Below, piece after piece: positions 1 to 64,000 of a stretch of DNA of 64,000 nucleotides. Position 1 is the stretch's first letter. Each line of letters starts with the position of its first letter. The notes below the pieces were generated by a model that made no database searches, was not told where the DNA came from, and was given only the letters and a program-made list of their open reading frames with translations. Location: assembly GCA_951406725.2 (NCBI GenBank), contig OX597816.1, positions 88,784,001 through 88,848,000 on the forward strand, written 5' to 3'. This stretch comes from Octopus vulgaris. Lineage: Eukaryota. The position numbers were made by a program, and so were the translations under genes.

Positions 1-1040
1 GAAAGCACGCTAGCCCAGCATTGTTGAGGTGTTTGCCCAAACTGCTGGCACTGGCGTCCGTCAGTCTAGGATTGTAGATTTGTTTGTCGACAACATGCTA
101 CCACACCATATGATGGAGTCGCCCGCTTTAGCCGGCCTGAACAAAACGCTGAGCTCCAGCAAGACGTCGATGTCCCACCACACTCTGGGCAGGATGATTT
201 TGGCCCGCCATAAACAAGGTATTTATAAGTGAAAATGATACATGATTATTAAATCATTACTATGGCGTACTTCATATTTTCTTAATTTAATTTAATAATT
301 TAATTATTTTTTGAATAGTTATTTTCTTAATTAATGTAATAAAATGTATAATAGCTAATTAAAATGAATATCATAATATATGATATACGGTAACGGTTAT
401 TTTTAATACTTTTCCCGCTGGATTAAGTGTTCGTTTCTCTTTTTGTCTTCTGTAATTTTACTTTGGGATCTTCTATATATATGAAGAATTTTCCTCCGCC
501 TGGCTGTTTTTTTCTCTACAAAACGAGAAGATGCGTTATAGAACTGTCATTTTAACGAGATTTTTTGTTTATTTATTTATCACCCGACGAGATAAGATTG
601 CACCACCGGATACACCTGTACCAGTTTTGTGTGTCCCACAAGAGGAGTCGATGCTCGCTGTGTTTACCAAATATAACACTGCCATTCCATCCAGTGCTGC
701 AGTTGACTGACAAACTAATATTAAATCTTATTTGTTCATTTAATTACTTACGTACACCTTGATTATAATCTGATCTTGGGATGCTATACCTGTTTGGAAA
801 GCTATATGTCTATACTACTTCACGAACATTTTTAACTATCTAGGTTTCTTTTTAAGGGCTTTAAACCCAAAAAGCAAACCGAAATTGAATTCATATGATA
901 AAAGTTAGAACTTATCAGCTAGCGTTAGCTTCCGCTAAGTATTTACCTGTTCAGCAGTTTAGCGTTTGCGAAGCTAACATTTTAGTTGGTGGTTTAGCTG
1001 TTAGCGCAGCTAATATTTTGGTTAGCTGTGCCCACCACTG
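1..1040 (+). mobile_element. Right end of a decayed hAT-like DNA transposon with a transposase fragment
   Basis: ORF 29-232 (IVDLFVDNMLPHHMMESPALAGLNKTL..SHHTLGRMI) resembles the hAT 'D..P...VE..GF..L...PSR.T' segment. Terminus 1021-1040 reads CAGTGGTGGGCACAGCTAAC on the minus strand (hAT-like CAG start). Clustered TTAGC/GCTAA subterminal motifs at 915-1030. Confidence 0.6.
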
Positions 1041-1279
1041 ATCATTTGGTTCAAGGTAATAAATCAAGGTATGTTAAATAATACTTTAATGATGCTACTA
1101 GTTCACCATTACTTAATATGTATACATGAATGTTTGCGTACGTGTGTATATACATATATTGCTGTAAAGCGGTCTTTTACCACTTTAGTATCTGTCTTTT
1201 TACGACTGTTGTCGTTCTGATTTTGTGGTATTCCGAAATCATCGATAGAATGTTTCTATCTAACACTGTACGACCCCCA

Positions 1280-1555
1280 GTCGTAACAATGTTATTATCC
1301 TCAGAAGGCTGGAGCGTAATAAAGTCCACTCAGTGTTCCAGTATGATTACTATATTTTTGTTGTTGTTGCTGTGTTCTTTTTTTTTGTTCCTTGAGTTGT
1401 CATTGTTGCTGTGTTTGTCGAGTTATTTCATTTTCCACGTGAATTAGTTTAAACTCTCTGTGTAAATGGGTTTTTTTCACTGTCGTGACAGTGTTATCCT
1501 CAAAAGGTTGGAGCGTTATAACGTCTACTCAGTATTACAGTATAATTACTATATT
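1280..1555 (+). repeat. Diverged direct repeat of ~75 bp (1280-1356 and 1482-1555)
   Basis: gtcgtaacaatgttattatcctcagaaggctggagcgtaataaagtccactcagt.. versus gtcgtgacagtgttatcctcaaaaggttggagcgttataacgtctactcagt.. Confidence 0.8.
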
Positions 1556-1699
1556 AGTACAGACACAACTATCAACACAGTCTTCATGTAATCTCGACCT
1601 TCTGACCTTCTCCTGTCGGCCGGCTATAGGTCTATTTATAATAGCTCCCTACTGCCACTTTTTCCCGGCAGGGGTGTACAGTCTCACTATACAGCATAT

Positions 1700-1738
<39 letters not shown>

Positions 1739-4179
1739 AATATATATATATATATGTGTATGTGTGTGTACAGAGAGAGACAGCCAGCCAGAGGAGTCAA
1801 CGATGTTATGTATGTGTGTGTGTGCATACAGTTTTATATATACCTTTATACGTGCAAGCAAAGATCACTCAATACATTGGGAAGAATTCAACATACATTA
1901 ATAAGATTTTCACGCGTAACTAAAATACGTGATTATTCAGATGCCCCTAGTTAATAGGGATTCAGCTTCTACTCGCTGTAAAAGTAATTCATATTGCTCA
2001 GCTCTTATTGATGAAGCTTAATCACGATGTGACTGTGGGAACTGGTTTGCGTCTGTGCTTATCAGAAATCGTTGAGCAATTTGGCTTTATTATTCATGGT
2101 TTGCAACCGCAAATTTGTATAGGATATTCATTAGCAGGAAGATTTCCAAGGGAAGCATTCACCAGAAAATAAAATTGTACGTTTTCAAAATACTTGATAT
2201 CTATATCTCTGTGAAACTATTAATGAATTGATTACTGCTATTTTCAGCGTATAGTAAAACATTATAAGAACCATACTGAGAAATGAAAGCACGCAACTAA
2301 TTCGTGGTACATGTATAGCTAGTGGTTAATTGTTGCATTGAGTTCAATCCTGAGTTCAATTATGGCAAGGGATGGGCTGATACAGCAGTTGCTTGGTAAT
2401 TAAATCATATGTTACTAATATGCTGCAAGAAATTAGTCATCATAAATATTCGAAGAATGTATAGAATTATGATGAGTGAAAATAATTGTTTGACGTTTAC
2501 TTATATTGATATAATGGGAAGAAGAGATGAACCCCTACGTTGGCAAAATGTTCGAACAAATATAACGTTAACAAGAAGCTGATAGATTACCTGAAAGTTA
2601 AGTCTAAATTGTGTAACGACTAATTTGTCCCTTAATATATTACATTGATTCTGTTAGATAACTACGCAAAGGTATTCATGTCCGTGGAGTGTTCAAGTAT
2701 CTACGGTGTAAATTTGATGAACAATTCAGTGTGCTGAACTGGATCATCAAAGCAGAACGACGGAGATCCAACTGATAATGAAAATACAATTAAATTGTTT
2801 TGCCCCAATTTATACAACGGTGCAATACTTTTCAATATGAAATATATCAGTTATATCTGAATTTGATAGCGTGAATAAATCATATATTTGTTATTTAATG
2901 TTCCGAAATGAAAAATCAATCAAAGAAACTTATAGCTATTTATTAGAGGTTGATTCATATTTCCCGATGACAGAAAGGATACTTTATACAAACTTGGAGG
3001 CAACTAAATTGATAGGCCTCCCTTCCATGTAGAGTGCAAGCGCTGGTTTTGTGAATTAATAAAGCATAACATTCAATAAATAAGATAGAAGTAAAACAGT
3101 TTCTTGGAGGGATGGTGGGGCATTATTTGTCTTTTTTTAACTATACACATTACTAAAATTTCCATGAAAAGAAACTACAGCGATTAAACAAATGTTCTAT
3201 ACGTAGCAAACTAATTTCAGCTTGTTCTTTCACCTTCAAAACAGATGTGTTACTCATGACCTCAGTTACACAACGTTTTGTAGACCATAGTTGTTCATAT
3301 TAAACAAATGTTCGCAGGGAACCCTAAATTGGTCTGTTCTAATTTAAATAACATTGAAAACGCCGACCACATGAATTATTCATTTAAAAAGACCACTACT
3401 TATCATCATGGTGGACAGAGATAGGTGTGTTTATAAATAAAGTAATATTTCTAACATCATTATGAAGAGTAGATTTACAAATTGAATAAGTATTTTCTAT
3501 CTGTGACCAGAAATATGAGATCAGTTTGACTGATAAATATGTTTGTAACTCTCCAAAAGTTATCGGTTACTGTTGTTTACTGATCACGACAAAACACAAA
3601 ATTTTAGATAGGAAGGTATGCGCATTGATTTACTCCAGCTACAGCTAGAGAAAAAGGCAGTGCGCATGTTTCACAAGTCCCCCAGAGCTAGTAACTTTGG
3701 TGCATTAATGTTCTGCTTAAGCTATCAGACATTTAAACAATTGGACACTTGAAGGGATGGCAGGAGTGGATGGCTAACTATCTGGTGATGGGTGACTAAG
3801 GATAATGTGAATATTGGACGAAGACGGGCACAATATTCGCAATAAGGAGAGATTTGTAAACTGAGAGTGCATGACTGGAAGTGGTAATGAGTCCAGTAAA
3901 ATCTGAGCTATAGAGTGCTTTAAAGTGCAGTAAAATGGGAACAGTGCACTTGTGAACAAGTTGTTGGTTTGTGTCTGTGAGTGATTTTCTACTAATTTAT
4001 TGAATATCCTTTTTTTATACAGATCAACGTCATGAAGAGAAAGATCAATTTTTAAAATAAGTTATAGATGTGTCAAAGTTTTTCAGCAGGAATGATAAAA
4101 GTTTATAGTAAGACTAAACAATTTAGGCGCCCGTGGGGCTCTAGTTGCATGTTGGTGTGATGCAAGGTCTTTCTTTATA

Positions 4180-4360
4180 TTGGTTTCAAATTTTGGCCCA
4201 CGTCCAGCAAGTTCCGGGTAGGAGGACCGGTACTTGACTGGTACTTATTTGTTCGACCCCGAAAGGATGAAAGGCAAAGTTGACCTTGGCGGACTTGGAA
4301 CTCAGAACGTAAAAACGTACAAAATGCCGCGTAGCGCTATCGATTTTACCAGCTCGCTGT
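4180..4360 (-). mobile_element. tRNA-derived SINE, family A (diverged copy)
   Basis: Shares the core cgaccccgaaaggatgaaaggcaaagt.gacct.ggcgg...gaactcagaacgt with copies at 9383, 23880, 29745, 32430, 32960 and 62592. Confidence 0.8.
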
Positions 4361-6756
4361 TATATTCTTTCTGTATATTAGCAGCGATATAGTTTATTGG
4401 GGGATACTTTCAAGGTCCTCCTTCATCGGCTCAGTACAAATTTGTCGTGTGGTGGAGGATGAGCTGCTTTGGAGAATGAAACATAATATCAACTGCATAA
4501 AAGTGGACGTTGCACAGCATAACATCATGTAACACGGGTAGACCTAGTGAACTCGTTTTCCATAGTTTTATTAGAAACTAACTTATCACGCTCCTTAGCA
4601 GAAAGCCAATGAATGATTATAGCTAATTTGAGTATTGATAAAAGTTCAAATAGAATTATACTGGTCGGTCATTATTTGCATAAATGTGTAAGCCCAGGCA
4701 AAGCCAAGGAATTAATTGACTGAATGTCTACGTTGATTTATGGTAATTAGTAGATGGTAAATTTACGCGTTGTATATTAAACAGAAATTTTTAAACTCGA
4801 TTTTTAAAATTCTGTAGTCTAGTACAATTGCGTACTTGTATATATATATATATATATATCCAAAACGAGGTTTGACTACTTTCTGCTTTGTTATGTCTCT
4901 TAATCAAATATCAATGAATTGCGTTATCGACTTGTAGGGTAGCAGTTCTTAGCTTTTTTAAAATAACACAATCTAAAATAGACCTAACTTCATGTATTCA
5001 AATTTACAAGTTTTAAGTATGCGAATTATTTCAAGTATGACCGAATTCCATATTATGATAAAACTATATAATATGATTTTCGCTTCAGTAATAGCAAATC
5101 AACCTGAATAGTTTTGGCAATTTTACGCGATTGTTTTCACATTTTTCGATCACCGAAATAATAGTAGCTTATACTTAATCATTCTGTAATAAAGTTGAAT
5201 AGAATGAAATTAGTATGTGTTAGGTTACATGGCAGTTCAAATGCTGTTAAGATGAATTAATTAATGAATAGAAGCATTACATGAAGTTTGAATAAACAGA
5301 GATGAAATTATGCTAACGTTATGGAAGCTTGCTTTTCGCTAAACACGTTTAGCCAGGCTGTGGAAGCAACTTACTTTGGTTAAACATTTTTTTTTATATG
5401 AAGCTAGAAAAAATATCGAACTATTTTCAGCTTTTTTAAATAAGTAAATGATGAGTTAATAATGATCAAGACAGTAGAGAGAATAGTAGTTTGTAGCGTT
5501 TACTTGCATACAGGAACCTAAACTTGCCTTGCCCTAATTTGGAAAACGTTTCAAGTGATTGCAAAAATTTAATCAATAGCAGTTCCACATGGCGTTATGA
5601 TAACAAAAGTGCGTGTGTTTATTTCTCACTATAATTTCGACTTTACTGCGAAATATAGGTATTTTTCTTATACGTTTAAAGTGTTTGGTCTGTGGTTAGA
5701 AAAACGAAATCGAAAAGCTAAGCTTAATTAATTAGTTGCTCATTTACCTTATTATTGAGAGGTTAGTAACTTTTATCTAATTATATTTTCTGCATATTCA
5801 AGTAGGCTATAATCATTGTACTTTAATTGGAAAACAAGGGCAAAGTAAGGATATAGAGCAAACTTATATGTATGCACTTTTTAGTAACTTCACTTATCGG
5901 ATTTTGAAATCAGAATTTAAACAGATGTAAAGATACTGCAAAGCAACTTATCTGACGATCAAACGTTGTTACTTGTTCACTGCTCTGAATTTTAAACTCT
6001 ACAATGATCAAAATTATGGTTGACTTTGACATGATTCGAACTTATGTCTCATAGCACAAGAATAAAACCAGTAAAACAATTTGTCGAACTCTCTAACGAT
6101 TTTGCTAGCTCACCATTTGCAATACATAGATTCACACAAATCACATGATTTCTAACCGGACACATAACCTGATAATTTTATATTCACAACGAAAACAGTT
6201 TATTTCGCCAACGAAAATACAAAAACCAAAAGTAAAAAACAAAATGAAAGTTAAATTTAATGCCATCAATCCGTTTGCAAAGAAATAGACGATTTAAACA
6301 CATTAAAAAAAATCGAAAAGTTAAAAAAAAAATTGTAATTACAATACAAACTATTTTCGGTTTCACCTTCATCAGAAAAATAAAGCACGAGACGTCGTAG
6401 ATTCTGGTGTAAATCCCAAAGATAACAATTAGTGTGTTTTGATGGGAATTTATTTGTCATTAATATATGTTACTTTTAAGAAGATATATTCTGTATTGAA
6501 GATGGACATTCGCCAACTGGACGCATTGTTTAAATTATAATTTGTTGCTCACTTTGTTGTTTATGCTATGGCAACGGTGAAAGTTAATGATGATGAGAGT
6601 TATACTGTTTTTCTTCGCAATTTTTTTGTTCACGTTGCTGCTAATGTATGTGTTAATGGTAGCTATCACTTTGCTGCTACTGCTGCTAATGAAGATGATG
6701 ATGGCGGGGAAGCATGGTGGTGGTTGTGGTGGTGATAATGATGATGGCAATAAAGA

Positions 6757-6840
6757 GGAAGAAGAAGAAGAAGAAGAAGAAGAAGAAGAAGAAGAGAAGA
6801 AGAAGAAGAAGAAGAAGAAGAAGAAGAAGAAGAAGAAGAA
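6757..6840. repeat. (GAA)n microsatellite
   Basis: Direct reading; explains the poly-E/K/S/F ORFs. Confidence 0.95.
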
Positions 6841-7305
6841 CGCGGTGGTGATAGTGACATTTTTAGGAGGCGTTACCTTGTGTTTCCGTATTTGTAGTTT
6901 CATTTGTATACCACGACTACAAGAGTTATTTCTAAACTCAAGGAATATAAGTTTGAAAGCAGGGGCAACGAGGGGGAGTTCTAGATATATCTTGTCACAA
7001 CTACATACCGTTTAAATGCACACACAGGAAATTTCCGATGCCCAAGCGCCATGTCCAGCGGCTGACTTACGATGTAATAGCCGACCTGCTTAGTACTGAT
7101 ATAAATTTGTTATAAATAGTAAAAATGGTTCATCCTTTAATGTTGGAAATCTATGTGGTCATCTGCTTCTGAGATGAGCAGCTTCTTTCAAATCAATGTA
7201 ATGTTTTCATTGATCGATTAAATGTAGCCGCTTGAAAAGGCCGTAATGCATTGATACATGGACAACCTTGTTACTTACTTGTATGTGTATATACATACAT
7301 ACACA

Positions 7306-7354
<49 letters not shown>

Positions 7355-7612
7355 TAATAAATGAAATAAAACATATGCATATATATAAACATATATGTAC
7401 GTACCTACCTCTACATGTACATATACACGCATATATGAGTACAGGACACCAAAGGGACGTCGAACACAAAGAGAACCGAAAACATAGACACAAACCAAAG
7501 GAACTGTACATTTTTTAAAAAAAGCAACAAAAAATGGAGTACAGGACAATCAACACAATGAAAAAACCCCTTCTTCAGTCGCTATGGTTTCATCTACTCT
7601 ACGTTTCGAAGG

Positions 7613-7742
<130 letters not shown>

Positions 7743-8278
7743 GTTAAGATTCGAAGCCGATAACATTGTATTTTTACGACACTGGAAAGCATATTCCAAG
7801 CCGTTCTTTTCATTAACGAATAGTGCTTTCTATTTTTACGCTATCTGTATCTAGTAGACTTTGAAATGATCAACACATTGAATGCGTTAACATTAATTTA
7901 AATACAAAATATTACTTCATCATAGCTGATATGTTATTCTTCAAATTTCCAAAAAACGCTCCTTGACATTTTCGGAAATTCGAAGGATTCAGTCATTACA
8001 TTTCAGCCGCATTACTTTTAAAATATTAGTTCACGTTTTCACATAAAACATAAAACCTACATACAAACTCACTTACGATGCAATGTTTATTGTTCCCTTT
8101 TTTTTTCATAATCTTCATCATTGGAATTACCATGATGATATAAGTCAACTGAAGCAATAAGTTACTATAAAAACAGAGTGTCAAACAGAGGACAATTGAA
8201 TGATGTGGCGAAAACGCCGTTCACAAAATCTCTTTCGGTGTTCTCCTGTCACTGGGCCTCTGTTTGCCTCTCGGTCTC

Positions 8279-8665
8279 TGCAGCAGTGGCTGTGTGGTAA
8301 GTAGCTTGCTTACCAATCACATGGTTCTGGGTTCAGTGCCACTATGTGGACCTTCAGCAAGTGTCTTCTGCTATAGCCTCAGGCCGAACAAAGCCTTGTG
8401 AGTGGATTTGCTAGACGGAAACTGAAAGAAGCCCGTTGTATATGCATACGCATGTATGTTTTTGTCCCACTACCACCACCACAATCGCTTGACAACCGAT
8501 GCTGGTGTGTTTACGTCTTCATAACTTAGTGGTTCCGCAAAAGAGACCGATAGAATAAGTACTAGGCTTACAAAAGAATAAGTTCTGGGGTGGATTTTTT
8601 CGACTAAAGGCGGTGCTCTATCATGGCCGCAGTCAACTGACTGAAACAAATAAAAGAATAAAAGA

Positions 8666-8668
<3 letters not shown>
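8279..8668 (+). mobile_element. tRNA-derived SINE, family B, near full length
   Basis: Head with A/B-box-like TGGCTGTGTGG..GGTTCAGTGCC, body ..gacggaaactgaaagaagccc, tail ggcggtgc..catggccgcagtc..ctgaaacaaataaaagaata. Pieces recur at about 36820(-), 39305, 49181, 59905 and 62215. Confidence 0.85.
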
Positions 8669-8717
<49 letters not shown>

Positions 8718-9382
8718 CACGCAGACATATCTCTGTTCCTATGATATATTGTATGTTATATGTGTGTGTATTTGAATGTGGCTGCTTGTTTTGAGAAAAC
8801 ATCATAACTTTTAATGAAAGATCAATTTTCAAAGTCAATTCGTTGCATCATAATTCAGAATAAATCTAGCTGTCTATATTCTAATATAAACTCGTTATTA
8901 TCGGTTCTGATAAGCAATAATGAGACAATTATAACACGGCACTTCGAGACTAACCTTTTACCTATTTTAATATTCATGAAACCTCGTCAAAACAAGAGAC
9001 GTTCAGTAGCAAAAGATCAGATTGCAATTAGGCAAACATTTGTGAAAATCTAAAAGTTCACACTTTTCACTTCTAAATATATTCATTCAATCCATCCTCA
9101 TTGAACCTCGATTTATTTGATCTGATAAAATTTAACGTTTCCAAACGCATCATGTTTCAGACTTACTCAATGAATACTTACACAAACAGAAAATATAACA
9201 CACATAAAAATATCCGCATGCTTTTATTTTCCAACTCATTCACATTGGTATATAATTATGTACATACGTACATACGTAGACACTTACACACGCATACATA
9301 AATACACACACACATATATATATTTACATGTACACATACATTTTATGTATGTATGTATCTATCTATTTATTATTTCATTATT

Positions 9383-9602
9383 GCCCACAAGGGGCTAAAC
9401 ATAGAGGGGACAAACAAGAATAGACAAAGGGATTAAGTTGATTACATTGACCTCAGTGCGTAACTGGTACTTAATTTATCGACCCCGAAAGGATGAAAGG
9501 CAAAGTCGACCTCGGCGGAATTTGAACTCAGAACGTAGCAGCAGACGAAATAACGGTAAGCATTTCACCCGGCGTGCTAACGACTCTGCCAGCTCGCCGC
9601 CT
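9383..9602 (-). mobile_element. SINE family A
   Basis: Minus strand GGCGGCGAGCTGGCAGAGTCGTTAGCACG..GAGTTCAAATTCC (B box) followed by GCCTTTCATCCTTTCGGGGTCGATAAA. Confidence 0.9.
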
Positions 9603-10033
9603 TATCTATCTACTTGTGTATGTATGTGGGGATAAGTGATGACGAAATTAATTCCGAGGTAATATCTGAAACTTTCGCATAGTAGAGTGGAGTATAATAC
9701 ACTAAATATAATTCCAAGATTAAGTGTACAACCCAGTGTTGTATAAAATAGAAGAGAAAATATTAAGACGATGATAATTTCAGAGTGAGAATATTGGTAC
9801 GCGTTTATAAGAAAAGTATAAACCCGTAAAACAAAGTGTAAACAAAATGCAGAGGTCTCAGGAAATGGAAGTGGAAATGTTCGTGACATTTCGAAGTTCA
9901 AGAGTTCGTTGGAATGAAGGAAAGAGAGAAATAGATTCGTGAGTAACAGAACTTAAGAGAAAATGCGTCTTACTTCACCATGTTAGAAATGATAGGAAAT
10001 TAGTGAGAAAATTTTTAGCAGGAAAGAACGATA

Positions 10034-10081
<48 letters not shown>

Positions 10082-10514
10082 ATATATATATATATATATG
10101 GGGAAAATAAGGAGAAAAAGCGAAAATGCGCATTGAATATCCCCAAAAGTAATGGCTTTTTTATGAAAAGTAGCGATAAATTTAGTTACAATTAGATGAA
10201 CTGAGGTAGAATTAAGAGGAATTAAATTCATTATTTTGAATTGTTAAAGAGATTCAAAGTCAAACCGGTATCGTCATTGCTGTTCACTGGTTCCCATAAA
10301 TCTCCTCACATAACCCCAGAAACAACGAAACCTTCAACATTATCACCTCAAGTCATCCATTCTCACAGGAAATAAAACAATGAACAAATTTTAGGCTCAC
10401 ACAAAATTATCAAAAGCAAAATACAACCGAAATCGTTGAAAAAATATTAACCAACGCAAGATTTTATCTATTAACAACGGAAGCAAAAGTGAAAGAAATG
10501 CGGTCGGCCTATCA

Positions 10515-12040
10515 TTTCTTATGGATTTCAGCCAGAGGCTGAGGCCATGCTGCTGCACCGTCTTTACTGCATCCGGGGATTTTTCCAGTATTGCTTCTGG
10601 TGAAGTAGCGAGTTGAAGGTTGCCGCTCTTCTTTATACCTCCTACCTCGATGCGGTTTTATCTGGAATTGTAGATAAAAAACTGTCTAGAGGTTTTTTGA
10701 AAATCTCTATGTCTACACCTTGCCAATCCCTGATGTTATGTGGTAGGGCATTAACATTTGTCGTCTCTTTAATCCCAAGCTATTTTAATATTGGTTTCGT
10801 AATCTCGATGGATAATATTTTGATACTGTGCAGTGCCGTCCAGTTCAGGAATAGGTTGTAGATTTCAATTACGAAATTTGGAGCCAGACTCTCCATTATT
10901 TTCCACATGTCCATCACTGTATATCTCTCACGTCTACTCTCCAGGGAGTAGAGTCCTAGTTCCCTTAATGTCTCCCAATATCCCATGTGTTTGCACAGTT
11001 TATCTTCGTTGTGAAGTGGCGTTTGGATTGCTTCTGGTTCCGCAATTAGTTTTACACCCACAGTTGGGAGCAATAGTCCAGATGCCCGAGGACAGAGGTT
11101 CTCCAAAGCAGAAGTATTATGTCTGTATTCCTGGTCTTGAAGGATCTAAGGATCCAACCATCCACCCACCTGCATAGAGTTGCTATCTGAGCAATGTGCA
11201 CACGGAAGGCTGCATCCTGCTCATATGGATTCCCAGGTCACGCACCGACTCTAACTTTGAGATTATATTGCCTGCTGGTCCTGTGTACTTCAGCTGTAGT
11301 CTGTTCCTGAGCTGATAGCAGAGTGCTTGAAATTTTGCACCATTGATCTACATAGTATTATCATTACATTTATATATTGCTTGTTGGTCATTCTGTGGTG
11401 TTAGAATATCAGTAGGATCCTTGACCGCTTGCGATACTTTTGTACCGTCGATGTGGCTGGTGAGTGTGCCTGACTCTATGACTGAGGTCATATCCGGGAG
11501 AGCAACCACAAACAGTATGGATCCAACACTGTTCCCTGAGGGACTCCACTGAGAATTAGTGTCACTTCGGAGACAGCACCATTTGTTTGGGTCAGCCTGA
11601 CTTCTGCCCCTCAGGAAATCAGGCAACCACTCTCCCGGTCTGCCAGCGATACCGAGGTCACGCAATTTGTGACGTATCATTTCCATGATTGACATTGTCA
11701 AGCGCCTTGGCAAAGTCAAGATATATCACATCCAGATTTGAATGGTTGAGCTGTTGTTTTAGTACCCAGTCGAAGTGCTGTAGTAGCTGTGTTAGACAGC
11801 TTCGTCCACGTTGAAAACTATGCTGCGTGTCTGTAACCAAGTCATTTTCTCTAGGAACGTGGTCAGTCTTTTTCTGACTATGCGTTCCATGAACTTGCTG
11901 ACACGTGAGGTCGGAGAGATAGGTCTGTAGTTTATATCATCTGCTCTGCTTCCAGGGCAGATTATTTCTTCTTTCTTTTAACGTTTGAAGAAATGTACTG
12001 CATTCAAGGGAACACTGGAAAAGCATTTGCAGTGGTTTTG
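10515..12040 (-). mobile_element. CR1-like non-LTR retrotransposon, 5'-truncated, RT pseudogene
   Basis: Frameshifted RT motifs QHSFQRGRSCLTQLL, DVIYLDFAKALD, GILFVVALPDM and LRELGLYSLESRRERY; homologous to the copy at 53166-54770. Confidence 0.9.
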
Positions 12041-12107
12041 CATGTATATGTAAGTACATATACGTGTGTGTGTATATATATATATGTATTTATGTATGTA
12101 TGATATA

Positions 12108-12160
<53 letters not shown>

Positions 12161-12926
12161 CACACAAATACATATATATAGAGAGAAAAAGAGAGAGAAA
12201 GGAAGAAAATGAAAGAAAAAAGAAAGAAAGAGTATATATCTATTAATGTGTAAGGATGGACTGAGTCTGAATTATGTGTAAATAAAGTTATTAACCACGT
12301 GTAAAGCTTAAAGTCAAGTTAAAATGAAATATGATGAAACATTTTAACGCAGGAAACAACATGAAACATTCTTTTAACAGGAAACCACCATTTTCAAGGA
12401 AAATTTGCAAACTTTCATAATTGCTTCAACCAGAATTTTTTCGCACATTTCACGTGTTATGGAACCTTCTTGTCTTTAATGAAACCCTTTATATTTTGAA
12501 GTATTTTGTTTTCTTTTTATTGTCTGAAACCTTATTCTTAATAGAGCCACATAAAAAAATTATAATAATCGAAAGCTATGAGGTCAGAATGGTTTGCTGC
12601 CTAAATCTGCAGTTTATCTCTCGCAGGCTACCAAGACGTACTGCTTAGGAATAATTCAATGTAACAGAAAAAATAAAACCGGACGCTGAATTATCTGCTT
12701 CAAACAAGTTAGGTCTTTTTTTAAAGTCTTACCTTTGCTGCAAATCGCTCATTTAGTTGTCTTGATAATATTTTCTCGAGATCAGTACACTAATATGTCA
12801 AATCTATATTCACTTTTGTGCAAATCTATCAGGGAAGCAGTATTCTATTCGTTTGAAAACATACCGTAGGTAAAGAAGGATATTTGAAATAGGCTTTTAT
12901 GTTTTGGAATAAGTATTAACTATTCT

Positions 12927-13254
12927 GGAGATGTACTTGCATAGCAAGTGACCTGATCTGAGATCGTGTGCTGAAACGAAAACATTGCAGCGTGGAAGGT
13001 CTTTATAAGCCATTTAAGAAACACACAAAAACCGTTAAATTCACTTCAACATTTAAATTTAATTTGTCAAAATATTTTCGTCGCTTTGAGACCGCGACCT
13101 GTTCACTGAGATGCAGCACGGAATTTTATCAGTGAACAAGTCACGGTCTAAAAGCGATGAAATATTTTGGCATATTAAATTCAAATGTTGAAGTGAATCC
13201 AACGGGTTTTATGTGTTTCTTAAATGGCTTATAAACACCTTCCACGCTGCAATT
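12927..13254. mobile_element. Foldback insertion (~125-bp arms) with 14-bp TSD; probable Penelope inverted pseudo-LTR remnant
   Basis: 12984-13109 is nearly the reverse complement of 13129-13253. GTATTAACTATTCT flanks both sides (12913-12926, 13255-13268). A 57-bp unpaired extension lies on one side, and the arms contain a hammerhead-like motif. Confidence 0.8.
13067..13109 (-). ncRNA. Type I hammerhead ribozyme-like motif, G3-C8 core variant
   Basis: Minus strand: tca GTGAACA g GTCGC ggtctcaaa GCGAC GAAA atat TT tga (stem I, core, 5-bp stem II, GAAA, palindromic stem III, UH). Confidence 0.65.
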
Positions 13255-14129
13255 GTATTAACTATTCTTTCGGCTAGAATTTAATTAAGATGCCGCATTA
13301 TTCCACTAAAATATTTTAGGTTGCCTGTCATGTGCTTCAAATTTTTAGCAAAATTTGCTTAATTTGTGAAAGAAAATAGCGAAGGATTATTATGCTTTAG
13401 AATACTCTAACATTTGTTTCAGATTATTGTACATGGATATTTTTCAGATTCACATTATTTTTTGCATAACAACAACATATAAATCGTACAAACTCTACTA
13501 ATATATTTTAGTTTGACCGTATTCATGACGTTTGTGGTCTAACAAAGCTCTCTGTGCTGCTTCTATCAATGCTATTTTCCGCTACATTTGATGATAATAT
13601 TCAAAACATATTTAAAAAATATCATACTATATAGTCCGTGCAGAAACACACATACACACACACACACAAACACATACACACGAATGTATATAGATAGATA
13701 GATACAGGCATACATACATAGACATACACGCACGCACACATACACATATATATGTAAATGTATATATATATATGAGTGTGTGTGCGGTGTGTGTCTGTGT
13801 GTATGCATGTATATGGTTGGGAGATTTATGTAAGTGGTTGAGAACTTACTTATATCTGCACATTAATGAATGGCTTTTTTTCTATAAAAGAATATCATTA
13901 TTCAAAAAAAAGATAGTAAAAGTTTTTCAAGTTCAATCGTATGAAATTAGATTTCAAAAAGTCACAAAGACCCAGATACATGTTTCAGTTAAACATCCTC
14001 TAATGTAAACTCTGAATAATCAGAAGAGATTAAATAGAAGTCTGTTTCTTTTTTTTTTCTTTTTCTTTTTTGCAATTTTCTCCAGAGATTAAATTCACTT
14101 CATTTTACAAAGTTGAAAATAAATGCAAA

Positions 14130-14188
<59 letters not shown>

Positions 14189-14711
14189 TATATATATAAA
14201 TGTATGTATATGTATATATTTATATACATGCATATACAGATTTGCACATATATGTGTGTGCGTATGTGTGTGTACTTATATATATATGGATGGAGTCAGA
14301 ATATATAACGAATATATAACTTGCTTTTTTTATCTCCGAAAAGTAACTGGATTGACGTTAAAAGAAACTTACTTTGAGTAAGCGAGTACATAAAATGTTT
14401 TGTTTATTCAGCGGAATTTCTGAAACACATCAGCAAATAGACTGGATCGATAAGAAGGTTATCACAACGAATTAAATAAAGACATATATAGATATGCCTT
14501 GTAAGCATTTAATTTGACTTTGTAAACATTGTGCATCTTAAGACCATGAACGAGGCAAATAGCGAAATCTAGAGACATTCACATAATAAAGAAATGAATC
14601 TTTTTTTTAAGTTCACACACACACACACATATACATATATATGTGTGAGTGCGTGTGTATGTATGTATGTATGTATGTATGTATGTATGTATGTATGTAT
14701 GTATGTATGTA

Positions 14712-15010
14712 TTGGGTTGGCAACTAAGTTCCCACCGTTTTTTATTTAATTTTAGAATTTATTGCGTTTTTAAATTTTGGAATCTATTTTTTTCGGGAAT
14801 TCTATATTTGAATCATTTTGGATTCTTTTTTTTTTTTTCAAGTTAATCTTAGTTAATATTTGTTTATTTTCAAATCATTTAAATGGAATGTAAAGTTAAG
14901 GAAAACGAGCATTTTCGACACTTTTAATCAAGGTTCTAAGGCCGCAAAAGCTGCTCGCGGCATTTGTGCTGTGTATGGAAAGGGTACCATAGCTTAAAGA
15001 ACTGCTCGAT
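14712..15010 (+). mobile_element. mariner 5' fragment (TIR plus transposase N-terminal HTH)
   Basis: TA followed by TTGGGTTGGCAACTAAGT TIR; ATG at 14883 gives MECKVKENEHFRH..NQGSKAAKAARGICAVYGKG, a mariner HTH. Confidence 0.8.
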
Positions 15011-15656
15011 ATGTAGAGTTGTAATGACGTGTAAGGATTCTCAGAATGAGCGTGTTAGATATGCAGTTATATAACCACACTGGGCGAAATTGGGTGGCCA
15101 GCACCACAAATGCACAGACTGAAAGCAAGCTGAAACTATGTGACATCATTGGAATTACATGCACATGATGGCAGGGTCTCGGTACTTCCTATTTCCAACA
15201 ACAAAGCAAATATCAAAGAGAGATGGTCTATGGTCCGGCAGTATTAAGCCTCCAGGAGGGACACTACATGGTACCCCCCAAAATGGTCATTTTGAGAAAC
15301 CTGTGGAAACCCCTGCTAGGGGTGGTATATTACAGAGTTCTAACGTCAAAAACAGTTGCGGAGAATTTGAGGAGAAAAGAGTACTGTGGGACATATTGTC
15401 AGGTTACAAAATATCTGGACGCCAGGAAGAGATGAGCAGAGATTTGGCCACCTATGCTGGTCTATCCCCAAAAGGATGTTACTATGCAGGGCGGAAATAC
15501 CAGAGGATTCATTTGATACCGTCTGAAATCAGTTGCTCATATTCAAAGCTACATTCACCAAGGTGAATGGAAAGGAAGCATTTTCTTTTAGATGTTGTCA
15601 ATATTATGTTGTCAATATATATATATTGGAAGGTTTGGAGATGATGTACAGGTATT

Positions 15657-15958
15657 ATATATTAGAAAAAAATGAGGTAATCAGATCGGATGGTTCATGT
15701 TTATAGATATTTATTTATATATTACATTTTTTACATATATATATATCATATCATTCAGATCACATCATTCGGATTATTAGCGCTTTCTCCCATTCCAGTG
15801 GGGTTTTCAAATCAAATTAATCCCTTTGTGGGGAATTTGAACATTTTATAGAGTTTCGTAGTAGTGGGGAGGAATAAGACAGTATAAGAGGGTGAGGTGG
15901 GTGAGGAGGAAGTGAGAGAGAGAAAACATGTGTGTATGTGTGTGTGTGTGTGTGTGTA

Positions 15959-15994
<36 letters not shown>

Positions 15995-16605
15995 CGTGCG
16001 TTTGTATCTGAGAGGGAAGAAGAAGTATTTCCTTTGGCCTGCTGGACCCCCTAGGGTTTTCCAAGAATTTTAGCTCTCTGTCCATTCTGGTGTCACTGAG
16101 TGTGTGTTGGTGGGTAGGCTGGCCGGACAAATGTCATTTGGGGTCATACTTTCTATGATCGTTTTGTGGAGGTGTGTGTGTGTGTGTGTGTCTCTGTGTG
16201 TCCGTGTGTGTTTGTGTGCGTGTGTGTGTGTGTCTATGTGTGTCCGTGTGTGTTTGTGTGCGTGTGTGTGTGTGTCTCTGTGTGTTTGGAGAAGGGGAGA
16301 AAGACAAAAAGAGAAAATGGAAAATAAAAATAAAAATAAATATAAAAATAAAAAATATAAAATAAAAAATAAAAAATAAATAAAAAAATAAATAAACTGT
16401 CTTATTCCTCCCCACTACTACGAAACTCTATAAAATGTTCAAATTCCCCACAAAGGGATTAATTTGATTTGAAAACCCCACTGGAATGGGAGAAAGCGCT
16501 AATAATCCGAATGATATGATCTGAATGATATGATATATATATGTAAAAATGTAATATATAAATAAATATCTATAAACATGAACGATCCGATCTGATTACC
16601 TCATT

Positions 16606-16617
<12 letters not shown>
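15657..16617. repeat. Long near-perfect inverted repeat (~225-bp arms at 15657-15883 and 16397-16617) around a GT-rich spacer; probable Penelope-type inverted pLTRs
   Basis: The arms are reverse complements with very few differences; each carries a hammerhead-like motif (15771-15823 minus, 16456-16508 plus). Confidence 0.85.
16456..16508 (+). ncRNA. Hammerhead-like motif, U3-A8 core variant (mirror copy at 15771-15823 on minus)
   Basis: ggatta..gat TTGAAAA c CCCA ctggaa TGGG a GAAA gcgc TA a taatcc; the stem II closing pair is a C-A mismatch. Confidence 0.5.
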
Positions 16618-16669
<52 letters not shown>

Positions 16670-17983
16670 ATAGTGGTGCTAGAATTCTGAAGGAATACTT
16701 TAGAAAGTTTAAGTTACTTAAATGATCCTTCTACCTTCCCTATAAAGATGTTACTCATAGTAGCTCCTTGAATTTGGTTAACTTTATTTCGTATATCCCT
16801 ACCTCGTTATTCCAACTCAGGTTACTTGTGTATGCAGCATTATCTCCATGTCTCCATTGTTTGTTTTTGATTTTCTTCTACTGATTAATCCACTTATGCT
16901 CATTTTTTATGGCTCCATCAAAGACGACGGAAAAATGGTTAAGTATAGTTGATAAAGAAAAATATTCAGTAGGCTGTTAAATGCAATGTATGGATAGCAG
17001 TAACCTGCTTACATATTGCATCGAACATTTGTAAGTTATATAATAAATATTGTTAATAAATATATTTTCAGGTTACTATTCATTGTATGTTTATGCCTAT
17101 TCTGTTGAAGCTTTTCTCACTTTTATAACTTGTTATCGTAGCCAACTTGCAAGTCAACGTTAAATTCTGCAAGTAAAGAACTCCTTTGCAGGTAAAATAT
17201 TAAGAAAATTAAGATTAGTACTTCTCTGATAAAGCCAATGATACATATGAGGTAAATTCCACTAGATACAACCATTTATGTAACAGTAACATACAGTATG
17301 AAAGGTTTATCACTTCGATCAAACCATAAGAAGACACTATATGCATACGTACTACTATCGTCATAGAGGTTAAAAGCATAGCTAAGGAAATAAATTTGAT
17401 AATTGAATAGAATATATACTTGAGTAGGTGGCTTATCTTACTGTTATGAACAACGTAGGTTTTCGCATTACTCACATGTAAGTTAGCAAATCTAGCTACT
17501 GCAAAAGTAGGACTTCACAAATATAACTAATGGCAAAAGAAAATTAATAATAAAATTAAGAGAGAACTTCGCTTAAGACCGAGAAAAAATATCAGTGCAT
17601 TTATGTAATCGTTTAAAGGCACTAGCTAGAAACAAATTTTAGTTTCATAGAATTTAATATTGTCGACTTCTACTGTCCATTAAATCTTCACGAGTGAATA
17701 ATGCACTAAAACTGAAATAAAAACAATAGCACAAAGACGACATACTTAGAGGTCATTATAGATGCTAGGATGAATCAGTTTCTCAATACAAAACATAGTC
17801 CGTGTGAGTAAAAATTCTTAACCAATACGTAGTCTGATGCTTCTATAAGGTTGAATGACCTCGTTAGCTCATGCATACTGGATAGTATACAAGAACGACA
17901 CACATGCAGATATATGCATCTGTCGATGTATATATCTGAAGACAGATACTTCGAGAAAAATGGTAGGTATGTCGGTAGGTAAG

Positions 17984-18112
<129 letters not shown>

Positions 18113-18260
18113 TGTCTGACTGATTTATTGATTGATGGATGGATGCATCGATGGATCGATTGATTGATTTCCCTTCGTTACTGCCTATGTGGAGTCTTAC
18201 ATCTGAAGAACCAAATGTTTCAGAAAAATATAAAATTTCATCATACAATTTTCAAAGTAA

Positions 18261-18287
18261 CCGTGGAATTTACACGGGTGCTGCTAG
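18261..18287 (+). mobile_element. Probable Helitron 3' terminus (hairpin plus CTAG|T)
   Basis: CCGTG-gaattta-CACGG hairpin followed by gtgctgCTAG|t; same TGCTGCTAGTTA end as the Helitron at 22667. Confidence 0.55.
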
Positions 18288-19446
18288 TTAAATATAATTA
18301 TTGAACGAATCTGAGAATAAACGCACAAATGCGATCTAGGGCACACCTTCCACATTATCTCTAAATGTAAAAGCCAAATATTTTGAAGGCTTTCCTAACA
18401 CTAACAGACAAGCACTTATTCATTAGCACCGCTGTAGAAGGAACTCCAGCACAAGCTGTCTGAGAGTACCTAATGGATGCATTCTAATATCACAGGAAAA
18501 GAGCAAATAGATTAGTAATATCTAAAACACGAAATATGCACTTGAGAGAAATTCTCACTAACTAATGAGGCGAAGTAATATATGAAGCCAATATTAACTC
18601 CACAAGCAGAAAGCTGGCACGATATTTGAAAGCAGATTAAACAAATGTTTATCTGTATAATTGGTCACTTATAGATAGGCAATTATTTCCGGACCTTTCT
18701 GTGGGTTTCGTAACAGGTATGATTTTAAACAATATAATTACAGTACAGCATATCCAAATATGTCAGGTATTTGTTGGCCAAGAGAAATTATCGTATCGGA
18801 ATAAGTATGAGGTATCTTACATTATTTTTTTCTTTCTAATTTTTGGCATGTTTAAAGAAAGAAGTGTGTCACTTCCAGTGATCCGAGTTCTCAACTGGAA
18901 CTTATATTATCGTAATCGGAAGGAAGAAGGGCAAAGTGGACCTCGGAAGGAATGCGCTAAGACCTTGTCCGCTGTACTAACGATTCTGCTAACTCACCGC
19001 ATTTTCTACCTTACATCAATTGCATTCTAATGTATATGATACGAATTATTCATTTGCCTATAGGCGAATATATGCAATCAAGATTATGTTGAATTTTCTT
19101 CATTGGCTTGCAAGAATATGGGGTAAAATCATGCTACTTATTAGGCAAAATATTATGTTGTAAAAATATCAACACCGTGAAGAATTCTAACTATTATATA
19201 TTTCTGTTTGTGAGTGTGCTCCCTATGTATATATATATATATAATCCTAAATGTAACTTCTGTTGACGATTTTTTCTTCCTTCTTCCCTTTCGTTTAGAC
19301 TTTCCTCTCTCCTGTTTCCGAAGAGCTTTGCTCGAAATGCTAAGCAACCACTCTTTCTTTCCTTCTCTGAGCATCTTACTAGTACTTTGCATGTAACACG
19401 TCCTCCCGTTGGCTTTTCTTATATTTTTTCTCCGTTTCTTTATTAA

Positions 19447-22400
19447 TCTCTCTATATATAAACGGCAGTTTGTCTGTGCGTGCTTCTGTGTGTCTGTTTT
19501 CTCGTACCCTCACCCTGACCACGGCTTTCAACCGATTCTGATGAAACTTGACACACACATAGCCCAATGTCATAATTCAAAACTAACGCAGCGAAAATTT
19601 TGAAAAGTTCCCCCAGTTCTGAAAAAAATTGATAAATTCGACATGGGGTCGAGAATCATAAACATGAACCACAGACTGTCTAGGGGACGCAACTCGAGAA
19701 TCTAAGCTTTTTTTATGCAACGCATTATCTATGGTAGTTTTCACAACTTGCAATCGATTTTCACCAAACTCATGGTGAAGCTTAATGTTACCTAAGAAAC
19801 TCAATTCTGACGTTAGTTTTCCATGCAATACCTTACCATCAGAAACAATCGATAAAATCATGCCATTTTGGGAAATCGCGTTCAAATTCAAGATGACATA
19901 TTTTCGACAATATCTTTCACAAATTGGCAGGAATCTTTTTTTTTCACAACGAGCATCATGTCTGCTCCAAGGAGCTATATAGCCCTTTTTATTCCAATAG
20001 GATACATTATTGGAAAAAATCGGTTAATTTAATCATATGTGGCACACATAGCAAACAAATTTGTGTATTAAACACAAACCAGACTGTCTAGGGGACGCAA
20101 CTTGACCTTTTTAGCTATCGATAATTCGATCCAACCAATTCCTACCAGGAAGAAATTACATTCGAGACTTTACCCCCAACACCGCCACTTCTGCTAATAG
20201 CTGCTGCAGCCGCAAGTTATTCGAATACTTTTTTTGTTTAAACTTTCTTTATAACTACCACCCCAAACGTTTTACCTTCAATTTTTGACGTACCCTAACG
20301 GTCCTCGGACGCTACTTGCAAACTCTTGGTTTATTAGAAACCACTTTTGTCGTGTGCATCAAAAAACTTTTCCTTTCGTTTGTTCAGTTTGATCACTTTT
20401 GACTTTTTCGTTGTTGTCACTCACATTGCTGCCAGCTTTTTGGCCGTTTTTGTACATTTTTATACATTTTCGGATACTTACCCCACGAGCTCCTTTTTAT
20501 TACACCTTTACCAAACACATTGCTATCCACCAAAATACTTACCCCACGTGTTCCTTTTTATTACACCTTTGCCAAACACATTGCTATCCACCAAAATGCC
20601 ACCCAAGAAGAGAAGGACCCTCCTCAGCCCTCGGACGGCCAAGGCATCGGCTGCTAGGGCTAGAAGGGCACGCGAGACCCACGAGGAAACCGCCTTGCGC
20701 CTCTCGCAAACAGCTTCCCGTTATGCCGCTGCTCAGGCATCTGAAACTACTAGCGACCGTTCTACCCGACTTGCAAGGGTCGCAGCGTACAGATCTTCCC
20801 TCCGCTCGAGGTTGACGAAAGAGCAACAGTCCAGCCAAAACATGCGGGCTTCTTACTGTGCTTCCATCCGCAGAGCTCGCGAGAACCCCGAACAAAGGGC
20901 CATTCGGAATGCGGCTAACGCCACTAGCACCGCCAGGACACGATCTGTCGAAACATCACAGCAGAGGAGAACTCGCCAAGATGCTGACGCCGCAAACAAA
21001 GCCATGGCCAAAGCTGCCGAAACACCTCAACAGAGGAGAGCTCGCCAAGCTGCTAACGCCGCAAACACAGCCAGGGCTCGATCTGCCGAAACTCCACACC
21101 AACGGACTATTCGGACATCCAGACATGCCATTAACACTGCTTCTGCTAGGGCTTCAGAGGGTGCTGAGGCGAGAGCTGAAAGGCTTTCAAGGGATGCCAC
21201 TGCTACCGCTGTCGCACGTGCATCTGAATCTGCTGAGGCACGGTGCACTCGACTTGAGAGTATCAACAAACGTCGGGATATCATTCGTGGTGTACGTACC
21301 CCTGCCCCCGCTTTCTGGTTGTCACTAGCATTCAATTACGACGCCACAATTAACTTCTCCTTGCGTGACGACATCAAGATAGGGTCAATGACAATTGTAT
21401 GCCAGTTTTGCAAAGCCAAGAAATGGCCCGGAGAGCCACCTGGTTTGTGCTGCTCTGGTGGCAAAGTGGACCTGCCACCCCTACGGGAACCACCTCAACC
21501 ACTGAAGGATCTCGCGGCGGGTTTAACCCCCGATTCGTCACAATTCCTTGAAATAATTCGAAAGTACAACTGCTCATTCCAAATGACCTCTTTCGGGGCC
21601 AAAATTCCTCCCAGAGAAGGCTGGATGCCTACTTTCAAAGTGCAGGGACAGGTCTACCATCTTATTGGGTCACTTCTGCCAGACGAGATTCAGCAGTCTT
21701 CTTTCCTCCAAATATACTTCATTGCCGACTACAACCACCAGGTTGATGCACGCCTTGGAATAATACCGGGTACAAGCTATGTTCCCCGCAAAGACATTCT
21801 TCTCCGTCTCCAAACCATGCTTCATGATATCAACAGCTACGTCTGCAGCTTCAGATATGCCTTGGACAGTGCTCCATCTTCAAACTTCACCGTTGTCATT
21901 GATGCTGATAAACGACCCCACGGGGAGCACGAACGCCGTTTCAACGCACCTGCGTGCAACGAAATTGCCGCAGTCATACACGGAGAGCAACACAACAGCC
22001 GTGACATAATCATCTCCTCCCGTGGTAACAACCTACACAGGATCAGCGAGACTCACAGATCTTATGACGCGCTTCAGTATCCATTGCTTTTCCCTTATGG
22101 GGAAGACGGCTACCACTTCGGAATTCCTTTACGGCAGCCCTCCAATCAAACTACTGCGGCATCAAAGACGGTTTCCTGCAGGGCGTTCTATTCATACCGG
22201 TTCATGGTCAGGGAGGGTGAGTTCAACTTATTGCCCCGTTGTCGTCAGCTATTCAACCAGTTCGCCGTCGACATGGCCGCAAAAATGGAATCGGAAAGGC
22301 TGCTATACATTAAACTTAATCAGACCAAACTTCGCTCCGACTCCTACATTCATCTCCGTGACGGTTTGCAACAAGAAAATGACCCTCGCAACATCGGCAA

Positions 22401-22667
22401 GCCATGCATCCTACCCTCCACCTTCACGGGAGGACCGCGATATATGCGTGAAAGGACCCAAGACGCCTTGACCTACGTGCGCATTTACGGCCGGCCGGAC
22501 CTCTTTATCACCTACACGTGCAATCCCAGCTGCGACGAAATCACTCGCGAACTCCTCCCGGGTCAATCTCACACCCATCGACACGACATCGTTGCTAGGG
22601 TTTTCCGTCTGAATTTGGGCAACTAGGGGCTCTTACATACCCGGGCAACGCCGGGCTATGCTGCTAG
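19447..22667 (+). mobile_element. Helitron, internally deleted, both termini intact
   Basis: 5' A|TCTCTCTATATATAAA at 19447; 3' hairpin CCCGG-gcaacg-CCGGG (22640-22655) then CTAG|T at 22664-22667; A|T target site; encloses a RepHel N-terminal ORF. Confidence 0.92.
20596..22626 (+). CDS. Truncated Helitron RepHel protein (676 aa from the ATG of MPPKKRR): 23-aa repeats, Cys motif, Helitron_like_N region, Rep motif I
   Basis: Motifs CQFCKAKKWPGEPPGLCCSGGKV, IRKYNCSFQMTSFG, FKVQGQVYHLIGSL, YDALQYPLLFPYGEDG, ILPSTFTGGPRYM and GRPDLFITYTCNP. It stops before the HUH motif, catalytic tyrosines and PIF1 helicase; no internal stops. Confidence 0.88.
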   Translation: MPPKKRRTLLSPRTAKASAARARRARETHEETALRLSQTASRYAAAQASETTSDRSTRLARVAAYRSSLRSRLTKEQQSSQNMRASYCASIRRARENPEQRAIRNAANATSTARTRSVETSQQRRTRQDADAANKAMAKAAETPQQRRARQAANAANTARARSAETPHQRTIRTSRHAINTASARASEGAEARAERLSRDATATAVARASESAEARCTRLESINKRRDIIRGVRTPAPAFWLSLAFNYDATINFSLRDDIKIGSMTIVCQFCKAKKWPGEPPGLCCSGGKVDLPPLREPPQPLKDLAAGLTPDSSQFLEIIRKYNCSFQMTSFGAKIPPREGWMPTFKVQGQVYHLIGSLLPDEIQQSSFLQIYFIADYNHQVDARLGIIPGTSYVPRKDILLRLQTMLHDINSYVCSFRYALDSAPSSNFTVVIDADKRPHGEHERRFNAPACNEIAAVIHGEQHNSRDIIISSRGNNLHRISETHRSYDALQYPLLFPYGEDGYHFGIPLRQPSNQTTAASKTVSCRAFYSYRFMVREGEFNLLPRCRQLFNQFAVDMAAKMESERLLYIKLNQTKLRSDSYIHLRDGLQQENDPRNIGKPCILPSTFTGGPRYMRERTQDALTYVRIYGRPDLFITYTCNPSCDEITRELLPGQSHTHRHDIVARVFRLNLGN

Positions 22668-22699
22668 TTATATATATATACATATATAGTAGTAACAGA

Positions 22700-23850
22700 A
22701 AAGGGTAATTTCGGTTGTCCCCACGTGGTGGATTGTAATGTATATAAGAAAATAAAAACTTATTGTATAATTTTTGATGTATCGACCGGTTTCGCAATCG
22801 CTATTCATGATACAATGTTTAATTTATATGAAAATATATTTTTCTTAAGAAGAAAATGGGTCCATGTTGTTTCTAATGAAATTCACGAGTGAATGATTTT
22901 ACAAGTTGACAAGTAAAGGGAGCTAATTGGTTGTTATTATAGTTATTGTTGTGTGTAAGGGAGATAACTGTTTAGGTTTTGGGTGGCGAATAAATATGTA
23001 TACAGAAAGGAGACAGGTTTAAAAAAGGGGGTCTTGTTTGGTAGTGGATTTATGTACAGTGACGTAATATGTAAAAATATAAAAATTGGTTATGCGTGCT
23101 TATTAAGACGCGTTTTGTATTTTTCAATAAAAAAAGTTTCTTTATTTAAGCGTTCTAGTTGCGAGATTGTGTCTTTGCACTGGTAGAAAGGGAAGACTGT
23201 AAAATTTGGTTTGATGTTACCTGCACATTTTTCTATGTGTTCACTAAGAGGAATTTGTCTGTATTGCGGGAAACGGATTTGCTCCTTATGCAGAGTGATT
23301 CTCGTCCCCAAAGGTAAACTCGTTTGTCCAATGTACTGATGACTGAAACCCGAGCAGGTTATTACATAAATTAGGTTCTCAGAGGCACAGGTGAAACTAG
23401 TTTTAATTGTGAACCTCTGTCCTTGTTTGAAAAGGAAATCCGAGCCTTCAAGCAGGTGGGGGCAGGTTCCACAGTTCGGGCGTCCACATTTTTGAACCGT
23501 AGGTTTCGTGGTTGTTTTGTAAAGCTTCGCATTTGTTAGTAGTCTCTTTAACGATTTGTCTTGTTTTTTTGCATTTGTTGAGTTTGTGTGTTTTCAGGAT
23601 GTCGTTCATTTTTGGATCTCTAGTTAGTAAAGGGAGAGTTTGCACAATAGTGTTGAATGCCTCATTGTTTCTGGGGTTGTGTGTTGATATAAAAAGTAAT
23701 GTTTTGGTTTGAGGTGTGGTGCTATGTTTTTTGTTCTTAGTGTTTTTGTGTCTAATTGTTTGGCACGTTTAATTCCCTCGTCGATAAGAGAGGGTGGATA
23801 TTGTCTTTCAATAAGCGTTGTTTTGAGGTTTTGTCTGATAGAACAACTCG
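22700..23850 (-). mobile_element. Penelope-like element 3' part (RT thumb, GIY-YIG endonuclease, pLTR)
   Basis: Minus strand: ERQYPPSLIDEGIKRA; FTCASENLIYVI../QYIGQT..GTRITLHKEQIR..ERLNKETFFIEKYKTRLN, followed by a hammerhead motif at 22778-22814. Confidence 0.85.
22778..22814 (-). ncRNA. Minimal type I hammerhead ribozyme-like motif, A3-U8 core variant
   Basis: Minus strand: TGTATC ATGAATA GC gatt GC GAAA CCGG TC GATACA. Perfect 6-bp stem I, palindromic stem III, GUC site, directly downstream of the GIY-YIG ORF. Confidence 0.75.
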
Positions 23851-23879
23851 GGACCTTGCACTATTGCATAACTAATGCA

Positions 23880-24018
23880 TAACTGGTAGTTATTTTATCG
23901 ACCCCCAAAGGATGAAAGGCAAAGTCGGCCTAATCTGGATTTGAATTCAGAACATAAAAACGGAAGTAATGCCGCTAAGTATTTTGCCGGGCGTGCTAAC
24001 GATCCTGCCAGCACGCCG
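23880..24018 (-). mobile_element. SINE family A
   Basis: tttatcgacccccaaaggatgaaaggcaaagtcggcc..gggcgtgctaacgatcctgccagc. Confidence 0.85.
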
Positions 24019-24023
24019 GATTC

Positions 24024-24132
24024 AGAAGAAGAAGAAGAAGAAGAAGAAGAAGAAGAAGAAGAAGAAGAAGAAGAAGAAGAAGAAGAAGAAGAAGAAGAAG
24101 AAGAAGAAGAAGAAGAAGAAGAAGAAGAAGAA
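24024..24132. repeat. (GAA)n microsatellite
   Basis: Direct reading. Confidence 0.95.
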
Positions 24133-24189
24133 TTTATATTACAGGTGCAAGACTTACAACCAAACTAAATTCAACAAAATTACAATAAC

Positions 24190-24740
24190 GATGAAGTAAT
24201 CAGAAAGTACTACGGAAGAATCAAACTGATATTAAAGTAGAAAGAGTGGACACATTATTTATGTCTGTTATAAAGTACAATCTCAACATAACATGGAAAT
24301 ATAGTGACATGAAGAAAGGACATGGATAAAAATGAGATTCTACAAACAGATTTCATTATCAACAACACCAAAACTGATATAGACATGATACAAGGAGGAT
24401 AAGGCCTTTTGATAAATAGAGAAGAAATACAAAGGAAGAAATAAGGCGGTAAAAACAACACTTTGAATCTAACAAAGTAAAAAATATTCTATATATGAAC
24501 AGAACTTTCAATTTTTTTTGAAGGACGGGGAAAAAAAGAATACCAAAATATACTAATTAAGTTAGCGAGAAGGTAATCACAACCAGGCCGCAGGTTTTCG
24601 ATTAAAGCAAGCGGTGTTGTTTTGGCTATGCAGGACCAATGCCTTGTCACAAATAGTTATAACTAGAAAAGTGAAGTAAGTCTACGCCGTTAGTACAATA
24701 ACACAGTTGACCTTTTTATTTCTGGTGTCTAGAGCTTGTA
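24190..24740 (+). mobile_element. Heavily decayed R4/Dong-like non-LTR fragment
   Basis: Residual peptides KYYGRIKLILK, a GG.GL-like segment and LAMQDQCLVTNSY (QDQ motif after RT in R4/NeSL-type elements). Confidence 0.45.
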
Positions 24741-26956
24741 AAGGATTTAGAAGAATAACTAGTTCCAGATATAAAGACTTACGTTATTTTCATTTTTCTG
24801 GCTGTCTACGCGCTGAGTTAAAATACGGCTTAAGTTACATTCGCTTTCCATAATATATATACTAACAATACAAGATTGTCTCTGTCGGAATTCTTTAAGC
24901 TCCAGATGAGATTCCATTGCTTTATCTGTTCGGCTCTCCTACGATGACACTGATACCAATCTGTATAAGCCGTTGTCGTTTCACTGGGCAAAATCAGTAA
25001 TGTGATGTGAAGGATGTGAAAGACATTCATGTTCCTGAGTAAATTCAGATTTATTCATTAAAGACGTTGCCCAAATTTACATCTTGAAGGCGATAATAAT
25101 GATAATAATAACAAATAACCACAGCGAATTTAACTAGATTTTGTGAAACCCTAAATCAGCCCTGATTCAACTATGGCCGAAATGTAAATAGCATTCAAAT
25201 CCCACCCAAAATATTTTTTTAAAATAAACTGTATGATTTGAGCAAAATGTCATTGTTATTTCTAGTTGTTTAAGCGATCATATAGAGGTTTTAAACTGCG
25301 GCTTCACGATTTAAGTCTAGTTAAATAATGTGTTATTACATTAAAAACTGGATTATTTCATTGATATATTGACCTTTATACCGTTATTGCCTGCCATTAT
25401 TAAGATGTTTTTCGATAGTATATAGGTAGAGATGTGTTTTAAAGTTTTTCATACTTGTTGTTGTTTATAACATACTTAAAAATTTTCATCACGTTCAAAT
25501 GCGGGAGAAGATTATTCAACGAATATTTTTGTGTTGTCTGGATAACGATTTATTCTTGAACGGATTATCTATTCGCACCCGTGTCTAGCATGCTGAAAAT
25601 TTGAACGACAAAAGTATGTACAAAGTCAATTACCACGATGATATTTGTAAATCTGTGGACTGCTTAATTATTTGTTTATATATTTATTCTTTCTCTTCTA
25701 TTTAATTGTTCTCTCATTCATTGTTGGAAACAAATATATGATCGCGTCCACATACGACTAACTTTTACATTTCTCTACTTAATAATATTCGAATATTCTG
25801 GAGTGTCTGGGGAGAGTCATTCTCTTTTGGTGCCTTATAATTTAACAAACTTACCGGTAAAATTTCCATATATTTCTTTTTTATTTCTCTAAAATTTTCG
25901 TTGCGTCTTGCAACCTTTTCAATAGTTGAAAAGGTTGTAAGACGCAACCATTAAAATCTTAATAAGGTTGTGCAGAAATTTATAGTCCCAGATATCGCGA
26001 TCATATGTTGTGTTCCAATGTTTATTGTTAGTATAGTCACGATTAGGAGGAAGAAAACTAATATGACGAAGCACGATTTATGTCTTTTCATTTTCAGTTT
26101 ATACTTAGTAGTAAATGATATAGTTGATAGAAAAATGAGCCGATAGTAAATGATATACTTGTTAGTAAATGACATGATATTCTTTAAAATTCAGACAAAT
26201 TTCTTCATCGTTAATTTTTTTAATTTTTTCCGACTTGGATGTTCTTTTCTCTCAAGATGTTTCCTTTCTATAATTGTATCGAAGTATGGTCAGGAGTTTT
26301 AATTTGTTTGAGAATAATTTTTCTACTGTACGTCAATTATGCTACGAAAAATAGAGTATTTTGGTTGTATTTAAAATGTTCATCATGGAATGAAATACGT
26401 CTCTCCGTAAACTTTTTGAGTATACCTAACACAAAATAGTAGTCGCTTAGTTATTTGCCTCTTTTCTGATTACTTCTTGTGGGATATAAAATCTACTGAT
26501 TTGTGTTGTAGTATACATGGATGATTTACAAATTGCTTCAGTGTTCATGGTACAGTGTTGAATACCGTTGTAATTTTCCACCTGAGAGCTAAATGACGTT
26601 AAAAATTTCATAGCTTAATTATGAGATCAATTCTTCTATCCAGTGTTCTGTGGAAGGGAGCCCCTTAACTGTTCACTGTGAGCAGCAACAACATAACAAC
26701 AATATGAAAATGAGAAATTGAAAAGAAGCAATTGAACAATGTATTAGTAAAGATGGAGTAAATACTGCTGGTAGGCATGATGCTGACGATGAAGGTGATG
26801 ATGATCGATGTTGATGACAATGAAAGTGATGGCGATTATAATGATGATGATGAAGAGCGGGTTAATACGAATTACAAAAGCAGAGGAAAAGTAAACGAAG
26901 GATTAGAATAACAAAAACATCTCGATAAGTACATAAAATTGATCATTTAGATTAAT

Positions 26957-27200
26957 TTTACTGAAAAGTGTCAAACGTATTGATAATACAGCAATTTAAG
27001 CAGTTCGTTTGGGCCTCTCTTTCACATAGTTTATGATTGCATGCGTATCTTAAGAAGGCCTGAGGCTTATTGTGAAATTAATATGCCTCTAGCAAATTTA
27101 AGACAAACTTAAATTCTTGATTTGATTAGGTTTCTAATAATGAATTTTCTCTCTGCCTACTCATTATCATAATTATTGTAGAAGCAGATAAATAGATGGC
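26957..27200 (+). repeat. Non-coding ~240-bp segment, copy 1 (paralog at 33714-33950)
   Basis: Shared blocks AAACGTATTGA, AGCAATTTAAGCAGTT, TGAGGnTTATTGTGAAATTAAnATGCCT, AATTTAAGACAA and TTGATTAGnTTTCTAATAATGAATTTTCT. Confidence 0.8.
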
Positions 27201-27869
27201 AAAACGTTCTAATGTCATTAGTAACATATAAACAAGCAACAAAGTACAAACTAGAAGCTAATTTCACAGTGAAAAAGACTTTAGATTAGAACAAAGGAAC
27301 GTATGAACATAGAAATTAAAATCCCAAAAACAATTTTTTTAAATTACCAAATGGAGAATGGAGACAATATCTCTGCATAATAAGTATCCTATAATTGTGT
27401 ACAGATTCGCTGTGCGCTTATTTGAAAACAAAGAATGATAATACTGACAGTTAATATGAATTTAACATTATTGGAAGGACCATTTAGTCAAAGAAAGTTT
27501 GCTCCAGTAGTTGAATACCTTTTACTTTAGAAAGAATTGCACTATAAAATACTGACAGATGCTTGAGGATTCAGTAGGCTAGTGATAAGAGTTTAATAAT
27601 ACTAATGATTTCCATGTTTTGAACAAAATTATAAATATGGCAGAAGACTGAAGTAGTTTAATCGCAGGTCAGCCTTCATCGTGTAGATTTGTGATCATAA
27701 CCACTCCAGTCACAAAATGTCTTATTTCCAGACTGTAGTATATCTACTGCTACCTTATCTTATGTATTTTAATTTATGAATGGTTGGTTGTGAGTTTATT
27801 TTTAATTAATTGCTATTTCAAGCTGGTAGATTGACCATGTTAAATATTGCTCATTGGTTCTGGCCTATG

Positions 27870-29608
27870 TTATCGGTCTGAGCAGCAGCCATCTATGCTG
27901 GATCTGGTATTCTCCCGCTATCCAAGATCAGTGTCTGGCGTATCTGTGTGCGCCATTCTTGCCAAGAGTGATCATGCGGTCCTGAAGTTCGTCATGCACA
28001 CAACTTTTTCTACGCCCATGACTACTTCGCTGCCACGTAGAGTCTTCTCTGCAATTAATCTTGAAATTCTAAGCGAGGCTTCCGCGCTTCTGGACTGGCG
28101 ATCCCTGATGACGTTGTCCTCAGTTTACGAACTATGGTCGTCCCTCAAAGCATATGTAATCTGGTTGACTGACCAAGCAGTTCCCGTTGGGCTTCCCAAG
28201 AAGAAGAAACACAAGCCCTGGGTGACGAAGAAGGTTAAACGAGAACTTTGACTCAGAGATATTGCTTGGGCTGAATTCAAAAATCTGGATTCGACTGCAG
28301 CTTTTGAGGTGTACAAAACTCAACGAGACCGAGCCGTGAAAATTGAAAAGGAAGAACGCTTCAGATATGAATACAGAATCGCGGCAAACGCCAGTAGCAA
28401 TCCAAAAACCTTCTTTGCCCATGTCCAACGGAATTCCCGCTTGAACAACCAAATTGCAACGTTGGTAGAATCAACAGGCGTATCGATTGAGGGCCCTTAT
28501 CAACAGAGTCAATTGTTTGCCGAGGCTTTTTCAACTATTTTCAAACAATATGATGGTCGTGAACCCCTTCCATTTGATAGATCGGTACCTCCAATGCTTC
28601 GATTGATCATCACGCGGGACAAAGTCGAACGCGTTATTTAAGCAGTGGCGTGCCTCAAGGTTCAGTGCTTGGGCCCTTATTGTTCTTAGTCTTCATAAAT
28701 GACTTGCCCGACAACCTCACGCAACACACCCTTCTATTTGCCGACGATGTCAAACTGGTCGCTCCTCGCGGTGATATACAGGATCTTCGTCGATGCCTCC
28801 ACCAAATTTGGAGATGGTTTAACGAATGTCTGAATGTGTCAAAGTGCTGTCATCTGCCTGTTGGCTCTCCTCCTGCAACTCAACTTGATTTCGAGCCGGG
28901 TCGTCTGCTGCTGGAGAGGACCGATCAGGTAAAGGACCTGGGTTTCTTGGTGGATTCCTCATTTTCGCCTTCGACCCAGTGCGTCCATGCTGCCAACAAA
29001 GCACGCGGAGTTCTGTTCTTGATTCGACGGTCATTCGGAATGCTTACAGCAGCCATATTCCTACCGCTCTATGTCACGCACGTGAGACCCATATTGGAGT
29101 ACGGGATTCAAGCCTCTTCTCCTTATCTCTTCAAAGACATACAGCATCTCGAAAGAGTCCAGAAGCTGGCTACCCGCATGGTTCTTGGTCTCAAGAATTT
29201 GTCTTATGAAGAAATGCTCGACCTTTATTCTCTAGAAAAACGACGACGCCGTGGTGATCTCATTCATGCTCACAACATCATAAGCGGAAAGTGTAATCTC
29301 TCGAAGAAGCTGTTCTTCACTCCTGCTCCAAAGCGTCGGCTGCGGGGTCATTCCGAAAAGCTCTATCTGCGACGATTTCATCTTAATCGAAGGAGAGGGG
29401 CTTTCTCCGTCCGGGTTGCGGATCCGTGGAATAAGCTGCCGGACGAGATGGTGAAGATGCCGACGACCGCTCGGTTCAAAGTCTCCCTTGACCACAAGTG
29501 GCCTGAACTCTTTACATGAACACCACCCTGTACATAACTCCATGTCCCCCTACATGGCCTTGCTTTTTTGCTTTTTGAGCCAAAAATTAACTAACTAACT
29601 AACTAACT
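27870..29608 (+). mobile_element. CR1-clade LINE, 5'-truncated and internally deleted, with (TAAC)n tail
   Basis: APE C-terminus LDLVF..SDHAVLKF; NPKTFFAHV; jump at ~28640 to GVPQGSVLGPLLFLVFINDL, LFADD, RPILEY, LERVQKLATR; 3' (TAAC)5 tail; possible TSD ttatcg(g/a)tct at 27870 and 29608. Confidence 0.92.
28650..29519 (+). pseudogene. LINE ORF2 C-terminal half (RT domains 4-7 and thumb)
   Basis: 289-aa open frame with PQGSVLGP and FADD; lacks RT domains 0-3. Confidence 0.85.
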
Positions 29609-29744
29609 TATCGATCTTGGATTGCCAGAAGTCGAACACAATTTGAACTTGTAAAATCTAGAAACGTCAATGAAGCCTCCAAAAGATTTCGACAGAGTCT
29701 TAAGAGTTTCAATAACACAAAAATCTGAAACAACATTAATAAGT

Positions 29745-29930
29745 GTTTCAAATTTTGGTACAATGCCAGTAATCTTAGGGAAGGGCGTTAGTCGATTGCG
29801 TTGATTTCAGTGCTTAACTGACAATTATTTTATCAATCGTACAAGAATGAAAGGTAAAGTCGACCTCAGTGGCATTCGAACTAAGAATGTAAAAACAGAC
29901 GAAATGGCGCTAAACTTTTTGTCAGACGTA
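29745..29930 (-). mobile_element. SINE family A (diverged)
   Basis: gaatgaaaggtaaagtcgacctcagtggcattcgaactaagaatgt. Confidence 0.75.
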
Positions 29931-30049
29931 TTAATATATATATATTTATTTTTTTTTTGGTGACCATAATGACTGAAAAATATTAAGAACAATACACAGT
30001 AAAAGGATAGTGAGGATTAAAAAAAGAAAAATGTGTAAAAGCTATAAAA

Positions 30050-31180
30050 CAATACCAATAAAATTATTCTGACAAATTCCTCTACATGGGGCTGTGAATA
30101 TCACCAACGGCCGACAAAGGGACCACCCCAGATCTCGAGCCATCCTACTCAACAGGAAGACGAAAGCATCTGTTTTTAGTCCCTTCCGTTTCGTCCAACA
30201 TACCTCTTTTGCCATAGTCACAGAAAGAGATAAACAACCTACAAAAAGGGACCAAAAAGGCGGAGGCACGACCTTCACGATGGAGTCAGTGGATAGTCGG
30301 ATCAGTTCTACACGTGACAGCAGCTGTAGCAATGATCGAGCGTACAGAATGTAAGAGTGAGTACAGGTCGGTTTCATTATTCTGTGTGCATTTCGGGGAG
30401 AACTATCATGCCTGCAAAGTTTATTCCGAGTCGGCAATTACCCCGGTTGCCCTACTCGGTTAGCGATTTTAGGAAATTATGCAAGATCCCCGGCCCTAAA
30501 GTCCTTCGGAACAAACCAGCCAGTTGACTATACCCGAGGACGTCGTAGTTTTCATCTCCCGCTAATCATTAATAGAACGCCATGGTGGAGCATCCACGCA
30601 TCACATTGCTCGAGCAGCAGAAGGCTGTGATCACATTATGACCCTCAAGGTTCTGAATCAATCTACGCTCTGAATCAATTTCTGCTTGATCCATGACTGC
30701 AGCTCTGTAAAAGAGACGAGTGGCTGAAAAACGCGCCTGACAAACGGTAGCCAAACTCTGTACAGCGTCAAGGAAACGCTGGAAATGTAGTCTCAGCGCA
30801 TATATGGGTATCATCAATAACATTCCTAGTCGCCCACGCAACGGATGCTGAGAGCAAATAGGCCTCCTTAGCAGCAGGATGTATCCTCACCACACAAACA
30901 CAAAAAAAAAACAGAAAATGGAAACAAGTCATGAAAGAGGGAAGACATGATTTGACGGTAGCAAATGGTGGACGCGATACAAGCATCCGCTACCTATGCC
31001 CGACCATCCATAGTTTCCTCCCTCCCATGTCTCATTTAGCCTACTCCGCTTATCGTCGTCATCTCTTTCCACTTCTTGTCTATTTGGGAGCCTGAACCAA
31101 GCCAAACCCGAGCAATTAACCCGTTTCGTTCACGCAATTTCCAGCGCTGCTGTTGGACGGTATGAACTTGCTTCTCTAGG
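30050..31180 (-). mobile_element. GC-richer island, possibly a decayed LINE 5' region (ORF1/ORF2 start)
   Basis: Composition shift; minus-strand SYILYARSLL weakly resembles the APE start 'Y.NARSL'; no firm motif. Confidence 0.3.
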
Positions 31181-31293
31181 CGTTAAGTGCCTGTTGTTGC
31201 AACTTCAACCGCTGCTGCTTCCTTCGTTGTTCTTCCTGCCGGTAGAGACCCTGCTGCTGTTGTTGTTGTTGCTGCTGTTGTTGCTGCTCCTGT

Positions 31294-31324
<31 letters not shown>

Positions 31325-31784
31325 CCTGTCGTTACTTCGGCTATTATTGTTATTGATGTTACTGCTTCTGTTGTTTGATGCTGTAACCGTTGAACTTTGA
31401 ACTACGATCGAAAACGTTGTCTCTTCCTTCCTGCAAGCCGAATGCTGTTTTTAGTAACATGGCTGCACCTACTTATGTTAATTTTGTTCATGTTTTTGTT
31501 GTTCTCGAGTTCCTGTTCACTAACGAAATTGTTAGTGGTATAAGATTCACTGCTACTTACTTACTCGTTGTAACATTTTGATGTTGTTAACGACGCTATA
31601 AATTCAAGCTAAGCATTAGAAGAAAGCTAATCAAACTTTACACAATTTGTGTCATTCAAGGCACAGTTTGGTGGTTCTCCCACTTTAGTAGTGCATTGGA
31701 AGGGGCGAATTGTTTCAGGCCTTGTGACTTTAGTAGAAAGGAGAATCATCATTATTATTATTGCTGTTGTTGTTGTTGTTGTTG

Positions 31785-32337
31785 AGTAAGAAAGCAGAGC
31801 ATGCAATCAAAGGGAAACTGGGGTAAAATATACAAATTATACTCATCCTGATTACCTGTCTGATGGGAGTACGCCAGGCACATGCATCAAAATCATATGT
31901 GCGCGACATGATAATCTCTGATCTATATAAACAGCGCATGACCTTGCAGGTGGGGCCCAGTCAGAATTTTCTCTGGGTCGAGTAACCAATCCCACTCAAA
32001 TGGTCCTTGAATAAAGGTTGCTTAAGGATGTTGAATGAACTCCCATGTTTCCAGAGGTGAATTATCCAAATTCCAAAGAATTCCTCTTATCACATAGCTA
32101 TGATAGCCATCCCACCACTACTTTTGCTCATGATCAGAAATGCACATATCGTCAGCCACTAAGGGACATGCTAAATTGGTTAAAGTCAAACAACTGACAA
32201 GCAAATATGTGGCATTGAGCAGAATATTTGCTGTAGTCCATCATTTATACCAAGACAAAACAATGTACATGATAACACTTCCAATCAGTTAAAAGGAGAC
32301 GCCATGAGAGCCACTGCCTGGTACTGCATCAGGGCAT
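31785..32337. mobile_element. Interspersed-repeat-like non-coding insert between (GTT/ATT)n tracts
   Basis: Sharp-edged, higher-GC block bounded by AAT/AAC microsatellites; family not assignable from sequence alone. Confidence 0.4.
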
Positions 32338-32382
32338 CAATTATTATAATTATAATTATAATTTTAATTATTATTATTATTA

Positions 32383-32429
<47 letters not shown>

Positions 32430-32431
<2 letters not shown>

Positions 32432-32636
32432 GTCGGTGAACTGGCAGAATCGTTAGCTCACTGGACGAACTGCTTAGCGGTATTTCGGCCGTAGGTATGT
32501 TCTGAGTCCAAATTCCGCCGAGGCCGATTTTCCCTTTCTTTCTTTCAGGGCCAATAAATTAAGTACCACTGGAGTTAATGTAATCGACTAGTCCCCTCCC
32601 CTAAAATTTCAGGCCTTGTGCCTGCTATATAAAGGA
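32430..32636 (+). mobile_element. SINE family A
   Basis: ggtgaactggcagaatcgttagc..ttctgagtccaaattccgccgagg..ataaattaagtacc. Confidence 0.85.
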
Positions 32637-32959
32637 TTCTTCTTGTGGTTGTTGTTGCTGCTGTATAAGGCCAAAAAATTTTGTGGGAAATTACATCGAC
32701 GTCAGTGCCCAGTTATTAATTATTTTATTATTACATCCCTTTTTCACATCTCCTCTAGAGATACTCAGTAATTATATAAGAAACATATTCAATGTGTAAA
32801 ATAGAAAAGACAAGAGGAAATGTTATGGTGGCCAATTACTGTTGTCTGAATATTATAACAAACAATACAAAGATGCCCAGGATGGAAAAAGATCAACTCA
32901 GTAATTAGTGTCAATGAAACGATAGCTCTCATTCGATAACGGCAGCAAAATACAGCAGT

Positions 32960-33352
32960 TGCTAGCTGAATGGTTGACACGCGAGGTGAAATGCTTAGCA
33001 TTAGTATTTCGTCTGCCGCTACGTTCTGAGTTCAAATTCCGCCAAGGTCAACTTTGCCTTTCATCCTTTCGGAGTCGATTAAATAAGTACCAGTTATGCA
33101 CTGGGGTCGATATAATCGACTTAATCCGTGTGTCTGTACTTGTTTGTCCTCTCTGTGTTTAGCCCCTTGTGGGTAGTAAAGAAATAGGTATTTCGTCTGT
33201 CGTTACTTTCTGAGTTCAAATTCCGCCGAGGTCGACTTTGCCTTTCATCCTTTCGGGATCGATAAATTAAGTGCCAGTTGTATACTGGGTTCGATCTAAT
33301 CGACTGTCCCCCACTCATCCAAAATTTCGGGCCTTGTGCCTTGAGTAGAAAA
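32960..33352 (+). mobile_element. Tandem/dimeric SINE family A
   Basis: Two successive gagttcaaattccgcc.aggtc.actttgcctttcatcctttcgg cores at about 33028 and 33212. Confidence 0.88.
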
Positions 33353-33575
33353 GAATAAATAATGATATTGTTAAGGTAAGAGTAGATGATGAAATTAGTC
33401 AAGGGACCCAAGTATCTATATAAACATTTGTTTTCTAGAACTTCATTTTCGACCTCAGAAATGCTGTGCTACTACTTCCGTTTTCACGTTTAAAATTTGT
33501 GGGACTTTCAATATGGTTGTTGTTATTATTTTATACAAGAAGATGACGACGACAACGACGGCGACAACAACAACA

Positions 33576-33621
<46 letters not shown>

Positions 33622-33713
33622 GAAGGAGGAGGAGGAGGAGGAGGAGGAGGATGCTCATGATCACGATGAAGTAGCTTCTAAATAATTGTACGAACTGTAT
33701 CCTTTAGTTGAAG

Positions 33714-33950
33714 TTTACTGATCACTGGCAAACGTATTGAAATGAAAGCAATTTAAGCAGTTTTCCCTTCGACCGAATAGTTAATGATTACTTGCATATC
33801 TTAATATGTCTGAGGTTTATTGTGAAATTAAAATGCCTTGAGCTAATTTAAGACAATCATAACGCTGACTCGTATTGATTAGCTTTCTAATAATGAATTT
33901 TCTGCCCGCCAACAAACTCATTACAGAAGCAAGAGATAAGTAGGTTGGTA
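33714..33950 (+). repeat. Non-coding ~240-bp segment, copy 2 (paralog of 26957-27200)
   Basis: Same conserved blocks in the same order; both copies follow a (GAT)n/GAG-rich tract. Confidence 0.8.
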
Positions 33951-34380
33951 TGCAAAGTCTTCTACTACAGTTAACATTCGTGCGTGACTATTTAATTGAA
34001 GGCGAGAGAGATAGGACTGCGTTTTAGAGTTTTTATTTTAATAGGCGAAAATAATCCTCTCTGCATTGTGTAAACACAGAGATATTTATACTATTTTTGC
34101 AATGCATCTAACCATTTAATTACTCGTTGCATTTTAAAGCAGAAAATTACACTTGATGTTTATAGCAAGTAACCTAACAGATATAAAAGATTGCTAAATA
34201 GATTGTTCTGCATAAAAACTCATGAGCTCATGTATGTATGTGTCTAGCAACGTGCTCAGTTTACATATCTAGGAATGCATCAATATACATCCATAAATAC
34301 GTACTTACACAATCACACACTTATACACACAAACACACAGACAAACACACGCATACACACACACGCATATATATACATAT

Positions 34381-34436
<56 letters not shown>

Positions 34437-35197
34437 AAAAATATATATATATTTGGGTGTATCCGCATATGTTTGTAGCTGTCTTGTTCGATCTCACTGA
34501 GTACTAGCTTAGATTAGTACCCTCTACTATAGAGATGTACTTACATCCACAAACTGACGTGCACAACCACATACATGTATACATACAAACCTACAGATAT
34601 ACATATATGTGTGTGTCTGTGTGTGTGTGTGTTTGTACATACGTACATACATGTGTGCATGTGTGTTTATATGTTTTGTATGTCGATGATTATATGTACA
34701 TAGAGACGTAAAGTAACAACAAGCGAACTCAATTAGTAGTAAAGCTACCATTTAAAAGAGACAGCTGTAAACCAGGAAATTACAACAATTTGGCACGTCG
34801 GAAGTGATAATTAGTATATTTATTAATGCTTCTAGCTAAATTACAGCATTAAGATTTCGGTTTATAATTGTAAAGGCTTCCATTACTGATTGAACTTTAT
34901 ATTATCGTAAGATAAATAACGTTCTATCGGTTTTATATAGCTGTCTTTTTCCAAGTTTATTCTCTACGCAGCTGCACTTTATGAGTGATTTCCAAATCTG
35001 TGAATGATGTCCATATCAACTCGGATTTAGATTAACTTTCTACAAATTTGTCTTTATGTGGTTCTCCACAGTTGATTCCAGTGAAACTGATAACCCAGAA
35101 CTGCATCGTTTCAATTGGTGGGCTCTGCATAGATACTCTTTTCGGATTTTTCTAAAGAATTAGAGCGTAGTGCAGCGTATACATTCATCTATCTATA

Positions 35198-36492
35198 TTA
35201 GGTTATCAGGAAAGTTCTTGCGGTTTTTAATCGTTAAATTCAGATGCACATATCTCGGCTCAAACAAAACTTTATTAATCTAAATAAACACCATCAGAAT
35301 CAACACACTTCTGCCAACGCGAATCAAGTTTATTTACGCCAGTAGCGTAAAACTCCTGTGTTCTAATGGCGATGAAGTCGTTGAAGGCGTGTTTGACATA
35401 GTCTTGGCTTTTTAAGCATTCCTCATGCAATAAGTTGTCGAGATGCTTGAAAAAGTGGTAGTCGGTAGGCGAGAGGTCTGGTGAGCATGGCGGATGAAGC
35501 AGAGTTTTATAGCCTAATTCGTTCAACTTCTGCAGGGTCAGTTGTGCGACGTGCGGCCGAGCGTTATTGTGAAGAATTGGTCTTTTTCTATTGACCAATG
35601 CTGGTTGTTGTTGTCGGAGTTTCTTATGTATTTCAACCATTTGCTGACAGTACTTCTCCGCCGTAATTGCTTCGCCTCGATCCAAAAAGCTGTGATGGAT
35701 GAGACCGGCCGCAGACCATCAAACAGTTACCATAGCCTTCTTTTGGTGCAACTTTGGCATCGGGAAGTGCCGTGAGGCTTCGTCGGCGTCCGACCACTGA
35801 GCTGAGCGTCGCTGGTTGTCGTAAGGAATCCACTTTTCAGCGCAAGTCACAATCGGGTTGGGAAACGAGTCGTTATTGTTGCGTAACAATAAGGGAAGAC
35901 GACACTTCAAAACGACGTTATTATTTATTTTTTGGGGGGGGTTGTCGTTGAATTCGTGCGGCACCCATTTCTCAAGTATTTTTTTTTCCAATCTCTTTCA
36001 AATGGTTGGAAATTGTCGTGAACGTTACGTCTAATACTGAAGCAAGCTCTCGAACAGTTATACGTGGATTTGCTACGACTAAATCTCTTAGTTGATCGTT
36101 GTCAACATCAGATGGCCGACCACTATGCTTATCATCTTCAAGTCTCACGTCACCGCTACGAAAATTCTTCAACCACTATTGTGCTGTACGTTCATTAGTG
36201 GTTCCTGGGCCAAACACACCATTGATATCGCGAGCTGCTTCAGCAGCTTTTAGGCTAGCTTGAACTGGAATAAGAAAATTGTGCGAATTTGCTTTTTGTC
36301 CATGTTGTATTCAACGTTCCGGGAAAAGTGGTCCAATGATTCAAAAAGAAAATGAGTAACACGATTAGATAGAGCGAAAAACGGGCTTTAAAATGATATA
36401 TAAAGTCAAAGTTATTTAACGAGAATTAATTTGAAAATACATAAGTTAAAACCAAAATTTAAAATTCCGCAAGGACTTTCTTGACAACCTAA
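35198..36492 (-). mobile_element. Full-length mariner (Hsmar1/cecropia-like), TA TSD, decayed
   Basis: TIRs TTAGGTTATCAGGAAAGTTCTTGCGG and (reverse complement) TTAGGTTGTCAAGAAAGTCCTTGCGG, each flanked by TA; ~1.3 kb. Confidence 0.95.
35275..36303 (-). pseudogene. mariner transposase pseudogene
   Basis: MDKKQIRTIFLFQF.., SGRPSDVDNDQL, KWVPHE, HNNARPH, SPDLSPTDYHFF, RWQKCVDSDG; frameshifts and stops. Confidence 0.92.
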
Positions 36493-36581
36493 TAGAAGAC
36501 TACATCCGACATGTATTAGCATAAACTTCGAAAAACCAAACAGAAATCAATAACATGTAAATATATAAGTGTGTGTACATA

Positions 36582-36652
<71 letters not shown>

Positions 36653-36819
36653 GTTTAAAATAATGATCATTACATATTTTTCCTTCATTGCAGCAAAAAA
36701 GGTCTTACAGCTGTTTCCAGTGGTCACTATAGGTACATTACTGATAGGTTTACTCAATTAGTTTATTAATCATTTGAGTAAAATTCAACGACCTAAAAAA
36801 ATAATTAATGCTTCTTTCA

Positions 36820-36975
36820 TCATCTGCTGGCATGCTGGAGCAGCGCCTGGAACAAATCGACCCCAGGATTTATTTCTTAAACCTGGTACTTATAGTACTT
36901 TATTTGTTTGCCGAACCGCTAAGTTAAGTGGACGGCAGCATAAAAACACCGATTGACAAGCGGTGATAGGGCACA
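36820..36975 (-). mobile_element. SINE family B 3' fragment
   Basis: catgctggagcagcgcc..cgaccccaggatttatt..cctggtacttat..gccgaaccgctaagtta. Confidence 0.75.
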
Positions 36976-37061
36976 AAGGCACACATACACACACTCTCTC
37001 TCACACACACACAAACAAACAAACACATATATACATATATAGATAGATACACACACACATA

Positions 37062-37231
<170 letters not shown>

Positions 37232-37296
37232 TAACAACAACAACAACATCGAAAAATATCTTAGGAATGAGAACCCAGGTTCGAAATTTCACTAAG

Positions 37297-37341
37297 ACAC
37301 CTGATGAAAGCTGGGGAGGTGTATCAGCCTAAACGTTGTGT
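37297..37341 (+). ncRNA. Type I hammerhead motif, decayed (G12 mutated), in a short Penelope-type pLTR at about 37245-37398
   Basis: ACAC CTGATGA aa GCTG..CAGC c TAAA CG TT GTGT: canonical core and stems, but GAAA reads TAAA. Confidence 0.7.
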
Positions 37342-37405
37342 TAACAAACAAGATGAGGACATATATCCGTCAATTGTAAATAATGTAAATAATATGTATA
37401 TATAT

Positions 37406-37470
<65 letters not shown>

Positions 37471-39388
37471 TTCATGTGTGAGACTGTGATAAAAAAAGAT
37501 ATTTTCCATTCTAGGGCAAGGTATGAACGTTTATAACCATAGCGTAAAACATGATTAATAGAATTTGACTTTCATCATTAAATAAAACAAAATTGATAAA
37601 ATGTGTATAAAGTATTGTGAAATTGAAAGCATTTGGGAATATGCTTGAAACAGTAACAAATTATATCAAATCGTTTCTGTCGTTGTTGAGTGGCAGTCCA
37701 ACTCTAGTCTTGCGAGTGGAATTACACACAAAATATTTAAGCTCTTGCGTATCACTTCTCTGTACGTTTCGACTGAACATTTATTGTCTGGTTATGGAGT
37801 ATCGATGAGCGTCAACATTGAGATATACTTGACGTTTCTCTTTCTTTCAGCACTTTTCGTGCTAAGGGTGTCCTGAGTGAGTTTGGTGCTTGTGTGTCTG
37901 AAACATTGTGTGTCCGATGCTTGTGTGAAACATTGCCTGTGTGTCTGAAACATTAGCTTTGAAGTGGAATATTAATTTTTTGTGGTGTTCTGTTCTTTGT
38001 AGATTCTATATTAAAAGGCTGGGAAAGAACTTCTGGGTAATGTTAATATTTTCTCACTTTTTAATTCCCATCCTTAATATTTGTTTTCCTTTGTTTTTTA
38101 CTACATGAAGAAATTACTTGCATAGCATTATACAGAAATTTATCATTTAAATATTAATAAAGAATGAGAAAGTGAAGGGAAACAAATACTTGAAGGGATG
38201 GGTAAAAATCGTCGTGGCAAATAAATATGAGATGTGTAATTTTTTGTTAACTGCATAGGGAAATGGAGATTTTCAATAATAAATGTTCACATTATTGACA
38301 CGTAGAAAATAAATATTTGCTACGCATGACAGTGAGAATGTTACAGAAAATAAATGCCTTTGAAAAATGGATAAAAAATAAAGGAAAAAAATTTGTAGTC
38401 GATAATGTGTTCACAATACTTATTTCACTGACACCTAAATAAATACATTTTGGAAGTTAATGATATCAATTTGTTGGTGCAAATGAATATGGCGTTTGCT
38501 AATTGCTTAACGAAATAGAAAGTTGTTAATTTTTCAATAAGAATTTTTCCTATAGGTGTGGGGTGGAGGAAATAGAGAAATATCAATGAGGAGTGAAAGT
38601 GAAACATGTCACAAAATTATTTCTTACATGGAAAATCAATTATAAACATTTTTCACACGTGTTATAGTAAAAATTCAGGAACCAAATGTAAAAGGAATAT
38701 TCACATAACGAAAGAAAATATGCCCAATTTTCACAGAAGTATGGATGGAATTACTTCTAGCACCATAAATGATGCTAGATGAGGTAAGCACTAGAAGAAA
38801 TGGTGGATAAAAATGCATAACTTTTATGATATGATAGCGAATATTTTCGAATTCTATTCAAAGACCTTGAAGGCATATGGATACAAATGAGTACCTCAAG
38901 TAAACATTCACATTAAGATACAGAAAAATTGGATCCTGCTTTTCAAATCATTTAGTAAATCGAATAGAGCGAATACATCTCAAACTAATATGTTCACAGT
39001 GTTACATGTTAAGACGTAGCCTGAATCCTAATCTACCGAAAAATAAATGACACTGTCTGAATCTATTTTGACGGTATATTTACACACAACTATGGAGTCA
39101 CACGGTACAAAAACACCGTTACATTTTGTGAAATATGAAATTCCAAAATTGTTATGCACGTGTGGCAACAGAGGCATCGACTTATATCAGTTTAGGATTA
39201 CTTAAAGCGAACAATTTTCATATTTATCAAAATACATTTCAAAGAAGAAATATGGAAAATTACTCAAGAAAATTGTCTTAGTGATCTATATAACCTATAT
39301 ATAGATGGTGTTCCAGTATGGCCGCAGTCAAATGACTGAAACAAATAAAAGTAAAAGAATATGGAGATTAATATCCTAAAATGTATTT

Positions 39389-39457
<69 letters not shown>

Positions 39458-42400
39458 TCGCACGCGTGTGTATGTTTGTGTATATATGCATGTATTTATG
39501 TGCTTGCGTGCACATGTGTGTCTGCTTTTGTCTGTAACAACAGAGAAATTGGAATATAGATAATGCCGCGTGTGTACTATCTTTTTGTGTTCCATCAGTT
39601 GATGGCGATGATTTAAATGATGATGCTTATTAGTACCGGCACTACCCCCCCCCCCCCCCACTATCATCTTTTTCCTCCTAGTCGTCATCATCAGCAGCAG
39701 CAACAGTAGCATTCTCATCATCACGTCATTGTCAACAATATTGATGAAAGCCATGTGAATAATGGTGATAAGAATGTTAACGATAACAGTGATGATGTTA
39801 ATAATAATAATTATATTCTTTATTGAATTTTCGCTTATTTGTTTGTTTTTATGTTTTCGTTGTTTTGTTTACTTTAATTTAAGTTAATATCTCACGGTTT
39901 TCTTTTCATATAGTCTTTTCTTGGAAAACGTTTGAGTCAAAAGTTTTTTTCAGAAAAGTGAACTTTGGAAATAATTTTCCCAGACCGATGATAAATTATC
40001 TATAGCCGACGTTTTATCAATCAATATAATGCGATAGAATTTAAATAATAGAATTCTACGAAGATGACAAAAAGAGAAAAAAAAAACAAAGACATTTTAG
40101 TCCTATAGCAGCGACAACAACAACAAATATAATCATTATACGAAGCCAGGAATGATAAAAATAAAACAATGAAAGAAAGACGAAAAATGAAACAATAAAA
40201 CTCCAGAACAGTAACGCTAAAAGTATCTCTAAACCGTATAAACAACTTCAACATAAAGAAATAAAAGAAAGATTAGCAACAATAACAACAAACAACACTG
40301 AAAGCAATCCCTGGAAATTGATATTTTTATTCAACGAAGTATTTTCATTTGCATTCATTCTAAATTATATTTATTTACCATTTTTTACTTTTTATACATT
40401 TCTTTTCTTTATTTTCTTAGCAAAAACAAGGTTTTAGCATTGTATAAATATATTCTTTGTTAGATATTCTTTGATTGGAATGTTCGGCTTTAAATTCACA
40501 ATTATTTCATTGTTTTGTTTGTTTCTATTGTTCTTTGTTATTTATTGTCTTGGTTTATGTCACACAGAAACTATACTTACGTGATCTGCATGGAACAAGT
40601 ATTGACTTATTGACGAAAAAATAATCTTCCAAAATCAAAGTGATTTGCAAATAACAAGATCGAAATACTAATTCACGAACCGCCAACTTTCTACAAGGTG
40701 TGATATTTTATTAGTTTCCTCTTCTCCCTCGTTATTTATTATCCATCTCTGAATTATTTTTTCTAGCACTTAATCATAAATGTACGAATTAGTATTCTGA
40801 CTTCATACTGTTTATATAAATAATAGCTCAGAATAAATCTACTAAAATCTTGTCGGTTTATACCACTGTTCTATGTATATCGCCCAGTCATTATGAAGTG
40901 CTGAGGGTTATCAAAAATTATAAAAATACAAAGAAAACATTTGTAGGAATACCAGCTGTCCTTTTGGGTAAAATAAGTAATACTGTGTGAGTATGAAAAA
41001 TAATTAATTCATCTATGTAGTACAGAGAGCGTTTAACTGGCACCGATTATTGAATCGAAAAGCAATTAATGTATAAATCTCGCGACATCACAACAATTTA
41101 AAGTTAAAACATCACAACAATTAAGAACAACTAATGTGGAAGCCCTACCCTGTAGCTTCACTTCTTTGTGATTTTACCATAAATCACATCTGTGTTTTTA
41201 AATATGAAAGCATACATGAGATACCACCTAAGAGAGGGGGGTCTTATAATTGCACGTACCAAGGGGATCTGCGAGTAACAGCAATCAATTGTCCTTAAGT
41301 CACATTTTGCTATCTTGCATAAAGAAAGAAAGGAAATATTACACGACACAACCTGTTTACAATGAGACTCAGTTCTCGTGTTGGAATGCTTTTTTATCCC
41401 AGATCCGTTCGTTCAGAACTGACTTTTAGATAATCAAATGCAAAAATAAGCAATAAATCACCAAATCGACCCCTTTTACGTTGAAATTTAATTGTCTCTA
41501 GCCCAACTTGAAATGAGACTGTGTTACCTTTGCAAAGTAAATTTGCAAGTTGAACAATGTAGATTTTGTAGTACAGATTTAAAGAAGTAATTGTAATACT
41601 GAAAAACATTGAATAGTTTGGTACGTAAGATGGTGTTGAAATGTTGTAGAAGTCTAAAAGCCCAAAAAATGTCAAAGGGCCTCCGGTTGTAAAAGTGTTT
41701 TGTGGATAGGAGATACTGATATAATAAATATGAGGAAAATATATAGGGAAACAACAGGAAAATGCCGGAAAAAATAAAAACAGGAATACTACATGAGAGA
41801 AAACTACATTCATACAACAGGTTTAAAAGAAAGAAATTGTAATAGTAAAATAAAGACATCAATGAAAAGATAAGCCATAAAATAATGACATAACATAAGA
41901 CATAAAGCAGCGGCAAACGGTGGGATAAATAACGGTACGAAAGAACAAAAAAATCTTTCTATAAAACTAAATAAAAGAGAGCAATAAAACACGACAGACC
42001 GTCAGCAATGAAACGAGGAAGAAACAAGGATTATATAATGCGAGAGTATTCAACAAAACAGCTCGTACACAAAATAAGGAAACTATGACAAAGCTCTATA
42101 AATAATAGATCAGATCCATCATCGATTCTGTCATTCCTACGAAAGATTTTAACTTCACAACAAAGCACAATAAATTTGCAATCCATGAAAAGAATGCTCT
42201 TAGCCGTATAATATGTACCATAAACTTTTTTTCCCTTTCAAACACAACACCTACATTCTACCAGATAAACGTAAGCCGAAAATATGTAAATAGGAAGTAT
42301 ATTCGGATATGCAAGAAAATAATGCTTTACTACTGAAATTGCATCCGGCTTAAACAAAATTCTAGATACACTGATACATCAACATTTCAGAACATTACAT

Positions 42401-42849
42401 TGACATCATTGTAAGTATTTTCTAGTAACTTTCACTCACACATGTTTACTTACATAAAGGCATGTTCCAATTCATTGATAAATGTACGTCGGTGTGCAGC
42501 TACTTCTGCCCCACCCCCACCCTGTAGTGTTCCAAAACCATTTTGCATTGACTGAGTTCACCAAATCCACCCCTCTCCGAATAGTATATTTTCTAGATAG
42601 TTAATACTGGTCTAGATGAGAGCTGTGAATTTAATTAAAATCGTAAAGGTAATGGATTCCTTCTTACAAAGCTCTTCTTCACGAAATCTAGGATCTATTT
42701 TACAGGAGATAAATTTGTCACTGGAGATGGTCTTCGTTTTACGGTAATTGTGCGGAGTCCTGTCCGTCCCATTTGTATTCTACCCGATCTCCACTTTTAA
42801 AAGTGGATAATGTGGTTCACCTACCAAAGCTGCCTTCCTTAAGATTTAC

Positions 42850-43500
42850 TTCCAATTGTTGGTATTTTCATTTAATTTCGTGACCTTCAGATAGTAAGCC
42901 ATAAGAGGGATTCTACTGCCACAGGTGCAACAGCAATGTCGCCTATCCTGGATGACCACTCTTAAGCCACTGAAGGGGAACTCTCTGTAGTTGTATGGTG
43001 CTTTTTCAGGACATGAGTGCTTATATATTAATGATAACCGCATTCTTTCATATGTCACCGAAGGTTACATCAGCACTCCCTATATTGTGCTACAAAAGTG
43101 ATTACGAGTCAGAGACAGACGTCGTTTCCTCGATGTTAGGATAGTGTCTTTTATGCATTTTCTTAAACTTACGAGCACTTGTATCTTCTGTTGTATGAGT
43201 TTGGCTTTCCTCTGTTCTCTGTTTATTTCAAAAATCAACGCATAGTGTACCATCTACTCTCACTCTCCAGCGAAGAGGCTTTCATTCCACTTTTCTACAG
43301 AAACATCTGCTGATTGGTCCTTTGAAAAGGCAAGGAAATCATCCATTAACTTTCTCTTCCTTCGCATCCGGATAGTGTTTTTTCAGATAGAGAAGCATTC
43401 TTCTTATGAGGTAACTGCTTGTATTCATTTGTCCTTTCCATGAAATGCAATATCTAAGAATTCCATACAGGGACTACACTTGTGAATGATCAGCTGAAAG
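42850..43500 (-). mobile_element. Possible ancient Penelope relic
   Basis: Minus strand MEFLDIAF (RT 'FLD') upstream of SLIYKHSCP (GIY-like 'VIYKFSCP'); very decayed. Confidence 0.35.
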
Positions 43501-45935
43501 TGTTAGTCACATAAACATTGTTTCATATAGCACATGAGTATGTGCAGATGTTTTCTTGTTTGAGTTGTCACTCCTAGTATTAAAGTAAGGTAATTTCTTA
43601 CTGTATATTTATCTGTATATTTTCTTTGTATAATTAGCACTCTTCGTTTTAACTTATAATTTTTATGTTTATTCAATTAGGCGCTTACTTTTTTTTCTTT
43701 TTTTGGTACTACTATTCTCCTAAGCAAGTATTCTTGATTTTGAGTAACTGAAATGTTTACACATTAAAAAGTTAATATCTAGGGGCAAATTTTAAATTGC
43801 CTGTCATTGGATAAACAGGGTGGACACAAATTTTCCAATGTTTGTTTAAATACCAGCCACCAAAACGAATGTTTTTACATGAAAGAAAATGGCAGTAAAA
43901 CAACAATACAGGGAGAATGAAGTAAACACATGCGTTCAAGCCAGATATAGAGACAACAGGTATCCAAATAAATGGTGGAACTTCACTCTTCATTCTAAAA
44001 AAGGCCTGAATACAAACAAAATTAATATGCTCCTATTTAAGTTGCATATTTTACAACTATACTCAACACAGACAACGAAAGTGCCCTACGAAAGAGATAT
44101 AATATCTGTAAAGAAAAGAGCTGACATCAAATAGTAAATTAACCACTTTCTCTTTTAAAATATCGAGGTACTTTAAGAAGATGTGTACAGAGACCATAAA
44201 AACTGATACCCAAAATAATCTGAACATGAAAAATTAAGTATTCGCGATGAGACAATTCAAATGACAAACAAAAACAAGTGTAAATAACGAGTTAAAACAT
44301 TAAAGCTATTAATTACTGAGAATGAGAACATCGAAGAAAATCATAGAAAGAAACAAACAAGCTAAAATAATAGTGAAAACATCATAACATCTGATCATAC
44401 CACTGACCAGCAAAATAAAATAAAAGCAATACATTCGAAAAGAATTATAAACAGAAATGTGAAAATATTTAACGATATAAAATTTAGAATATGCATATTA
44501 TATGAATATGACAATGATCTAAAATTGGAAATAATTAAAAAGATTTAAATCGATAAAAGAGCTGCCTATAGAACACAAATTCTTCCCAAAATAAACGTAA
44601 CAATAAAAATGCGTTAACCTGACCAACATAGATTTAGTAAAGTCAGATACGGAAATATCACCAGAACTAAACAAAAGCTTTACATAGCAACCATAATAAT
44701 TACAAAGAAGTGGTTACTACCTGAAACAAATACTCATACAGGAATTCTAAATCCACGTATACGACGCAAAAATAAAGAAAAAACATAATAATAAAAGTAA
44801 AAAAGAAATCTCAATTCTATATGAAATCAACGAGGAAACGATACAAGTAAGATAATAAAACCCAGAGACAAATCTTACAGGCATGCAATGTAAAAAGTTC
44901 AAAGATATATACCAGAAATCAAAGAATGCCGATAACAAGAATCCTTGCTAAATGCCATAACTCATCATTAAGAAAAGTGACAATAATTCTTTGAACCAAC
45001 AGATAATTCATATCCAAACCAAAGCGATTTTATCAAAAACAGAAAACTTAAAAAATACTAATTAATGTTGCGTAAAGAGGTGTTTGAAGAGTTAAAATGT
45101 GTGGGAATCCCGACGAGTGTGCAAAACTAATGCCTTCCAAATCTGAATATAGTTGAGAAATAAGAAAATGCAGCGGCATTTTGTTACTATTAATGCTGCT
45201 AACGCCATTTGAGTCAATGTACCTGCATGTATTCCTGCCATCCCTGTCTATTTTGTGCTTCTGTTTCGTTCTCTACTTATTTGAGATCTATTTCTTTCTA
45301 CATTGTACTCTGATACTCTCTGCTATGTAGGCTTTCTATGGTGCCTCTGATTGTCCATTTTACTACTGAACATATTTACTAATCTTGAGGAAGGTACTGA
45401 AGCACACACGTTCTATACATTACTTTTGTTACAACCTAAACCACAAAATGATGCCATTCCATCCCCAAGATTAGTTATAATTTAACTGCTATGCTATGGC
45501 TCCATCCCATATATAAACATAAATCATTATTTTTGTATGAGTTGACAATCTATATGATTTCTATACATCTGAAGCAAAACCATTGCTAGATTCGTTTTTT
45601 AAAATATTTAGTTAAGTTTACTTTCTAAAGATCCATCGTTGATTTTAGCATTTCTAAGATAAGTAAACTGATTTGAATTTTCCAAATTTCTTTTATCTAC
45701 TAACTTTATGATTTTAGTTTCATAGATTTCTATTTCCATATCCATAGCTTTGCCTATTTCATCAAAATCGTTTATAATTCGTTACAGTTTTGATGTTTCA
45801 TTACTAAATAATTCATTGTCATCACTAAAAGGCAAATTTGCCGCATACGTCCTTAAATATTTTCAATTCTTTCTGTTCCGTTAAAATATGTTTGTACTGT
45901 GTGCTTTCCTTCCATATTCTGATTCATTGAACTCT

Positions 45936-45937
<2 letters not shown>

Positions 45938-46012
<75 letters not shown>
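45938..46012. repeat. (GT)n microsatellite
   Basis: Direct reading. Confidence 0.95.
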
Positions 46013-46013
<1 letters not shown>

Positions 46014-46269
46014 ACGTTTGAACTTGTAATATTTCTTTATAGAACCTAATAATTATTCGATCTAAATATGTTCGGAAAATTCTATTGCAACTTGATCAAA
46101 GTAAGATTAATATATATTTTTTAAATATGCCATTCTTTTCAAAGTCTCATTAGCTAATAGTTATTTTAGAAACGTTCTCGTTTATAATTTCCCAAGATCA
46201 CCGTTAATGGATATTTCCTTTTTTCTCTTTTCTTTTTTATTCTTCTTTCTTTTCCTTTTTTTTTTTCAG

Positions 46270-47400
46270 AAGATTACTGTTACCTTTCTCGATTCTGGCC
46301 GGAAGTAACAAGTCGAAAATATTAATGACTGAATTGTGTGCCGTAAATCTTATTCTAGTTGTTAGCTATACTAAGTTACTCAAGTGCAATCATATATCTT
46401 AGCAAATTTTAGACACTCTCTAAGTCATCAATATTTACGAACCCAATCAAAGTAAAATTTCATTGAAAGTGTGAAAGAAAAGATATTCTAGCTTCATCCT
46501 GGATTGATGGAAATCGTAGACTACGCTGTAAAAAAAATGATACCTTACTTCTAGAAGAAGTCTCCTTCCCGTGCACAAGAAAAAGAAACTATACGACTTT
46601 GATCATACTTCAGATTGTGTCTTAAGCAGCACCCTGCTCTCTAATACTTTATTACTTAGTGAAGGCGTTGTTTAATGTTTTGCTTTGTTTATTTACTTAG
46701 AAAGAAACTTACTGATGATGCTCCACCTGCTCATCATTGATTCCAGCTATTTTCAACTTACGGATAAGCTGAAAGAGAACTTTGTGGATTTTTTTATTGT
46801 TTCGCTAATTTTGCAATAAATTTGCAAGCATGCTGTTCTTTTTCACGTAAGTAGACTTTAAACACTCCTCCTATAAATGTATAAAGGAATTTCCTTCCAT
46901 ACTAATATCACTTCTGCGACGATGAGGCTCACATTATTTTATGCATGTACAATTCTAGGTAGCTTCTGACACTTTCTGCGGCTTCAGCATCTCAAATTAA
47001 ATATTCATCATGTAGCAGCCTTCTCAATTTGTTTATATTGAAATCCTCAATGTCGTAAAATCTTTGTTTTATAATATCATGGGATTGCCATTCCTCTGAT
47101 CCTGAGATATTCCTTATCTTTCTGAAAGTATCTAAGAATCTTTTTCGCCCAAAAATCCGCGATAAAATTTATACTGAACTTTCTGCACGTGTGAAATATT
47201 GCATAATTAATGAAAACTGGTGAGTATTGCTTCGTGTTCCATTCAGTAGTCCTCCTACACATACATAAAATCCCCTTGTCTTATTGAATTTCAAGACCAA
47301 TTATCTTTACCTATTTGCTCACAGAAGTCTTTCACATGTAATATCACATTTGTTACAGGAAATATTATACCAATTAATGCCGTACATAATTCAATAACCG
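46270..47400 (-). mobile_element. Very decayed R4-like non-LTR relic
   Basis: Traces of KEYLRI (YKYLGI-like), a GGRGL-like segment and ECLKFAKIYD (EC..LA...Y-like) in the expected order. Confidence 0.3.
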
Positions 47401-48557
47401 ATCAGAATTTTACACTTTCAAAGCATTTGAGCACATGTTTCAAAGTTTGTATATTTCTCTTATTTGCTTTTCTTTTTTCTTTTTTTTTTTCAAAAGCTTT
47501 TTACATTTTGTTATAAATCTTATCACGATTGTCACCATTTTTCATGCATTCAGTGACACAGAAACACTCGGAAATGTACATTATCGTTATCGTTTTATGC
47601 TCTTTTTATACCTATTACTCTATGTCTTCATGTAGTTGGCGGCGACGAGTCAACGTTGGAACTGTTGTTGCTATTTCGGTAATTGTTCTCAATGCACAAA
47701 AGACTTGCATTTTCTATTAATAGCAACAGTAATGATAACAACCATAACAATAAGAAAAATAAGATGAGAACGAAGAAGAACAACAACAACGACGACGACG
47801 GCAATTATTACAACAACAACAACGATAACAACAAGAATAAAACAGAAATTTGAACCGTTAAAACATTTCAATTATTCATTTATTTATTAATTTAAAATAA
47901 GAAAAGATAATTAGTCAGTATAAAGAAAAGTTTCCACTTCAGCTAAATTGAGATTCTTAAAGAAGCAAACTTTGAATACAACCAAAATTATAACCAAAAT
48001 ATGAGAAGCACAATTGAAAATTGAATAGTTATCGATTTTGAACCGAAACAAAGAAAAATCAGAACGAAATGAGACGCCTTTAATTATTTTTCATCCATTC
48101 ATTCGTTAGGCGGGTGACAAAAACAAAAATCTTTTAGAATGTCATCAAGTAACATGGTGTAAGATTTCTTCAGCCGTTGCGTTTCTACAATGTCAATGAT
48201 TATATAATTGGTTGTTAGACATCTATCATATATTGGATGTGATTTTCATCATAATTACGTAAGAAATTTTCTTGAGAACATCCTAAACGCATTCTTAGTA
48301 TTCTTAAAAATTTCATGGTGTGCTAATAAGCAAATCACATAGTTATACACACAAACACACACACATACATATATAAATAGACAGAAAGAGAAAGAGAGTG
48401 ATACATATATAGAGAGACGGACAGATAAACATATAGATAAAAGCAAAGAATATGCTATGAACGTATGAGTATATATATATATATGCACATATATAATATA
48501 TATATATATATATAGTGTTTATATAAATATACGCATATAAAATATACATATAATGTA

Positions 48558-48627
<70 letters not shown>

Positions 48628-48659
48628 TAGATATAGATATAGATAGATAATAGATAGAT

Positions 48660-48724
<65 letters not shown>

Positions 48725-48728
<4 letters not shown>

Positions 48729-48945
48729 AAATAGTTGCACAACAAGGTACCAATGCTTGCTGGGAATAGCAGTCGATAACCGTACGGCGCTATGCAAAGC
48801 TTCAATGAATGTACACTATCAAAGATGTGTACGGGCAGCGAATATAAAAATTTTCGTCTTACCTCTGGGAAGAACACTGGATAGATGGACAACCTAGAAT
48901 GGATAATCTAGTACTCGAGTTTCGGACTGTCCTAATACGCCTGTT
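48725..48945 (-). mobile_element. Diverged relative of the 55100-55312 element (Penelope-type pLTR)
   Basis: Minus strand GAAACTCGAGTA..ATTATCC..TGTTCTTCCCAGAGGTAAGAC..TGAAGCTTTGCATAGCGCCGTA..GCTATTCCCAG..GTTGTGC aligns by eye with 55110-55310. Confidence 0.65.
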
Positions 48946-49180
48946 ATCGTAAATTCGGTTAGATTGAACGCTTAGCCGTAAACAGAACTATGATCAGTGA
49001 AAACGTTTCATATAAAAATTATAAATATTATTGCAATATAATAGTATTATTTTCCCGCTAAATAAAGCACCGTAAAGGTAGAATGTAAATGGGAAATAGT
49101 AGCACAACGTACATAACATGTGTGTGTGTGTGTCTGTGTGTGTGTATAGATTACATACATAATATATTATGTATGTAATC

Positions 49181-49640
49181 TAGGCGCAGACTTAGTTGTG
49201 CGGTAAGAAGCTTGCATCCCAACCACATGGTTCTGGGTTCACTCCCACCATGGGATTGCACTTAGGAAGTTCCCGTCCGAAAAACAAGTCCAGGAAAAGT
49301 TGCTTATTGCAGACCAGCAACCATCCATGCATACTAGCCTCCCCTCTCCCCGCCACTGATATTATTCAAGGGAAGGGCAAAGGCCGATACAGCTTGCAAT
49401 AGTGACGTTGTCACTCATTTCTACACCTGACTGAACTGGAACAACGTGAAATAAAGTTTCTTGCGTGTTCATCTGTAAGTTTGTTCCCACCACCTCTTAG
49501 CAAATCTAATTGGTTTCTTTACGTCTGTGAACTTTACCGATACCAGTCATAAATATAAGCACGTTGTTCGATTTTATCTACTAAATCCTTCAACATGTAG
49601 CTCAAGTACAGCCGCAGTCTAATGAGTGAAACAAGAAAAA
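49181..49640. mobile_element. SINE family B head and tail interrupted by another repeat fragment
   Basis: ggcgcagac..ggtaagaagcttgc..accacatggttctgggttca head; 49250-49310 matches 52366-52415; B-type tail near 49600-49640. Confidence 0.65.
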
Positions 49641-49674
49641 GAGGATACGCACTCACACGAAACTTTCTCACTCG

Positions 49675-49760
<86 letters not shown>

Positions 49761-49825
49761 ATATGTATATATGTGTATATATAAATATATATATATATAT
49801 GTATGTATATATATATATATATATG

Positions 49826-49907
<82 letters not shown>

Positions 49908-50616
49908 AAACGCGCCACCGGAAATTGAACTCACGGACTTACGATTGTGAGCCGATTGCACTAAGCCTTCGTAGTAAAATCTAGTCAAATCTCCCTCCAC
50001 TCAAATTTGGTGTTCGCCAAATAATAAGGCCGATATTCTAACTGTTACGATGCCTTTGATCATTGGTCTACTCGATCATAACTCGTCTATTACTTTATTA
50101 AAAAGATTTAATACATATGTGCCCTATACAGGTGATTAAGTGATGATGTATAAATGTCATTTGGAATATAATCTTGATTATAATTAACTATAGCTCGTAT
50201 AAATGGCAAGTAGATTTCTGCTATTGGTATATATTCGATTTTCATTATCAATTGCAGTTTGAAGAATATTACAATTCTTTTTAATATGGAATCAGTGGAA
50301 CTACTGACGATGGAATACAAATCTAAAATCGTGATTTATTTGGGGATGTAATCAGCAATTTTAATACAAAACCTACTGCTATTGTGTGTCTCAATAGTTT
50401 TTATCGAGTGAAAATAAAGTGTTTTCAATTGTCTATAGAATTCTTTGTTTTGTACATTGCATTCATTATCGATTTATACCTTTCGAGAGAAAATAAATAT
50501 TTACATTAGAAACATTTAAAATTAACTTAATGGGTTTAAAAAAATAATAGTATCAGTTTTCTTCTCATAATACTAAGCTCCTCAATACATATCAGTCTTC
50601 ATACACAAAAATTTAA

Positions 50617-50653
<37 letters not shown>

Positions 50654-50659
50654 CATCAC

Positions 50660-52230
50660 ACCGCCCTTGCCAGAGCACGTTCCGTAGACCGTGCATCTGC
50701 TCTCTCCGCCCGAACCCGCCCTGCAGTCTCCCGCCTCCCTTTTCCCCTCACCACCCACCACCCTACCTTCCAACCTGGCTCGTTCCCCCTGCTCCCGCCC
50801 ACGCTGACGCACTTGCCCTTACCTCTCCAACACTACCCTCCTCACCGGCACCCATCATCGACCCTATCGCATCATCGACTCCTTCAACTGTACCTCCAGC
50901 AATATCATCTATTGCATCTCCTGCTCTCTCTACCATTCCCTGTACATCGGAAAAACGGGTCGCCGCTTGGCTGACCGGCTCGCGGAATACCTCCGAGACA
51001 TCCGCCTCGCCAATGACACTCCAGTCTCACGCCATTTCCGCTCCACCGGTCACTACTTGCAACACATGTCTGTGTTCGGATTGTCCTTGCACAGAGGCCA
51101 TCCGGATTCTCTCTTCGCTCTTTTACGCCATTTGGGCTCAACTCCCCCCTTTTCATCTAACCTCCTCCCCGACTCCTAGTTTTCTTCACTCCTACATCTT
51201 TTCACCCTTACTCTCTTTCCCTCTTCTTCCGTTCTTCCCCTTCTTCCTTCTTCTTCTCTCTTCTTCCCTCTTCCCCTTCTTTCTTTCTCTCTGCTCCCTC
51301 ACTCCCCGTCTCTCCCCTCTCCCACTCCTTCCTCCTACTCTCCCTCCCCTCCCCCTTCCCCCTCTCTCCCCTCCTCTCATCTCTCCCCTCGTCCTCCACC
51401 CCCTCCCATCTCTTCTCTCCTCTCTCTCTCCCCATCCCCCGTCCCCCTCTCTTCTCTCCTCTCCTCCTATCTCTCCTCATATAAACATCTCCCCCTCCCC
51501 CATAAACCCAACCCACCCCTACTCCACCTTCCCTATCCCACACCTCTCCCTACATAACTCACCCATATCCCATACCACCCCCACATACCTCACCTCTAAC
51601 CCCACCCTCTACCTACCCACAACCCCCACTCTACCCCAACCCCCAGCCGAATCCACACCCCACATGTGCTTTCCCCACTCTCGCCTCCCCCACATCCCCA
51701 GATCACACCACACTACATTACACCATACAACATTACACATCACATCACAACACATCACCCACAGCACACCACCAATACACCCATCCCCACATCATTACAC
51801 CTGCACATATATACACATATCACATCACAACACACTACCCACACCCATCCCCACATCTCCACACCCACACATACAAACACACACGTCCAGACCACGAGCC
51901 TTCTTTCACACGCACATACATACTCTCTTATACACACACGCACCTTTGTGTTGGGGGCACCTTCGTATTGGAAGTCAGTTGACCGTGTTATTTCCCCTAC
52001 TGTCCCTCTCGCGTCTGACCACTGTCCGAAGCCAGGACGCCATGATAGATCGTTAGCTCCTACACGCATTTTTTTCTCTCCTTGTTTCTCTCCTTGTTTT
52101 TTCTGTGTATCTTTCTGTCGAAGAGCGTAGGCTTGAAACGTAAAAGACTTTTTTCTATTCCTGAGCGCTATACTAATACATTTGAACTCCATCTGCCTTC
52201 GTCTTTTGTTTATTTTCATAAACTTTCCCT
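50660..52230 (+). mobile_element. Penelope-like element 3' part: GIY-YIG pseudogene, C-rich spacer, pLTR with hammerhead
   Basis: GSFPCSRPR*RTCPY..DSFNCTSSNIIYCISCSLYHSLYIGKTGRRLADRLAEYLRDIR..PVSRHF at ~50770-51060; hammerhead motif at 52110-52147. Confidence 0.88.
52110..52147 (+). ncRNA. Minimal type I hammerhead-like motif, A6U variant
   Basis: TCTTT CTGTCGA a GAGC gtag GCTT GAAA CG TA AAAGA: 5-bp stem I, 4-bp stem II, loopless palindromic stem III, GUA site. Confidence 0.7.
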
Positions 52231-52438
52231 TTATATATATATATATATATATATATGGATATATGTACAGGTATTTACATATTTAGAGAGACAGACAGAT
52301 AGAGAGATAGATAGATATACATACATATATATATTGTGACCCCCTTTGGTCATCAATGACCATGGGATTGCACCTAGAAAGTTACCCTCCGAGACACAAG
52401 TCTGGGCGAGGTTGTTTATACATGTGTATATATATTTC

Positions 52439-52469
<31 letters not shown>

Positions 52470-52589
52470 GTTTCTATGTGTATATATGTATATATATATA
52501 TACATGCATATATGTGCATGTATAAATATATACATGTGTGTGCGAGTATGTGTTTGTACGTGTAAGTACGTGTAAGTTTACAATATATA

Positions 52590-52895
52590 ACTGGCACTCT
52601 GGAGGTTTGAAGACGAGTGTTTCAGTTCAGCCGATCAACGGAAAAGCCTGATTTCGCAGTTAATGTGCCAGTGGATGAGCACTCTAGAAACACGGGAAAT
52701 TCAGTGTGAAACTGACTGTACTCTGGGAAATTCGATGTGAAACGGACGGTCACGAGGCTGGTCCTTTGAAATACAGGTGCAACTCACTTTTGTCGTGTGG
52801 ACTGGAGTAAAGAGTAACACGCATCGCCGGGTATCGAACTCACGATCTTACGATCGTGCGCCGAATGACCTAACCACTGTATCACGCGTCTTCAC
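52590..52895 (-). mobile_element. tRNA-derived SINE, family D
   Basis: Minus-strand head GTGAAGACGCGTGATACAGTGGTTAGG..GAGTTCGATACCCGG (A and B boxes); related head fragment at 49910-49968. Confidence 0.75.
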
Positions 52896-53109
52896 TATGT
52901 ACGTAACATGCGATTTTTTCCACAACCTGCTTTCTAGAGGTAACAGGAGAAAGCATTGCAGCACTTAAAATAACCAAGTAAATAATTCATTTAAAACGCA
53001 GTAATAAATATACATTTTTATATATTATTATGTATATATATTAGTTAGGACAAGTATTATCTGATATCGAAATTATTATGTTGACTAGAGTGGACATATT
53101 TATATATAC

Positions 53110-53165
<56 letters not shown>

Positions 53166-53167
<2 letters not shown>

Positions 53168-54769
53168 ACGCAAACTCAACTGCTGCTCCTGGTGGTTCCC
53201 TAGCAATCCTCCTCAAATCGTGTAAGCGTGCTCTGGCGAAACCACTGCGGATTCTCTTCCAGAGCTTTCTTGCAAATTGGCAAGCTGCCAAGCAAACTGA
53301 AGGAAGGAATATGCCCAAACCATAAAAGAGGAAGCAGAGCAGATGCCAAAAATTAAAGGCCTATCTTTCTAACTTCACACATCAGCAAAGTCATGATAGT
53401 CAGAGGGGAACTAGTCGCATTCCTTGAAGAAAACGACTTGCTGTGTGATACCCAGCATGGCTTTCGACCATGTCGGAGCTGCCTGACACAGCTCTTACAG
53501 TACTATGATTGTGTGTTGAGGCAGCTACTCGACAACTCAAATATGAACTTAATATACCTTGACTTTGCAAAAACTTTTGATATAGTGGATCATGGTATGA
53601 TTTTCCACAAACTGCGTGATCTTGGTTTAGCTGGAAAATTTGGAGAGTGGGCACATGCCTTTCTGAAAGAAAGGCAGTAGTGGCCAATGGACCTACCTCA
53701 AAGAAAACTCAAATATTGAGTGGTGTTCCACAGGGTTTTTCATAGTGGCCTTCTCAGATATGCGCGCAGCTGCTCGGATAGCCAATTTGCTAGCTACGCA
53801 AACGATACGAAAGTCTCGCCGAAAATACAGAACCCCAGCGCTGTTGCACACCTGCAGCAAGAGGTGGACTCAATTTACAGATGGGCTGAGGACAATAATA
53901 TGCAGTTTAAGGCTGAAAACTTCCAAGCCATGCGCTACGAGCGTCCAAACCTGAATATAAAACTTTCAGGGTACAGTGGCCCTTAGGGGATTACAATCCC
54001 AGAAGCTAAATCAGTGCGGGACCTGGATATCGATATGAATGATAATACCTCTTTCCGAATGCACATTACCAGGACAGCGACAAAGTGCAGACGACTGGCT
54101 GGCTGGATCCTGAGAACGTTCAGAACCAGAGAGAAGGAACCCATGATCGTCCTCTGAAGGACATTCGTCCTTAGCCGCCTAGATTATTGTTCCCAGCTAT
54201 GATCACCCCACAGTGAAAAATTAAACAGCGGACCTTGAAGCAATCCAGCGAAGCTTCACAAAGAAGATCGTTTCATTGCAACATCTCAGGTACTGAGATT
54301 GGCTAAAACAGCTAAAACTTTACTCCTTGGAGCAAAGGTGAGAGAGATAACCAGTAATACACATCTGAAAGATCCTGGAAGGTTTATGCCAAATTTTGGC
54401 TTTGAAAGCTACACGAATGCTAGAATGGATCGCCACTGCACAGTGCCGAAGATCTCAGCAATGCCATCGCGCTTGGGGACCATTTACTGCAACAGCCTTG
54501 GTTCCAGGGACGCACAATTTGTTTTAATATTTTCCCAAAGATCCTGAGGGACCTATACAAAATGGATGTAGGTGTTTTCAAATCAAAACTGGATCTCTTC
54601 CTACTGAAAGTCCAGATGAATCTGGCAGGAGGTGCAAATGAGGGTAACGACATCAAACTCCCTTATTCACCAAATGCCACATATGAGAGGAGACACTCAA
54701 TAATAACAGTGTAGCAAAACGGCGGTGCCTCAGCATGCCCACAACTTTGAGCTGAAACTGATTAAAAAT

Positions 54770-54770
<1 letters not shown>
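53166..54770 (+). mobile_element. CR1-like LINE, 5'-truncated RT pseudogene with 3' end
   Basis: AILLKSCKRALAKPL, QHGFRPCRSCLTQLL, IYLDFAKTFDIVDHG, SYANDTK, RLDYCSQL; same family as 10515-12040. Confidence 0.92.
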
Positions 54771-54829
<59 letters not shown>

Positions 54830-54831
<2 letters not shown>

Positions 54832-55312
54832 GTAAATATATGGCACAGCGAAGTACCGATATTTACTGGAAATAGCGAACGTAATAATACGACGCTAATG
54901 TATAGCTTCACCGCGTATGTACTAGCAAAAATGCGTGTGTGCAACAAACTAGAAAAAACTTCTTCACCGTTCTCGTGCTGTTAGCGTTTCGGCGTTTCAG
55001 TCGAGTATAATGGCATTAATGTGGTAACATCTGAAAGGTTGTCGTGGTATATGTTTGGCTGATGAAGATAGATCAAGTTTATGGGTGGCAGACATATCTT
55101 GAAAAATCTGAAAACTGCGCAGGTCCCACATTATCCTTTTCCAGGTATTTCATCTTTCAGATGTTCTCCCTGGAGGTAAGACAATTTTTTCTAGTTTGTT
55201 GCACACACGCATTTTTGCTAGCACATACGCGGTGAAGCTATACATTAGCGTCGTATTATTACGTCGCTATTTCCAGTAAATATCGGCACTTCGTTGTGCC
55301 ATATATTTACTT
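54830..55312. mobile_element. Foldback element (~128-bp arms at 54830-54958 and 55185-55312) enclosing a hammerhead
   Basis: The arms are near-perfect reverse complements; nested IR AACATCTGAAAG/CTTTCAGATGTT; hammerhead in the loop. Confidence 0.85.
55051..55131 (+). ncRNA. Type I hammerhead ribozyme motif, canonical core
   Basis: atgt-tt-gg CTGATGA AGAT..TCAAG..CTTGA..ATCT GAAA a CTGCGCAG g TC ccacat; one mismatch at pair 15.2-16.2. Confidence 0.75.
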
Positions 55313-56539
55313 CTTTGTATATTTTTCCCTCAAGGGCTATTCTTTACTGGAAAGCAATACTCTAGTATTGCATTACTAATTTATATATATATATATTTCC
55401 ATATATATGTGCGTGTGCGCGCGTTGGCGTGTGTGTATGTGTGTGTGTGTTTGTGAAGTATAGGCAGCAGCAATAAGAGAAGCTCATTTGTAAAGTATTG
55501 TGTTTTAAATTAGTCGTTTATTTCCTGTGCTGCAATACTTTTGTCACATACCCTTAGAAAGCAGGTTGTGGTGAAAATCGTATTTTATAAATATGCAAAC
55601 AAAGATTTCTAAATAATTTACTCGAAATTCCGAAACCCTGCTGATCCTTCATTCTTAAGTGACTATACCTCAGCTATAGCAGAAAATATTGAAAATATCG
55701 GTACAGAAAGACGGGGATATTGTTGTTCCCAATTATGTAATTAAAATGTTTGATAATAGTGTTTGAAGTATGGTAAAATGTACTTTGAGATTTCTTTAAA
55801 AGAGTACATATACAAGAGCATTTTAGTGTTTAAATTGTATAGATATACACGACTGGATAGATAAATCCATCAAATCTTTGCTCTTGTTCTCTACCATGTA
55901 TTCTTTTAAATAAAATGCAATTCAATGTTGATGAGAATATTACAAATCGAATTAATATTCTACTTGAAGCATGCACAACCTATTATAAAATCTACAAGCA
56001 CTACAAGAAAATCTCTATTTCTCTGCCTATTTTACTGTAAAATGATCCACACCTCTCGAAAACTGGTTCTATTACAATTTAGGAATATAATTGTACCCCA
56101 AAACTAACAAAAATGCTTAGAGTAAAGCTCTCTGAAAATCATAATTGCGCCAGACCAATTTTGACTCCCTTAGAGAATATTCTGGCATGCATTGTGAGGA
56201 ATATCCTGATATACTACATCACAGTTTATTAACCGCAAGTTCCACAATAAGTCGACTACTGTACAAATCAGTCAGAAATGACGCCAGTACCACAGTTGTT
56301 ACTATGGTGCTGGTTTGCGTGTTTACATTTTTGATGGTTTGTCAACAACTATACAATATCTATTTTATTCACAACAGCGCATATATTTGAAGAACTTATA
56401 CATAAGAAACTATTTCTTATAATCGTCGTTTTGAAATAATTTAACGTTAAACACCATGTAGTATGCAAAAATATCCATTCATGTTATCACATTTGCTTGA
56501 TTGTTTTAGTTACGACAATATCCGCTCCGAAACATCAGA

Positions 56540-56910
56540 GAAAGTGTGTTTCATAATTGTGTATTAAGTTACTTTGATTAAAGTAGAGACAGAGTGACGA
56601 ATTGATAGGGGGTAGGTTTAGAGAGAAAGAACTGACAGGGGAGCTAATAAGGATACGTGGGTAGAGAGATGGAAGAGACGATATCAAGAATAGTTTAAGG
56701 AAGATGTTGGAATTTAATTGGACAGAGAAAGGGGCATAAGAATGCTCTGGTATGGTTGTTTTCTTTGTTGTATGTCCAAGTATTGTTTTTACATGTATAG
56801 GAATAGCAGATACCAAAATAAACTTACACCTATGGTGGATTCCGATCTGATAATACTTGTCCACGTGTTGCAAAAGACGCAATATTGAACACAGAAGACC
56901 TACCGCAAAT
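56540..56910 (-). mobile_element. Possible decayed Penelope GIY-YIG fragment
   Basis: Minus strand YCVFCNT../GQ..IG resembles 'IYCI.C..C...YIG'; frameshifted. Confidence 0.35.
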
Positions 56911-57876
56911 AATATTTAAAAGAAAACAATCAAAATCACTCACCTCCAACCACCCATGACTATTCGATCCCATCGCTCTAGCAACATAGTTTGCAGTAGA
57001 ACTAGTCTTAGTTGTGTGGGCCAACTAAAAGTGAATTGTTTGTTGTCACAATGATAGGTTTATCATAGTCTATGTATACATATCTAATATTACGACAAAT
57101 GTTCCTACTACAGAAAAGCTCGGTAAAGAGGCTCTCTATGTTTATCACGAAATTGTTGGCAACTTACAAAATTTCTTCGAACTGATCGGATGAGCTCTAA
57201 CATGCTGTCTCTTTTCCACACATTCTCCCTCTCTCCCTCTCTACACATCTCTCTCTCTCAACCCCCTCCCTCTCTTTCTCTCTGCTTCGCTATTCCTGTC
57301 TGGGGGCATACGTTTTTGAGACTAGTTTTTTACTGATTCTATGAGATGGTAATGTTTATTTAGAAGACTCTAAGTCGGAGATAATTATTGTTTACTAGTC
57401 TTTGCAGTACTATTGATCTACGTTAAACTAAACTCCATCTCTTTCTTCCTCTTTTTTCTCCCCTTCCCCTTCTCTTTCTCTCTAATTACTGGCAAGGAAT
57501 GGATCTACTTTGTGTTTGCAGCAATGACTGCATTATTCTGCTTTACTCCATTATCTTTCTTAATTTTAACGAATTAACTGTTATATAATCAACGTTGAGT
57601 TTTTAATATATTTCTTCGTTTGTCATACCAACAAACACATTGCTCTTATCTCTTAAACATATTACGATGTTGTTTTTCAGATCCGTCCTAAAAAGCTTGT
57701 TTGCGATTCTTATCCACTAATAATTCTGTTGTGTTTACATACGTGAGCGTAAATAAATTTCATCGTCAGAAGACAAAAGTTACATAACGTATTACAAAAG
57801 TAACAGTAAAACTGGGTATGGCGTTACGATATAATTTGTTAAAAGACATAAAACACATTTTTGAATACTAGGAAGA

Positions 57877-57927
57877 GTTTGATTTGAAACCCTTTATGGA
57901 CGGGAAACCTAAGGTAATCCCATAAAC
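57877..57927 (+). ncRNA. Hammerhead-like motif, U3-A8 variant
   Basis: gttt GAT TTGAAAC CC tttatggac GG GAAA CCTaAGG TA ATC ccat aaac; position 9 is non-canonical; flanked by a short IR (aaagacataaa / tttatgtcttt). Confidence 0.45.
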
Positions 57928-58141
57928 CGGCCTTCCCTATTTTTAATATATACTGTTCCTACGTCTTAGAGTATGCTTCTTCTTTCGGGTTTATGTCTTT
58001 ACAAACGATATATATATATAATGTTAAATTAATAATTATATACATATGTATATAATTATTAATTTAATGTGTAAACTACCTATAAATTTTTACAAAGTGC
58101 TGACAACCTGATAAAAATTGTTAACGTGATTTTATCCTTAT

Positions 58142-58310
<169 letters not shown>

Positions 58311-58601
58311 GGCAGAAATAACGAAAACTAAGCACAGTGTAGAAAAGTCTCTAGCTAGCCTTAAAGTTTTAGGTTGATCTGAAGAGAACAAGGGAACGTG
58401 AAGTAGTGAACGTCGGTGGAGTGATTTCAAGATATAAAAGAAGACGGATAAAGAAAATAAAGTAGCAACAGAGCGTTAGTAAAAGAGAGGGTGGAAGGCG
58501 AGTGAAAAAGATTTAAAGTCTGTAAAAGATGACGATAATTTAAAAGCTACGTAAAGTGAGTATGAATGTATATATATGTATATGTATATATACACAATAT
58601 A

Positions 58602-58664
<63 letters not shown>

Positions 58665-58915
58665 GTATGTATGTATGTATGTGTGTGTGTGTAGAACTCA
58701 CTCGAGTGTTACACACACACATACATCTTAAAGTTTTATTATATGAATGTTGCATAATGAACAAAACATCAATATTATGATTCATATCAACAAACAGGAT
58801 AATAATTTCCTCACCAATACGCCGTTGAAACAATTGTAAACTATGGAATAAATGTAATATCAACAACACTTTCCTTCAATTAAGTGTGTGTGTTATATAT
58901 GTGTGTCTGTCTCTA

Positions 58916-58964
<49 letters not shown>

Positions 58965-59619
58965 TAGATGTAGATATATGACTAGGTATGGAAACATGGA
59001 AAACCACTTGCTAAAAAAGCTATACGATCTAGAATTAATACAGTTTTTGCAGTTGACTCCATCTCACTACTCCTGTGGTATCACTTATGTTTGCAAACAG
59101 ACTGGTGGCAGATACTATAACGTAAAGTTAGAAGACATAAATTTCAGAGAACAAAAGATAAATACGACGAAAAATTACGGAGAGATAGAAAGAAATACAA
59201 TCCGAAGAATGAAAATATATCCTGGCCTGTGTTGAGAAAATGATCGAACGAACATAATACTAGCACAAATAAAAGACTGAAAGTGACTTCGTCGGAATAC
59301 AACGTGTCAAATGGAGAGCTGTTTAAGAACTTACAAACAAGATTACGCTTGCGGTCAGATAGAATAAAAAAATTGGAAGGTATTAGGCCAGCAACACCAG
59401 TAACAATGTACTGAATTAAAGTAGGCGGTACGTGAAAGTGTAAAGGGCGTAGAGGAGGAAAGATTAATAGACATGGAAGAACGATCATATCAAACGAAGA
59501 ACCCATTACGAGAAGACAAATAAAGAGAGAAGAAATATATATGTGTATATATATATATATATATAATGTATGTGTATATCTATAGATAATAATATATTAT
59601 TAAAAAATGCATGTATATA

Positions 59620-59667
<48 letters not shown>

Positions 59668-59904
59668 AATAATATATTATTATTAATAATATAAGAATAT
59701 TAATATCCAAACTCGTCATAAAGATATACCCGTGTGAAAGAACTTATTGTATTAAAAATATATATATAAATAAACAAATATAAAAATATAAATATAATGT
59801 ATAAAATAAATTTGATAGTTTAAAAGTTTTGAATTAATTATTTAAGCGTCTTACGATCGTTTCGCGGAAGAGTTGTCCCTATAATGAAATCCTATATTGA
59901 TAAG

Positions 59905-59942
59905 CAGTGGAATTCGTAGTAGGAAACTGAAAGAAGCCTGTC

Positions 59943-59986
<44 letters not shown>

Positions 59987-60230
59987 TTGTTTGTTTGTGT
60001 GTGTGCAAGTGTGTGTCTGTGTATGTCCTTCCACCATCACTTGACAACCGGTGTTGGTGCGTTTGCATCCCCGTAACTTAACGGTTCGGCAAAAGGGACC
60101 GATAGAATAAGTACTAGACTTACAAAGAATAACTCCTGGGGTCGAATTGTTCCTGTAAGGGTGGTGCTACAGCATGGCTGCATTCAAATGACCGAAACAA
60201 GTAAAATAATAGAAGAAAAGTAAAAGAATA
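59905..60230 (+). mobile_element. SINE family B, 3' two-thirds with expanded internal (TA)/(GT) tract
   Basis: ggaaactgaaagaagcctgtcg..cttgacaaccggtgttggtg..gaccgatagaataagtactag..ggtggtgctacagcatggctgca..gaaacaagtaaaa. Confidence 0.85.
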
Positions 60231-62591
60231 TATATATATATATACATGTATGTTTTCATATTTATAAATATATATATTTACTCACGTTTGGCACTCTGTT
60301 CGAAGTTTCAGCACGCGCACACACATTACCACGATCACATACACACACACAATTATATATGCAACACAAGTGCAATCACAAACGTCATGAAATTTCCCCA
60401 AATCATTTTAACTCAGTGTATTAAAAAGAAGTAAAGAAGAGCGATAAATTTGCAGATCTCCTATGATCGCCCACATATTTTCAGTATCTGTATCGCTTAC
60501 TTTTTAGAAAGACACTTTACTACTAGTAATCTACATGGTTATATATTCAGGGGATACAAGACATGAGACCTCCATTTTGATGCTTGCAGTCCTATTTCAA
60601 AAGTGTTCAGTGAGACGTAATTACCACCACCAATAACAATTATAAAAAGCAAAATGAGATTTGATAGTAAACTTAAACAAACGCCCATTTTGTGCCCAAT
60701 CACAGTTGAACATGACATTTGACTTAACTGTATTTATAAACAGTCCAAAACTGTGACATAATGCTTTACCACAAGGGAGAGAAGTTTGTTTCAGACACCA
60801 CAATTTACCGACGCAGACCAACCATTTTAAATTGTGTTTGCTTTAGAGTTTTGGTTAATGTATATTTTATCACGCACGATACAAATTATGTTGGGAAATA
60901 AATGAATATCAGGTCCCATACTGTCGTATTGATAGAGAGTAAATAAACACTTCAGGTTTTGTCTGTCTCATGTTCACGTGTCAAAAGTTGGTAAAATTTT
61001 ATAATTTTATCATTATTTCCTCCGCTTCAATTCGGTCAGTGAGTTTTCTGTTCAATTTTCTTGTGTCAGCTATATAAAACGAATATTACTCTTTATATTT
61101 TGCTTATGCATATTTATATTATCCTTAAGTTAAATTTGCTTTTACTATTTATCTAAAAGTTCGATAGCTATTAGCTGTAGTGATTTCTAATCCTGATTAA
61201 TTTTATAAGATAATACTTTCTTTTCTGTTACATACCTCCTTTTTCTCCTTTTGCAAAAGAAAGAAATAATTTTAATATCACAGTTATGCTTGCTTTTATA
61301 TGTTGCAGCAACAATATATAATCAATACAGAAATCTAGCGTTTCATAGATCTAACGTTAACTTCTTATAATAAACCGAAAAGATATCGCATCGTTTTATC
61401 ATGACACTTACATTTATATGGCCTTTTTACTTTTCGATTTCTACAAAAGAATTGTGCAATACGAGTGAATGAGGTCAGCTAATATAATGGGGGCCATGCA
61501 TTGGAAGCAGCTTTACCAGAAGACGTAACTAAAGGACAGTACTTAATATCAAGAGGTTAATCTAGATTGAGACAAAACTAGAAATCTATGAGGATTAAGT
61601 GGAGTCAAGCGAAACTGCGAAAAGATGAAATATAATGGCAGTAGACTTTTCGGCAGCTGGTTTTGAGATGTAATATTGAAAAACGCCAAGTTCAATAATG
61701 CTTTAAAATTAGTGTCATTGATCTTTACTTTATAGAAAAACTAACCTACAGCATTCCAGCATCATCATAATCGCTATAATCATTTGTGGACTACTTTTTA
61801 TATATATGAGATAATTATCATTCCGACTTGTCTGAAATACTGAGTAGGCAAGTCATTGATTTATGTCAGATACAACAGAAACAGCGAAGAAGTACGGTTT
61901 TCTATATATGACAGATGATGTTGAAATAAGAAATGTGTCTTATGTTGATGACTAGAGGTTGAAATCAGTAGACAATTATTAGATGACATGAGTTTACTGT
62001 TCTACACGCCATTTTTATAACTATTTGACTCGGATACGTTAAAAGAGTTCGCATAGCTACAAATTCGACCAGATTTTCGCTGCTTTTAGAAATCTTTAGA
62101 GATAAAAGTTATATTAGAAATATAATTTGGTGAGAGTTTGCGGCATTTGGTAGTTTTATCGTCATATCTCCAAAGTGTATCACAGTCAGTATATTATCTA
62201 AAAAGTTACTGAGACCGATTCGTTCGGCTAAAATCCTACAGCACGGCTGCAGTCTAATGACTAAAACAAATAAAAAGAGAAAAGATATCTGTTATGAGTG
62301 ACAACACTGGTTGCAAGATTCCCATAAGAAAACACTGATATTGTAAGAATACGAATTAAATAAAGGGTTTGAATTTGGTTGCTTACCATTTTAGAAACAG
62401 CATTTTCATCTCTATTTAATTGAAAATGACATATAAACTGACAGAGCCGTGAATAACCTTAGGCAGACGGGATGCTTACACATGGAATACACTTATGTGT
62501 TTATGCAATCAAACCTTGACTTGAGTCTAAACAGCAAAAACACGTAGATAATAATACTATTTTTTATCATTATCATTATTATTATTTATGA

Positions 62592-62780
62592 AGGCGGGGG
62601 GGGTAGGAGAACCGTTAGCACTCCGAGCAAAACGCTTTGCGGAATTTCGTCCGTCTTTACGTTCTGAGTAAAAATTCCGCCGAGGTCGACTCTTTCTTTC
62701 AGCCGTCGGGGTCGATAAAGTAAGTTCCAGTTGAACACTAGAGTCAAGGTAATCGACAATTACTGGCCTTATGCTAAAAT
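62592..62780 (+). mobile_element. SINE family A
   Basis: ccgttagcactccg..acgttctgagtaaaaattccgccgaggtcgact..cggggtcgataaagtaagt. Confidence 0.8.
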
Positions 62781-62869
62781 TTAAAGCCATTATTATTCTT
62801 ATTATTATTTATTCTTTTAACTCACGTTTTGTTGAAAGCCCTAGAATCTTGCACGCTATTTGTAACCTA

Positions 62870-63640
62870 CGGTAACATGCTATTTGTTCTCTTCAACTAT
62901 CTAGTTTTTACATGATGATACTGCCCGTACCACAAAAAAAAAACTTTTTGAAACAGCTCAACTGGACAAACTATTCCCAATTTCTTTATATTCCTTTCGG
63001 TATCTGTTGACTGTCTTAACAGTCCGTGAGTCAAATTGACATGCAACACCATTTACAGATCTCACGCAGGTTGTTTACTTTGTCCACCACCACTAAGTCC
63101 GGTTTATTGTGCTCAAGCACCTGGTCCGTTTGAATTGAGAAATCACACATAATTTTTCAGGTCCCCGACTCAGTCACTGTCGGAGATGTGTGGACGTACT
63201 ATTTCTTACTTCTCTTTATCCTTCACTTTCCACACGATCACTAACGTAGAACTTTTGCTCTCTTCCTATCGCCACAACTTATGCTGGATAGGAGCAAATC
63301 TAGGTCATTTACAATATTGGCAATAGTTACATCAATTTCATTATATATTCGACACAATGGTTACATTTTCTTATTTCTCTGACTGACGCTCCAATTTGTG
63401 ACCAAAGCTTGATCTTTTGCTATTAGTATAGAGCTAAAATGCTCTTTTTTAAGTGCTCCTTTCTTTAACGATTCCAACATGATCTCCAGTAACTTCGGTT
63501 GGGACTACATGAAATTTTTTGTTCCTTTTTGAGTAATGCTTCTTCATGTCCATTTTGTACTTCTTGGTTTGTTTTCTCAATTTCTCCCTAACTTTAGTAT
63601 GCTCCCTTCTCTTACTACTGCTAGCAACATTTCGTCACTT
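62870..63640 (-). mobile_element. R4/Dong-like non-LTR retrotransposon C-terminus with restriction-like endonuclease (decayed)
   Basis: Minus strand KDQALVTN, TIANIVND, then KIMCDFSIQTDQVLEHNKPDLVVVDK (REL 'WDF.IQTD...H.RPD.V..DK' motif). Confidence 0.75.
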
Positions 63641-63657
63641 TGAGGTGGATATCTCTG

Positions 63658-63949
63658 CAGTGTGGCCCACTGGTTAGGGCAGCGGACTCGCGATCGTAGG
63701 ATCGCGGTTTAGATTCCCAGACCAGGCGTTGTGAGTGTTTATTGAGCGAAAACATGTAAAAGCCCTACGAGGCTCCGGCAGGGGGTGGCGATCCCTGCTG
63801 TACTCTTTCGCTACAACTTTCTCTCACTCTTTCTTCTGTTGGCCTGCTCGCTTAGCCAGTGGGGTGGCGTCGTTTGAAGGCAAAAACAATGCGAAGCGCA
63901 TTGTGACAAGGGATGTTTAGCAGCATCTGATAGCCTGGTCGGTCACGGT
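63658..63949 (+). mobile_element. tRNA-derived SINE, family C, with 8-bp TSD
   Basis: Head GTGGCCCACTGGTTAGGGCAGCGGACTCGCGATCG..GGTTTAGATTCCC; TATCTCTG at 63650-63657 and 63950-63957. Confidence 0.85.
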
Positions 63950-64000
63950 TATCTCTGGAGCATGCAGAGATATCTGTGCTCAATATGCATTCAATCTTTC

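What the first reader, a model, noticed from the sequence alone, without database searches (positions are those of the whole stretch)
22778..22814. 37-nt A3-U8 minimal hammerhead at the 3' end of a GIY-YIG Penelope element
Seen: a perfect 6-bp stem I (TGTATC/GATACA), 2-bp stem II with a tetraloop, GAAA-CCGG-TC, on the same strand and about 280 bp downstream of the GIY-YIG ORF. This is where a pLTR ribozyme is expected. It is the cleanest non-canonical example and every helix is intact.
Basis: partly seen in the sequence, partly recalled or inferred. Interest (0 to 1): 0.7.

Follow-up and report, generated by a model that had tools for sequence, protein, structure and literature searches.

The report
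Octopus retrotransposon hammerhead with A3-U8 core
A broken jumping-gene copy, likely from an octopus, ends in a tiny hammerhead-ribozyme-shaped RNA whose normally fixed C-G core pair is replaced by A-U; it likely cut itself only slowly and in pairs, and such variants would be missed by standard searches.

Summary
Confirmed. On the minus strand, 22814-22778 reads as a type I minimal hammerhead: 6-bp stem I, core AUGAAUA (A3, U8), 2-bp stem II, GAAA, palindromic ACCGGU, GUC site (C17 = 22784). Comparable motifs arose 0-4 times in 2000 shuffled windows. It lies 275 nt after the stop of a 5'-truncated, twice-frameshifted Penelope-like element (C-terminal GIY-YIG, Neptune/Nematis-type linker, family present in Octopus bimaculoides), about 95 nt before its (TA)n end, where pLTR hammerheads sit. 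Helix III is not intact in a monomer; a double-hammerhead dimer is predicted (-18.1 vs -10.0 kcal/mol for two monomers), but the window holds no second copy. Three other window motifs carry U3-A8, G3-C8 (twice) and C3-G8/A6U cores; all 4 of 4 pair at 3-8 versus 26% in shuffles, so the swap looks real. No other copy of this family was reachable: family consensus and cleavage are untested, and one published mutational scan found only the G-C swap rescued. U3-A8 is known in nature; I found no natural A3-U8 report, but four key papers were unavailable. Verdict: new variant of a known kind; interest 0.42.

The parts
22778..22814 (-). Minimal type I hammerhead motif, A3-U8 core, 37 nt
   Evidence: sequence
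22809..22814 (-). Stem I, 5' strand (pairs with 22783-22778, 6 of 6 WC)
   Evidence: pair probabilities 0.80-0.88 for 5 of 6 pairs, 0.48 for the end pair
22802..22808 (-). Core positions 3-9, AUGAAUA: A3 = 22808, U8 = 22803; positions 3-5 also spell AUG
22794..22801 (-). Stem II, 2 bp with G10.1-C11.1, 4-nt loop, no extra base between 9 and 10.1
22785..22793 (-). G12-A13-A14 then palindrome ACCGGU (A15.1 to U16.1), predicted intermolecular helix III
   Evidence: homoduplex -8.3; double hammerhead -18.1 kcal/mol
22784..22784 (-). C17; predicted cleavage on its 3' side
   Evidence: hammerhead numbering as in PMC4209133
23090..23839 (-). 3' remnant of a Penelope-like ORF: end of RT thumb region, linker with CX4CxxC, GIY-YIG endonuclease, TAA stop; two frame switches near 23730 and 23570; second Cys of the CCHH motif is Phe in this copy
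   Evidence: PF01541, E 4.8e-06; P0001 233-479, E 4e-90
22690..23089 (-). 3' UTR / pseudo-LTR region holding the hammerhead; element ends at about 22690 (inferred from the start of the TA repeat)
22668..22690 (.). (TA)n microsatellite, likely insertion target
   Evidence: (TA)n preference in PMC8557442

Best explanation
This is the pseudo-LTR hammerhead of a dead, 5'-truncated Penelope-like retrotransposon copy, with an A3-U8 pair in place of C3-G8 that was likely inherited from its family and that likely allowed only slow, dimer-dependent and possibly protein-assisted self-cleavage after GUC in the parental tandem transcript. Shown: the motif, its strand and place, the element and its breaks, the single copy in the window. 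Inferred steps: (1) in a tandem parent, one transcript holds two copies of the motif; (2) their ACCGGU palindromes pair into a 6-bp helix III and the 6-bp stem I strands pair, giving a double hammerhead; (3) A3-U8 forms the isosteric 3-8 pair that places the 2'-OH of residue 8 as general acid while G12 is the base (established mechanism, PMC6155905), with a rate penalty; (4) cutting trims the multimeric RNA to unit length; (5) this copy, alone and without ORF, is a relic that would cleave little, since its monomer is predicted mostly misfolded.
For: Chance 0-4 per 2000 shuffled windows. Same strand, 275 nt after the EN stop and about 95 nt (C17) before the (TA)n end; listed Hydra-clade hammerheads mostly start about 100-200 nt before the consensus end. 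All other core positions, G10.1-C11.1, A15.1-U16.1, H17 and a palindromic helix III match the PLE consensus; the same ACCGGU helix III occurs in Chlamys-2_cBra and -5_cBra. Dimer -18.1 kcal/mol vs -10.0 for two monomer minima and -20.6 for the dimer minimum. With 3 and 8 left free, 4 of 4 window hits pair at 3-8 (A-U, U-A, G-C, C-G) vs 74 of 285 in 1000 shuffles; the G3-C8 core is present in both of two diverged inverted copies, so a swap is inherited in that family. Two chance transversions in one copy: about 6e-5 to 1e-3 for 3-15% divergence (rough, assumed rates). Natural U3-A8 and 2-bp stems II are described. A PLE hammerhead needed its protein and was partly rescued by C3G/G8C.
Against: One copy only; no family alignment could be made. 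A full double-mutant scan of a type III hammerhead rescued the 3-8 pair only with the G-C swap; all other mutants in that region were low. Monomer: open hammerhead fold in 3.6% of samples, 0.3% with 20-40 nt flanks; A3 mispairs with U16.1 in about 40% and a rival hairpin buries GAAA in 35-88%. The predicted dimer minimum is a different, inactive fold 2.5 kcal/mol lower; with 40-nt flanks it was 12 kcal/mol lower, though flanks were held unpaired in the hammerhead model so this is not like for like. Stem II of 2 bp and no 9/10.1 extra base are atypical: none of 56 published PLE-type motifs has fewer than 3 bp. In Anolis, cleavage was dispensable for insertion in vitro and no RNA-seq read ended at the site.
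Confidence: 0.62

Rival explanations
1. A3-U8 is the family state but the motif no longer cuts; the fold is kept as a protein-binding or RNA-pairing element of the pseudo-LTR.
For: Only the G-C swap rescued in a published scan; cleavage dispensable in Anolis PAc in vitro; weak stem II and misfolding; a fourth window motif has A6U, and a change at position 6 lowered activity.
Against: Catalytic G12, the GAAA, A15.1-U16.1, H17 and a Watson-Crick 3-8 pair, which matters for catalysis, are all kept.
Confidence: 0.18
2. The family has a canonical or U3-A8 core and this dead copy reached A3-U8 by two neutral substitutions.
For: The copy is decayed; single copy; found by wide scanning.
Against: Needs two specific transversions (about 6e-5 to 1e-3) while stems stay perfect; neighbouring families show inherited swaps.
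Confidence: 0.1
3. The motif cuts as a monomer, its long stem I and very short stem II being held by an unseen tertiary contact.
For: Natural hammerheads with 1-2 bp stem II can be fast when a pseudoknot helps; stem I is stable.
Against: Helix III is 1 bp and destabilising; metazoan motifs with such palindromes need dimers; no tertiary partner was tested for.
Confidence: 0.05
4. A3 was selected because positions 3-5 then spell the AUG start of the downstream ORF in tandem elements, U8 compensating.
For: The frame from this AUG is open for 39 codons to the element end; the Anolis Poseidon ORF starts inside its hammerhead and its copies end 111-118 nt into the ORF, close to the 118 nt here.
Against: Open-frame chance 0.064; no match (best E 4.5, elsewhere) of any UTR frame to 193 related proteins, 24 of them 730 aa or longer; a second frame is also open.
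Confidence: 0.04
5. Chance arrangement in AT-rich DNA.
For: No Rfam hit; fold z-score 0.19; descriptor tuned after the fact.
Against: 0-4 in 2000 shuffled windows, plus right strand and place.
Confidence: 0.01

Closest known systems
Minimal type I hammerheads of metazoan Penelope-like elements (Cervera and de la Pena 2014, PMC4209133)
   Same: Type I, in the 3' pseudo-LTR, G10.1-C11.1, GAAA, palindromic helix III, predicted dimer; single 3' motif in 5'-truncated copies
   Different: A3-U8 (of their 56 aligned motifs 53 read C3-G8, 2 U3-A8, 1 U3-G8, none A3); stem II 2 bp instead of 3-8; no extra base after A9; stem I 6 bp
U3-A8 core variants (Schistosoma Cercyon family, about 1,300 hits, PMC4209133; natural examples in PMC3088659)
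   Same: Watson-Crick covariation of the 3-8 tertiary pair
   Different: Purine at 3 and pyrimidine at 8 (two transversions from C-G rather than two transitions)
Newt/axolotl satellite hammerhead HHR_Amex1 (PMC7229834)
   Same: Helix III of one pair capped by a palindromic tetraloop; dimer-dependent
   Different: Canonical core, loop-loop contacts and tandem retrozyme repeats there; here single, in a PLE remnant
Anolis Poseidon (PAc) hammerhead (PMC11167929)
   Same: PLE pseudo-LTR motif about 120 nt from the end of copies
   Different: Canonical C3-G8, Poseidon clade; shown to be protein-assisted, untested here
Neptune/Nematis-type EN+ Penelope-like elements (PMC8557442)
   Same: C-terminal GIY-YIG, CX2-5CxxC linker, (TA)n neighbour
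   Different: This copy is truncated and frameshifted; clade not fixed by RT phylogeny

Membership tests
PLE minimal type I hammerhead | Literal core CUGANGA (C3, G8) | tested here: not met
   AUGAAUA
PLE minimal type I hammerhead | Positions 3 and 8 able to form a Watson-Crick pair | tested here: met
   A-U
PLE minimal type I hammerhead | U4, G5, A6, A9, G12, A13, A14, A15.1-U16.1, H17 | tested here: met
   0 mismatches
PLE minimal type I hammerhead | G10.1-C11.1 opening stem II | tested here: met
PLE minimal type I hammerhead | Palindromic helix III / loop 3 | tested here: met
   ACCGGU
PLE minimal type I hammerhead | Extra base between 9 and 10.1 and a long helix II (usual, not universal) | tested here: not met
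   no extra base, 2 bp
PLE minimal type I hammerhead | Sense strand, 3' pseudo-LTR of a PLE | tested here: met
   a second, 5' repeat is absent
PLE minimal type I hammerhead | Conserved across copies of the family | not testable with these tools
   no animal genome collection; searches found nothing
PLE minimal type I hammerhead | Self-cleavage after H17 | not testable with these tools
   needs bench assay
Canonical type I hammerhead / non-LTR retrozyme | 4-bp helix II with loop-loop contact, Rfam match, short tandem repeats | tested here: not met
Neptune/Nematis EN+ PLE | GIY-YIG endonuclease at the C-terminus, after RT | tested here: met
   relatives carry PF00078 before the matched part; stop follows EN
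Neptune/Nematis EN+ PLE | CX2-5CxxC linker | tested here: met
   CX4CxxC invariant in 10 of 10 rows
Neptune/Nematis EN+ PLE | CCHH motif in EN | tested here: inconclusive
   second Cys is Phe in this copy, Cys in the other 9 of 10 rows
Neptune/Nematis EN+ PLE | RT phylogeny placing it in Neptune rather than Nematis | not tested
   RT core absent from this copy; no named reference proteins in session
Naiad PLE | N-terminal endonuclease | tested here: not met
Hydra PLE | CCHH absent and CxCX5C linker | tested here: not met
   against the definition

The most novel reading that the evidence does not exclude
A3-U8 is the selected, working core of an octopus Penelope family - a natural hammerhead with the fourth Watson-Crick pair at 3-8 - and octopus PLEs as a group use all four pairs plus A6U, forming a large ribozyme population invisible to CUGANGA descriptors and Rfam, in which the element's protein makes up for weak cores.
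Probability: 0.3. Interest if true: 0.65.

Novelty: new variant of a known kind. Interest (0 to 1): 0.42.

Why it matters
The 3-8 pair positions the general acid of the hammerhead. Nature was known to use C-G and U-A; a family-level A3-U8 (and G3-C8 next door) would complete the set and show that searches demanding CUGANGA undercount PLE ribozymes, including in elements reported to lack one. A genome with matched natural variants also gives a ready test of an open question: whether PLE hammerheads are kept for cutting (pairing conserved, activity measurable) or only as a fold. It does not reveal a new kind of system, and this copy is a relic.

Tried and rejected
Rfam at E <= 10: no hammerhead in the window (137 matches, nearly all microsatellite-driven) or locally. 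Self-BLAST: no second copy of the motif or 5' pseudo-LTR. Prokaryotic genome scan with the protein alignment, hoping for host contigs: 1 of 131 stretches confirmed, an unrelated Mucilaginibacter locus at 36% identity, not used. Searching translations of two stop-free frames across the motif to read positions 3 and 8 in other copies: no candidate (near lengths only). AUG-as-start idea: unsupported; an eye-catching short likeness of one UTR frame to a relative's N-terminal region did not score. One search had a stem II bug that dropped the target from its relaxed list; redone. crashed; redone. Alternative register with C as position 3 plus an inserted A: rejected, since position 8 would still be U. 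No structure prediction or complex job was run: it would not bear on the RNA question. Viral and metagenome contig collections stayed unchecked.

Full report
Observation. The finding is on the minus strand. Read from 22814 to 22778 it has a 6-bp Watson-Crick stem I, the core AUGAAUA (A3 = 22808, U8 = 22803), a 2-bp stem II opened by G10.1-C11.1 with a 4-nt loop, GAAA, CCGG, U16.1 and C17 = 22784. A15.1 to U16.1 reads ACCGGU, a palindrome. In 2000 windows shuffled in 1-kb blocks with dinucleotides kept, a descriptor allowing any Watson-Crick 3-8 pair, stem I >= 6 and stem II >= 2 gave 4 hits, and 0 with G10.1-C11.1; the loosest version (stem I >= 3) gave 576, or 0.29 per window, against 3 observed. 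Thresholds were chosen after seeing the motif. Rfam does not see it and its fold energy is ordinary (z 0.19).

Host element. Upstream on the same strand, 23839-23090 is the 3' third of a Penelope-like ORF: Pfam GIY-YIG E 4.8e-06; 9 longer relatives among 204 candidates, 7 of 9 with a precomputed RT domain, best 77% identical; tblastn of P0001 covers residues 233-479 at E 4e-90. The copy changes frame near 23730 and 23570, has Phe for the second Cys of the CCHH motif, and has lost the RT core. The CX4CxxC linker and C-terminal endonuclease fit Neptune or Nematis, not Poseidon, Naiad or Hydra, by the definitions in PMC8557442; no tree was made. A RefSeq Octopus bimaculoides protein matches 81% over 73 residues, the only named one of 10 proteins looked up; more distant named relatives are from Pinctada. 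An octopus origin of the window is therefore inferred. The stop lies 275 nt before the motif, and the element ends at a (TA)n tract about 95 nt after C17. There is no second copy or 5' repeat in the window.

Folding. As a monomer the motif cannot form helix III (+1.1 kcal/mol with the single pair, -4.0 without; minimum -5.0). The open hammerhead fold made up 3.6% of 2000 samples, 0.3% with 20-40 nt flanks; A3 pairs with U16.1 in about 40%, and a rival hairpin over GAAA takes 35-88%. Two copies form a double hammerhead at -18.1 kcal/mol, against -10.0 for two monomers and -20.6 for the best, inactive dimer. With long flanks the comparison was not like for like. In-silico C3-G8 and G3-C8 versions misfold more in this context than A3-U8 and U3-A8 (gaps 6.5, 6.9 vs 2.5, 1.7 kcal/mol), a weak hint that the flanking bases suit a weak 3-8 pair.

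Is the 3-8 pair real? Other copies were out of reach, so the window served as a control. With 3 and 8 free and one core mismatch allowed, 4 motifs passed: the target (A-U), 25889-25925 minus (U-A), 13067-13109 minus (G-C) and 52110-52147 plus (C-G with A6U). All 4 pair at 3-8; in 1000 shuffles 74 of 285 hits did, 1 window had two paired hits and none had four (thresholds again post hoc, and paired registers were favoured in ties). The G3-C8 core recurs in a diverged inverted copy at 13129-13162. Five loose CUGANGA matches passed no stem filter. Two specific transversions in one decaying copy would have a chance of about 6e-5 to 1e-3 at 3-15% divergence (assumed rates). I therefore take A3-U8 as likely inherited, not shown.

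Mechanism. Established: G12 is the general base, the 2'-OH of residue 8 the likely general acid, and 3-8 is a tertiary Watson-Crick pair. PLE minimal hammerheads were inactive alone and weakly active as dimers; the Anolis one cut only with its protein, C3G/G8C partly rescued it, and cutting was not needed for insertion in vitro. Inferred: in a tandem parent two motifs pair through ACCGGU and cut slowly after C17, trimming multimeric RNA; this lone copy is a relic. Against activity: in a complete double-mutant scan of a type III hammerhead only the G-C swap rescued the pair, though that was a co-transcriptional assay and natural U3-A8 exists.

Comparison and novelty. U3-A8 is known in nature. 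Of 56 motifs aligned in the supplement of PMC4209133 none has A3, and all 34 rows in File S2 of PMC8557442, including one octopus Hydra element, start with the canonical four letters; both sets came from descriptors that largely demanded them. Full-text searches for hammerhead with A3-U8, A3U8, U3-A8, G3-C8, C3-G8, 'positions 3 and 8', C3A and G8U and for octopus with Penelope and hammerhead returned no natural A3-U8 report. This is weak: Lunse 2017 (about 150,000 PLE variants, recalled), Przybilski and Hammann 2007 (title seen; recalled to test such exchanges in vitro), Nelson and Uhlenbeck 2008 and Arkhipova 2017 were not held. It works like a PLE minimal hammerhead; it fails the literal C3/G8 consensus and is filed as a variant.

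What I saw of each paper. PMC4209133: main text parts 1-2 of 4 and supplement parts 1-2 of 3. PMC3088659: parts 2-3 of 8 and passages; its supplements and Dataset S1, which may list further core variants, were not read. PMC11167929: passages and second part of the main text. PMC8557442: passages, supplement parts 1-2 of 59 and one search of it. PMC9901934: passages only; the heat-map values for A-U were not seen. PMC6765202, PMC6155905, PMC7229834, PMC7761336, PMC3884650, PMC11014351, PMC6962438: passages. bioRxiv 10.64898/2026.07.22.740005: part 1 of 5 and passages; its supplements are closed.

Verdict. Real, well placed, beyond chance; new variant of a known kind; consensus and activity untested. 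Interest 0.42, rising to about 0.65 if A3-U8 proves to be a working family core.

Noticed in passing
window 12984-13253: Palindromic element: 94-nt inverted arms (91%) around two inverted hammerhead-like motifs with G3-C8 core (13067-13109 minus, intact; 13129-13162 plus, degenerate). Likely a non-autonomous PLE derivative; a natural G3-C8 family may be as notable as the target.
   Followed up: partly
window 25889-25948: U3-A8 minimal hammerhead (minus) with 5-bp stem II and extra base; a 23-nt inverted copy starting exactly at position 3 lies 3 nt away and would sequester the core. No PLE ORF found near it.
   Followed up: partly
window 50750-52230 (+): Second, more divergent GIY-YIG remnant (50790-51116) followed about 1 kb later by a C3-G8 hammerhead with A6U and 5-bp stem I (52110-52147), then a (TA)n tract: another PLE 3' end.
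   Followed up: partly
window 20338-22667 (+): Helitron remnant: ORF with STPR repeats and Helitron_like_N, cut off at 22626, then a GC-rich hairpin and CTAG at 22664-22667 abutting the same TA tract as the PLE; hairpin-CTAG as the Helitron 3' end is recalled knowledge.
   Followed up: partly
window 23876-24018: SINE-like repeat just beyond the PLE's truncated 5' end, with at least 7 related copies in the window; likeness to an octopus SINE is recalled, not tested; followed by a long (TTC)n/(GAA)n tract.
   Followed up: no
window 10300-10494 (+): Short decayed piece related to the target element's linker region (69% over 163 nt), with no hammerhead found after it.
   Followed up: partly
window 6330-6375 (-): Canonical CUGAUGA core with a 2-bp stem and GAAA but no stem I; possibly a decayed canonical motif.
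   Followed up: no
window 27844-29516 (+); 35278-35718 (-): Broken LINE (RVT_1, E 2.1e-10) and a mariner-type transposase piece (E 1.9e-10).
   Followed up: no
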